Of a stretch of DNA of 64,000 nt, positions 1 to 64,000 are shown one piece after another. The stretch is taken from positions 1 through 64,000 of the IMG/VR virus record IMGVR_UViG_3300045972_000132; one strand, given 5' to 3'. The notes under the pieces are model-generated. The model was not told the origin of the DNA. It was given only the letters and a program-made list of their open reading frames with translations, and did no database searches. Numbering within the stretch: the stretch's first letter is position 1; the number at the start of each line of letters is the position of its first letter. A program made the position numbers and the translations under genes. The stretch is from a virus.

Positions 1-434
1 GGGTGGGTCCGTATTTGTCCGGGGGGTGGGGGGCAATTTGTCCGGGGGGTACCCTTGACCTGGGGATTTCTATACAGGTAGTCAAGCTTTTCAAAAAGCT
101 GCGAGAAGTCCCAATCAGTTGCGATGATACCCCCTCTCGCATCATACTTATTATTAGTTTGAAGCATCCTCTTTTCAATTAGGTTCGCCTTTGCCCTTCG
201 GATAGTTTTTTCGTCACAGCTCATCTGCTCGGACAGATAAATGTTTGTCACACAGGGACGGTCGTCAACATGAAACATAAAGCTGGTTATTTGAACAATA
301 ATATTTAGTTCAACGCAGCTAATTCCAAGACTTGCTTGATGTTTTAATAATATAGATGGATTGCATGCAAATCCACCCATTTTAGAAAAAAGGGACGCGA
401 GTGTCGTATTTTCGGACTTTACCAGCTTCATCAT
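1..434 (-). CDS. DnaD-like winged-helix replication initiator (partial, runs off window start)
   Basis: Not in ORF track. Manual translation from ATG 434 (SD GGAG upstream): MMKLVKSENTTLASLFSKMGGFACNPSILLKHQASLGISCVELNII...LSEQMSCDEKTIRRAKANLIEKRML...WDFSQLFEKL, resembling the DnaD N-terminal wHTH; followed by a Pro-rich repeat linker. Confidence 0.7.
   Translation of the reverse strand, partial: MMKLVKSENTTLASLFSKMGGFACNPSILLKHQASLGISCVELNIIVQITSFMFHVDDRPCVTNIYLSEQMSCDEKTIRRAKANLIEKRMLQTNNKYDARGGIIATDWDFSQLFEKLDYLYRNPQVKGTPRTNCPPPPGQIRTH
13..50. repeat. 15-bp direct repeat ATTTGTCCGGGGGGT x2 (iteron-like)
   Basis: Identical copies at 13-27 and 36-50 (23-bp period) inside the initiator linker. 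Confidence 0.6.
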
Positions 435-451
435 TTTTAATTCTCCATTCA

Positions 452-889
452 TTAGGGAATCCACGATACGTCTGGACCGGCCCAGTAGGGTACCTGATAA
501 CCAGATCCCGTCAAGCACGCATAAATTTCATCGATCTTCTGCACACTTACAGCACTAAGGCTGATACCAATTAGAGCCTTCTTCTCCACTTCGACCCTCG
601 CACAACCCTTACATATTAATTTGGAATGCCATCCACCAGGACCAAATAAAATCATAGCCTGATTAGCAAGCGTCTTGAAGCATTGGCATGTGTAGTTACT
701 GGTGGTGACGCTAGCACCAGCCTCAATAATTTCTCTATTTACGACTTCGACCGGTATTGTTAGGGAAGATGCGTGGACCAGGTTTGCATGTTTATTGCAA
801 CAGGACCCTATAGTGAACGTATCATTTCCAGCACTGACAATATCAAGTCCTCTTTTAGGCGGTCGGCGCTTAGTTGGCTTATCGTGCAT
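452..889 (-). CDS. hypothetical Cys-containing protein (start uncertain)
   Basis: Fills gap in minus-strand operon; CQC and CKGC motifs; 5' part overlaps the vWA gene. Confidence 0.45.
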   Translation of the reverse strand: MHDKPTKRRPPKRGLDIVSAGNDTFTIGSCCNKHANLVHASSLTIPVEVVNREIIEAGASVTTSNYTCQCFKTLANQAMILFGPGGWHSKLICKGCARVEVEKKALIGISLSAVSVQKIDEIYACLTGSGYQVPYWAGPDVSWIP

Positions 890-2409
890 ACACCCTCAAA
901 TGTTTTCTTCACCTTCTCAACGTCATCAGACGTTGGGATAATCGCTGCATGTACCACTATTCTTGAGTTCGTTAACTTTCGTATGTTGGCTCTCAGGTCT
1001 TCTATTACGATCTTCGGATCAACGTCCTTACCATCTAGATTCGTGAAGTTTGGACACCCGTCACTTAGAATCAAAAGTGCCCTTTTCTTAAAAGGCCCGC
1101 TCTTGAACTGAGTCCCCACGTAATCCACCGCCGAATGAAGCGGCGTACTGTGGAAAGAAGTGTTGGCAGCAATTCCAGATTTGTATTTCTCTATTAAAAG
1201 CTCTCCGCTGTTTCCAGAAGTGAACCCCAGCACAGATATATCAACTCCAGATTCTTTTGCCGCTGTTAATATCTCTTGTGCAGCCGAGTATGCGGTCTTG
1301 AAGGGGGTACCTATCATACTCCTAGACTTGTCGAGAAGCACTACTAGCTCAAAGCCCGCCTTCTTTGTCTCGGACAGAAATGGACTTTCCTGGGTAAATC
1401 CAAGTCTATTGCCTATGACTCTCTGAATATCTACCGTGACTCCAGAGTCGTCATACCTTCGGTTGGCTTTCTGTTTAACTGACCGAAAAATTTGTACCAA
1501 CCGAGGATCGGCTACAACCTCCTCCGGATCCCCCTCTGGATGCATTATTATGGTTTTATACCCAGTTAGGGCGGCGATTCCATTTTCCTTATTCGCTGAC
1601 TCCAAGCTATCGAAGGCTTCATCGACCGATTCCTTGTAAGCCTCTTCGATTTCCTCGTTTACTTGCTCATCAAAAGCATGACTCTCCATTAGTTTGGAAT
1701 CAGCAGAGTCAGCCGCCGAATCCATGCTTTTGGTAGGATATTCTAGATCATTATGTACTAAGTCCAGAACCTCAGACGCCAGCAGTTTCTGAACGTTTAC
1801 ATATACAGTGTTCTCGGCTATCCACTTGGATACGATTCGTTTAAATCGTCTAGTGGTTCCTAGAATGCTTCCGTGAGTAAACTCGTTGTCTGCATTCTCG
1901 TAGGCAGATATGACTTCATCACAGAAGACCTTATCGAGCACTACCGCCATGAGCCTATCCTGCACTCGTCCAGCACTACCTGGATATCTCAGGCCCCACT
2001 GGTGCAGCACTCTAGCGTCCTCGATAGATGCGATTAGCCTATAGAGGGCTACCGCAATTTGTTGATCCTTCAAGGGGATCTTCACAGTCTTGCTGGTCGA
2101 TAGCTTCTTGGAAACAACTCCTACAATTTTATGCAGGAATACTAGGTCTGTCTTGAATACTAGATGAGCTAAAACATGATCCAGCCGATCAAACAGCTTC
2201 TCGGTGGAATACTTGCCATTTAATTCGTCTGACTTCAAATAAATCGAATAGAAGTCCGTGTAGAGGGGTCTTGAATTCAGAACCTCCTCATCGTCATCAG
2301 AACGCAAAGAAATTCCGATAGGCTTACCAATAGCCTCGGAATATAGATTTATGGTTTTGAATACAACTTCACCATAGCCAGTAGGCTTGATGAATTTTGT
2401 ATTTCCCAC
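808..2409 (-). CDS. vWA-domain protein (CobT/NorD-like partner of MoxR ATPase)
   Basis: MIDAS LLDKSRSM, STPL and LSDG motifs, N-terminal IEDARV; translationally coupled to AAA gene. Confidence 0.85.
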   Translation of the reverse strand: MGNTKFIKPTGYGEVVFKTINLYSEAIGKPIGISLRSDDDEEVLNSRPLYTDFYSIYLKSDELNGKYSTEKLFDRLDHVLAHLVFKTDLVFLHKIVGVVSKKLSTSKTVKIPLKDQQIAVALYRLIASIEDARVLHQWGLRYPGSAGRVQDRLMAVVLDKVFCDEVISAYENADNEFTHGSILGTTRRFKRIVSKWIAENTVYVNVQKLLASEVLDLVHNDLEYPTKSMDSAADSADSKLMESHAFDEQVNEEIEEAYKESVDEAFDSLESANKENGIAALTGYKTIIMHPEGDPEEVVADPRLVQIFRSVKQKANRRYDDSGVTVDIQRVIGNRLGFTQESPFLSETKKAGFELVVLLDKSRSMIGTPFKTAYSAAQEILTAAKESGVDISVLGFTSGNSGELLIEKYKSGIAANTSFHSTPLHSAVDYVGTQFKSGPFKKRALLILSDGCPNFTNLDGKDVDPKIVIEDLRANIRKLTNSRIVVHAAIIPTSDDVEKVKKTFEGVCTISQLSADRLKEDLILSVLEMIRSL

Positions 2410-3251
2410 TAAGCCCCCTTAAATCGCGCCGAACACCTAGTCATAAACAGGGTTCTATCGTTCTCCGATTCGAATTTTCCAGAAATCAAGCTGATTGACT
2501 CCTTGAGTCCAAGCATCGGGTAGATCTCTACCCACTGGCAAAGGTCTCTAGTGCTTAACTTATATTGGAGTGCATTGCCATTCCTAAGGTCGGATGAAAC
2601 CACTAGAATTCCTTCAAGGAATGCCTTCTCAGCAGTCGGGTAAAGAGTCTTCAGAATGTGCATTTCTTCTTTATCAGAGGGATACGATACTTCCTTAAAT
2701 AGGAAGCGGCTCTTAAAGTCTTCATTAAGGGAGTACACGCCACCATATGCAGAGCTATTCATGGTTCCAGTTACCCATAGCTTGCACCCCGGCTTCAGCT
2801 TAAAGATTCTCTTGCACTCAGGGACACTGATAGCCCTTCGGAAGTCACTAATTCCGTTGAGCATCTTCTGGATTTGAGGAGGTAGAGCATTCACTTCTTC
2901 CAAGCATAGGATCGCTGTTCCGGTTTCATTAGCTACCTCGATAGCGTTCGTCAGGTCCCCTAGGACGAATGGAGTCAGGTTTCCCTCAATGATGAAAGTT
3001 CCTGTGAGGGTGGACCGACGAGTATCTTCCGAGCACTCTGAGACAATCAAAGGTATCTTGTTATCCTTGGCAAAAGACTGAATCGAGAGCGTCTTGGAGA
3101 CACCCTTTGGCCCATGAAGAATCAAGTTCTTCGGCACAGCCTCGGATAAAATTTTGCCAAACAGCTTATGGAGATCCCGCGTGTCTACAAACTTTGGTGT
3201 GTCGTGAACCAGAAAGGCTTCGCTAGGTAGTGCTCGCACTTCGACAGTCAT
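2409..3251 (-). CDS. MoxR/CbbQ/NorQ/CobS-family AAA+ ATPase
   Basis: Walker A GPKGVSKT, Walker B LCLEEVN, GTMN, SRF arginine finger, STRDL sensor II. Confidence 0.9.
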   Translation of the reverse strand: MTVEVRALPSEAFLVHDTPKFVDTRDLHKLFGKILSEAVPKNLILHGPKGVSKTLSIQSFAKDNKIPLIVSECSEDTRRSTLTGTFIIEGNLTPFVLGDLTNAIEVANETGTAILCLEEVNALPPQIQKMLNGISDFRRAISVPECKRIFKLKPGCKLWVTGTMNSSAYGGVYSLNEDFKSRFLFKEVSYPSDKEEMHILKTLYPTAEKAFLEGILVVSSDLRNGNALQYKLSTRDLCQWVEIYPMLGLKESISLISGKFESENDRTLFMTRCSARFKGA

Positions 3252-3715
3252 TATGTCTCCTCAATCAAATCCTTTAACGCACCAAGTGGTTTTACTCGCA
3301 ATGTCTTCTTTTCAACCCTAATGGCATCTACTTCTGCGCTGGTAAGCTTTCCAGTTTTTACTAGGAAGTCTATTTTGGAAGGGCTTGGAGTAGTCTTTAC
3401 CGTTACATCCATACCAGATTCAATAGGAATTCCCTTTTCAATCAACAAGCTTCTGAACAACTCCGCATTAGGGGCGTTGTCTTTGGAGCTAGTCAGAGAA
3501 ATATTTACTAAATTGGTCTGAACCTGACCACTTTTTACTTCATCAATGATCAGGTCACGAAGGGCTTCTTGGCGAGACTTCACCCTGGACTGTACACGAG
3601 ACAGAGCCGCCCGTACAAGGCTTTTCTCAGCTAGGTCCATGTCATCTATAGGATAGGCAAATAAATAGTTACCAAATACATCCTCTAGATATGCAAGAAG
3701 CTCATCGGATTCCAT
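3251..3715 (-). CDS. hypothetical protein
   Basis: 154-aa ORF coupled to neighbours. Confidence 0.7.
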   Translation of the reverse strand: MESDELLAYLEDVFGNYLFAYPIDDMDLAEKSLVRAALSRVQSRVKSRQEALRDLIIDEVKSGQVQTNLVNISLTSSKDNAPNAELFRSLLIEKGIPIESGMDVTVKTTPSPSKIDFLVKTGKLTSAEVDAIRVEKKTLRVKPLGALKDLIEET

Positions 3716-3716
3716 T

Positions 3717-4004
3717 CTACTTGGCCTTCCGGGGGTCGATGATCTCGATTACCATTCTGCGGCCCCTCGCGGAGGCAATTTTTGAGAATAGCTCCCTAAG
3801 GGTCTTGAGCGTACTTCCCTGCTTGCCGAGAATCTTGGAAACATCGGATGGATCCGTCTTTATGGTGAGAAGGCTGGTTGGCGTATCAGCCCCGTTCTCG
3901 GTTACTTCGACATCATCTGGATTGTCTACTAGACCAATGCAGACCTCTTGAAGAAGTTCCTGTAGGGGCAGCGGCTCAATTGATTCACTTGATTTCTCGT
4001 TCAT
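3717..4004 (-). CDS. khpA: KH-domain RNA-binding protein, KhpA/YlqC (UPF0109) family
   Basis: LVDNPDDVEV...DVSKILGKQGSTL with GxxG loop, C-terminal RMVIEII; size typical of KhpA. Confidence 0.85.
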   Translation of the reverse strand: MNEKSSESIEPLPLQELLQEVCIGLVDNPDDVEVTENGADTPTSLLTIKTDPSDVSKILGKQGSTLKTLRELFSKIASARGRRMVIEIIDPRKAK

Positions 4005-4230
4005 TTTTCTTTACTCCCAATTGCTTCAGTTTTAGTTTTACTTGTGTTGCCTTAGTTAGCATGTCGCAGAAAAAATTATGTGGACATTCTGCACAAGCGT
4101 TGTTAAGCATCTCTTGACACTTATTCACCTTTAAGATGATGAGTCTATCATTAAAGGTTTCTGTATCCTTGATGAACCCCTCGGCTTCTGCTTGAGCGAT
4201 CAGAGCTTCAATTTGACTATTTACGCTCAT
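3985..4230 (-). CDS. hypothetical protein (CxxC-containing)
   Basis: 81-aa ORF in operon; CAECPHNFFC. Confidence 0.6.
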   Translation of the reverse strand: MSVNSQIEALIAQAEAEGFIKDTETFNDRLIILKVNKCQEMLNNACAECPHNFFCDMLTKATQVKLKLKQLGVKKNEREIK

Positions 4231-4771
4231 ATGGATATCCGTGATGGCCTGTCGGTATTAAGACGAAATCCTGACTACTAGTGACTGACATTGTAGATGA
4301 GCTAAATCCTTGAAACTGTGGGGCTTCGGTTAAAGTCATGGAGGGTGGGTAGACAGTTGTCTGTGTATTTATCATAGGATCTGGACTAGACACTTCATGT
4401 ACTTTCCAGAACCCCGCTATGCGCTCAGTTTCTGATGGCGACACATATTTATGATCAGAGGGATTTTGTAGAATAAGACCCTTTGTATATGCCTCCTTCA
4501 GCTTCTTCTCGGCTTCAAGTCGGTCGTGAACCCTTAGTAGATTTAGATATCCCGCTAGATCAGCCAGAGTATCTTCGTCAGGGCCTTCGGTTCCTGATGT
4601 CTTGATTCGACTCAGCTTGTCATCAATTCGTACAAGAAGCTGCTCCCGAGTACTTGCTTTTGAAAAAATACGAATTGGTTCTAGGGCAGAATTTCCGTAC
4701 TTTTTATTTTTAGCTAGAAGTAGTTCCTTAGTCTCATCACAAACTTTTACAATCATTTCCTGAACACCCAT
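4217..4771 (-). CDS. nucleotide-modification-associated (DUF1599/Nmad1-like, MazG-fold) protein
   Basis: KNKKYGNS...VRIDDKLSRI...EDTLADLAGY signature. Confidence 0.7.
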   Translation of the reverse strand: MGVQEMIVKVCDETKELLLAKNKKYGNSALEPIRIFSKASTREQLLVRIDDKLSRIKTSGTEGPDEDTLADLAGYLNLLRVHDRLEAEKKLKEAYTKGLILQNPSDHKYVSPSETERIAGFWKVHEVSSPDPMINTQTTVYPPSMTLTEAPQFQGFSSSTMSVTSSQDFVLIPTGHHGYPYERK

Positions 4772-4803
4772 TGCGTTCTCCTTTTATCGTAAATTTCCCA
4801 TGT

Positions 4804-4864
4804 ATCATAAGCCACTAGACCTATTCAGGTCAAGCCTTGACATCAAAACTGGCGTACTTATATT
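4804..4864. promoter_or_regulatory. divergent sigma70-type promoters
   Basis: Minus strand TTGACC (4833-4828)-N18-TATGAT; plus strand TTGACA (4837)-N16-TATATT. Confidence 0.6.
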
Positions 4865-4899
4865 ACATGCAGAAGTTAAACAATCAACCGGAGCAACCC

Positions 4900-5247
4900 A
4901 TGTTACCCATCCTACAAAATGAAGGATTTCTTTTTGATACTGTTTTTGATTACATCAGCGGCTTAAACGCAACCAGAGTGGGCGATAAAAGCCTAGAACT
5001 TGTAGTGCCAGGATATAAAATTGATAAAGTAGAACTAGATGGTAGGGTTCTACGGGTCGGAGGCAAGCTAGAATCCGCATTGAAGGATTCTGGTAGAAAG
5101 GCGACTTTTGAATGGTCTACTAAGCTATGGTTCACTCCGAACCCTGACGCGGTAACCGCTGAATCTGCAAGCGGAGTTTTACTAATTCATCTAGAGGGTT
5201 TCGAGACCCAAAAGAAGCCAAAACAAGTACAAGTAAAGATTAGCTAG
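4900..5247 (+). CDS. Hsp20/alpha-crystallin small heat-shock protein
   Basis: LELVVPG...VELDGRVLRVGG...VTAESASGVLLIHL and C-terminal VQV motif; GGAG SD before ATG 4900. Confidence 0.75.
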   Translation: MLPILQNEGFLFDTVFDYISGLNATRVGDKSLELVVPGYKIDKVELDGRVLRVGGKLESALKDSGRKATFEWSTKLWFTPNPDAVTAESASGVLLIHLEGFETQKKPKQVQVKIS

Positions 5248-5530
5248 TACGACGCCAGAGAGTTAAATCAAGTGTGTTAACGGTGTCCTTTAGGTCGGAG
5301 TAAGTCGGCCTAAAGGACTCGTTAGCTAGTCGCACCATCCAAGGTTCGTCTTTGATTGATGCAGACAACTGATATAATCGGTCACGTACTTTTCGGATAG
5401 TATCTTCAAGCTCTACTACTCTATCAATCGACTTTATGCAGTCCGAGCAGGACCAAAGCTTTACTACTCCAGTAGAGTAGACACACCCTTTTGACAAATC
5501 TTTGTCATTTTGACATACGTGGCAGATCAT
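5240..5530 (-). CDS. hypothetical zinc-finger protein
   Basis: CHVC...CSDC; overlaps the CCA gene stop. Confidence 0.6.
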   Translation of the reverse strand: MICHVCQNDKDLSKGCVYSTGVVKLWSCSDCIKSIDRVVELEDTIRKVRDRLYQLSASIKDEPWMVRLANESFRPTYSDLKDTVNTLDLTLWRRTS

Positions 5531-6882
5531 TTAGTTCCCTTGTAGTTTAGTTTTATGTAGCCCAACAGGGCCTCCTTCTCGTTCGGTACTTCACCGTCCA
5601 CTACGGCTGCGGTAGCCATGGTCTTAATGGCTCCAATTTCTTTTCCAGTAACTCCGAATTCCGCAGAAATAGTGTGGCCGTCCAGCGCCAGCTTAGAAGT
5701 ATTGAATCCAGAAACTTCCTTGAAGGATGCCAGTTTGGCACGGATTCCGTCCATTACCTCCCTAGCATGTTCCCCGTCCTTGTGAGCATAATAATCTGCT
5801 TCCCGAAGATCGACTGCTTCTCCGGTATACTCACCCAACCGAGCACTAAATCTACGCAGAGCCTTAGTACCAAAATCTTCACCGGGGCACAGATGCTCCG
5901 TTACCATGGTGGAAATTTTCTTGACGGTTTCCTCTGCGGCCTTCAGGCCGCGCAAAATTTCTGCGGCCATCTTCCCACCAACCTCGTCATGCTTGTAATA
6001 ATGGTGAACCCCATCATCCCCGACGCTCATCGTCGCAGGCTTTGCAATATCGTGCAGCAACGCAGCTAGCCTGACATCGACCGAGAAGCCTCTCTCAACC
6101 GCGTAAGATACCGCCAGAAATACATGCTCATCCAGCGTCAGGTAGTGATGGGGATTAACTTGGTCATAGCGGACGCTCTTGGCAAATTCAGGGATGATTT
6201 CCTGAATCTTCCCAGAAACCACCATCATCCTCAGAGCGTACAGGATATCAGCCGACTCCTTAGCTGACAGCATCTTAATCAGTTCCGCATATACCCGTTC
6301 ACGGGCTACAGACTCCAAGCTGACGCCGAACATGGCTACCACAGCCAGAGGGTCAATCCACATCCGCTTAGTTGCGGCGAATCTAAACGCCCTCAGAATT
6401 CGCAGAGGATCCTCTTCAAACCGGTCCTTGGCAACCCCTACAGTTCTCAGGCAGGAGTCCGCAATATCACTACGACCATTAAATGGATCGATGTACTTGC
6501 CTGTCAGCAGTTCACATGCAATCGCGTTGCATGTAAAGTCACGACGGGCCAAGTCTTCTTCGATTTTAATGGACGGGTCCGTTAGGATTTCAAAATCTTT
6601 ATGACCAACCCCTGTGGATCTTTCGAATCTGGGCAAAGCAACGTCAACAATATCACCCTCAAACTCAGCTTTAATTATTCCAAATGACTGCCCCACGAGG
6701 TCGAACTTCCCCGGCAGAATCCTCATTACTTCCTTCATGGGGACACCACAAACTACGATGTCGAGATCGTCGGATTTAATTCCTAGAATACGGTCACGGA
6801 CAGAACCGCCTACTTCATAGACGGTCCCACCCATTTCCGCGATTTCAATTGCAAACTTTAGTACGGCCTTGTTTTTGGTCAC
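5527..6882 (-). CDS. cca: CCA tRNA nucleotidyltransferase (class II) with HD domain
   Basis: VGGSVRD, DLD, EDLARRDFTCNAIA, EDPLRILRAFRF, ERVYAEL, LLHDIAKP. Confidence 0.92.
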   Translation of the reverse strand: MTKNKAVLKFAIEIAEMGGTVYEVGGSVRDRILGIKSDDLDIVVCGVPMKEVMRILPGKFDLVGQSFGIIKAEFEGDIVDVALPRFERSTGVGHKDFEILTDPSIKIEEDLARRDFTCNAIACELLTGKYIDPFNGRSDIADSCLRTVGVAKDRFEEDPLRILRAFRFAATKRMWIDPLAVVAMFGVSLESVARERVYAELIKMLSAKESADILYALRMMVVSGKIQEIIPEFAKSVRYDQVNPHHYLTLDEHVFLAVSYAVERGFSVDVRLAALLHDIAKPATMSVGDDGVHHYYKHDEVGGKMAAEILRGLKAAEETVKKISTMVTEHLCPGEDFGTKALRRFSARLGEYTGEAVDLREADYYAHKDGEHAREVMDGIRAKLASFKEVSGFNTSKLALDGHTISAEFGVTGKEIGAIKTMATAAVVDGEVPNEKEALLGYIKLNYKGTK

Positions 6883-7952
6883 GTTTCTCTCCCATTCATT
6901 TTACTGATCACTAGGGTACAAAGCGTATCCAGAAACTCCATGTCAACGCTTGCCGGAAGCTTAGTCGTCTTCACAGCTTGTGTAACCTTATAGTCGAGAT
7001 CATCCGCCAGCGCAATGATTTCCTCATACGAATAACGACCATTGCGGATCTCAAGAAGTTCCTTTGCATCTGGACGCTTTACTTGCAAAGTTCCTGTCTC
7101 TAGAATTTCGACACACATTTTCATGAGTCGAACTAGATGCATTGCGTGCTTGGTATCATACCCAGAGCGAGCTTCAAGCTCAGAACGAACCTTGTTTCGG
7201 TTCTTCTTCCAATCCTCATATGAGGCAAATTCCTTCAACGCAGCCTTGAAGGCTCGCTCTTTCCTGAGAATATCAATTAAGGAAGAGTCCATTCCAACGC
7301 ACTTGGCGGCGGCTACCTCTAGATCCTGAGAAGCAGCCTCGCTCAATGCGGCGCGGAATTTTAACTTTACCGAGAGTCTATCTGCATCCGACAGGCTCTC
7401 TAGATCTGGGTCCCACTCCTTGATTTTATCTTCCACAAGCGCAAACATTGCGTCCCTTTGATCCTTAGGAATCAAGGGTACTTCGGCTAGGCCAAATTCA
7501 GCCCTAGTGGGATGACTTGTAGGTGGACTCTTCAGCCATTTATAGTGACCCTTAAGTCTTGCAAGCTGAGATCTAGCATAACCAGTAAAGGTGTGCTGGA
7601 CTTTCTTGCTAAGAAATCGCTGTCGGTTATCTAAGATCAACATGAACGCTGGATGACAGTCTAAATAGTCCGACTTGTCTAGGAACATTAGCTCCAGAAC
7701 GTTCGGGTTGGCACCGGAGGCCAGCCGGAAGTACTTCCTGATATCATACATAACAACATCATATGGCTTAGAGCACTGATAATCCTCAGTAACCCCGGCA
7801 AATGACAAATATCTACTTGTAGGTTGAACGAAAATGCCTCTAAAATCTTCATCAGAAGATTCGATGTTGGTCCCGTATGAGTGAGAGCCGCCTCTCCCAA
7901 GCGCAAGAACTCTCCCCGGACTTTTGATTTCATCTAGAATTTTAGAGGTCAT
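6879..7952 (-). CDS. RlaP/YcgL-type (Pol-beta family) nucleotidyltransferase
   Basis: GGSHSYGTNIESSDEDFRGIF, NPNVLE, GYDTKHAMHLVRL, LLEIRNG. Confidence 0.85.
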   Translation of the reverse strand: MTSKILDEIKSPGRVLALGRGGSHSYGTNIESSDEDFRGIFVQPTSRYLSFAGVTEDYQCSKPYDVVMYDIRKYFRLASGANPNVLELMFLDKSDYLDCHPAFMLILDNRQRFLSKKVQHTFTGYARSQLARLKGHYKWLKSPPTSHPTRAEFGLAEVPLIPKDQRDAMFALVEDKIKEWDPDLESLSDADRLSVKLKFRAALSEAASQDLEVAAAKCVGMDSSLIDILRKERAFKAALKEFASYEDWKKNRNKVRSELEARSGYDTKHAMHLVRLMKMCVEILETGTLQVKRPDAKELLEIRNGRYSYEEIIALADDLDYKVTQAVKTTKLPASVDMEFLDTLCTLVISKMNGRET

Positions 7953-7968
7953 TTTGTTGATCGCTTTC

Positions 7969-8175
7969 TTAAAGTGCGTGATGACTCAAATAGCAAGCAC
8001 CAGCACCACAGTAATTAACCCTGCATGGTTTACCGATATTACTTACGGTTCTGCACTCTACCGCACATGGTTTTCCACAGACAGGACAAAACAGGGATCC
8101 GTGAGTTTTACAAAACCTATCAACGGCCTGTTCCTTGCATTTCCCGTCTACCTTAATAAACTCACATTCACTCAT
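7969..8175 (-). CDS. small Cys/His-rich hypothetical protein
   Basis: Likely start MSECEF at 8175; many Cys residues. Confidence 0.55.
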   Translation of the reverse strand: MSECEFIKVDGKCKEQAVDRFCKTHGSLFCPVCGKPCAVECRTVSNIGKPCRVNYCGAGACYLSHHAL

Positions 8176-8428
8176 TGGTAGGGTTTTCCTTGCGGTAATC
8201 GAATTCCAACTTAGCCAGACGCGCAGCCTCACCACGGTCTAGGATCACCTGAACCGTAATCCCGATGTGCTCCCGGTTTCCAGTACCGCGATCTACCCAC
8301 TTGAACTTCTTTCCTGAATACTTCTTCAGGTTTGCTAACTGCTCATCTGCCGACCAACGGTTGTCCCACTTGAACGACGTTCCGGCAGTATCACGATTGG
8401 TTTCGAAAAGCACAATAGTTTCACTCAT
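8168..8428 (-). CDS. hypothetical protein
   Basis: AGGAG SD before ATG 8428 (MSETIVLF). Confidence 0.65.
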   Translation of the reverse strand: MSETIVLFETNRDTAGTSFKWDNRWSADEQLANLKKYSGKKFKWVDRGTGNREHIGITVQVILDRGEAARLAKLEFDYRKENPTNE

Positions 8429-8456
8429 TTTTCGCTCCTTGGTTAAGGTTTCCGTG

Positions 8457-8514
8457 AATCTACCCCAGCTTGACTCAGTAGTCAATGGATTTCTAATCCT
8501 GCTTGCGCTATACT
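8457..8514. promoter_or_regulatory. divergent promoters
   Basis: Minus strand TTGACT (8485-8480)-N17-TAGATT; plus strand TATACT at 8509-8514, 7 nt before ATG 8522 (leaderless geometry). Confidence 0.6.
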
Positions 8515-8521
8515 GCCACTC

Positions 8522-9076
8522 ATGAACAATAAAGAACAGATCTATGTGTCGTGCGACGTAGAGACCAACGGACCAATTCCCGGCGAGTTCTCGATGCTTT
8601 CCTTTGGTGCCGCAGCCTTTTCCGAATCTGGGCAGCTAGTAGGCACCTTTGAAAGAAACCTAGAGACTCTCCCCGGTGCTGGAGAAAATCCAGATACCAT
8701 GGCTTGGTGGCAAACTCAAGCTAAGGCTTGGGAAGAATGTCGTAAGGACCCTCAGGACCCTAAGAAGGCTATGGAAGAATTTTCAAAATGGGTAAAGTCC
8801 TTCAATAAAACCCCTATCTTTGTAGCCTTCCCAGCAGGATTTGATTTTACATTCCTATACTGGTATTTAATTAAATTTACTGGTTACAGTCCCTTCTCCT
8901 TCTCGGCCCTAGACATTAAATCATACGCTGCCGCCAAACTTGGAGTAGACTATAAGTCTGTAAACAAGAAGCTTTTAAAAAAGCACTGGCCGGTAGTAAC
9001 AGTACATTCCCATGTGGCCCTTGAGGACGCAATCGAGCAGGGTCAAATCGCGGTTCAGATGCTAGGATTAAAATAA
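8522..9076 (+). CDS. DEDDh 3'-5' exoribonuclease (Rv2179c/RNase AS-like)
   Basis: SCDVETNGPIPG, PAGFDF, HVALEDA. Confidence 0.85.
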   Translation: MNNKEQIYVSCDVETNGPIPGEFSMLSFGAAAFSESGQLVGTFERNLETLPGAGENPDTMAWWQTQAKAWEECRKDPQDPKKAMEEFSKWVKSFNKTPIFVAFPAGFDFTFLYWYLIKFTGYSPFSFSALDIKSYAAAKLGVDYKSVNKKLLKKHWPVVTVHSHVALEDAIEQGQIAVQMLGLK

Positions 9077-9161
9077 TGTTGTATAGTTAGGTTGCTAACC
9101 GCGCGATTATGCTATAATTTCAACTATTCTTAAGTTTGTTTCCCCTAAGGAGCTTAAACAC

Positions 9162-17426: not shown

Positions 17427-19232
17427 GTGGGATTTATAAATAGTGTTGCCGGTCCTCTGCGTAAAGTTTTTGCCACAGATCGCAACAAACAGAACGCCGA
17501 AATCGCCAAGGGCGCTATTTACGAGCCTAACCATCCAGGTGGGCTTATGGCCGCCTTTGATGGTAACGTTTATTCTGACTATCTAAGAGTAGACACAGAT
17601 CTTCTAGCTAAATACATGGACTATCAAGGCATGGACGACTATGCCGAGCTATCCAGTGCTCTGGATGTGTATGCGGACGATGCCACTCAAATTGACCAGG
17701 AACAGAAGAAAATCCTATGGGTCTCTTCTAAGGATGACAACGCCAAGATCGTTCTAAACGACCTCTATCATAAGACTCTACGAGTAGATGAAGAAGCTTG
17801 GGAAGTTGCTAGAAACTGCTGCAAATATGGGAATGATTTTGAGGAGATCCTAGTAGCGGAGAATGGTGTTGTTGGACTCAACTTCCTACCTACGCAAACC
17901 GTTAGAAGAATAGAAGGCCCCCACGGGGATGTAATTGGCTTCCTACAGGACTTCACTGGAAAGACCGGGTATTCACCTGAGGAATTCAAGAAGCTCCTAT
18001 CAGAGAGAATGCGTAAAAATCGGGGTGAACAAGCCACGATGGACCAATCCCTCGTGGCCTTAGAAGATTGGGAAGTTGCCCACTTTAGATTAAGGGGCAA
18101 GAACCGTTCCTCACCCTATGGTACCAGCGTTCTAGACAGTGCTCGTTTTATCTGGAAGCGCCTTATGCTTCTTGAAGATGCAGCGATGGTATTCAGAATC
18201 CAACGCGCTCCTGAAAGATACGCTTTCTATGTCGATGTTGGTGATATGCCTCCCAAGGAAGCCATCGCCCACTTGAATCAAGTTCGCGCAATGCATAAGA
18301 AACGCAAGATGATCGACCCTAGCACCGGAAAGTTAAATCTTCGCTGGGAAGCTATTTCCCCTGAAGAAGACATCTATATTCCAGTTAGAAAAGGAATTCA
18401 AGGTGCCCGTGTAGAAGTCCTACAAAGCCCAGCTTGGCAACAAACTGACGATCTTGAGTACTTCCTAGACAAGATGTTCGCGGCTGTAAAGGTTCCTAAG
18501 GCATACCTAGGTAAAGAAGGCGGCGTAGCCAAAGCCGTTCTATCAAGTGAAGACGTAAGATTTGCTAGAACCATCCTACGGGTCCAAAACGCCCTTAAGT
18601 CAGGATACAAGCAAGTCGGCAGGGTCCACTTGGCTGCGCTAGGTATCGACCCTAACGAAACCGACTTTGATCTAAACATGACGGTACCCTCCGCAATCTT
18701 TGAACTAGCTCAACTTGAGGTCAAGAATGCAAGGGCTGATTATTCTGCTAGAATGAAAGCAGATGTATCTCAATATTGGATTCTCTCCAAGATTCACGGC
18801 ATGACTGACACGGAGATTGAAAACATCTTCATTCAGAAGAAAGAAGATTTTGATCGTGACTCGGCTATGCAGATGGAACAAATGCAGGCCCAGCAACAAG
18901 CTGCTACGGCAGGAATGCCTCCACAACCCGGTGCTCCCGGTGCTCCTGGGGCACCACAAGCCGCTCCTGCCGCTCCTCCTGGCATAATTAGTGGCCCGCA
19001 GGCTCTCGCAATGGCTAATCAATTAGCCCCAGCCCAAGAATGGCGTCAGAAGAAGTCCCTTAGACTTGGCCGTGGAATTACAGAACAAGAATTATTCAAA
19101 GGTAACAGAGAGCATGAAAAACGGGCCGAAGAATCCTTTGCCAAACTTTTGAAGTCAGATCTACAGATGCAACATCGGCTCACTGAAATGCAGAGCCTCC
19201 TTCATGAATTAAGAACCGCCTCTAGGAGATAA
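17427..19232 (+). CDS. portal protein (T4 gp20-like)
   Basis: PYGTSVL, LLEDAAMVFRIQRAPERYAFYVDVG, EDIYIP, VKVPKAYL. Confidence 0.93.
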   Translation: MGFINSVAGPLRKVFATDRNKQNAEIAKGAIYEPNHPGGLMAAFDGNVYSDYLRVDTDLLAKYMDYQGMDDYAELSSALDVYADDATQIDQEQKKILWVSSKDDNAKIVLNDLYHKTLRVDEEAWEVARNCCKYGNDFEEILVAENGVVGLNFLPTQTVRRIEGPHGDVIGFLQDFTGKTGYSPEEFKKLLSERMRKNRGEQATMDQSLVALEDWEVAHFRLRGKNRSSPYGTSVLDSARFIWKRLMLLEDAAMVFRIQRAPERYAFYVDVGDMPPKEAIAHLNQVRAMHKKRKMIDPSTGKLNLRWEAISPEEDIYIPVRKGIQGARVEVLQSPAWQQTDDLEYFLDKMFAAVKVPKAYLGKEGGVAKAVLSSEDVRFARTILRVQNALKSGYKQVGRVHLAALGIDPNETDFDLNMTVPSAIFELAQLEVKNARADYSARMKADVSQYWILSKIHGMTDTEIENIFIQKKEDFDRDSAMQMEQMQAQQQAATAGMPPQPGAPGAPGAPQAAPAAPPGIISGPQALAMANQLAPAQEWRQKKSLRLGRGITEQELFKGNREHEKRAEESFAKLLKSDLQMQHRLTEMQSLLHELRTASRR

Positions 19233-19236
19233 CAAA

Positions 19237-20127
19237 ATGGATTCAAAACTAATAGCCACCAACTCAATCTCCACTCTAGTGGAAGGTTCGTTCGAAGCGT
19301 TCTCCGAAGTAATTCGCCAGACGCTTATTCAGGAATCCCAGAGACTATTCGGAAACGAAACCGACAAGCTCAAGATTATTGGAACATTTAAAAACCATGT
19401 AATCGTTGTGAACGAGAACGCCAAGTTCGCAAAGGTAATGTTCGAAACTACGGATGATGGGCAAATCATCATAACCGGTCTGGAAGATCTAAAGATTCCA
19501 GTATATGAGGATCGTGAGGTTCTATTAAAAGAACAGGCCCTAGTTGCAGTAGACAGTATCCTAGCTGGAAATATTAGCGAGGGTAGAAGCATTATCAAGG
19601 ATCTAGTACGTCTTTCTCCCGGCGATACCTCATTTGCCAATACCTTAAAGGTTCAAACCAGTATGGGAGGGTTAGACTCCATCAGTGAATCCTTAGATCG
19701 ATCAGTTGAATTAGGGGCTGATGAGTACATGGACACGTATCAGGCCAAATACCAAGATTTACAGATGTCATCCGAGACTTTCGACATTAACTCCATGAAA
19801 CCAGTAATAGAATCCAATCTACTAACGGTAATTGAAAAATTGGACCTTTTAAAGAACAAAACCGATGACTTAGTTGCAAAGTTGGAAAAAGTGTCCGAAA
19901 ATAGCGCAGATTCCTCCAAAAAGGAATTTCTGGAGTTTATGAAAACCTTCGCATCAGACTTAGTTGAATCCAAGACCGCTGTAGTTTACTCAATGAGTAA
20001 TGTCGTTGATGTTAAGGCTCTTGGTCAACTGTACGATTTAGCGTCGGAACGTTTTAAAAAGCAAGAGCACATCTTTAACCAACTATCTGACGCTTCCGAG
20101 GTTTCGGATTCAGCGTTAACCCAATAG
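19237..20127 (+). CDS. putative prohead core protein
   Basis: Position between portal and protease; acidic with several L/I-x-E motifs. Confidence 0.55.
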   Translation: MDSKLIATNSISTLVEGSFEAFSEVIRQTLIQESQRLFGNETDKLKIIGTFKNHVIVVNENAKFAKVMFETTDDGQIIITGLEDLKIPVYEDREVLLKEQALVAVDSILAGNISEGRSIIKDLVRLSPGDTSFANTLKVQTSMGGLDSISESLDRSVELGADEYMDTYQAKYQDLQMSSETFDINSMKPVIESNLLTVIEKLDLLKNKTDDLVAKLEKVSENSADSSKKEFLEFMKTFASDLVESKTAVVYSMSNVVDVKALGQLYDLASERFKKQEHIFNQLSDASEVSDSALTQ

Positions 20128-20137
20128 GAGCTACACA

Positions 20138-21106
20138 ATGGCCCGTAAACCTGTATTTATCACTTCACTGAAGGACGACCTTATCAAGATGGGTCTAATG
20201 GAAGCCGACGCATCCCCTATGGATGTCCAACCTGCCGACGCAGAGCCAGACGAGGAAGATCCAAAAGCTCAGAAGGCATCTGAGGGAGATCCCCATGAAA
20301 ACGCCAAGAAGTCTAAGGCTGAAAAGGAAGGCGAGGAAGGCGAGGAAGGCGATGACGCCCCTAAGGAAGAGTCCAAGAACAGCTTCCGCAAGAAGCTCGG
20401 CAAGAAAGGTTCTGAGAAGCCCATGCACGTTAAGTTCGGCAGGAAGCACGAATCTACTGAGACCGCCGCTGAAAGAATCAATACGATTCTAGAATCAGCC
20501 GATGCGGAGCTAGCCCAGCAGGAACTAACGGTTGCCGACGCAATTCGTGGTTTCGCTCAAATCTCCCTCGTTGCCGATAAGCTCTCTGAGCGTCTAGCCG
20601 AAGTAGCCCTAGAGCTACAGAATGAGAGTCTAGCTGACTTCTCCGCAGCTTATGACCAGCTTGCCGAAGAGGCTGCTGACTCTGCTGAATCTCTAATGAC
20701 CCTCTCAGAAAGCTCTGAGGATCTAGACGAGACCCTGATCGAGTCCGACTTTGCTCAGATGACCGAAGCCCTTGTTGAAGGTCTAGAAGTTTATGCAGAC
20801 CTCGTTGAAGAAGACGAGTCTGATGAAGAGACCAAGGATGACAAGAAGGACGACGAGGAAACTGGCGAAGAAGTAGAAGGTGACAAAGAAGAACCTAAGG
20901 AAGAGTCCGACGCCCGTTCCGAGTGGCTACGCCTCCGCGAATTACGCGGCCAGGATCTAGCCGAGGAAGAAGAGGGTGAAAACAAGGTCCACATCGACAT
21001 CGACTCACACAAGAGCGACGATGAAGAGGATAAAGAAGACGACAAGGACGACGAAATGGGCGACGAAGACAAGGATGATGAAGGGGAGAAAGAAGAGGGA
21101 AAATAG
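20138..21106 (+). CDS. highly acidic prohead core/scaffold protein
   Basis: AGGAG SD; D/E-rich; T4 gp67-like position. Confidence 0.7.
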   Translation: MARKPVFITSLKDDLIKMGLMEADASPMDVQPADAEPDEEDPKAQKASEGDPHENAKKSKAEKEGEEGEEGDDAPKEESKNSFRKKLGKKGSEKPMHVKFGRKHESTETAAERINTILESADAELAQQELTVADAIRGFAQISLVADKLSERLAEVALELQNESLADFSAAYDQLAEEAADSAESLMTLSESSEDLDETLIESDFAQMTEALVEGLEVYADLVEEDESDEETKDDKKDDEETGEEVEGDKEEPKEESDARSEWLRLRELRGQDLAEEEEGENKVHIDIDSHKSDDEEDKEDDKDDEMGDEDKDDEGEKEEGK

Positions 21107-21321
21107 TCCCCCGGAATCACCTCTCGCTTCTAGTAGATCCGGCTACTGGCAAACATTTTACACAAAGAACACGTAGAGGTTCTTACAGCAGTGGAAGAAA
21201 GGAAACAGTCGGAGCGGATCGCGCTTTTCTCCGACCGTTTTCTAACCCTTCCAGAAAAGTTAAGAAAGCGTTATCCTCACTAGGTAGAACACCTAACAAA
21301 TTTAAGAAATGGCGGATATAA
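21097..21321 (+). CDS. -1 frameshift extension of the acidic core protein (72 aa, basic)
   Basis: G GGA AAA immediately before TAG; -1 frame open 21103-21318, TAA ends 2 nt before the protease ATG 21324. Confidence 0.7.
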   Translation, partial: GKIVPRNHLSLLVDPATGKHFTQRTRRGSYSSGRKETVGADRAFLRPFSNPSRKVKKALSSLGRTPNKFKKWRI

Positions 21322-21323
21322 AA

Positions 21324-23078
21324 ATGTCAAAAAAGGTAAATCTAAAACCAATCAATCTGGAAGAGAACACTCTTGCTACCCAGACCACAGCTAGAGATCT
21401 TACCGAAGTTGTTGCGGTTGGTTCCCTAGAGGTAATTACCGAAAGTTCTGTAGACGGGAAGCCTAAGAAGTTTAGGGTTCGCGGCCACTTCGGAAATTGT
21501 GATGAGGCTACTGCCAATAAGCGTGTTTACCCAAAGACACTCTGGGAACGCGAAATTACTCGTCTAACCGCCCCCATGACGGAAAAGACCCTATATGGTG
21601 AGTTAGATCATCCTCAGGACGGTCGCACGATGCTTGCCCGTGTAAGTCACGTTATTACTGGAATGAAGATCGAAAACGGCAAAGTTATTGGCGAGGCTGA
21701 AATCGTCCCCACCACTGCTGGTAAGAATCTTCAGGCCCTTTTGGAGTCTGGCTGCAAAGTCGGTATCTCTTCTAGAGGGTTCGGCAGCACTAAACCCGGC
21801 CCCAAGGGAGAAGATATCGTTCAAGAAGACTACAAGCTCGTTACCTTCGACTTCGTAGCTGATCCTGCTGCTGGTGCCTTCCCTAACGTATTCATCGAGT
21901 CCCTAGGGCACTCGGTAGGCTCCAAGCAATTAACCCTAGACCAGTTAAAAGAAGCTAACCCTACCTTGGTTGCAGAGATTGTAAAACAAGCAGTTGAGTC
22001 TAAGGAAGCTGAAATTCGCAAGACCCTAACCGAGTCAGTGGTAACGGAAGCCTCCGCTGCTGTCCAAAACGCCAAGGACGCCCTCAGAGACGAGTTCGCC
22101 CAAGAGCTATCCATTGTCATTGCTGAGTGCAAGTCTGAATTAAGGGAAGAGGTTAAGCAGGAACTAATGTCGGATCCGGAGATTGGTGCAGCAAAGACCA
22201 CCTTGGAATCCATCAAAATGCTCCTAGCCCCCTATATTCTCCCTCAGGACGTTTCCACCGTTGTGGAGTCCAAGAAGGCTGAAATCGCAGCCCTGACTGA
22301 ATCCGCTGATGAGACTGTAACTGAATATGAAGCCAAGCTAGACGATGCGAATAGCCAGATTCAAGCAATGGCCGAAACTCTCCGCACTGTCGGTTACAAG
22401 TATTATCTAGAAACCCTAATCTCCCAGTATCCAGAAGCCGAGCTAATCCGAAAGATGGTTGGATCTGTCGATGATTACGACTCTTCTGATGAGATTAAGC
22501 TGAAGGTCGAAGCCCTAATGGCAGATCTAGATCAGAAGCAGCAAGATCAAGAGTCCAAGGCGCAAGCTAAGGCTCAGTCAAAGATTGATCAAGAAACTAA
22601 AGCAGCACTTGCTGAAGCTGCCCAAGCCAAGAAAGAACACGCAGAAGTATTCGCCAAGCTTGAAAAGGCTGCGGGTCTTCTAGAAGGCATGTCAGATAAG
22701 GTTTCCGGTCTTGAGAAGCAATTACAGGACGCTGAATCACAGGCCAAAAAGTCCCAAATCAAGTTTTATGCTGAACAGAAGTTGACAAAACACCCAAAGG
22801 CTTCCAAAATCCGTGAAGTCTTAGAAACCGTTGAATTCAATACAGTTTCTGAAGTAGATAAGTTTTTTGAAAAATTCCAAGGGCAAGTTTCAGCAGCACC
22901 CACTGAGACCTTGGAGGAAACCAGAGCAAGAGTTCGTGCAAAGGTCAGTGGTGGTAGGACGGTAACACCGTTGGACGAAGAGACAGTATCTCGGGAGAGA
23001 ACTTCACCTCTAGCCAACTTAATAGGAATCAGTCCTAGCGAGTTTAGGAATTTAGCTAAACTTGATGGGAACAAATAA
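21324..23078 (+). CDS. prohead protease (T4 gp21 family) fused to coiled-coil scaffold
   Basis: NKRVYP, GELDHP, VSH, VGISSRGFG, TFDFVADP; long helical C-terminus; alternative start 21309. Confidence 0.92.
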   Translation: MSKKVNLKPINLEENTLATQTTARDLTEVVAVGSLEVITESSVDGKPKKFRVRGHFGNCDEATANKRVYPKTLWEREITRLTAPMTEKTLYGELDHPQDGRTMLARVSHVITGMKIENGKVIGEAEIVPTTAGKNLQALLESGCKVGISSRGFGSTKPGPKGEDIVQEDYKLVTFDFVADPAAGAFPNVFIESLGHSVGSKQLTLDQLKEANPTLVAEIVKQAVESKEAEIRKTLTESVVTEASAAVQNAKDALRDEFAQELSIVIAECKSELREEVKQELMSDPEIGAAKTTLESIKMLLAPYILPQDVSTVVESKKAEIAALTESADETVTEYEAKLDDANSQIQAMAETLRTVGYKYYLETLISQYPEAELIRKMVGSVDDYDSSDEIKLKVEALMADLDQKQQDQESKAQAKAQSKIDQETKAALAEAAQAKKEHAEVFAKLEKAAGLLEGMSDKVSGLEKQLQDAESQAKKSQIKFYAEQKLTKHPKASKIREVLETVEFNTVSEVDKFFEKFQGQVSAAPTETLEETRARVRAKVSGGRTVTPLDEETVSRERTSPLANLIGISPSEFRNLAKLDGNK

Positions 23079-23111
23079 CCCGGTTAGTAAAATAACCAAA
23101 CGGAGAACACA

Positions 23112-24632
23112 ATGAGCAAGCCTTCCCTTAACGGCATCGATGCCCGTAAGACTCTGATGGACGAGTCTTACCTCGGTGCAATCACCAACAAGTGGTCAGA
23201 GTACCTAGAAGGTATTCCTAGCCGCTCAGACAGCGACCGCTATCTACGCGGCTGCACTGCAATCCTCATGGAGAATCAGTCGGAGTACCTCCAGGGCCTA
23301 GACGAAGACACCCGCCAGAGCAACGTCGGTAGCTTCACTAAGTTCATTTTCCCAATTCTCCGCAGAGTATTCCCCAACTTGATCGCCAACGAAATCGTTA
23401 GCGTTCAACCTATGACTGCTCCTACCGGCGCGGTCTTCTACCTAGATTACGTCTACGGTAGCTCCAAGGGTCAAGTTGTCGGCGGAACCACTACCTTCCC
23501 AGACGGATTCGACAAGGACTACTCAGGCGAATACGTTAACGGCGAGCAGCTAGGTGGCGGCGTAGGCGACGGTGCAAAGTGGGGCGGCGCAGGCGGGGCT
23601 CTAACCGGTACCCTCGGCTGGCTCCCAGTTCGTGACCCCGCAGATGCCTCAGGTCTATTCAGCGTCACGTTCTCCGAACTAGACTCCTCAGGTAACGTTG
23701 TCCAGACTGCCGTTGCAGCTTCTGGCGGCGCAAGCTTCACCTTCACCCCCGCTGGCGGCTCTACCGCAGGTTCTATCGCGCTAACTACTGGCGTTATCAC
23801 CGGCTTCAAGTTCCAGAACGCGGTTGCTCTAAACAACACGGTTCGCGCATACTACTACTACAACGGTGAAGCTTCCTCATCCGGCGTAGCTCAAGTACAG
23901 CTAAACGTCCGTCAGTCACCAGTTCAGGCAGTTCCTCGCCGCCTCAAGGCCCTATGGTCCTCTGAAGCAGCAGAAGATCTACGCGCACTACACGGCGTAG
24001 ACGCTGAGGCTGAAATGGTTGCCATGATCGCCCAGGAAATCGCGCTAGAAATCGACCGCGAAGTCATCCAGGACCTTCTCAAGAACTCCAACGGAACCAC
24101 GGCTCAGTTCGACCGTACTCCTCCCGCCGGTATTCCTGAAATCCAGCACCTCCGTGCAATGGTTACCCAGATTGCAACGGTATCCAACCTCATCCACAAG
24201 AAGACCCTCCGCGCTCCAGCAAACTGGATCGTAACTTCCCCCGAAGTTTCGGCTCTCTTGGCTCAGTTAACCACTCACGGTGACTTCCGCCCAATGTGGT
24301 CTAGCGACACCAGCACCCCATACGGCGCAGCGGACGCTCCTCGTCCCCTACAACGTAACGGCCAGTTCGGCGTTTACAAGTGTGGAACGCTGATGAACAA
24401 GTGGACGATCTACGAGGATCCATACTTCACCCGTAACCAGATGCTAGTCGGCCTAAAGGGCGACGGCTTCCTGAACGCCGGTTATGTATGGGCACCCTAT
24501 GTTCCACTCCAGGTAACTCCTACGTTCCTAGACCCAGCGGATATGACCATGCGTAAGGGTCTCCGTACTCGTTACGCGAAGAAATTACTCCGTTCAGAAT
24601 TCTACGGAAACGTCACCATCAGCAACGTGTAG
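23112..24632 (+). CDS. major capsid protein (T4 gp23-like)
   Basis: RRVFPNLIANEIVSVQPM, RRLKALWS.EAAEDL, EIDRE, APYVPL, GLRTRY. Confidence 0.95.
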   Translation: MSKPSLNGIDARKTLMDESYLGAITNKWSEYLEGIPSRSDSDRYLRGCTAILMENQSEYLQGLDEDTRQSNVGSFTKFIFPILRRVFPNLIANEIVSVQPMTAPTGAVFYLDYVYGSSKGQVVGGTTTFPDGFDKDYSGEYVNGEQLGGGVGDGAKWGGAGGALTGTLGWLPVRDPADASGLFSVTFSELDSSGNVVQTAVAASGGASFTFTPAGGSTAGSIALTTGVITGFKFQNAVALNNTVRAYYYYNGEASSSGVAQVQLNVRQSPVQAVPRRLKALWSSEAAEDLRALHGVDAEAEMVAMIAQEIALEIDREVIQDLLKNSNGTTAQFDRTPPAGIPEIQHLRAMVTQIATVSNLIHKKTLRAPANWIVTSPEVSALLAQLTTHGDFRPMWSSDTSTPYGAADAPRPLQRNGQFGVYKCGTLMNKWTIYEDPYFTRNQMLVGLKGDGFLNAGYVWAPYVPLQVTPTFLDPADMTMRKGLRTRYAKKLLRSEFYGNVTISNV

Positions 24633-24661
24633 TTTAATACCTACATTAACTAGTCCTAACT

Positions 24662-24693
24662 AGGCCACTCTGAAAAGGGTGGCCTTTTTATTT
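24662..24693 (+). terminator. rho-independent terminator after capsid gene
   Basis: AGGCCACTCT-GAAA-AGGGTGGCCT followed by TTTTATTT. Confidence 0.9.
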
Positions 24694-24766
24694 GTGTCAC
24701 TTGCTTTCAACACATTCTATGCTATCCTTAGTTATAAGAGTATGTATAACTAATAAAAGGATATAA

Positions 24767-25810
24767 ATGACAATCAAAGGAACCAAGCACAATAAAAAAA
24801 GAATATATCTATCTGAGGAAGTAAAAAATAGCATGGTAATGCAATACAGGGACGCTATGGATAAAGGAGTAATGCTGACACAGAAAATGCTCGCGGATAA
24901 ATATGGCATAACCCAAGTAGCCTTTAGTCAGATTTTAAAAAAACACGGAGTCAAAGCCAGGAGTCTAATTGAAGCCAACCCTGCGTCTTTTGATGTAGAG
25001 GCCGCCATAAAGTACTACTTCAGCGATCCTAAGATATCCTTATCAGACGTAGGTAAAAAATTTGGAGTCTGTGGGGATGTTATACGTATGAAGTTAGTGA
25101 AGCGAGGTATTCCCACTAAGCAGATGTCTGCTTACGCAAAGTATTCTTTTAACAGAAACTTCTTTAGCACCATTACACCAGAAAGCGCCTATTGGGCTGG
25201 TTTTCTAGCAGCAGATGGCAATATAGATACACCTGGACTTGCAGTTAGGATAGGAATTCATCCCAAGGATATCGAACTATTAAATAATTTTAAACTGTGT
25301 ACAGGGGTGGAGGTCCCGATTCAATCCAAAATAAACAATGGTAACCATCCTTTTGTATCTTTAGTAGTCAGCAGTAAGGATTGGGTGATAGACCTAGAGA
25401 AGAACTTTAATGTCGTCCCAAACAAATCACTGATTCTAAAACCCCCAAATATTACAGATCTAGATCTCAAATGGCACTTTATACGTGGTGTGTTTGACGG
25501 AGACGGTTCAGTAGGTAAATCAGGAACCATGATAAATTTCATATCCGCATCCCCCGCATTCTTCAATTGGATTCTTGAAAATTGCGGAAAGGAACCGGGC
25601 CACATTCAAATTTGTATGAAACAGAAAAAGACAAGTTTCGATTTTTATGAGGCTGCACAGTCTGCATTTTACTCTGGCGACTCCGCAAGAGAAATTTCAT
25701 CTAAGATGTACAAGAACTCCACCCCCACTACTCGACTAGATCGTAAATTTAGACGCTTAATTACTCACCCAGACTCCCCTCTTCGCCAGATGTTTTCAGA
25801 TGAAGTCTAG
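24767..25810 (+). mobile_element. free-standing LAGLIDADG homing endonuclease with N-terminal HTH repeats
   Basis: AYWAGFLAADG and HFIRGVFDGDG motifs; own promoter; AT-richer than flanks. Confidence 0.85.
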
Positions 25811-25865
25811 ATGACTGTTTCCAAGGGTCTATTGACACCAAGGCAATTAAGTAATATCATGTGAC

Positions 25866-27485
25866 ATGACCAACTTCCATGAGTGGATTAAGACAATACC
25901 TAGTGCCTTTGATGAAATTAATTTCATCGACCTACATGACACCGTTAGTGTTGAAAAATATTCAAAACCTCAAGGTAAGCAGTTCTCTAAAATTACCTTG
26001 TATTCCAGTGAATGGGAAAGCAACCCTGAAGTCTGCAAGAGCTTCATCGGGTCCAAGCTAGGTCTTTTTGATACCAAGCTAGGTGCCAGAAAGTGCGAAC
26101 TAAAGACGGTAGATAAATTAACCGGTAGAGCCTTCCTAGATAAAAATCATATTCAGGGCGCTAGCAACCTTGCCCTACAATACTTTGGGCTATTTTTTAA
26201 AGATGAACTTGTGGCCCTAGCCTCCCTCGGCAGGCACACTCGTAATATCGCTAAGAACCGTATAGTTCTAGACCGTCTATGTTTCAAAGGTGGGGTCCAC
26301 ATCACAGGTGGCTTTGGAAAACTACTGAAGGCGTGCATCAAGTGGGCGAGTGATATGAAGTATGATGAGCTAATTACCTTTAGTGACAACCGAGTCTCTA
26401 GCGGGAACGTATATGAGGTCCTTGGCTTCACGCCCGAGGTCCGATATAACCCAGACTATTTTTATGTTGATTCCTCTGGTGCGGCTTATTCCAAGCAAAG
26501 CCAGAAGAAAGACATAACTGATTGTCCTGAGTCCCTTACTGAGTTTGAATGGGCCTCCTATAGGGGACTCAAACGCATCTATGATCTAGGGAAAATACGC
26601 TGGGTCCTGAATATCAACCCCTCCAACCAAACCTGGCAGAACAAGAATTCGGAAAAATGCGCCAAAATGCACCAATCGGGCGTATTCAAGCACTCGCACA
26701 TTAGGGGTTATTTCTATTCAGGAAAGAACAACGCATCCATCTACTATGGCAGTTCTTATGAGCTACGATGTCTATCCCTTCTTGAATGCGATTCCAGAGT
26801 AGCTTCATTTCGTAGGGCGGATGCTTTTAAATCCGACAGTGGTAATTGGAGAAACCCGGACCTACTAGTAACATTCAATGATGGTTGCTCCTCTATATTT
26901 GAAGTAAAACCTGAAGCTCTACTTACAAATCCGGCTGTTATAGATCAGATCTCCGACTCGGAGAAGTACAGCAAAGCGCACGGGTACGGCTTTAAGATAT
27001 GGACCGAAAAGGATAGTGAGCTTCTAGCGGATAAAGATATCATCAAGTGGGCGGTAGATTTCTTAAAGGAAACCAACAACGACACCAAGTGGGCAGAGCA
27101 CAAGAAGCTGGCTAGAATAGCCACGGCAGCTAGATACAATGAAAAACATCCCGACATAGTTCTCGATATATTCTGTTCATTCTGTAATGAGTCTCACAAG
27201 GTCCGAAAGAAGTCATACGACGCTAATATTGCTAAAAACAAAACCTATATATGTGAAAAACACGGCGGACATATCGCGGGAAGTAAACCCAAGCTAGCCC
27301 TTCGGAAGGAAAACCCATTCGCAGTCGAACTAAAGAAGCAGTGCATTACATGTACGTTTGTAAAACCCTTCGAAGACTTTCACAAGGTCTCTCGCTCTAG
27401 GGATGGCCTGGATCGGTACTGTAAGGTGTGTGCTCTAGCTCGGCAAAACGAACGTAGAAAGGCTCGAAAATTGTGCTATACTTAA
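25866..27485 (+). CDS. multidomain endonuclease-like protein (Hef-like/GNAT-fold region + TnsA-like PD-(D/E)xK + zinc fingers)
   Basis: ARKC...FLDKNHIQG...GGFGKLL...FSDNRVSSGNVY; SSYELR...PDLLV...FEVKP...WTEKD; CITC...CKVC; promoter TTGACA-N17-TATCAT. Confidence 0.7.
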   Translation: MTNFHEWIKTIPSAFDEINFIDLHDTVSVEKYSKPQGKQFSKITLYSSEWESNPEVCKSFIGSKLGLFDTKLGARKCELKTVDKLTGRAFLDKNHIQGASNLALQYFGLFFKDELVALASLGRHTRNIAKNRIVLDRLCFKGGVHITGGFGKLLKACIKWASDMKYDELITFSDNRVSSGNVYEVLGFTPEVRYNPDYFYVDSSGAAYSKQSQKKDITDCPESLTEFEWASYRGLKRIYDLGKIRWVLNINPSNQTWQNKNSEKCAKMHQSGVFKHSHIRGYFYSGKNNASIYYGSSYELRCLSLLECDSRVASFRRADAFKSDSGNWRNPDLLVTFNDGCSSIFEVKPEALLTNPAVIDQISDSEKYSKAHGYGFKIWTEKDSELLADKDIIKWAVDFLKETNNDTKWAEHKKLARIATAARYNEKHPDIVLDIFCSFCNESHKVRKKSYDANIAKNKTYICEKHGGHIAGSKPKLALRKENPFAVELKKQCITCTFVKPFEDFHKVSRSRDGLDRYCKVCALARQNERRKARKLCYT

Positions 27486-27520
27486 CCGAAGTATTTAAAT
27501 AACCCAGAAAAGGATAATTT

Positions 27521-27769
27521 ATGAAAAAGGTAGCCTACACTCTGAAGCCCGGTGCAACCCACGCAGTCTTTAAAGGCAAGCAAGTCCTCCCCGGCCAGTT
27601 TCTAGAAGACGATATTCTAAAGTTCAACCCCGCCTTCATGAAAGTTGAATTCGATGTCCAAGAGGCTGTAAATGAGGTTCTCCCCGCCAGCACTAGTACC
27701 TTGCTGACCGAAACCCCCGATAATGCTACTATTACCGAGGAAGGGAACAAGAAAAAGAAGAAGTTCTAA
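27521..27769 (+). CDS. hypothetical protein
   Basis: AGGA SD, 82 aa. Confidence 0.65.
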   Translation: MKKVAYTLKPGATHAVFKGKQVLPGQFLEDDILKFNPAFMKVEFDVQEAVNEVLPASTSTLLTETPDNATITEEGNKKKKKF

Positions 27770-27790
27770 TAGTTCCTCAAGGGGTGCCCG

Positions 27791-28531
27791 ATGGAAGCCA
27801 CTTTAACCAATGCTGAAGAAACTCAACAGTGGATTCTTCGTAAACTAGGTGCCCCCTTTTTAAAAGTAGAGCTTTCCCAAGAAAACCTAGACGACTGTCT
27901 AGAAGACGCCATGCGCTGGTTTTCTTCCAAGAAAGGGTACTATACAAAGGTACCTATGATGGTTTCCGCAGGGGTACAGAAATACACCCTTCCAGACTCA
28001 GTTGACACTGTAACCGACATCACGTTCACTACGACGAATCACGACTACGCTTATCTAGTTGACCCCCTGAATCTTATTAATGGTCAAATCCCTACAGCAA
28101 TGTTTGGTTACGGTGGTTCCTCTGGGGGAGAATCAGGTGGCTTCCTCTCTACATACGTCCAATTTACACAATATCTTGGAATGGCACGCAGAATCCTAAA
28201 TTCAGAACTAGATTGGGTACAGGTTAATAGGGATTTGCTGATTATTCCTGTACCTAAAGATTCCGGAACGGCCATGCTAGACGTAAAGATGCACGCCTTC
28301 ACTATTGAACAGTTAAAAGAACGTGATCACGATTTAGTAAAAAGAATGGCCCTAGCCAATGCTAAGGAATTCGTCGGTAGACTTCGTAAGAGATACGCCA
28401 CTGTCCCCGGTGCCCAAGGAAATGTCACCAGTGACGGTGGAGAAATGATGCAAGAGGCTAATGCAGACAAGGAGAAGCTTGAGCAAGAAGTATTTGATTC
28501 TGGCTTCCCCCTCGGATTCTACATTGGGTAG
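27791..28531 (+). CDS. neck/head-tail adaptor (T4 gp13-like)
   Basis: ILRKLGAPFLKVEL...G.LRKRY..VPGAQG...DG...A..DKEKLE. Confidence 0.85.
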   Translation: MEATLTNAEETQQWILRKLGAPFLKVELSQENLDDCLEDAMRWFSSKKGYYTKVPMMVSAGVQKYTLPDSVDTVTDITFTTTNHDYAYLVDPLNLINGQIPTAMFGYGGSSGGESGGFLSTYVQFTQYLGMARRILNSELDWVQVNRDLLIIPVPKDSGTAMLDVKMHAFTIEQLKERDHDLVKRMALANAKEFVGRLRKRYATVPGAQGNVTSDGGEMMQEANADKEKLEQEVFDSGFPLGFYIG

Positions 28532-28539
28532 GATTATAA

Positions 28540-29022
28540 ATGCCATATAAAGATAAAGAACGCGACAAGGCGTGTCAAAAAGCTTATAAGAAAGCCCACT
28601 CAGTAGAATTGCGAGAATGGAATCGCGTTTGGGCTTCTGAAAAAAGGAAGAACGATCCAAATTTTAGAAATAGGGAGCTTGCGGCCTCCAGAAAATATAA
28701 GGACGCCAATAAGGATGTTTGTAACTCTAAAAGCAGAAAGTATAGAAAGGATAATCTAATGTACTTCCGTGAGGAACATTTAAAGAGATTATACGGAATC
28801 ACCTGCGCCGATTATGATCGTATGTTATTAGAGCAAAATGGCGTCTGTGCTATCTGCGGAACCACTGAGCCTGGGCACAAAAAGAACTATTTTTGCGTTG
28901 ATCATTGCCATGCTACCGGGAAAGTACGAAAACTTTTATGCTCGGCCTGCAACGTTGGACTTTCCCGCTTCAAAGATAATCCGGAACTTTTAAGAAAAGC
29001 GGCACTATATCTTGAAGGATAG
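28540..29022 (+). mobile_element. endonuclease VII-family homing endonuclease
   Basis: YGIT...QNGVCAICG...VDHCHATGKVRKLLCSACNVGL. Confidence 0.88.
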
Positions 29023-29035
29023 GGTAATACACTAA

Positions 29036-29620
29036 ATGGCAAAGAAAATCATACCCATCAAGCCTCCCTATGCAGGTAAAATCAGACCAATCACGGCTGA
29101 AGAATTCCGCATGGAAAACTCTACTGTTGGAGAGAAGTTCCTGTTCGATCTAATCGGCTCCGAACATGCCAAATTCTCGGGAACCACAATTGAATTTTAT
29201 AATATGGACCGTGAGAGAACCCAAGTGGACCCTCTCTATGGAGAGGCTGTTGAAAAAGTATGGGTAGGCCCATACAAGTTAATAGGCCACATTGAGTGGC
29301 CTGACCCGAGACCTGAAAATAGAGAAGAAGGCTATCGAACTACTCATATTGCCTCTGCTTGGATTGCTAGAACTGAATTTGAACAGGCCCACCTCGAATG
29401 GCCCTCTAGAGGCGATATTGTTCGTGTCTGGAGTATTCCTTTCTTCGATGCCGCCGCAGTAGATGATGAATCAACCCCTAATGCTGGTTACTACTTTAAC
29501 ATTGTGAACGTTCAAGATGATGGACACATGTTTACCAATGCAGACTTTGCCGGGTTTAAGTTAGAACTCCGCAGGTACTCAGAATTCGTCCCTGAACGCA
29601 GAATATTTCCTCCAGAGTAG
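29036..29620 (+). CDS. neck/head closure protein (T4 gp14-like)
   Basis: DPLYGE motif, PSRGD; position after gp13-like gene. Confidence 0.7.
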   Translation: MAKKIIPIKPPYAGKIRPITAEEFRMENSTVGEKFLFDLIGSEHAKFSGTTIEFYNMDRERTQVDPLYGEAVEKVWVGPYKLIGHIEWPDPRPENREEGYRTTHIASAWIARTEFEQAHLEWPSRGDIVRVWSIPFFDAAAVDDESTPNAGYYFNIVNVQDDGHMFTNADFAGFKLELRRYSEFVPERRIFPPE

Positions 29621-29622
29621 AC

Positions 29623-30423
29623 ATGTTTGGAATCAAACAAGATAACGAGAAACTCCTTAAGAAGTTTCACAAGGAAAAGGGTGATCGCCTCAAGAGCGCC
29701 ATGCTTTTTTATGGATATCAGAGTGCTGATCGCTATTTAGAACTAATTAAGGAAAAGCTTCCGGCAACTGCCGATCTCAAAGACTATAGAAACGCACTGG
29801 AGAAGTTCTCAGACGGTCTAGGGGCCTATGGTGTCCGTCTAGTCCCTCTTAGAGGTAAATCCCAAAAGATAGAAGGTAAAAGCTCTATCATCTACATACG
29901 TCCAAAACCTGGGAAAAAGATTAGGAAGAAAGACCTGAAGATACTAGAGAAGTTTGGACCTTGGACTCTAGAAACGATACCTTTCATGCCCTCTCAGAAA
30001 GAGGCTGTAATTCTAATTAAGAAGGTAGGTTCAAAGATCGTTACGCAGGTTTACAAAAAAAACAAGGCGGATCTAGGGTCCTACCAGCGAAAACTCAGTA
30101 GCGTTCAAGGCCCCAAGCCTACCGACAAAACTGTTAAAGGGAAGGTAACCACCGACATGACTGAGTTTGGCATGGCGGTAGAGTTTGGTCGAAATGGACA
30201 AAAACCATTCCCCCACTGGAGACCCGCCTTGCGTGCCCTAGCTGGTCAATACGAACAAAATCAGATAACCTCTATGGATGAATTTAATAAAACCATGTCT
30301 GACCCTAAATATTCAGATTGGGAGCATTATCAGCCGGGAAATGCTAAGATAGCAACCACAGAAGAAATTGAGTCCTACAAGAAGTTCATGGACTCGCTAA
30401 GAAGTCTGGTAAAGGGAATCTAA
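29623..30423 (+). CDS. putative neck/tail-completion protein
   Basis: Basic protein with EFG...PHWRPAL (HK97 gp10-like ending); synteny. Confidence 0.5.
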   Translation: MFGIKQDNEKLLKKFHKEKGDRLKSAMLFYGYQSADRYLELIKEKLPATADLKDYRNALEKFSDGLGAYGVRLVPLRGKSQKIEGKSSIIYIRPKPGKKIRKKDLKILEKFGPWTLETIPFMPSQKEAVILIKKVGSKIVTQVYKKNKADLGSYQRKLSSVQGPKPTDKTVKGKVTTDMTEFGMAVEFGRNGQKPFPHWRPALRALAGQYEQNQITSMDEFNKTMSDPKYSDWEHYQPGNAKIATTEEIESYKKFMDSLRSLVKGI

Positions 30424-31233
30424 ATGGCTGATGTAAGTCCAATAGTTGCAGGGACTGCCCCTGGCGGAAGAGTTGGAATTACCGACTTCGATAGAGGTGT
30501 AGTCGAGACCCTTGGTGGAATTATTGTTCAAGATAATATCAATGCTACTGGATATTATCTAAAGAACATTCCAGGTATTAACAACTACACCGACACTACA
30601 GCATCTGGTGGCGTTCAGGCTGTTCCTGGTTTTGCGGGAGTACCTATTGTGTTCTCCTTCCCCGAAGATACCTTCGCCAAGTACAAACTCCCCATGGTTA
30701 TGATTAGGCGGGACTCTATTGAACCCGCAGTAAATCGCTGGCATCCAGGAGCACAGCAATATGTAGCCCCTAAAAGTGGAGCCAAGCAAATATCTGTAAA
30801 CATAGGAACCTCAGATACACCTAAGTTTGTTTCAGGTTATACTAGTTACCAAGAAATGCAGCAAGCCGTCCCCTACGACTTTACCTATACGGTTCGTATT
30901 ATTTCTAAATTTAGAGGACAAACCGGTACTACAAACCATACTAATGCCTTACTTGAGTATGTAATAGGTATATACCAACCCTATTGCAGAGTTCTAGTGA
31001 AGGATTCCTTAGGATATTTAAGATCTTATGAAGCCTTTCAAGACTCAATAGGTACCTCAGATGAAGGTTTTGAAATCGCGGATAGAGTTCTAGGTTTCGA
31101 TATTACAGTCAGGGTTGAAGGGGAGCTAGACATAAATACCACTTCTACCTATGAGGCAGTAACTAGTAACCCTGTAATAAATTTAGATCCTCAGGCGACT
31201 TCCGTAATTGAGGTCGTAAACGCAACGCTCTAA
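30424..31233 (+). CDS. tail terminator/sheath stabiliser (T4 gp15-like)
   Basis: KLPMVMIRR, VPYDFTY, ITVRVEG; directly before sheath. Confidence 0.65.
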   Translation: MADVSPIVAGTAPGGRVGITDFDRGVVETLGGIIVQDNINATGYYLKNIPGINNYTDTTASGGVQAVPGFAGVPIVFSFPEDTFAKYKLPMVMIRRDSIEPAVNRWHPGAQQYVAPKSGAKQISVNIGTSDTPKFVSGYTSYQEMQQAVPYDFTYTVRIISKFRGQTGTTNHTNALLEYVIGIYQPYCRVLVKDSLGYLRSYEAFQDSIGTSDEGFEIADRVLGFDITVRVEGELDINTTSTYEAVTSNPVINLDPQATSVIEVVNATL

Positions 31234-31343
31234 CTTTTTAAAAATTAATCCCTTGATCTAATTACACAATCTAAATTATCTGGTAAGATCAACCATCATA
31301 GATAGCAAAAGTCGGTTAAGCCGACTATTCTCGGAGGCTAATA

Positions 31344-33962
31344 ATGTCAGCTAATCAACTTTCGGCAGGGGTCTTTATTGAAGAAGTCCCCTCTTCAGTC
31401 CAGACAATCACCTCAGCCTCTACGAGCAACTTCGGTGTTGTCGGATTTACTCCATCAGGCCGTACCAATAAGGCTACTCTAGTTAGAAGCTGGAATGAGT
31501 TCTATAACACCTTCGGCGGTCTTTCAAAGAACTCTTATACCGGCTATGTATTGGCTGCATTCTTCAACAATGGCGGGCAGACCGCATACGTTGTTCGCGT
31601 AACCCCTTCGGATTCTGCCTCTGCAACTGGTGGAATCCAGAGTCAAACCTTAAATCAGCCCCTACTAGCTACTTACCCAGATGGAGCTACTACTACATTT
31701 ACTGCTACTGCCGCAGCCTCTCTCTTAAAGGATAACGGCGGTTTATCACCGATAATCCCCGGTTCAGTTAGTCTAAAGTGGAGAGGTGCGGGTGTTGCAC
31801 TAACCGCACAAGCCCTCTATAAGCGCGACGGAGTTACTCTAGTTCCAGCTACTGCTGCTCTAAACTACATCGAATTTAGAGTCAACCCGGCCAGCATTCC
31901 AGCACTGGATCCAACTCTGATGGCTGTCGTCCCTACTGCGACCACCACCAAGTTCTACTGGACCGTAACTGGCTCCGTTGCAAAATTTATTACCCTAACC
32001 CCTCCCACGGTAGGAAACTCTGTAACCACTACCACTACCGCAGACGGCACCGTAATCTTCGACTTCAAGACCGGTATCGGCTCCCTAAACTCCACCCTAG
32101 CAACTACTGCCGTCGCCCCCACGATGGACTTTACTCCAGCTAGTGTAACTAGAACCATCGTTGATGACTCACTGGGTGGTCTATATTCCACGCTTCTTCC
32201 TAGCGCCGCTGGTCCTAACTTGTTAAGTGCGGGAACTATTGGTTACGCAGACGGTTCTTACAGCTTTACCACTGTATCTGCTGACGCCACTGTTAAACCA
32301 CACATCAACGGCCCAATCCTAGCGTCCTATAAGATCAAGGACTTCTCAATCTCCCCCACTGGTGCAGGCGTCTGGGGAAATAGCATCCAGACCAGCATTT
32401 ACCCAACTGATCCACTTCAGTCTTCCACTACCGCTCCTACTTCATTTACCTTTAAGGTTTCTCTTAAGAATACCGATGGCTCGTTCACCACTAAGGAAGT
32501 TTTCGAAGGTCTGTCTTTCTCCGACCCTACCAGCAGCACCTACTTCCCTGCGGTAACCAACGAGCAATCATCCTTCGTTACAGTTAGTACCACTAACGTT
32601 GGGAACGAAGCCCCTGGACAATTAATTGGTGCTACCTACTCCTATGCGGTTGGCGGCGGTGATAGCTTGGCTCTAAGCTATACTGCACTTCCCTTCTTCT
32701 TCGGAGCTAACGTAGGTGGTGGAATTCAGAAACGCTCAGTCGTAGTCTCCTATACCGATACTGCCGGTGTCGCTAGGTCCTTTACGGATGACGGTCAGAA
32801 TGGATTTACTAACAACTCAGTCACCGTAAACCCTGGCTTAGACACCACTACTCCTTCACTAAACGTCTGCTCATATACTGGAACCTCTGGAAACAGCTTC
32901 ATTCTAGCTGCTGCCCCAAAGGCAGGCTCCCTAGTTACTGTCAGCTACCGTTTAGCAGCAACTGAATCCGCCCACACTGAAATGCTGGGCGATACGACCT
33001 TGGGTTATACTGCGGGTTCTGATGGTACCTTTACCTCAGGTACTTATGGTGCTAGCCAGATGACTACACTGTCCGCTCCAATCGGAAGCACCTACGGTGG
33101 TATCTATGCGTTTAACAAGATTGATGACATCATCAACATTGCAGTTCCTGACTTAACGGGTGACGTTACCGCTACTCAGGATCTTCTTGCCTACGCAGAT
33201 TCCCGCGCACTACTTCCAAAAGGTGGCGATAGATTCGTACTCTTAGCTCCTCCTAAGGGTTCTACCGCAGCAGTAGCAGGTGATTGGCTACAATACAAGG
33301 TAGCCACGCGCAGCAAGTTTGCAGCTATTTACTGGCCTTGGGTCAAGGTATCCGATCCTCTGGCCGCATCAGTAGGAACTGGTACTAGAAACATCATTAT
33401 TCCTAACTGCGGAAGTGTTGCTGGTGCCTACGCTAGAACCGATAGCACCAAGAACGTTGGTAAGGCCGCAGCCGGAACCGTCGATGGTCAGCTAAAGGGA
33501 ATTACCGATCTAGAGTTCCAAGTAACTCGGGATGATACTGATTTAGTTTACCCAAAGCTAATCAATCCTCTTGTTAACTGGACCCAAACCGGCGGCATGG
33601 TTATCTGGGGAGCTAGAACCTTCTCCAGCGAAGCCATTTGGCGCTACGTTCAGGCTCGCAGACTATTCATGTACTGCGAATACTCTGTTTGGTCTAGCAC
33701 CCACTGGATCGTATTTGAAAACAACGGTCCTGCCCTATGGAATCGCATCAAGGGTCAATTGAATGGATTCCTAACCAGCCTATTTAACGCTGGCTACTTC
33801 GCAGGAGCAAGAGCCTCACAAGCCTTCTATGTCATCTGCGATGAGTCTAATAACACTCCTACTACGATTGCACAGGGTAAGGTCATTATTGATGTAGGTA
33901 TTGCCCCCAACAAGCCCGCCGAATTCGTTACGTTCCGCTTCAGCAGCATCACCAGCACCTAA
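31344..33962 (+). CDS. contractile tail sheath protein
   Basis: GVFIEE, YWPW, IWGART, RRL, VFENN, KPAEFV. Confidence 0.95.
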   Translation: MSANQLSAGVFIEEVPSSVQTITSASTSNFGVVGFTPSGRTNKATLVRSWNEFYNTFGGLSKNSYTGYVLAAFFNNGGQTAYVVRVTPSDSASATGGIQSQTLNQPLLATYPDGATTTFTATAAASLLKDNGGLSPIIPGSVSLKWRGAGVALTAQALYKRDGVTLVPATAALNYIEFRVNPASIPALDPTLMAVVPTATTTKFYWTVTGSVAKFITLTPPTVGNSVTTTTTADGTVIFDFKTGIGSLNSTLATTAVAPTMDFTPASVTRTIVDDSLGGLYSTLLPSAAGPNLLSAGTIGYADGSYSFTTVSADATVKPHINGPILASYKIKDFSISPTGAGVWGNSIQTSIYPTDPLQSSTTAPTSFTFKVSLKNTDGSFTTKEVFEGLSFSDPTSSTYFPAVTNEQSSFVTVSTTNVGNEAPGQLIGATYSYAVGGGDSLALSYTALPFFFGANVGGGIQKRSVVVSYTDTAGVARSFTDDGQNGFTNNSVTVNPGLDTTTPSLNVCSYTGTSGNSFILAAAPKAGSLVTVSYRLAATESAHTEMLGDTTLGYTAGSDGTFTSGTYGASQMTTLSAPIGSTYGGIYAFNKIDDIINIAVPDLTGDVTATQDLLAYADSRALLPKGGDRFVLLAPPKGSTAAVAGDWLQYKVATRSKFAAIYWPWVKVSDPLAASVGTGTRNIIIPNCGSVAGAYARTDSTKNVGKAAAGTVDGQLKGITDLEFQVTRDDTDLVYPKLINPLVNWTQTGGMVIWGARTFSSEAIWRYVQARRLFMYCEYSVWSSTHWIVFENNGPALWNRIKGQLNGFLTSLFNAGYFAGARASQAFYVICDESNNTPTTIAQGKVIIDVGIAPNKPAEFVTFRFSSITST

Positions 33963-34041
33963 TTTTAAAATGTTCTAAGTTGTACAAACCACTTAATAAT
34001 ATTAGGATACCTAATATAGTTTCCTCAAGGAGAATAAACCC

Positions 34042-34695
34042 ATGGCAACATTCGTAATCACTAACGCTTCAGCTTCACAAGTCTATCTGAGGGACCTATA
34101 CGTCACCTTAGGCGCAGCGGGCCAAAAAAGCCAGCTTGTTGGACCCATCGACACGGTAACTACCGTTCGTCCAGTTGATGACTTCAATAAGATGCAAGAT
34201 CTTATGGCTAAGGTTGCTGCCGGAACTGTATCTGTAGCCATTACTCCAGACTCCAGTGAAGTTGGAAATGACCTTCTAGTTCCTCCAAGCTCTGTAACTG
34301 GTAACGATACTGCCCCCGTTGCCGCTGCTACGATTTTTGCAGCCGTCCCTACGGTAGTTCGTTTTCCAATCACTGCCGGTGCAGCATCGGCTTCAGATAC
34401 TGCCGTAATTGCCCTGAACGCAATTCCTTACAAGTTCCGCGTCCTAGACGCCTACGTTAAGGTAACTACCGCCTCAGGCGCTAACAACGTCACCGTTCAG
34501 ACCCGCGCCGCTGGTGCAGGTACTGCAATTATGACGGTTGTTTCCACTGCCGCTCTAGGTCTAGTCCGCGAAACCTCAACCGCAGTCGTTAGCCCGCTAG
34601 TAGTCCCCTCTGCTGCGGATGGTATCTTTATCCGTAACTCAGCTTCTGCCGCTTGGGCCGGTGAAATTATCCTCACCATCCGCAAGGAAGTCTAA
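34042..34695 (+). CDS. putative virion structural/decoration protein
   Basis: AGGAG SD; Ala/Thr/Val-rich beta protein within the tail operon. Confidence 0.6.
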   Translation: MATFVITNASASQVYLRDLYVTLGAAGQKSQLVGPIDTVTTVRPVDDFNKMQDLMAKVAAGTVSVAITPDSSEVGNDLLVPPSSVTGNDTAPVAAATIFAAVPTVVRFPITAGAASASDTAVIALNAIPYKFRVLDAYVKVTTASGANNVTVQTRAAGAGTAIMTVVSTAALGLVRETSTAVVSPLVVPSAADGIFIRNSASAAWAGEIILTIRKEV

Positions 34696-34706
34696 GAATT
34701 AGTAGT

Positions 34707-34728
34707 TACGTTATAAGTGAAGTATAAT
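34707..34728 (+). promoter_or_regulatory. palindromic site copy 1 overlapping -10
   Basis: TACGTTA-TAAG-TGAAGTA running into TATAAT (34723). Confidence 0.6.
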
Positions 34729-34796
34729 GTTGTTCATGGGTAAGGGTTGTCAGGTCAGACTAGGATCTGACAGCCCTTACATTTTTGGAGGTTAAG

Positions 34797-35408
34797 ATGG
34801 CAAGAAGCGCACGAAGTGTAAAGACGGATTATCTGCATAACATGCGATTCCATGTCAGCTTAGGAACCGACGAAGACCTTTTAAATGCTGCCAATTCAGC
34901 AGCAGGTACTGCCGCTGTTAACGCAAAAGCTGGCTTTAGCTTTGTCGGCCTACCTCAGATGACTGTAGAGAACGTGGAGTATAAGGAAGGAATCTGGGTC
35001 TACTCTAGAAAATACCCAGGAAACCCCTCTTTCAATACAGTTACAATGCAACGCGGAGTGGCAAGAGGCGATTCGTCGTTCTTAAATTGGATTCTAAGAG
35101 TAGCAGAAGGCTCTGGCGAGTACCGTCAAGATATCATAATCAGTCAGCTATCTAGAGATAACAACCTATTCTTACGCAAAGACGGTACTGTTGAATCTAA
35201 TAATCTTTTAGTTAACAACATCATAGATACAACTGTAGGTCGTCAGATTACGCTTCATGAGGCGTTTCCAATTAGCCACAAACTTGGCTCCGACTTAGAT
35301 GCCAAGTCCTCGGACGTTTCTATTATGGAAATTGAATTTGCCTTCGAGTACATCAGTGTTAAGCAAGGAACCATCCCCGACAAGGGAGATCTGGCTCAAC
35401 CTGCTTAA
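34797..35408 (+). CDS. tail tube protein (T4 gp19-like)
   Basis: GFS..GLP.MTVENVEYKEG...KYPG...VTMQRG...EAFP...DLDA...EIEFAFE; GGAGG SD. Confidence 0.9.
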   Translation: MARSARSVKTDYLHNMRFHVSLGTDEDLLNAANSAAGTAAVNAKAGFSFVGLPQMTVENVEYKEGIWVYSRKYPGNPSFNTVTMQRGVARGDSSFLNWILRVAEGSGEYRQDIIISQLSRDNNLFLRKDGTVESNNLLVNNIIDTTVGRQITLHEAFPISHKLGSDLDAKSSDVSIMEIEFAFEYISVKQGTIPDKGDLAQPA

Positions 35409-35430
35409 TTTATAAATATTGGAATGAATC

Positions 35431-36165
35431 GTGGCTAGAAAAACTCTTGGTGATGTTCTACAGAACCATGCTTTCTGGCTTATGGACCTTGCCCCAATTG
35501 GAGCAGGTAGTATTCCCTTATTTGCACCTCTTGGTGGCTTCAGTAGCATAACCGCACCCGAAATCCAAGTAGAGACCGAAGAAATAACAGAGGGAAACTG
35601 GTACTACAAGACCCCTATTGTTAAGCGTGCTCAAGTAAGTCCGATTACGCTGAAGAAGGGGTCTACTTGGCAAAACGCCGATTTCTATCGTTGGATCAAC
35701 AGCGCCATTAGAGGCAATACTGTATTCGAGAGTGGATCCTTCGCTGCGGGGCAGTCCCTTATAGACTCCTTTGGCGGCCCTACCTACCGTCGAAATTTAC
35801 TTCTAATCCAGTTCCTTCGTAGTTCACCTATTAATTTAGGTGATGTTACCAGCGGCGTACAGCAGGCTGCCGCCATTGGGGTTCTTGCCGGGGCCGGAAT
35901 TGCTGCGGGGGCTATTAGTGGCGGTGCAGCATCTGCTGTAGCCTCCGGAGTCGCATCCGGAGTTTCTCTGGGAATTGATAAAACCATAGGCGGCGAACTT
36001 CCTCTTCTAGCTCTTAGGATTCCAGCCAAGGCTTGGGTCCTTTATGAATGCATCCCCACCAGATACAAAGCCTCTGGCGACTTTGATGCCATGTCTGCTA
36101 GTGTCTCTATTCAAGAACTTGAAATCAAACCCTCATATATTGAAGAAATTTCACTATTCAGTTAG
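35431..36165 (+). CDS. second tail tube-like protein
   Basis: GFSSITAP...EGN...ITLKKG...CIPTRY...FDA...IQELEI, with a Gly/Ala insert. Confidence 0.8.
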   Translation: MARKTLGDVLQNHAFWLMDLAPIGAGSIPLFAPLGGFSSITAPEIQVETEEITEGNWYYKTPIVKRAQVSPITLKKGSTWQNADFYRWINSAIRGNTVFESGSFAAGQSLIDSFGGPTYRRNLLLIQFLRSSPINLGDVTSGVQQAAAIGVLAGAGIAAGAISGGAASAVASGVASGVSLGIDKTIGGELPLLALRIPAKAWVLYECIPTRYKASGDFDAMSASVSIQELEIKPSYIEEISLFS

Positions 36166-36174
36166 GATCTCTAG

Positions 36175-36429
36175 ATGATTCCCTTTCCAAATTACATTGA
36201 TGTAGAGGAATTGATTCAATCCAACCAAGCTGTTGAAATGACCCTTTCCGGAAATGTCGGAAACTTCATGGTTCCACTTGGTTCAGAAGTTCTACGTCCC
36301 CCTATTGCTCCTTGGTCGGCAGGTAGAAGTGGTCCTATGGCGAAAATCTATTCAGTCCTTGCTAATCGTGAGCGTAGGAAGCATTTAGGTAAGCAAGCCT
36401 CAAAGCTTTACATGCCTGAGGAAAGCTAA
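36175..36429 (+). CDS. hypothetical protein
   Basis: 84-aa ORF in operon. Confidence 0.55.
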   Translation: MIPFPNYIDVEELIQSNQAVEMTLSGNVGNFMVPLGSEVLRPPIAPWSAGRSGPMAKIYSVLANRERRKHLGKQASKLYMPEES

Positions 36430-36695
36430 TGATTCTAGAAAGCTTAATCTCCATTGGAGACCTTCTTCAAGAGGTTAGTAAAAACAATCCGACTACTACT
36501 ACACAAGTTGGAACCTACACCATTAATACCTTCTCCAAGGTAACAATCACTACTGCGGTCAAGGGCAAGACAGCTAAGGTATCTACGACCTTTAAGTTGA
36601 ATCCTCGTACTTCTGACGGGTTTGATCTTGATGGTGCAGATAGTTATCTGAGTAAGAGTCGTAAAGCCAAGGTCCAAGTCGGCGCTGAATTGTAA
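36429..36695 (+). CDS. hypothetical protein
   Basis: 88-aa ORF, begins MILES. Confidence 0.55.
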   Translation: MILESLISIGDLLQEVSKNNPTTTTQVGTYTINTFSKVTITTAVKGKTAKVSTTFKLNPRTSDGFDLDGADSYLSKSRKAKVQVGAEL

Positions 36696-36696
36696 T

Positions 36697-36725
36697 TTGT
36701 ACTTACTTCACTTTTGAAGTATAAT
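36697..36725 (+). promoter_or_regulatory. promoter containing perfect palindrome (copy 2)
   Basis: TTGTAC-N17-TATAAT with TACTTCA-CTTT-TGAAGTA at 36704-36721. Confidence 0.8.
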
Positions 36726-36731
36726 GATTGA

Positions 36732-37238
36732 ATGGTAAATTCAATCGAGTGGGAAAAATCGGTTCTAGAGCAGCACTCCGTATGTGCTAACTGCGGTGAT
36801 AGTAAGAATTTAATTGTGCGGCCTCTAGTGGCACCACTAAACGGGGGGCAATCAAGAGCTTCCAACGCCTCGGTTCTCTGCCGTGGCTGCGAGATCAACT
36901 CCTTCTTATCCAATACAGAAACCCAAGAAAAACAGCTAGTGAACTTTTGGCTCTCCGCATCACTCTATGAGTGGCTCAAGACAAACGCCGAGAAGTCTTC
37001 AATGGGTTCCTTGATTCGATATATGATCTCCCGCTACACTGGTTCCCCTAGTGCCTTCGAAGACCTTGCTCTTTGGGTAGATGTCCAATCTGAAGTAAAG
37101 GTAAACATCTGGGTTCCACAGAAGGAATATCTGGAATTCAAGACCCTAATTGAGGAGCGCGGCAGTACTGTCACCGACGCTCTCAAGTCCCTCTTACTAA
37201 TTTTCAAAAACGAACAAACCGAGGCCCACCATGACTAA
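36732..37238 (+). CDS. degenerate HNH zinc finger + tandem ribbon-helix-helix protein (putative regulator)
   Basis: CANCG...GG...N..LCRGC lacking catalytic His; two RHH-like units LVNFWLS...SMGSLIR and VKVNIWVP...TVTDALK. Confidence 0.65.
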   Translation: MVNSIEWEKSVLEQHSVCANCGDSKNLIVRPLVAPLNGGQSRASNASVLCRGCEINSFLSNTETQEKQLVNFWLSASLYEWLKTNAEKSSMGSLIRYMISRYTGSPSAFEDLALWVDVQSEVKVNIWVPQKEYLEFKTLIEERGSTVTDALKSLLLIFKNEQTEAHHD

Positions 37239-38010
37239 TGCAGTTGACATTGCAGTACGAGCAATTGATGACATGAAGTCTTCTACCGGGCTATTTAAAC
37301 TCCCTGGTGGATACTTGGATGAAAAGGGCATCTTACACGATGAGATTCAAATCAGAGAAATGACCGGTGCTGAGGAGGACATCCTAGCTGGTAAGACGGA
37401 TTCTATCACTCTGAAGCTAAACGCTATTATGGCTGGATGTCTAGTGAGGATCGGTTCCATCACAGATCCTGGTGAAATTGCCAAGGTTATCAATCTTTTG
37501 CCCTCAGGGGATCGTATTTATCTTCTAGTTCTGATTCGTATGGTTACACTAGGGGACGACTTTGCCTTCGATGAGAAATGCCCTGAGTGTGGCGACAAGG
37601 CTACCTACAATATTTTTCTAAGCAGCTTGGAAGTTACACCAATGAAGGACAAGAACAAGCGCGAGTTTGAATTCACTGCACCTTCTGGGAAGAAAATCAT
37701 CATAAAGACCCTCCTGGGAAAAGATGAGGGCTTGGCATCTAAATACGGTGAAGAGTATCCAAATGACGTTGTAAGCGCCATCATGCTTGCTAGAGTGGTC
37801 TCAATTGACGGTGTTCCTGCCACCGTAGAGTCCCTTAAAAAATTGGGCTGGAAGGATCGGTCCTTTGCCCGCAAGTCCATTGAATCAATTGATGGAGGGG
37901 TCGAGCTTGGGGTTACGAATGAATGCAAGAAGTGCAATTTTGAATTCACCAAGGACTTACAGATTGGAAGCCAAAGTTTTTTCTTCCCTTCGGAGACCCT
38001 GAACTCCTAG
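37231..38010 (+). CDS. tail assembly chaperone / baseplate hub (gp26-like)
   Basis: LPGG...IREMTGAEEDIL, DR.YLL..IR..TLG, CPEC, CKKC, FFFP; precedes tape measure. Confidence 0.75.
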   Translation: MTNAVDIAVRAIDDMKSSTGLFKLPGGYLDEKGILHDEIQIREMTGAEEDILAGKTDSITLKLNAIMAGCLVRIGSITDPGEIAKVINLLPSGDRIYLLVLIRMVTLGDDFAFDEKCPECGDKATYNIFLSSLEVTPMKDKNKREFEFTAPSGKKIIIKTLLGKDEGLASKYGEEYPNDVVSAIMLARVVSIDGVPATVESLKKLGWKDRSFARKSIESIDGGVELGVTNECKKCNFEFTKDLQIGSQSFFFPSETLNS

Positions 38011-38153
38011 AGGCTCAGTATTTTAGCTTCCTTGAGTACTGGCACATAAGTTACACGGAGTTTTTAAATATCCCGTGTAGTCTCCGATTTAGATTGCTAA
38101 CTAGAAAGGACGAACTGGAACGTAGGCGTCAAGAAGCATATAATAGGAAGTAA
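37977..38153 (+). CDS. -1 frameshift extension of tail assembly chaperone
   Basis: T TTT TTC at 37977-37983; -1 frame LPFGDPELLEAQYFSFLEYWHISYTEFLNIPCSLRFRLL...RK* has no own start codon. Confidence 0.8.
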   Translation, partial: FFLPFGDPELLEAQYFSFLEYWHISYTEFLNIPCSLRFRLLTRKDELERRRQEAYNRK

Positions 38154-38171
38154 TTCTAAAATGGAGTCTTG

Positions 38172-40313
38172 ATGGCACTTCCAGGGCTAGGTCTAGCATA
38201 TTTATTCGTTGGTAAGGACGCTGGTCTTGGTAAAGCCCAAGACGAGGCTACCAGCGGTTTCGAAAAACTTGGAAAGTATGTATCTGGGGTTGCCTCCAGA
38301 ATGGGTGAACTTGCGACCAATACTGGTCAGCTAATGACTGCCTTCGAAGCTCGTAATTTTGATGCAAAGAATTCTATTTACGGTGTCTTTGCAGGAATGG
38401 GCCAAACAGCCGCTTCGTCCGCTAAGGCTAGCGATCAACTAATCAGCATGGCTCGCAAACTGAACACGATGGATAAAGTTCCCGAAATGGCGGAAGCCTT
38501 TAGAGAGCTTACTAATATAAAATTCAATGGTGGCGGCGCAAAAGACGTAAACTCTATGGTTGAGCAGCTTACTCGCCTATCTGGGGTCACGGGGGCATCA
38601 ATCACGGGTTTATCTAGGTCACTTGTCGCGCTAACAAACCAGAAAGTATCTGCCGGGGGTATCACAGATATTCTTGATTCCGTTATTAGTATGGGTAAAG
38701 AGTTTGGTACTGGAGACACTGCGGTTAAGAATCTGGAGCGCATAGTCGCCGCTGTTAGAGATGCTACTCAGAAAACCGGATCAGATCCACAAAAGTTTAT
38801 AAAAGAAACCTCCGGTCTTGCATCCATCATCGACACATTTTCCCCCGGTAAAGGAGCAGACGCCGCTATTGGGATTATGAGCAAAACTCAATCAGAATAC
38901 GATACTTTTCAAAAAATGTTTACTGGGGATGCTACTCAATTAGACAAGAGTACTGTATTAGGTGCGCTCTTATTGGGTAGCGCGGACAAAGGATTCGGAC
39001 TATTTAAGAGTTCTCCTCTGAAATGGATTCAAGAGGTAACTAAGGGTCTAAGGGATCTCGGTCCCGCAAGTACTGTATTCAAAAAATTTAAAAAGGATTT
39101 AACTACAAGTGGTCAAGGTGATTTGTGGAGAGTAATTGAAAGTGAATTAGAACAGGCAGGAAATATTGAAAAAGCTATAAAAGCTAGTGAGAACGCAAAA
39201 GGCGCTTCAGGTAAAATGGCTGCGGAACATAGAAACAAGTACAAGCCTGACGAACAGATAGCCTTAAATACGGATTCTGCATGGACTAAATTTAGAGGCA
39301 TGTTTGGTGACAAGCAATCTAAATATGTTAAAGATTCCACCAAGGTATTCAATGATTTTTTTAAAACCCTTCAGGAGGGTGCTAAAACCAATCCAGACTT
39401 AAAAACCTTATCAGATACAGTATCTAATCTAGATAAATTCGGTATGAAGGGATTTTTTGGAGAGTCTACTAGGTCAAAATTTGGTGCCTTGGGTCAGGTT
39501 CTGGATAAATTAGGCCCAAGCTTAGACTCCCTGTCTAAGTATGGTTTCAAACTAGAGAACTTATTCAGCCCATCCGGATTACTCCAAACAGGGTTACAGG
39601 CCCTCGCCGGGGACTTTGCTGCTAACTTTATGGAGTCCGGCAGCTTCTCTAAAGCCATGTCAGCAACCATAGAAGATGTTAAGAAATTCTACGCCAAAGT
39701 TAAATACTATGGCAAGAAGGTCTGGGGCTTCCTAAAAACTTATTGGGACGCTCACGGAGAGGAAATAAAGAAGGAGATCAGCGAAATATGGAAAGAACTC
39801 AGCGAGACCTTCGGACCCACAGTTTCCGGATGGGGAGAATCCTTCAAGAAAACATTGAATGAATTCTGGAAAGAATACAGACCGGCATTCGTAAAACTAG
39901 GTACCGCGATAGGTGAGGGAATTCAAGAGGGTCTAAAAAAGATGCTTCCCAAATGGATGCAAAAGGAAGTAAGTGCCTCTGGTGGTGGTGGGGACATAGT
40001 TCCCCTATTCGATATCAACGATTACCTGAAACGAAAGCACGAATCCGAAGGCCCCCTGCTCCCACCATCACCAACAAAACACGAAGACGCTGCATCTACT
40101 GCGAGTACTATGGCTGCTTTGAAAAAAGCACAGTCGAACCCCATCTTTGACTTTCCTAGTGGTCCGTCGTCCAATGCAAACTCCTCTTCTGTATCTGTAG
40201 TGGATAAATTGGACAAACTAATTGATTCTAATAATGCTCTCGCTAACGCCTTCAAGACTTGGCTTCCACCATCTAAAAGACCCGTGTCCTCCGCAGGATC
40301 TCCGAGTAAATAA
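38172..40313 (+). CDS. tape measure protein
   Basis: Long helical protein with aromatic-periodic C-terminal part, downstream of frameshifted chaperone. Confidence 0.8.
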   Translation: MALPGLGLAYLFVGKDAGLGKAQDEATSGFEKLGKYVSGVASRMGELATNTGQLMTAFEARNFDAKNSIYGVFAGMGQTAASSAKASDQLISMARKLNTMDKVPEMAEAFRELTNIKFNGGGAKDVNSMVEQLTRLSGVTGASITGLSRSLVALTNQKVSAGGITDILDSVISMGKEFGTGDTAVKNLERIVAAVRDATQKTGSDPQKFIKETSGLASIIDTFSPGKGADAAIGIMSKTQSEYDTFQKMFTGDATQLDKSTVLGALLLGSADKGFGLFKSSPLKWIQEVTKGLRDLGPASTVFKKFKKDLTTSGQGDLWRVIESELEQAGNIEKAIKASENAKGASGKMAAEHRNKYKPDEQIALNTDSAWTKFRGMFGDKQSKYVKDSTKVFNDFFKTLQEGAKTNPDLKTLSDTVSNLDKFGMKGFFGESTRSKFGALGQVLDKLGPSLDSLSKYGFKLENLFSPSGLLQTGLQALAGDFAANFMESGSFSKAMSATIEDVKKFYAKVKYYGKKVWGFLKTYWDAHGEEIKKEISEIWKELSETFGPTVSGWGESFKKTLNEFWKEYRPAFVKLGTAIGEGIQEGLKKMLPKWMQKEVSASGGGGDIVPLFDINDYLKRKHESEGPLLPPSPTKHEDAASTASTMAALKKAQSNPIFDFPSGPSSNANSSSVSVVDKLDKLIDSNNALANAFKTWLPPSKRPVSSAGSPSK

Positions 40314-40630
40314 TGTCTACTAATATATCCAAGAACAGCCGTCTTACCTTTTCAGATCTGCTAGACACTGATCAAGTAGAGTTTTGGGATCTACCCAACT
40401 ATCCTAGAATCCCCACTTCAGCCGGGGACATTCTTTACATGGTTCTAGTGAACGATAGACTAGACTTATTAGCCCATAAGTATTATGGTGACTCTAACCT
40501 CTGGTGGGTAATTGCGGTCGCTAACTCACTGGACTGCCTTCCGATTGATCTCGTCGCTGGCAGTCAAATTCTAATCCCTTCCCCACAGATAGCGCTTAAC
40601 AAGGTAATGAAAGATACTGGCACAAACTAA
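40313..40630 (+). CDS. LysM-like baseplate wedge protein (gp53/P2 X-like)
   Basis: DRLDLLAHKYYGDSNLWWVIAVAN...G..ILIP. Confidence 0.88.
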   Translation: MSTNISKNSRLTFSDLLDTDQVEFWDLPNYPRIPTSAGDILYMVLVNDRLDLLAHKYYGDSNLWWVIAVANSLDCLPIDLVAGSQILIPSPQIALNKVMKDTGTN

Positions 40631-42048
40631 TGCCTACTTATGATTTCTTCTCACCCATGATGTCTACCGCAATCGTTGCCAAGGATGGAACGGTAGTTCC
40701 ACTTTGGACTAATACTCATGGAGATAACGTAGAGAATCCAAACGCAGCTAGTATTAAACGGATAGCCGGAATCACAAGTATCCCCTATGTGACTAGCATT
40801 AGAATCACAGTTGGTTTAGCCTGTCTACCGATCATCACTATTACCTTAACACCTCCCTATGAGGATGCAATTAAATTATTAGATAGTGAGTTTCTAGATT
40901 GGAGTTCCTGCGCGATTCGTACCCAAGTCGGATATACAGGCAAAGATACTATTCTATCCCCAGTTTTTACAGGATTCATGCTTCAACCTGCTATTACATT
41001 TGGATCCCAAATCTCCATCACTTTAAACGCTCAAGGTCCCTTTAGTGTTTTTTCTAACGAGAAGAGTGTAATATTTCCCGGAACACATAGTTCTAAGGAA
41101 ATTTTAGAGCAGGCATTGCGGGGAAAGAAGGACCATCCCAGACCAGCAGTAGGCCCTGATAATGTTATTATAAATTTGTCCGTTGATTGGTCTGAGGTAG
41201 ACAAGGATCCTCAAGTCAAAAAGATTTGGGAAGACCCTAAGACGAATACACATTACGCAGACATGACAGATTGGGATATAATTGACCGTCTGTGCAGAGA
41301 ATGCAGATCTTGGTTTATGATAAACAACTCCAAGTTAGTCGTCGTTCCCAATAAAAACTTCGAATCTGAAAAGCCCGCAAGAGTATTCCATGTTTATGGA
41401 GCGCCTAACGGGACCTTTGGGGATATGGAGTACCCTGCATTTCACGTTACTTCAAATTACACAGGAAACCTATTACCGGGGACTCTAGATTCCCTTCGCG
41501 CAGAAGTAATCTCGTATACAGATAAAACTATAACTAGCTACCCGATAACAGCAAAATCCATAAAAGCATCTCTTGTAGGCGATAAGGAAATTACATTCAA
41601 GGACCCTAATATTTCATCCGCCAAGGCTGATCTTCAAATAAAGGATCCTGGTTCTACTCTACCCAACTTTATTAATACTCACGGCAGTAAGCCTGAATCA
41701 TTAAAACTAGTGGAATCCAGACTAGAGCAAATAACTTCAAAACAAGGACCAACCTGCACGGTAGACACCATCGGAATCCCTGATTTATTTCCAGGTGAAA
41801 TAGTAGAACTCAGAGGCTGTAGTCTACGACTCAATGGAGCCTACATAGTTCAGGAGTTTACCCACAACTTCAACTCATCTGGTTTTACAACTTCTTTGAC
41901 CCTAAACACAGCAGCGTTGAAAGTATCTAAAGAGTCCGCCGAACCTACCGCAAATACAAATGATTCGAAGGCGAAGTCTTCAGAAGATACCGGTAAGCCT
42001 AAACCAAAAGGCAGCAAGACTAAGCAAGCTAAACCTTCTACTAAGTAA
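40630..42048 (+). CDS. baseplate hub (gp27/GpD-like)
   Basis: TDWDII..L, GIPDLFPGEIVELRG...LNGAYIV..FTH...GFTT. Confidence 0.8.
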   Translation: MPTYDFFSPMMSTAIVAKDGTVVPLWTNTHGDNVENPNAASIKRIAGITSIPYVTSIRITVGLACLPIITITLTPPYEDAIKLLDSEFLDWSSCAIRTQVGYTGKDTILSPVFTGFMLQPAITFGSQISITLNAQGPFSVFSNEKSVIFPGTHSSKEILEQALRGKKDHPRPAVGPDNVIINLSVDWSEVDKDPQVKKIWEDPKTNTHYADMTDWDIIDRLCRECRSWFMINNSKLVVVPNKNFESEKPARVFHVYGAPNGTFGDMEYPAFHVTSNYTGNLLPGTLDSLRAEVISYTDKTITSYPITAKSIKASLVGDKEITFKDPNISSAKADLQIKDPGSTLPNFINTHGSKPESLKLVESRLEQITSKQGPTCTVDTIGIPDLFPGEIVELRGCSLRLNGAYIVQEFTHNFNSSGFTTSLTLNTAALKVSKESAEPTANTNDSKAKSSEDTGKPKPKGSKTKQAKPSTK

Positions 42049-42056
42049 GAATAATC

Positions 42057-43028
42057 ATGTACCTAGAAATTGAAGACTTACAGCAGCGCGTAAACAGCTT
42101 AGAGAAGAAGTGGCCTGACTTTCTAAGAGACATCAATCACTTTGGACTAGAATGGTTCCGCAAGTACTACGGTCTTTATCGTGCAATTATAAAGTCCAAT
42201 GAAGATCCTGAGAAAAGAGGGCGGGTTCAAATTCTATGTGCAGAAGCGGGACACAAGGATGAAGTTTACCCTAGGGATTGGGTAGATCCTATTCTACCTA
42301 CCGCAGGCCCCTCCAGAGGAAGCTTCGTAGCTCCTCAAGTAGGGGATTGGATCTGGGTAACATTCGCTCAAGGTAATCCCGCTTGGCCGGTGGGATACAT
42401 TGGTTCCTATTTCGGTGGCAAAGAAATGCCCCCTGAGTTTGCCTATACAAACAAAAAACCAGAAACCCAAGGAATTATTACTAGAGGTGGGCATACTCTA
42501 GTAATGTCCGACACCCCCGGTGAAGAAAAGGTAACCCTCTCGTGGCACCAGCCGGATGCATGGCCCACCAATCCCCAAGAGACCCCTGATCGTACCAAGG
42601 GTAAGTCTTCCAGTATGGTATTTAAACCAGACGGGTCAATTGAAACTACTTCATCTGATAAGGCCAAAATTACCCTAGATAGCCCCAATCAAGTCATCAC
42701 AGTTGCCGATTCCAATGGAAATACGGTGACTCTAGACAAGAACGGCATTACAGTGAAGGATAAGAGCGGTAATAACATTAAAATCATAGGTGGGGATGTT
42801 ACTGTCCAAATGTCAGGGGACTTCAATGTCACTGATGGCAACAACTCCAATCTAAAGACCCAGAATGTCAATTTAGGACTTTCTCCTACATATTCTGCGG
42901 TTCTTGGAGAGTTATTCATGACTCTCTTCAACGCACATGTTCATCCGCACCCCTTGGGGCCTACCGCAATTACTCCAACCCAAATGACTCCCGCCGCCTT
43001 ATCCAGTACTGTAAAATTATCTAAATAA
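42057..43028 (+). CDS. baseplate central spike (gp5/GpV OB-fold)
   Basis: DPEKRGRV, PQVGD.IWV.F.QGNP, beta-helix repeats, C-terminal HVHPH. Confidence 0.9.
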   Translation: MYLEIEDLQQRVNSLEKKWPDFLRDINHFGLEWFRKYYGLYRAIIKSNEDPEKRGRVQILCAEAGHKDEVYPRDWVDPILPTAGPSRGSFVAPQVGDWIWVTFAQGNPAWPVGYIGSYFGGKEMPPEFAYTNKKPETQGIITRGGHTLVMSDTPGEEKVTLSWHQPDAWPTNPQETPDRTKGKSSSMVFKPDGSIETTSSDKAKITLDSPNQVITVADSNGNTVTLDKNGITVKDKSGNNIKIIGGDVTVQMSGDFNVTDGNNSNLKTQNVNLGLSPTYSAVLGELFMTLFNAHVHPHPLGPTAITPTQMTPAALSSTVKLSK

Positions 43029-43032
43029 AGGT

Positions 43033-43050
43033 TACGTCAAATTTGAAGTA
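43033..43050 (+). promoter_or_regulatory. palindromic site copy 3
   Basis: TACGTCA-AATT-TGAAGTA upstream of extended -10 TGcTATAAC (43076-43084). Confidence 0.6.
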
Positions 43051-43086
43051 AACCCCTGCATTATAGCCATATTTGTGCTATAACCA

Positions 43087-43476
43087 ATGATGAGGTTACG
43101 AATGGACTATTCATTTAGGGGTCTTGGCTTTCCCTTTTCAATTAAAGAAGGTGCTTTTCCAGCACCTACTCAGGATGCCGACCTGATTGCACAGTCGATC
43201 ATGCAGATCATCGGTGTGACTCCCACCGAACGAGTCTTCGATCCCAACTACGGCTGCAACGTTATGGACATGGTATTTGAAAACAACGACTCTCTCCTAC
43301 AAGAAATTGCAAAAATAAATATCCAGAACGCAATCTCCAGATACGAACCTCGTGCGATTCTGCAAGACATTACCTTCTCTAAAAACTCTGATGGGAATGC
43401 GCTATACGTAAACATTATATTTACCGTAAAATATACAGGGGAAACAGGCACTGTTTCTCAGAAGCTTGGAGCCTAA
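43087..43476 (+). CDS. baseplate wedge gp25/GpW-like protein
   Basis: GLGFPF, ERVFDPNYGC, YEPR; start may be slightly downstream (43090 or MDYSF). Confidence 0.9.
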   Translation: MMRLRMDYSFRGLGFPFSIKEGAFPAPTQDADLIAQSIMQIIGVTPTERVFDPNYGCNVMDMVFENNDSLLQEIAKINIQNAISRYEPRAILQDITFSKNSDGNALYVNIIFTVKYTGETGTVSQKLGA

Positions 43477-45669
43477 ATGCCCGTCAATACTTTAACTAGC
43501 GCCAAGTTCGGCGGATACGACTTCGATACTCTGACTGACGAGCTTAAGGCACGCCTTCAGGTAAACTTCGCAGCCCAGTTTAACGACTTCGCCCAATCCT
43601 CCATGGCAATGGTTCTTTTGGACCAATTTGCATACGGTTTGAACAATCTAGCCTTCTATCTAGACCAACGCGCCACCGATAACTATCTAGTTACAGCTAG
43701 AACAGTTGGGGCCATTACTAAGCTGGCTAGACAACTCGGGTATAAGATCGCCCCAGCCACCGCATCTACAGTAGACGTTGATATCTATCTAACTAGCCAG
43801 TACGCCTTCGATGTACCACTTGCCAGAGGAAGTCAGCTAAGAAGCACCAACGGTATTATTTTCGAAACCTCCCAAGCTCTTACCTTCCCTTCCGGAACTC
43901 TTCCCAACGTATCCAAGACAGTTTCCTGCTATCAGGGTCAAACCAATAGCCAAGTATTTACCTCTACTGGAACCCCTAATCAAAAATTCCAATTCAATGC
44001 CTTGGCCTCTAACTCCTTTATCGTTTCAGGATCAGTCATTGTAGATGTCGGAGGTAGTGCTTACACTGAAAGTAAATTCATTACCTTTGACCAAACCAAC
44101 CAATTTGAAATCGACTACCAAGCATCACCTCCTACGATCATGTTCGGTGATGGTAATGCAGGTAATATTCCTCCAGTAACCTCAGCCATAACTGTTACCT
44201 ACATTGTCTCTCAAGGCTCCTCCGGTCGAGTAACTCAAGGTTCCATCAATAGCCTAGTGACACCTCTAGTAGTCTCCGGTACCTCAATTGGAATGGTAAT
44301 CAACAACCCACTCAGTACAGTTGGTGGGGATGACCCTGAGAGTCTCTCAAGTATCCAAGCAAACGCCCCTAAGGTATTTGCTTCTAGGAATGTTGCGGTA
44401 ACCCAATCAGATTTTGAGGGCCTATCCAGTGCCTTCTCAGACCCAATCTTTGGTCGGGTGAGTGTCGCCAGGGCCGTGTCTACAAAATCCTCCGATACTG
44501 ATGTTGAGCTTCAGAGTGCTACCTCTACGATTACAACCCTAGTGAGTGCTCCTGCCACCACGGTGGATGCCTTGGTTGCGGCTGCTGCGGTGAATACCAC
44601 CGATGCTTCAGCACAAAATACTACGTTAGTTAGAAATCTAAACATCCTAGACTTAAAAACTACTGCCATTGGTACTGCCGCCACATCTGCTGCTACTGCC
44701 GCTGCGGATGTCAAAGCCAAGTCTATCCAGTTTGTAAATGATACTTCTTCTGCACAAACAGCCATCAATGCAATTACAAATTCTTCCTCAGGTAGTGCTT
44801 ACTCCCTGGTAAATGGATTCATCTCTTCCACTGGAGTATCTACCATAACTGCGGCTGACAAGGCCCTCTTACTGGGTTACTTGAGTACGATTCAATCTAC
44901 CATAGACTCTCTAGCCCCATCGTCTACTGCGATTAATGCTTCCGCTGCATCAATTTCAGCAGCCACCAATACAATCCTCGCCAGACTATCTGAAATCGGT
45001 ACCACCACTACCTCCGGTACAGTCTCAAACCTGATCAGCACTACCAACCAAGCTATCATGCTCGATGTGTCAGCCCTAAGTACCGCCCTAGGTAGCTGCC
45101 AAACTACTGTCGATGCTGCCTATACTGGAGTTCAAGCTCAACTAGCTAGCATCCTATCTCACTATAATGCTCTGTTCTCCATGGACGCACGTTCAAACAT
45201 TGTTACCGTACCGATTCTATCGAAGGACATCGACGGATTCTACGCAGCACCTTCCATGTCTCTAATTCTAGCCCTCCAGAGCTATCTAGACGCCCGTAAG
45301 GAAGTTACCCAAGGAGTTGTCGTTACTTCTGGATCTTCTTCCCTTGTATACACAGCCATTACTATCCGACTAGGCATTGATAAATCCTTCATTCAATCCG
45401 CCGTTGTCTCTGACGTTACTGCGAAGGTAGACACGGTTCTGAAGAATAGAAAATTCGGTCAGACACTGTACTTGAAGGAAATCTATGACACCATCTACAC
45501 GGTTGACGGAGTTAAGTTCGCCAACGTAAAGATCACCGGTATTTCTGGTTTCAACACCATTGACAATGCCTTGGACTCTGATGGAAACCTAGTTGTTAAG
45601 GATACCTACATTGTTACCAAGGACAGAACTAATTTCGTAGTAAACCCTGAAACCTACAAAGGACAGTAA
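43477..45669 (+). CDS. baseplate wedge gp6/J-like protein with large insertion
   Basis: DFD..., LARQLGYK, FGDG..G..P, GGDDPES, RNVAVT.SDF, VDGV. Confidence 0.88.
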   Translation: MPVNTLTSAKFGGYDFDTLTDELKARLQVNFAAQFNDFAQSSMAMVLLDQFAYGLNNLAFYLDQRATDNYLVTARTVGAITKLARQLGYKIAPATASTVDVDIYLTSQYAFDVPLARGSQLRSTNGIIFETSQALTFPSGTLPNVSKTVSCYQGQTNSQVFTSTGTPNQKFQFNALASNSFIVSGSVIVDVGGSAYTESKFITFDQTNQFEIDYQASPPTIMFGDGNAGNIPPVTSAITVTYIVSQGSSGRVTQGSINSLVTPLVVSGTSIGMVINNPLSTVGGDDPESLSSIQANAPKVFASRNVAVTQSDFEGLSSAFSDPIFGRVSVARAVSTKSSDTDVELQSATSTITTLVSAPATTVDALVAAAAVNTTDASAQNTTLVRNLNILDLKTTAIGTAATSAATAAADVKAKSIQFVNDTSSAQTAINAITNSSSGSAYSLVNGFISSTGVSTITAADKALLLGYLSTIQSTIDSLAPSSTAINASAASISAATNTILARLSEIGTTTTSGTVSNLISTTNQAIMLDVSALSTALGSCQTTVDAAYTGVQAQLASILSHYNALFSMDARSNIVTVPILSKDIDGFYAAPSMSLILALQSYLDARKEVTQGVVVTSGSSSLVYTAITIRLGIDKSFIQSAVVSDVTAKVDTVLKNRKFGQTLYLKEIYDTIYTVDGVKFANVKITGISGFNTIDNALDSDGNLVVKDTYIVTKDRTNFVVNPETYKGQ

Positions 45670-45855
45670 ATGAGAGCACCTAAGATTAAAATAACCATGG
45701 AAGGTAAAGTGATTCGCACTGGCGAGATAATTGAGTGGACTGCGTGGGGCGAACCCGATTATTGGGGTAGATTTCAGAAAAAGTTCCACCCCTCAGATCT
45801 ACACGACATAAAAGTTAAAGGTGGCCCTGTGAGAAGGGCCGCAATGGAGGATTAA
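45670..45855 (+). CDS. small hypothetical protein
   Basis: Coupled to both neighbours. Confidence 0.5.
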   Translation: MRAPKIKITMEGKVIRTGEIIEWTAWGEPDYWGRFQKKFHPSDLHDIKVKGGPVRRAAMED

Positions 45856-46217
45856 TGCTTCTACCCACCAACGGTATCTCCATCGCACAAGGAGAAGACC
45901 AGACGCTTGAAATCACGGTAACTGATTCTGCTGGAAATACAGAAGACCTTACAGGAGCCAGGTTAGTCCTAAATGTCAAAGCAGATCCTAGTGATAAGAC
46001 TCCAGTTATTTTAAAGACCACAGACAACGTTCAGCAAGCACAGATCATCAAGGCCCTAGCAGGTTACGTTAGGTTCTACATAACTTCAGCAGATACGAGC
46101 AAACTAGAACCTGCTCGATATTTCTATGATGTCTGGGTCATCCTTTCATCAGGCAAAAGATATCCGGTAATCAAAACTTCCGTATTCCAAGTAACAGGTT
46201 CTACTTTTAGATTTTAG
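45855..46217 (+). CDS. BppU-like Ig-fold baseplate/fibre adaptor
   Basis: I.QGED...DLTGA...ADT..L....YFYDV. Confidence 0.65.
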   Translation: MLLPTNGISIAQGEDQTLEITVTDSAGNTEDLTGARLVLNVKADPSDKTPVILKTTDNVQQAQIIKALAGYVRFYITSADTSKLEPARYFYDVWVILSSGKRYPVIKTSVFQVTGSTFRF

Positions 46218-46225
46218 AGGATCAA

Positions 46226-49192
46226 ATGACTACATCAGCCAAAATGGGATGGCCCATCAGCAATCCTAGGGACAGCAGCTTCTACGACTCCTATATTGGC
46301 ACCGTTGCAGCCATTGATGCGTCTGCCGCCGCTTTGAAGGAAGACCGAAATCTTATCATTCAAGGTCTTTCTAATCTTGTTCTAGCACCGGCTAGCAACC
46401 CCTCCGTAAGTTGGTCTAGCAATATCCTGATCTTCTCCCCCAATGGGTTCGTCCTCACGATTCCTCCAGGGTCTGCTAACGTCCTAGATGGGCAGATGCT
46501 TGTCGTTAATGTAGTACGCTCCCCTACGGGAAATGTAACTCTAACTCCCTATGTTTCTAGTGTAATAAACCAGCAGGTTGAATCCGTAGTTCTAGCCAGA
46601 AGAAGCGGAAATACCCTTCTATCTAGAGCGGGATTCCAAATCCCCGCTTCAGGATCCGGTACCACCGTAGCATCCTTCGTATCGGTTCCGTATTCAACCT
46701 CGATGACAATTGATGCAGCCAACGGAACCTTGTTCCAAATAATTGCTACCAATGCAGTCAATTTTACAATCAACAACCCATCCACTTTCCAGTTCAACGG
46801 TCAGAGAATTTCAATCCAAATTCTCAACCAAACCAGCCCCTCTGCAAATCTGGGTACCATCACATGGGGTTCTCAATATACTTTCCAGAACGCCTATAAC
46901 AAGCCGAACGCGGCTGGAAAGATAACCACGGTTGACTTTGTGTTGGATCAATCCGCAAGTAAATGGCGGGAAGTCTCTAGAAGCGAAACCGCCGTTACTG
47001 TTACGTCCTCAGGTCATCTTTTTGATGTTACTGCCTTTGGTGCCGATCCTACTGGAATTTCAGACTCACAACCGGGGTTCGCTGCTGCCTTAACGGCAAT
47101 GGCGGCAGATACTCAAGCGGTCAACGGAGCCTCATGGGGTCCCGCAGGATATGCTACCTCTCCGATTGGACTTGCCAGCGGCGGTGAAATCTGGGTCCCT
47201 AGAGGGGTATATTTATTCAACAACCCTTTTCATATCGGTGCTTATGTAACTATCCGAGGTGAAAACTCCGTCCTAGTTGCTAAGGACTTCTCCACAGATA
47301 TTTTTGTATTTGATCAGATCTATCGTCAGCAAATATATAATCTACAGTTCCTTGGCGGTAGGTACCAAGTTACTGGCGTTAATGGTACCGATGATATTAG
47401 ATTCTCAAACTGTGTTTGGTGTCACCCCGGTACTGCCGGTATCTATAATCAGTCAAATACCACTAATCGATGGCATTTTGAAGATTGTGATTTTCTTGGT
47501 CAATTCTCTGTTGGCTCTGGACAGATGTGGTTGTCATCTGGTGCAGCAACGGATGGTCGAGGTGGCGTCGATACACTGGTTATGCGGCGCTGCATGTGTC
47601 TATCGTCACAGACTGTACCGTTCGTGTTTGGTCCAGGTGATTATCGTCTTAGCCAATGTTTCTTCGTACAAGGCGGTGTTGGAGCGTCTTGGTTTCAGCT
47701 ATATGGATCAAACCTTGTCATCACTGATAGTAAATTCACTGGTGAGTCCGGATCACCAAACTTGTTTGAACTTCGTCCACTAAACCGACCCGGTGATGGT
47801 TTTTATCCTCTTGATGGTAACAAGGGTAATATTCAACTAGTGGATAGCGTAATTTACTCACGCCAGTATATGTTCTATACTCTGCCTGAGAAGTTTGTGA
47901 CGCGCGGTCTGTCTGGTGTGCAGGATGCATTTTATTTTGATTCAGGCATTTCTGAATATCAACTAGCCAATACCAACATTGAGGATTGGGAAATAGACTT
48001 CTCTAGCGGTAGAAACTGGGTGATGGCGTATAATTATAATGCCTCATGGCCGGTGACAAACCAGCGTATTCATTCAGATGTCATGAATAGACTTCTTTAC
48101 AAAAACGGTCACAGAACAAACACGAATCAGAAGCCGACATCAGACCAGTTCCTTGGATATGCACGTTTAGGTCAATATCCGGTAGATGGTACTGCAATCT
48201 GGACCGGTGGTAACAATGGTATCTTCAACAACGTAACCCCAGTACGTCCGACTGACGCAGTTACTGGTCGTCAGGTATTTGAATTGACATCTACCGCTAA
48301 CGGCGGAAACTTCACATTTGGACCATACGCAGGTTTATGGAATACGCTAGCAGGTCCAGGGCAATATACACTCTCTATTCCGGTCGAGGTGGTGACGCGC
48401 AGCACGCTCACGGTTAGAGTTGTGGCAGGTACAGCTAGCAGAAATAACGAACTTTCTACTGGACGCCATGTAATTAATCTTCCCTTTAGCTGGACTACAC
48501 AGCCTAAGGTGTGGCACCCTAACACCATATATACACAGGGTGATATCGTAACAGTTGGTGGCGGCCCCTATGCTCCCGGCGCTTATGGTGTAACTCTGTA
48601 CTGCATTTCAACAGGCACAAGCGCCAGTACATATACGCCAACGGGCGCAGGATCGTTCGCCTCGCCATATATCGACGGATCTGCTCAGTGGGTTCGTTTT
48701 GACTACATGATGTATAATATCGGTGTCCCCGTCATGGCAAACGGTGACAAGGTACGTGTTGGGGATGCCCGTGTTTTCAAGGGTACTTATACTGGCGACG
48801 ATTGGCGTGTAGTGACAGTTGGCGCTGCGATTCCGACACGCGGTACTTGGACTGCCGGTGATATTGTGGAGAATGGACAGCCACAGTCTGGATTTCCTAT
48901 GGGCTGGGTATGTGCAACCTCCGGAACAATTGCCCCAGCTTGGACTACTAATACTGTTTATTATGCTGGCGACACTGTTCTAGCCAATGGTGCATATTGG
49001 ATCTGTACAAATCCAGACCTATCAGGACACACATCAGCATCGTCCGGTACCGGACCATCAAATTCACCTACCTACATATGGCCTGCGAACGATCTAGCTA
49101 TCGCCCCATTCTTCAATGATAATGGCGTTCAGTGGTGTTATTATAATGCCGGTGCAACTGCAACCTTCCTAGCCTACGGCTTAATCGGATAA
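46226..49192 (+). CDS. tailspike / receptor-binding protein 1 (beta-helix + CBM-like repeats)
   Basis: FDVTAFGADPTG.SDS pectate-lyase-like start; W.PNT.Y..GD.V repeats; GTW..GD...GW.C..SG. Confidence 0.75.
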   Translation: MTTSAKMGWPISNPRDSSFYDSYIGTVAAIDASAAALKEDRNLIIQGLSNLVLAPASNPSVSWSSNILIFSPNGFVLTIPPGSANVLDGQMLVVNVVRSPTGNVTLTPYVSSVINQQVESVVLARRSGNTLLSRAGFQIPASGSGTTVASFVSVPYSTSMTIDAANGTLFQIIATNAVNFTINNPSTFQFNGQRISIQILNQTSPSANLGTITWGSQYTFQNAYNKPNAAGKITTVDFVLDQSASKWREVSRSETAVTVTSSGHLFDVTAFGADPTGISDSQPGFAAALTAMAADTQAVNGASWGPAGYATSPIGLASGGEIWVPRGVYLFNNPFHIGAYVTIRGENSVLVAKDFSTDIFVFDQIYRQQIYNLQFLGGRYQVTGVNGTDDIRFSNCVWCHPGTAGIYNQSNTTNRWHFEDCDFLGQFSVGSGQMWLSSGAATDGRGGVDTLVMRRCMCLSSQTVPFVFGPGDYRLSQCFFVQGGVGASWFQLYGSNLVITDSKFTGESGSPNLFELRPLNRPGDGFYPLDGNKGNIQLVDSVIYSRQYMFYTLPEKFVTRGLSGVQDAFYFDSGISEYQLANTNIEDWEIDFSSGRNWVMAYNYNASWPVTNQRIHSDVMNRLLYKNGHRTNTNQKPTSDQFLGYARLGQYPVDGTAIWTGGNNGIFNNVTPVRPTDAVTGRQVFELTSTANGGNFTFGPYAGLWNTLAGPGQYTLSIPVEVVTRSTLTVRVVAGTASRNNELSTGRHVINLPFSWTTQPKVWHPNTIYTQGDIVTVGGGPYAPGAYGVTLYCISTGTSASTYTPTGAGSFASPYIDGSAQWVRFDYMMYNIGVPVMANGDKVRVGDARVFKGTYTGDDWRVVTVGAAIPTRGTWTAGDIVENGQPQSGFPMGWVCATSGTIAPAWTTNTVYYAGDTVLANGAYWICTNPDLSGHTSASSGTGPSNSPTYIWPANDLAIAPFFNDNGVQWCYYNAGATATFLAYGLIG

Positions 49193-49196
49193 ACTT

Positions 49197-51767
49197 ATGA
49201 CACTTATTGCACCTAGAACACCGGGACCGTTCAATCCAACCACTGCTGCCGCTGCATTGGCAGCGGGCGTAAAATGGCAATACCCAAGCGGTATGACTTC
49301 AAAATGGGTCAACGTTCTCGACTTCGGAGCCGATCCTACCGGTACTGTTGACTCGTTAGCTGCTTTTACTGCTGCAATAGCTGCCGTGGCTGCTACAGGT
49401 TCAGGGGGAGCACCTCATCAGGCTGGATATGCTACCGGTGAACCTTCTGCACCATTTGGTGTCTACAGCGTTCCGACTCTATATATTCCAGCAGGCTCTT
49501 ACATCTTTAGTGGTCCTTTCACAATTTCATCATACATGAGTGTAGTTGGAGATAATTGTTTTCTAATCCCTAAGGATTACAACACCGACTGCATGTTGAT
49601 TGACCAAACTAATCGCAAAAATATTTATGGAATCAAGTTCTTGGTTGGAAAAAATCAGATCAAAGTACTGGCGCATATGGACAACTTCTCCATCCGCCGC
49701 TGTTCATTTATTCACCCCGGATACTGTGGCTTAAATAACTCTGAGTGGTTTGGTGCCCCAGTTACCACAGATTCGCCTGGAAATCCGCCTGCAACTGCTA
49801 AGTTCAACGCAACCTTTAACGGAACCAACTTGACCGTAACCTCTATGATTTCGGGGACGATTCAAGTTCCAGGCGTCGGATTGAATGGTATGTCGGTTTA
49901 CGCAGCGTGGGATCCTTATGATTACGCAGCTAGTCAGGCAGGAGTAACGAACTTCAACTTCGTTTCCCAGACCTCCGGTACCCCCGGTGGTGCTGGAGTT
50001 TATGTAATCAACGCATCCCAACCCGTTGTAGGCCCATTCCATATTCAGGCATCTGTTCCGGCTGTAGGTACCCATGAGCTATGGATGGATGAGTGCGAGT
50101 TCCTTGGTCAGTACGGAGATACTTCAGGCAGCATGATGAACTGCTTCGGCAGCGATGTTACCTATTTGAACAATTGTCGAATTCACACATCGAAAGCAAT
50201 TCCGTTTATCTTAAACCACGGGGAATTTCGTATAACAAACAGCTTCTTCGTACAATCTGGTGGCGTTCAATCATGGTTCAAGGTTACGGATGGATTTCTA
50301 TCTATCAACAACTGCAAGATTACAGGCGAAACAGGTGCGGGGGCTATGTTTGAATATCACTCTTCCACAGGGGGTGATGGTGCCTATGCAATGGGGCCGG
50401 GGGTGGGGGGCATTCAGATCGTAGACTCTACAGTAGTATCAGCCCTCTTGAAGTTTTATAATCTTCCCACTTATCCTGTTAAAATCAAAGGCACCACTGG
50501 ATCCTATTACGGATTTTGGTTCGATACAGGTATTAATAATTTGCAACTTCAATCAGCGGATCTTGCTAGCTGGGATATAGATTGGGCTTATTCAAGCGCC
50601 ATTCCCCCTCTTGCGGCCCCCGCTGTAGTGGGCAATAATCTAGCCCTAGCAACTTCGGTATTCCATAGGGTTCCACACAAATCCGACAAACATTCCTACC
50701 CACTATCTACGGACTTTCTTGGTTATGTTAGACCGGGTGGCTACCCTCAGGATGCCACAGTTATCACAGCCGCGCAGGGTGGTGGAGGTGGTGCAGCAGG
50801 ATATACTTCAGTATATGCGACTGATTCCCGTTCAGGAACTTTTCTAATCAAGAACACTTCTACTACTGACGCATACGTGGCTACCTCCTTCTATGGAACG
50901 TCTATTCCACTTTCCATTGGTAAGGGGCAGTATACGCTGTCTCTACCCATCGAAATAGAAACCGATCACACTCTAATGTTCGGTATGTCCTACGGAGCAG
51001 TAAAACAATTCTACACAATCTCGAAGGGTCGGCATGTTCTAAATCTTCCATTTACGGTTGATTTCGACGTAATCCCCGGTGTTCCAGGTACGACTGTAGC
51101 AGTTGGAGATATGGTTGGCTTCAATAGCAATGTCACCAACAATAACTTCGTTACTGTAAACATGGTAACTACTGCCGGAACTATTGGCGATTGGGATACT
51201 AAATCATGGTTTGGTCCCGCACTTACCGGATCGTTTGATTTTCCCTTCCAGTGGACTGACGGCCACACTGCACAGCTTGTAAGCGTCGATGCTCACACTC
51301 TAGGGCTAAATTGCTATCGTATCCCTAGCGGCTGTAAGTTTAATTGGGGAGACTTTAGAATATTCCGAGGATATTACGATAGAGAAGAATGGGAGGTAAT
51401 ATCACAAGGAACTAGTATACCTGTAAAGGGCGTATGGCATGTCGGAGATAAGGTTGTCAATACTCTACCTACATCGGGGGGGCCAAGTGGTTGGGTATGT
51501 ACTACCTCTGGTATCCTAGCCCCTGCGTGGACTCAAAATACTGCCTACTCAGTCGGTGATTTCGTATCCGCAAACAGCGTAATTTGGTCCTGCATCAAAG
51601 CTGGAACCTCATTAGGATCTGGAACCGGCCCAACCAACTCGACTCAGATTTGGCCTACTGCAAATTATCAACAACATCCATACTTTAATGATAATGGTGT
51701 GTATTGGGTATATATTGCTGCTACAGGTACCCCGGCAGTCTTCTCACCCTATGGGCTAATAGGATAA
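49197..51767 (+). CDS. tailspike / receptor-binding protein 2 (paralogue of RBP1)
   Basis: VNVLDFGADPTG.VDS; colinear with RBP1; both end YGLIG. Confidence 0.75.
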   Translation: MTLIAPRTPGPFNPTTAAAALAAGVKWQYPSGMTSKWVNVLDFGADPTGTVDSLAAFTAAIAAVAATGSGGAPHQAGYATGEPSAPFGVYSVPTLYIPAGSYIFSGPFTISSYMSVVGDNCFLIPKDYNTDCMLIDQTNRKNIYGIKFLVGKNQIKVLAHMDNFSIRRCSFIHPGYCGLNNSEWFGAPVTTDSPGNPPATAKFNATFNGTNLTVTSMISGTIQVPGVGLNGMSVYAAWDPYDYAASQAGVTNFNFVSQTSGTPGGAGVYVINASQPVVGPFHIQASVPAVGTHELWMDECEFLGQYGDTSGSMMNCFGSDVTYLNNCRIHTSKAIPFILNHGEFRITNSFFVQSGGVQSWFKVTDGFLSINNCKITGETGAGAMFEYHSSTGGDGAYAMGPGVGGIQIVDSTVVSALLKFYNLPTYPVKIKGTTGSYYGFWFDTGINNLQLQSADLASWDIDWAYSSAIPPLAAPAVVGNNLALATSVFHRVPHKSDKHSYPLSTDFLGYVRPGGYPQDATVITAAQGGGGGAAGYTSVYATDSRSGTFLIKNTSTTDAYVATSFYGTSIPLSIGKGQYTLSLPIEIETDHTLMFGMSYGAVKQFYTISKGRHVLNLPFTVDFDVIPGVPGTTVAVGDMVGFNSNVTNNNFVTVNMVTTAGTIGDWDTKSWFGPALTGSFDFPFQWTDGHTAQLVSVDAHTLGLNCYRIPSGCKFNWGDFRIFRGYYDREEWEVISQGTSIPVKGVWHVGDKVVNTLPTSGGPSGWVCTTSGILAPAWTQNTAYSVGDFVSANSVIWSCIKAGTSLGSGTGPTNSTQIWPTANYQQHPYFNDNGVYWVYIAATGTPAVFSPYGLIG

Positions 51768-51771
51768 TAAA

Positions 51772-53991
51772 ATGACACTAAAGTTCACAACATCCTCTTA
51801 CGATCCGACAGCCGCTGCTGCCGACCTTACGAAGGGAATCCTCTGGGAGCAAGAGTTTCCTATTGCCACAAAGGGTGACATGCGGGTAGGTACTGCCGCA
51901 AATAAAACAGTGAATCTAACAGTAGGTTCAGATGGTAAAATACTGGTAGCTGATAGTACCCAAACGGGAGGTATGCGTTGGGACACACTAGCGGCATTAG
52001 GGATCGCTACCACCGCAGCCACCGTTGCATTAAATCCCGGTTCTGCTCAGACCGGGGCCACAGTCCAACTTACTGGTGCATCCAACATCAGCACCCTCGA
52101 CTTAACATCTCTCGGAACCGGCGCTGTTCTTCGTCTTCACGGATCTAATACCGCATCTTGGATGATCCTTGGTGACGGTGCCATTGGTACGAATGCTAAC
52201 ACCCCTAATTCACCAGCATTCCAAGGTACAGGTAATGGGCTTGGCGCTGGCGGAGTTTTCTATGGTGGAACTAGCGGGTTAGGTGTTCGTGGTCAAGGAT
52301 ATGGCACGAACCAGGGTGTACTAGGTGTGGGTGGCGATGGTGCCGGTGTAAGTGGTGTTGGCGTTCACGGGCAAGGTGGAAATACTAGTCACGGTGTTAT
52401 TGGAATAGGTGGAGCTACTTCTGGACATGGTGTAGTTGGAACAGCAGGCGGTTCAGGCATCGGAGGAGTATTTACTGGAACAGTTACTAACCCTGGTGTC
52501 CAGGCAACTGGCGGTTCGTCTGGTGGAGTTGGTCTATATGCCGCAGGCGGCTCGGGTGGATCTGGATCAGCCTACGGTGCGGATATTGTGGGTGGTGCCT
52601 TGGGTCACGGACTTAGGGCAACCGCAACTGGCAACGGATACTATGGTGGTTTATTCTATGGCGGGCCTGGAACTGGCGGCGGTATCCAAGCTACTGGTGG
52701 CGGAACAGGCTCAGGTGGACAGTTCGTTGGTGGTGCTACAAATGGCGCAGGCGCAACTGGAACCGGTATCGGCGCGGGGTCGGGTCTTGTTGGAATATCA
52801 GGCAACACAGGCGTTGGACACGGCCTCCAAGGTATTGCTATGGATATTGGGCAAGGCGCAGACCTTTATGGCGGTCTAAATGGTGGATATGGCGCAGCCT
52901 CCACTGCGCGTGGGGGTAATTCAAACGGGTTTGTCGGCACTGGACATGGTGGTGGTGCTGGTGTTTATGGTATTGGCGGGGCCAATGGTCACGGTATTCA
53001 AGGTACAGGTCAGGGCACCGGCATGGGCGGTAACTTCGGTGGCGGCGCAGGTGTTTCAGGTAATGAGCATGGTATCTATGCCGTAGGTGGTTCTAATGCT
53101 GGATATGGCGCGTTTGCTCAGTCAAATACCAACTATAGTGCAGTTTATGGCCTATGCACAGGAGCAAGCACTGGGTCTGGTGTTCAAGGTATTAAGTGGA
53201 ATGGTGGCGGTGGCTGGGCTGGATATTTCCAAGCCACAACTGGAGCAGATGGTGGTATTAGATCAGAGACACAGGGCACATCAGGCATTGCTGGGTTTTT
53301 CTTTCAGTCAAATGCTTCTACTGGAACCGGGCAGGCTATTTATGCACAAGCTGACGGTGCAGGCCCAGGAATTGAAGTTTACGGTGGCACAACTGGCGTT
53401 GCCTCATACGGCATCTACGCCCACGGTAGATCCAACACCCCCGTAATCCTTGCACTCAATGCAAACGCAGGGGGTAACGCATGTGGTATTCGTGCCATCG
53501 GTGGCGGCGCGGCAGTAGGTGCCCAATTCCAAGGTAACTCCGTTCGTGGGCAGGTTTTGTTTGAGCCGTCCACTACTACACCAACGACACCGCTCGATGG
53601 TGAACTCTGGGTAGAAAATATCGGCGCTGGCGTTATGAGTTTCTGTGCTCACCTTAATAGCCAGAATAAGGTGCTTAGTCATGCATTTTGGACTCTAACA
53701 TACTCAGCCAGTATCACGCCTATTGCAGGACCGGATACTCAAAGCATCGTGCCAAATAACGGCACTGCATTTACAATCAATGCTCCTGCTCTTGCATTCT
53801 CTGGTGCAATTTTAAATATTCAAATTAAGAACACCTTTGGTACACTAGGTGCTCTTACGTTTGCAGCAGCTTATAAGACAGGTGCAGCTTGGACGCAACC
53901 CGCAAACGGATTCTCGCGTACCATTACCTTTATGTACAACGGTACCGACTGGATTGAAATCAGTAGAACAGCCGCTGACGTTTCCAATTAA
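51772..53991 (+). CDS. glycine-rich tail fibre protein
   Basis: TKGD...L.VG.DG.IL.ADS....G..W motif, G-V-x-G repeats, C-terminal beta domain. Confidence 0.7.
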   Translation: MTLKFTTSSYDPTAAAADLTKGILWEQEFPIATKGDMRVGTAANKTVNLTVGSDGKILVADSTQTGGMRWDTLAALGIATTAATVALNPGSAQTGATVQLTGASNISTLDLTSLGTGAVLRLHGSNTASWMILGDGAIGTNANTPNSPAFQGTGNGLGAGGVFYGGTSGLGVRGQGYGTNQGVLGVGGDGAGVSGVGVHGQGGNTSHGVIGIGGATSGHGVVGTAGGSGIGGVFTGTVTNPGVQATGGSSGGVGLYAAGGSGGSGSAYGADIVGGALGHGLRATATGNGYYGGLFYGGPGTGGGIQATGGGTGSGGQFVGGATNGAGATGTGIGAGSGLVGISGNTGVGHGLQGIAMDIGQGADLYGGLNGGYGAASTARGGNSNGFVGTGHGGGAGVYGIGGANGHGIQGTGQGTGMGGNFGGGAGVSGNEHGIYAVGGSNAGYGAFAQSNTNYSAVYGLCTGASTGSGVQGIKWNGGGGWAGYFQATTGADGGIRSETQGTSGIAGFFFQSNASTGTGQAIYAQADGAGPGIEVYGGTTGVASYGIYAHGRSNTPVILALNANAGGNACGIRAIGGGAAVGAQFQGNSVRGQVLFEPSTTTPTTPLDGELWVENIGAGVMSFCAHLNSQNKVLSHAFWTLTYSASITPIAGPDTQSIVPNNGTAFTINAPALAFSGAILNIQIKNTFGTLGALTFAAAYKTGAAWTQPANGFSRTITFMYNGTDWIEISRTAADVSN

Positions 53992-53996
53992 TACTA

Positions 53997-54025
53997 GTGA
54001 CTTTACTTCACTTTTGATGTATACT
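53997..54025 (+). promoter_or_regulatory. promoter with palindromic site copy 4
   Basis: GTGACT-N17-TATACT containing TACTTCA-CTTT-TGATGTA (54004-54021). Confidence 0.75.
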
Positions 54026-54050
54026 TTTCAAGTCAGGGGTTATTTAAAAA

Positions 54051-55112
54051 ATGGCATATACACTTGAAAAAACTTGGCAATACGCTCCCAATATTCCGCC
54101 TAGCGATATCTCATCTGTTACAGCACTACAGAAAAGCTATTTATGGTTTATTAAGGCAGCCTTAACGGGTCAGACTGGTGGCCTCTCGGCTGGTCTCTGG
54201 ACTTGTTATTATTCATGTGATGGTACTACAGCCGGAACTGCTGGGGACGGAATAGACCGGTGGACGGCATCCTACGACGCCACCAAGATTGTAAATGCTA
54301 ATGCGGGAAGTGCCCACTCTTGGATGGTGCTTCGTAGCCCCGCCAACTTTGTCAGAACCGGTGTCTACCTTTACATGATCATCGATGTCGTAGCCAGCAC
54401 CAACGCACTGACACTGACATTCTGTGTGGGTGCGCCCACGGCTGGGAGCACTACAGCCGCACCTACACAAGGTGCATCGGCTTGGCACCACACCGGGATC
54501 CAGTGGTCCGACGGTACACTTACCCAACATTTTCATTGCTCTCTCTCTTCAGAGGGTGCGTTCTTCCTGTTCAACAGTAAGGACACTACCTACTTTGTAA
54601 TGGGTGGACTAATTGTGTCCAAGCTCGCAGATACGCGCACGCTCGACACCGTACCAGTAGTCTCGTTCATCAGTTACGGGTCCTCATCCCCTGGTGCGTT
54701 CGGTATCCCCTCCGAGACGTACAGTACAATGGGCATCCAAGCCTATCGCCTTGCTGGAGTGTCCGGCTTTGGGTGGGGTAGTAGCTATGGTGGAGGCGAG
54801 CAGTCTGTTTGTGTTCTGTTATACAACATTCTAGACACGTTTACAGGTGGCCGACAACCGCTTGCGACCAACCTTTCTTACGCCCAGTTCTACGATTCGT
54901 TTGAGACTACATCGGGTACTGATTTGCCTGTGTATCTATTCTGCCCTGCCGGGCAGGCTGGAGGATGGACTATCAAAGGCCGCGTACCTGACCTTCGTAT
55001 TTGCAGCTCAAATGGTATCAATGTCGGGTCTGTTGCTCCTGGGCCTGCTGGACCTGTTACTACAATTTCAATGGGTGCAACTTGGTTCCCGACCGGTGCT
55101 GCGCTGGTATAG
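54051..55112 (+). CDS. virion-type protein A1
   Basis: Paralogue of 55826-56974 (EKTWQ, G.W..Y..C, HSW.VL.SP, KGR..DL). Confidence 0.65.
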   Translation: MAYTLEKTWQYAPNIPPSDISSVTALQKSYLWFIKAALTGQTGGLSAGLWTCYYSCDGTTAGTAGDGIDRWTASYDATKIVNANAGSAHSWMVLRSPANFVRTGVYLYMIIDVVASTNALTLTFCVGAPTAGSTTAAPTQGASAWHHTGIQWSDGTLTQHFHCSLSSEGAFFLFNSKDTTYFVMGGLIVSKLADTRTLDTVPVVSFISYGSSSPGAFGIPSETYSTMGIQAYRLAGVSGFGWGSSYGGGEQSVCVLLYNILDTFTGGRQPLATNLSYAQFYDSFETTSGTDLPVYLFCPAGQAGGWTIKGRVPDLRICSSNGINVGSVAPGPAGPVTTISMGATWFPTGAALV

Positions 55113-55115
55113 CCG

Positions 55116-55556
55116 ATGGCCTACGTCAATCACAACCACGCAGAGGCCGCACCTACTGATGCCCAAGTACAGTCACGCTTCCCGTACTACCGCCAATTCA
55201 TTTTGGGCCGCGTAGGGCTTGGCAGTTTCAGCGGGGCTGTTTCTTATACTCCTCCCATACCCACTATTACAAATATATTACCTCCATCCCCTACCATTCT
55301 ACCTCCTAATTCTTCTATTCAGTTTGACGCCATTGCCCTTGGGGTTCTCAAGAAGACTATCATTATGGTTCAGATGGGTACCTCATACGAAGTCATCTTC
55401 GACGGAGACTCCTTCGCTCCTAATTATGTTGGTAGTGTTAAATCCACGATTTCCAATGGCTTTAGATTCACGGTCGCCCGAATAGGTGGTTGGCTATCTA
55501 CCTCTATATCTTTAAACATCTTTGCAATCGATGGATTTGCCCAAATAGCCCCGTAG
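55116..55556 (+). CDS. Ig-like protein B1
   Basis: Paralogue of 56986-57492 (EVIFDG, R.GGW, AIDG). Confidence 0.65.
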   Translation: MAYVNHNHAEAAPTDAQVQSRFPYYRQFILGRVGLGSFSGAVSYTPPIPTITNILPPSPTILPPNSSIQFDAIALGVLKKTIIMVQMGTSYEVIFDGDSFAPNYVGSVKSTISNGFRFTVARIGGWLSTSISLNIFAIDGFAQIAP

Positions 55557-55562
55557 GGAGAG

Positions 55563-55591
55563 GTGACTCTACTTCACTTTTGATGTATAGT
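55563..55591 (+). promoter_or_regulatory. promoter with palindromic site copy 5
   Basis: GTGACT-N17-TATAGT containing TACTTCA-CTTT-TGATGTA (55570-55587). Confidence 0.75.
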
Positions 55592-55627
55592 TATTCCAGC
55601 TAGATTCTTTATTAAAAGGAGCCGAAG

Positions 55628-55822
55628 ATGGCACTCAGCGCGAAATGCAGTGTATGTGGTAAAGACTTTGAGCAAACAAATCCAGGTGATGGATTGGTTT
55701 TCTTCGTTCTTAGGGATCAGCCAAACCCAGCCACACAATGGGAGCTACCTAGAACGTTTGCCTGCTATACTTGTATCCCTAATCTAAAAACGGCCCTTTT
55801 GGCGTTACTACCTAAGGCTTAA
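55628..55822 (+). CDS. small zinc-ribbon protein
   Basis: AGGAG SD; CSVC...CYTC. Confidence 0.65.
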   Translation: MALSAKCSVCGKDFEQTNPGDGLVFFVLRDQPNPATQWELPRTFACYTCIPNLKTALLALLPKA

Positions 55823-55825
55823 TCA

Positions 55826-56974
55826 ATGGCGACTACTTGGGAACGCACTTGGCAGACGCTGCCGAATAATACTCCCGTTACTCCTGCGGATTTCTATAAG
55901 TACGCCTTCTGGTTCTTCAAGGCGTTCCTAACGGGAACAGGAGGTACCGGCACCACTGGAGCAGGTAAGTGGTCTTTATATCAGGTATGTAACTCTGTTA
56001 CAGTATCTGCAACTAATCCAGTAGACCCTTATGCGACCTTCTCCGCAGGAGATTGGGTTCAGGGTACGATTGCTTACAACCTCGTAAATCCTGGTCTTAC
56101 CGGGGCTGGGCTTCCGGCTCACTCTTGGTATGTTTTAAAATCTCCAGCCATGGGTACTGGACCATACTACTTAATCTTTGATTATCTTGGTCTAGACTAT
56201 AGTTACTGTGGCATTTATATGACCAAGACTCCACCTACAGGTGGTACTACCACTGCCCGTCCTTCTTCTGTCATCGAAACGGGTTGGGCTGGTAACGCCG
56301 ACTCTAACTTTGGGTTAGGCGGGACCAACAACCAGTACGCCTCGTATCAGAGTTATAGCAATCAATTTTGTTACTATGGCACCCCTCAATTTATAAACGC
56401 TAGCCTCTCTACCAACGGCGACTTCTATTTCGCAATGTCCGTGCAAGGGTCAGCCACCTTTAGCAGCTTCTTCATGTTTCAAGAGCTTGCAGAATGCCAG
56501 CCCTCCGATACCTGTAGAGCCATTATGTTTCGTCATGTAAACGGGGCCGGAGTATTTGAAGATGTTAACGGATGTGGTATTGCTTCGCGCCAGCACTGCT
56601 TTAAAACACTTCGTGCGGACGGTACCACTTACGCTAACTCGGGCGGTATCGCCCTCATGGGTATTGCTCCCTACGGTTCCTCCAGTATCAATAATCAGTA
56701 TATGTGTGCCTATCAGTGGGATACCATTCTTGCGGGTTATGTAGATTGGCCCTACTACATCATGACAGGTGGCGCATACAACAACTATTCTCGTAAGGGT
56801 CGGCTCGTTGACTTAGTACTAACACAAACCAGTACTGATTATTATTCCGCCAATAGCGGCCTAGGGCATAAGCTGCCCATGGGTTCAGTGGAGCCGGTAA
56901 GTCCTCCGTATGCAAGTGTAGCTATTGGAGGGCAGTGGCTTCCTTGGATCTCTTCATCCGTTCCAGCAATGTAA
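55826..56974 (+). CDS. virion-type protein A2
   Basis: Paralogue of 54051-55112. Confidence 0.65.
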   Translation: MATTWERTWQTLPNNTPVTPADFYKYAFWFFKAFLTGTGGTGTTGAGKWSLYQVCNSVTVSATNPVDPYATFSAGDWVQGTIAYNLVNPGLTGAGLPAHSWYVLKSPAMGTGPYYLIFDYLGLDYSYCGIYMTKTPPTGGTTTARPSSVIETGWAGNADSNFGLGGTNNQYASYQSYSNQFCYYGTPQFINASLSTNGDFYFAMSVQGSATFSSFFMFQELAECQPSDTCRAIMFRHVNGAGVFEDVNGCGIASRQHCFKTLRADGTTYANSGGIALMGIAPYGSSSINNQYMCAYQWDTILAGYVDWPYYIMTGGAYNNYSRKGRLVDLVLTQTSTDYYSANSGLGHKLPMGSVEPVSPPYASVAIGGQWLPWISSSVPAM

Positions 56975-56985
56975 GGTAAGTACTC

Positions 56986-64000: not shown

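Follow-up and report, generated by a model that had tools for sequence, protein, structure and literature searches.

We found that the acidic head-core gene of an uncultured T4-type pond phage very probably carries a programmed −1 ribosomal frameshift at its last two sense codons. The mechanism is a canonical textbook frameshift in a new gene context, and it is conserved. The original prediction, in which one gene makes an acidic and an acidic-plus-basic protein, was supported by conservation, by heptamers specific to one codon phase and by selection on the frame of the tail. From these features we infer that ribosomes actually slip at the site, and that the two products are made at some set ratio. 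The window analyzed here is the whole stretch of 64,000 nucleotides, which derives from a metagenome assembly with a depth of ~13. The features of the head module in the window are as follows.

17427..19232, + strand, T4-type portal gene (Pfam PF07230, 2.6e-62)
20138..21106, + strand, acidic protein gene in the 0 frame (from the ORF listing; 322 aa), putatively prohead core/scaffold-like
21081..21088, + strand, internal Shine-Dalgarno (SD)-like element AAGGGGAG (from the sequence), 8 nt upstream of the heptamer
21097..21103, + strand, slippery heptamer G GGA AAA of the X XXY YYZ type (from the sequence), in phase with the acidic gene
21104..21106, + strand, 0-frame TAG stop (a "shifty stop"), directly abutting the heptamer
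21103..21321, + strand, −1 frame extension of 72 codons plus TAA (21319-21321), without ATG, GTG or TTG; match to the clade profile with E 2e-15
21130..21149, + strand, candidate hairpin CUAGUAG-AUCCGG-CUACUGG, whose role as a stimulator is without statistical support
21157..21318, + strand, conserved basic core of the tail (from the relatives' alignments and a codon-position test)
21324..23078, + strand, fused prohead protease (S77, gp21-like) and scaffold gene (Pfam PF03420, 3.5e-14; PHROG 207)
23112..24632, + strand, gp23-type major capsid protein gene (Pfam PF07068, 8.5e-72)

The acidic protein had a pI of 4.2 and contained 107 Asp/Glu residues, and its residues ~83-222 were homologous to the junction-ending ORF of relatives. 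It matched no family of Pfam, GP67 included, and none of PHROGs, and the ESM Atlas yielded only sub-threshold matches and a low-confidence model. A neighboring protein of 296 aa was likewise without a match in Pfam and PHROGs. Homologues of the fused protease-scaffold protein were 500-620 aa in length. When the region was compared with cultured phages by blastn, no match was obtained, and tblastn with the protease returned only distant T4-like and jumbo phages (identity ≤32%); thus, there was no annotated relative for comparison.

The 3′ end of the acidic ORF reads GAG GGA AAA TAG, and the originally described ORF end, heptamer and abutting stop were all confirmed, as was the SD-like element at its distance from the heptamer. 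In the window, the anti-SD duplex was calculated in silico as −8.3 kcal/mol at offset 7, with a canonical anti-SD assumed for the host. The position of the element was enriched throughout the clade: the mean anti-SD pairing was −4.1 to −4.6 kcal/mol at 6-10 nt upstream of the heptamers compared to a background of approximately −2, and strong anti-SD sites occupied 24% of the positions at offsets 4-12 compared to 4% at offsets 20-59. The stop codon that follows the heptamer at once, and within 0-6 nt in most relatives, is likely a further stimulator, which had not been stressed before. Readthrough of this TAG was rejected, since another 0-frame TAG follows 8 codons on. The coding sequence around the SD-like element is rich in purines, and motifs of this kind are frequent in such regions.

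Next, the −1 frame was analyzed. It is open from 21082 to the TAA at 21319-21321 and from the slip site reads IVPRNHLS...KKWRI. Its 72 codons, its lack of ATG, its composition (18 Lys/Arg against 3 Asp/Glu) and its end 2 nt before the protease ATG at 21324 were found as first reported; the calculated pI of the tail was 12.0. In shuffled versions of the gap sequence, a given frame stayed open for 71 codons in 1.6% of the shuffles. The family motif of the basic core is ..EAWRxRRTAYxSGRxE.IG...RKxKK...TPFxxxFRWxx, and the corresponding residues in the window are FTQRTRRGSYSSGRKETVG...RKVKK...GRTPNKFKKWRI. Positions R8, R9, Y12, S14, G15, R16, G21, R35 and W54 of the core were near-invariant in the alignments, and the window tail keeps these residues (R, R, Y, S, G, R, G, R and W). 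It nevertheless belongs to the more divergent members, being without the EAW motif and having a longer linker. An AF2 model of the basic core (pLDDT 70) was mostly extended, with short helices. No match to the tail was found in Pfam or PHROGs, nor did the tail profile match any PDB sequence. Among 1.84 billion representative predicted proteins, the tail matched just one, P0121, with which it is 55% identical; a single match is expected if gene callers cannot find a start for this frame.

We then compared the junction with those of related phages. Scanning viral contigs with the single protein gave no match, and the comparison set of 160 related loci was found by alignment-based scans of viral contigs. 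At 124 of the 160 loci (85 distinct junctions, 67 clusters), a basic peptide was encoded directly upstream of a fused protease-scaffold gene. This peptide lay in the −1 frame of a long, mostly acidic upstream ORF in 61 of the 67 clusters and in the +1 frame in 2, so that the −1 relation held in 61 of the 63 clusters in which the frame can be scored; the automatic frame classifier ignored same-frame cases, the L003/L007 lineage was examined by hand, and these tallies are approximate by 1-2 clusters.

Heptamers of the X XXY YYZ type were found in phase and within 60 nt of the stop in 42 of the 61 clusters, and within 9 nt in 29 of the 61, the stop thus following the heptamer by 0-9 nt in these 29. 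By cluster, the nearest heptamer was GGGAAAC (14), GGGAAAA (9), CCCTTTC (5) or AAAAAAA (3); GGGAAAC or GGGAAAA accordingly occupies the corresponding site in 23 of the 42 heptamer-bearing clusters. In-phase heptamers were present at 57 of the 1115 overlap codons compared to 27 of the 18932 codons in the bodies of the same genes (0.14%), an odds ratio of 38 (p 1e-51). Out of phase, only 9 of 2230 positions of the same overlap carried a heptamer, giving an odds ratio of 13 for in-phase enrichment (p 3e-19). Approximately 19 of the 61 clusters were without a canonical heptamer in the overlap; in several of them, an in-phase C CCT is all that is retained.

The coding character of the tail frame was assessed in 50 pairs of relatives. 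Differences at its first, second and third codon positions numbered 385, 195 and 983, respectively. Single-base changes were synonymous in 694 cases and non-synonymous in 193 when read in the tail frame, compared to 112 against 733 and 49 against 787 when read in the other two frames. By these codon comparisons, the start-less −1 frame was shown to be under purifying selection. Both points on which the relatives were to inform the original prediction, conservation of the heptamer and purifying selection in the −1 frame, therefore gave strongly positive results, and since dozens of diverged relatives keep the layout, the feature is real. The nearest relative, L002 (protease 44% identical), was the sole near relative whose DNA was compared. 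In L002, A AAA AAA abuts a TAA, the −1 frame ends 16 nt before its protease gene, and this frame has VDPATG and LGRTPxK in common with that of the window.

It could be argued that the basic ORF is translated alone, either from a start codon of non-canonical type or through reinitiation once ribosomes have terminated at the TAG, to give a free basic protein of 50-72 residues. The start could be the ATA at 21103, 5 nt after GAGGG; the first −1 codon after the heptamer is ATA in both the window and L002. Furthermore, some relatives, a minority, have an ATG or GTG of their own from which the module is expressed: approximately 6 of the 61 clusters have an ATG for the basic ORF, and in the L007 lineage this ORF follows the stop in the same frame with its own GTG and ATG. 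Such starts mean that the free peptide is functional somewhere in the clade, and the L007 layout means that the basic module can be made as a separate protein. Own starts in relatives, which had been named as evidence against the frameshift, do occur then, but only in this minority; the window frame has no ATG, GTG or TTG, and none lies between the frame opening and the conserved core in 45 of the 61 clusters. ATA initiates very poorly in bacteria, and no near-cognate codon is conserved at a fixed place. An independent start also does not predict that heptamers are phase-specific (57 in phase and 9 out of phase) or that the −1 relation prevails (61 clusters and 2). We therefore regard translation from an independent start as improbable in this phage. 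It is less probable still that the −1 ORF is here a decaying remnant or a spacer and that only the short acidic protein is made. The divergence of the window tail (no EAW, longer linker) and the lack of a supported 3′ structure would fit such decay. However, the 72-codon frame is intact, as in few shuffles (1.6%), matches the clade profile (E 2e-15) and keeps the near-invariant residues; the heptamer, the adjoining stop and the SD-like site are all present, and only 2 nt separate the end of the frame from the next gene.

Two further alternatives concern the run of A's, and we give hardly any credence to either. Had the frame break arisen through faulty assembly or sequencing, the real gene would contain five A's and encode the fusion directly; the break does fall within a short homopolymer, in a metagenome assembly with a depth of ~13. 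However, a contig from a second pond-metagenome study was identical over 21057-21504 in a contig-level comparison, which speaks against an indel introduced into the A run by assembly. The same break and heptamer also recur in dozens of independent assemblies, mostly as GGGAAAC with no long homopolymer, and no longer, in-frame fused protein carrying the tail was found, although this last point weighs little; the lack of a natural fusion between an acidic protein and the tail also counts, as weakly, against the frameshift. Transcriptional slippage by RNA polymerase, instead of ribosomal slippage, could be considered for L002 and a few relatives, where seven consecutive A's or T's occupy the site. 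Efficient polymerase slippage needs runs of ~9, as in IS elements and Thermus dnaX; the four A's of the window and GGGAAAC, the commonest site of the clade, are too short. Moreover, the strict codon phase of the heptamers is a signature of the ribosome.

RNA structure downstream of the slip site was examined as a possible stimulator. The complementary segments that had been named are present (CCGGA 21111-15 with TCCGG 21138-42, ACCTCT 21119-24 with AGAGGT 21175-80, and CTAGTAG 21130-36 with CTACTGG 21143-49), but the fold was no better than those of dinucleotide shuffles in the window, with z-scores of −0.08 for 21104-21185 and +0.23 for 21104-21155. These z-scores indicated that the proposed 3′ element is not above chance, and the window hairpins were rejected as significant elements. 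An H-type pseudoknot of the CCGGA/TCCGG and CTAGTAG/CTACTGG stems was also rejected: zero nucleotides separate the 3′ strands, so that the two stems are alternatives and cannot coexist. The geometry thus bears out the earlier wording of an "alternative stem". In the 60 nt downstream of the heptamer, z was −0.2 in the window, and L002 was likewise no more structured than shuffles, indicating that one classical stimulator is missing in these two phages. Across the clade, the same 60 nt were more structured than shuffles (mean z −1.7, p 9e-5), and many relatives do appear from their predicted folds to have a 3′ structure. A 3′ stem-loop or pseudoknot is not obligatory at bacterial frameshift sites. 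A block of 14 nt, GTAGATCCGGCTAC, was identical in L002, a weak observation as it concerns two sequences only.

We propose that −1 frameshifting at this site would proceed as follows. Most ribosomes would read GGA AAA and stop at the TAG at 21104, giving the 322-aa acidic protein. A fraction would slip by −1 on G GGA AAA, where tRNA-Gly would re-pair with GGG and tRNA-Lys with AAA. The slipped ribosomes would continue with ATA GTC CCC and add 72 basic residues, giving a form of 394 aa with the junction ...EEGK-IVPR..., and would terminate at the TAA at 21319, 2 nt before the ATG of the protease-scaffold gene. The shift is likely stimulated by AAGGGGAG, which lies 8 nt upstream, and by the stop that abuts the heptamer, whereas a 3′ RNA structure would contribute little, if anything, in this phage. 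Both forms presumably enter the prohead core, and the basic module may function within the head, perhaps by interacting with DNA, capsid or portal. The prohead protease would release the basic module behind (L/V)-x-E in many relatives, although not visibly so in the window: among the 28 relatives that could be scored by pattern, [LIVMF]-x-E was found ahead of the basic core in 16, and it was absent in the window. Termination adjoining the protease start may couple some protease translation to shifted ribosomes.

A more elaborate reading is doubtful, although worth stating. The frameshift might load a polybasic peptide into the prohead in a fixed, sub-stoichiometric amount, with the polyacidic protein as its carrier or charge-masking chaperone; the protease would release the peptide behind (L/V)-x-E in most lineages, and the peptide would remain inside the mature head, with a role in DNA condensation or ejection. 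If this loading takes place, the peptide would be a functional counterpart of the T4 internal proteins and gp68 that is delivered by recoding, and, with shifted ribosomes finishing only 2 nt short of the protease start, the amount of protease made would depend on how often the frameshift occurs.

The head core of T4-type phages is a classic model of size-determining scaffolds, in which the roles of gp67 and gp68 are still poorly understood. The parallel drawn with these two proteins held for position and charge. Like the window pair, gp67 and gp68 lie between portal gp20 and protease gp21, the acidic one first and the basic one second; gp67 is acidic, and gp68 is basic in its C-terminal half. 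In the T4-type Shigella phage JK32, both are likewise found between portal and protease, with a pI of 4.2 for gp67 and 10.3 for gp68. In T4, however, they are two genes with their own starts, whereas the window has one gene with a −1 extension. At the level of sequence, the parallel was undetectable. Alignment of the tail by hhalign with gp67, gp68 and a 20-member gp68 alignment gave a probability of ~0.1%, and neither the acidic protein nor the tail had a Pfam match, which places both outside GP67 (PF17634) and the gp68 family (PF26830). Homology of the tail to T4-type gp67 or gp68 was therefore rejected, and the analogy is one of position and charge only. By this analogy, the window pair suggests an equivalent acidic-plus-basic pair in the assembly core. 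By eye, a faint R-x-R-x-A-[FY]-x-[ST]-G resemblance to gp67/gp68 can be seen, without statistical support.

Tail chaperones and a few capsid genes are well-known cases of programmed frameshifting in tailed phages. The tail assembly chaperone G/GT of phage lambda, with its −1 slip site G GGA AAG, has counterparts in tailed phages. PMC10885494 cites this type of frameshift as background. Like the window site, that of G/GT is a −1 slip on G GGA AAN a few codons from the end of a morphogenesis gene; the lambda site gives, and that of the window would give, a short and a C-terminally extended form at a fixed ratio, and both are conserved among highly diverged phages despite little sequence conservation. 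However, G/GT belongs to the tail module, upstream of the tape measure gene, whereas the window site belongs to the head module, in the portal-protease interval. The proteins are also unrelated, the extension in the window being a short, highly basic peptide on a polyacidic protein. Identity as a tail assembly chaperone was rejected, as the site does not lie between tail tube and tape measure genes and adjoins those for portal, protease-scaffold and capsid.

In E. coli dnaX (tau/gamma) and in the IS3 family, an internal SD lies ~10 nt upstream of an X XXY YYZ heptamer. The clade resembles these systems in both elements, and many relatives have the 3′ stem-loop as well. The likeness to a dnaX/IS-type signal thus held for the conserved heptamer and the enriched SD-like element but not, in the window, for the 3′ structure. 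The dnaX frameshift truncates its product, whereas that of the window would extend it; and dnaX needs a strong 3′ hairpin, whereas the window hairpin is unsupported and the adjoining 0-frame stop may substitute for it. In the head module, a −1 frameshift in the major capsid protein gene produces 10A/10B of T7/T3. The major head protein gp5A/5B of Lactobacillus phage A2 is a further case, listed as reference 41 in PMC10885494. These shifts, like that of the window, are −1 and lie near the 3′ end of a head-module gene, and in T7/T3 and A2 the product is a minor variant, extended at its C terminus, that assembles together with the major form. They occur in the major capsid protein, whereas the window site is in an acidic, non-capsid, core/scaffold-like gene upstream of the protease.

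Literature searches returned no paper describing this frameshift in T4-like prohead core genes, in agreement with the earlier remark that recoding was not known there, and the frameshift in this gene context is apparently undescribed. An uncultured clade here joins an acidic protein and a basic module through recoding, a linkage implying that head assembly is sensitive to the proportion of the two forms. The basic module has been almost completely missed by gene callers, and annotations of the clade's head modules consequently show a spurious "intergenic gap" of 200 bp. The 60-odd natural sites, which are diverged, vary in heptamer (GGGAAAC, GGGAAAA, CCCTTTC, AAAAAAA) and in the presence or absence of a 3′ hairpin, and have the stop at 0-6 nt, also form a comparative set on the stimulators required by bacterial −1 sites.

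At the 3′ end of the tail, the protease gene has a second in-frame ATG at 21309, and a start there would overlap with the final codons of the tail. The comparison with L002 favors, but does not settle, 21324 as the protease start. The clade was observed in pond, lake, sediment and soil metagenomes, and its protease is fused to the scaffold.

The window covers the first 64 kb of a viral contig of 99.4 kb from IMG/VR, whose completeness is estimated at ~59%, and the public runs containing this contig were pond metagenomes. Comparison with cultured phages gave no match by blastn with the region and at most 32% identity by tblastn with the protease, and no close relative was found among them. The head module contains the following features (coordinates on the given strand):

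17427-19232, T4-type portal protein (PF07230, 2.6e-62)
19237-20127, 296-aa ORF between the portal gene and the acidic ORF
20138-21106, very acidic 322-aa ORF (pI 4.2)
between the acidic ORF and the protease gene, an apparent 200-bp gap
21309 or 21324 to 23078, S77 prohead protease fused to a scaffold-like C-terminal part, 589 aa in total (PF03420, PHROG 207)
23112-24632, gp23-type major capsid protein

The acidic gene ends with GAG GGA AAA TAG, in which the heptamer G GGA AAA is in phase (21097-21103), and the SD-like AAGGGGAG is located 8 nt upstream of it. From 21082, the −1 frame runs without interruption to a TAA at 21319-21321 (72 codons counted from the slip site); it contains no ATG, GTG, or TTG and encodes a basic tail (pI 12.0) with 18 K/R and 3 D/E. 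This TAA is 2 nt from the protease ATG at 21324, for which an in-frame alternative is present at 21309. The sequence facts on which the original prediction of a programmed −1 frameshift was based were all correct at this junction upon rechecking. A given frame stayed open in 1.6% of shuffled-gap trials, and 0.14% of the codons of homologous genes carry a heptamer in phase; a chance origin of the open −1 frame together with the heptamer is unlikely.

The protease was aligned with its database homologues, and 80 loci each were fetched from viral and metagenome contigs. A basic-peptide profile matched immediately 5′ of the protease gene in 124 of these 160 loci, which represent 85 distinct junctions and 67 clusters (85% tail identity), and the window tail matched the profile with an E of 2e-15. 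The family has the consensus ..EAWRxRRTAYxSGRxE.IGxE...RKxKK...TPFxxxFRWxx over ~57 residues, with a median charge of 18 K/R versus 5 D/E. Gene callers almost never predict this ORF, and the only tail match among 1.84 billion representative proteins was the homologue P0121 (55% identity). The nearest relative, locus L002, showed a protease 44% identical to that of the window and a junction laid out in the same way. Its 291-aa acidic ORF ends with TCA AAA AAA TAA, where A AAA AAA abuts the stop, and its −1 frame, which has VDPATG and LGRTPxK in common with the window tail, stops 16 nt before the protease gene.

Relative to the long upstream ORF, the basic peptide was in the −1 frame in 61 of the 67 clusters and in the +1 frame in two (junctions L039 and L097), where an indel, an assembly error, or another kind of recoding may be the cause; four were unscored because of contig ends. 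Tblastn with the window acidic protein placed the match inside the long upstream ORF in all 14 matching clusters. No ATG, GTG, or TTG was present from the frame opening to the conserved core in 45 of the 61 clusters, and ~6 had an ATG before the core. In 42 of the 61, an in-phase X XXY YYZ heptamer was no more than 60 nt from the stop, and in 29 no more than 9 nt; the nearest heptamer was GGGAAAC in 14 clusters, GGGAAAA in 9, CCCTTTC in 5, and AAAAAAA in 3. In-phase heptamers occupied 57 of 1115 overlap codons; the comparison counts were 27 of 18932 within the gene bodies (odds ratio 38; p 1e-51) and 9 of 2230 for out-of-phase positions of the overlap (odds ratio 13; p 3e-19). Relatives differed mostly at third positions of tail-frame codons (385, 195, and 983 differences at positions 1, 2, and 3). 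In this frame, single-base changes were synonymous in 694 cases versus 193 non-synonymous, compared to 112 versus 733 and 49 versus 787 in the other two frames. In combination, the start-less frame, the selection on it, and the phase-locked slippery site through which it would be reached form, at the sequence level, the signature of programmed −1 frameshifting.

The best-supported reading, which we consider very probable, is canonical tandem −1 slippage on G GGA AAA; the main product would be the 322-aa form, and a 394-aa form joined at EEGK-IVPR would be the minor one. Translation of the basic ORF by independent non-canonical initiation or reinitiation fails, since starts are absent and the heptamers are phase-locked. 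The −1 ORF as a decayed remnant fails likewise, as its frame is intact and conserved residues are retained. A contig of a second study was identical to the window over 21057-21504, which makes it unlikely that assembly introduced an indel into the A run; the frame break also recurs in many assemblies, so that assembly error fails as its source. Transcriptional slippage fails in turn, the runs at the site being short. Readthrough of the window's TAG is excluded, since the 0 frame meets a second TAG 8 codons further on.

Anti-SD pairing averaged over the clade (uncultured T4-type phages with a fused protease-scaffold) peaked 6-10 nt upstream of heptamers (−4.1 to −4.6 versus ~−2 kcal/mol), and strong sites were found at 24% of positions at offsets 4-12 versus 4% at offsets 20-59. 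This peak and the window pairing (−8.3 kcal/mol, offset 7) support the predicted SD element. In most lineages, 0-6 nt separate the heptamer from the 0-frame stop, and in the window the two abut (0 nt); stop codons placed immediately 3′ to a slippery run are known to stimulate frameshifting ("shifty stop"). Across the clade, the 60 nt 3′ of the heptamers were on average structured above shuffles (mean z −1.7, p 9e-5), with z below −1.64 at 53% of sites and strong hairpins in several relatives; no such excess was found in the window (z −0.2) or L002 (z +1.7). The complementary segments of the predicted 3′ structure are present in the window, but the fold as a whole does not exceed chance, and the CCGGA/TCCGG and CTAGTAG/CTACTGG stems are sterically mutually exclusive. 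The window (21133-21146) and L002 (~5731-5744) share a 14-nt block, GTAGATCCGGCTAC, without a single difference, even at four wobble positions; it forms a small GUAG/CUAC hairpin, and its −1-frame translation reads VDPAT. With two sequences compared, this identity is suggestive at most. The block is kept although the neighbouring proteins are only ~45% identical.

A canonical heptamer was absent from the overlap in ~19 of the 61 clusters. In several of these lineages (L010, L012, L086, L125, L054, L071, L088, and L035), inspection by eye showed that an in-phase C CCT (for example, in CGC CCT ACC) is kept shortly before the stop. It may be a decayed CCCTTTC site or allow P-site-only slippage of tRNA-Pro; these junctions have a conserved Pro in the −1 frame (PPY or PF). 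The basic ORF of the L003/L007 lineage comes after the acidic gene's TAG without a change of frame, has its own GTG and ATG, and, judged by its sequence, is a stand-alone gene or readthrough candidate, not a −1 frameshift. The GTG directly follows the stop and the ATG lies 7 codons on (L007, 4793-5983; also L003, L009, and L076). An ATG just ahead of the conserved core is present in L044, L054, and a few other loci. Therefore, the basic module can also be a free protein; such own starts, which the original prediction had named as evidence against it, were found in a minority of lineages only. Distant fused-protease phages (L117, L118, L126, L132, and L139) carry a different basic C-terminal tail in frame on the long upstream ORF; this ORF is 340-450 aa, its tail reads ..LLGYLxxVKxGKVAPGQ..K-rich, and no recoding is involved.

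The acidic protein and the tail had no match in Pfam, PHROGs, or PDB sequences, and for the acidic protein the ESM Atlas yielded no reliable result. The tail as modelled by AF2 (65 sequences) was mainly extended with three short helices (pLDDT 70, pTM 0.30), which would fit a peptide needing a partner. The T4-type Shigella phage JK32 has an acidic gp67 (pI 4.2) and a basic gp68 (pI 10.3), both between portal and protease. The proposed analogy to this pair holds for position and charge but does not extend to homology, as profile comparison of the tail with gp67/gp68 showed none. An [LIVMF]-x-E motif, which we take to resemble the T4 gp21 cleavage motif, occurs just before the basic core in 16 of the 28 relatives scorable by pattern and is absent in the window, L002, and P0121.

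Full-text literature searches turned up no account of frameshifting in the prohead core genes of T4-like phages, and the frameshift genes listed in the PRFect paper are tail chaperones, capsids, and others, with no prohead core gene among them. The mechanism is a textbook one; the novelty is in the gene context.

The scaffold-like part of the window fusion (21309-23078), behind the gp21-like protease, comprises ~400 coiled-coil-rich residues. Such fusions are common to hundreds of metagenomic homologues of 500-620 aa, unlike cultured T4-like phages, where gp21 and gp22 are separate genes. The 347-aa ORF directly after the major capsid gene (24767-25810) has a LAGLIDADG-like domain (PF14528, 3.1e-07) and probably encodes a free-standing homing endonuclease that has inserted into the head module. 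Protease-scaffold homologues of ~930 aa also exist (P0107, P0102, and P0115; in L055, the protease match is displaced by ~1.1 kb), one of which contains the intein-splicing domain PF14890, and inteins appear to interrupt some protease genes of the clade.
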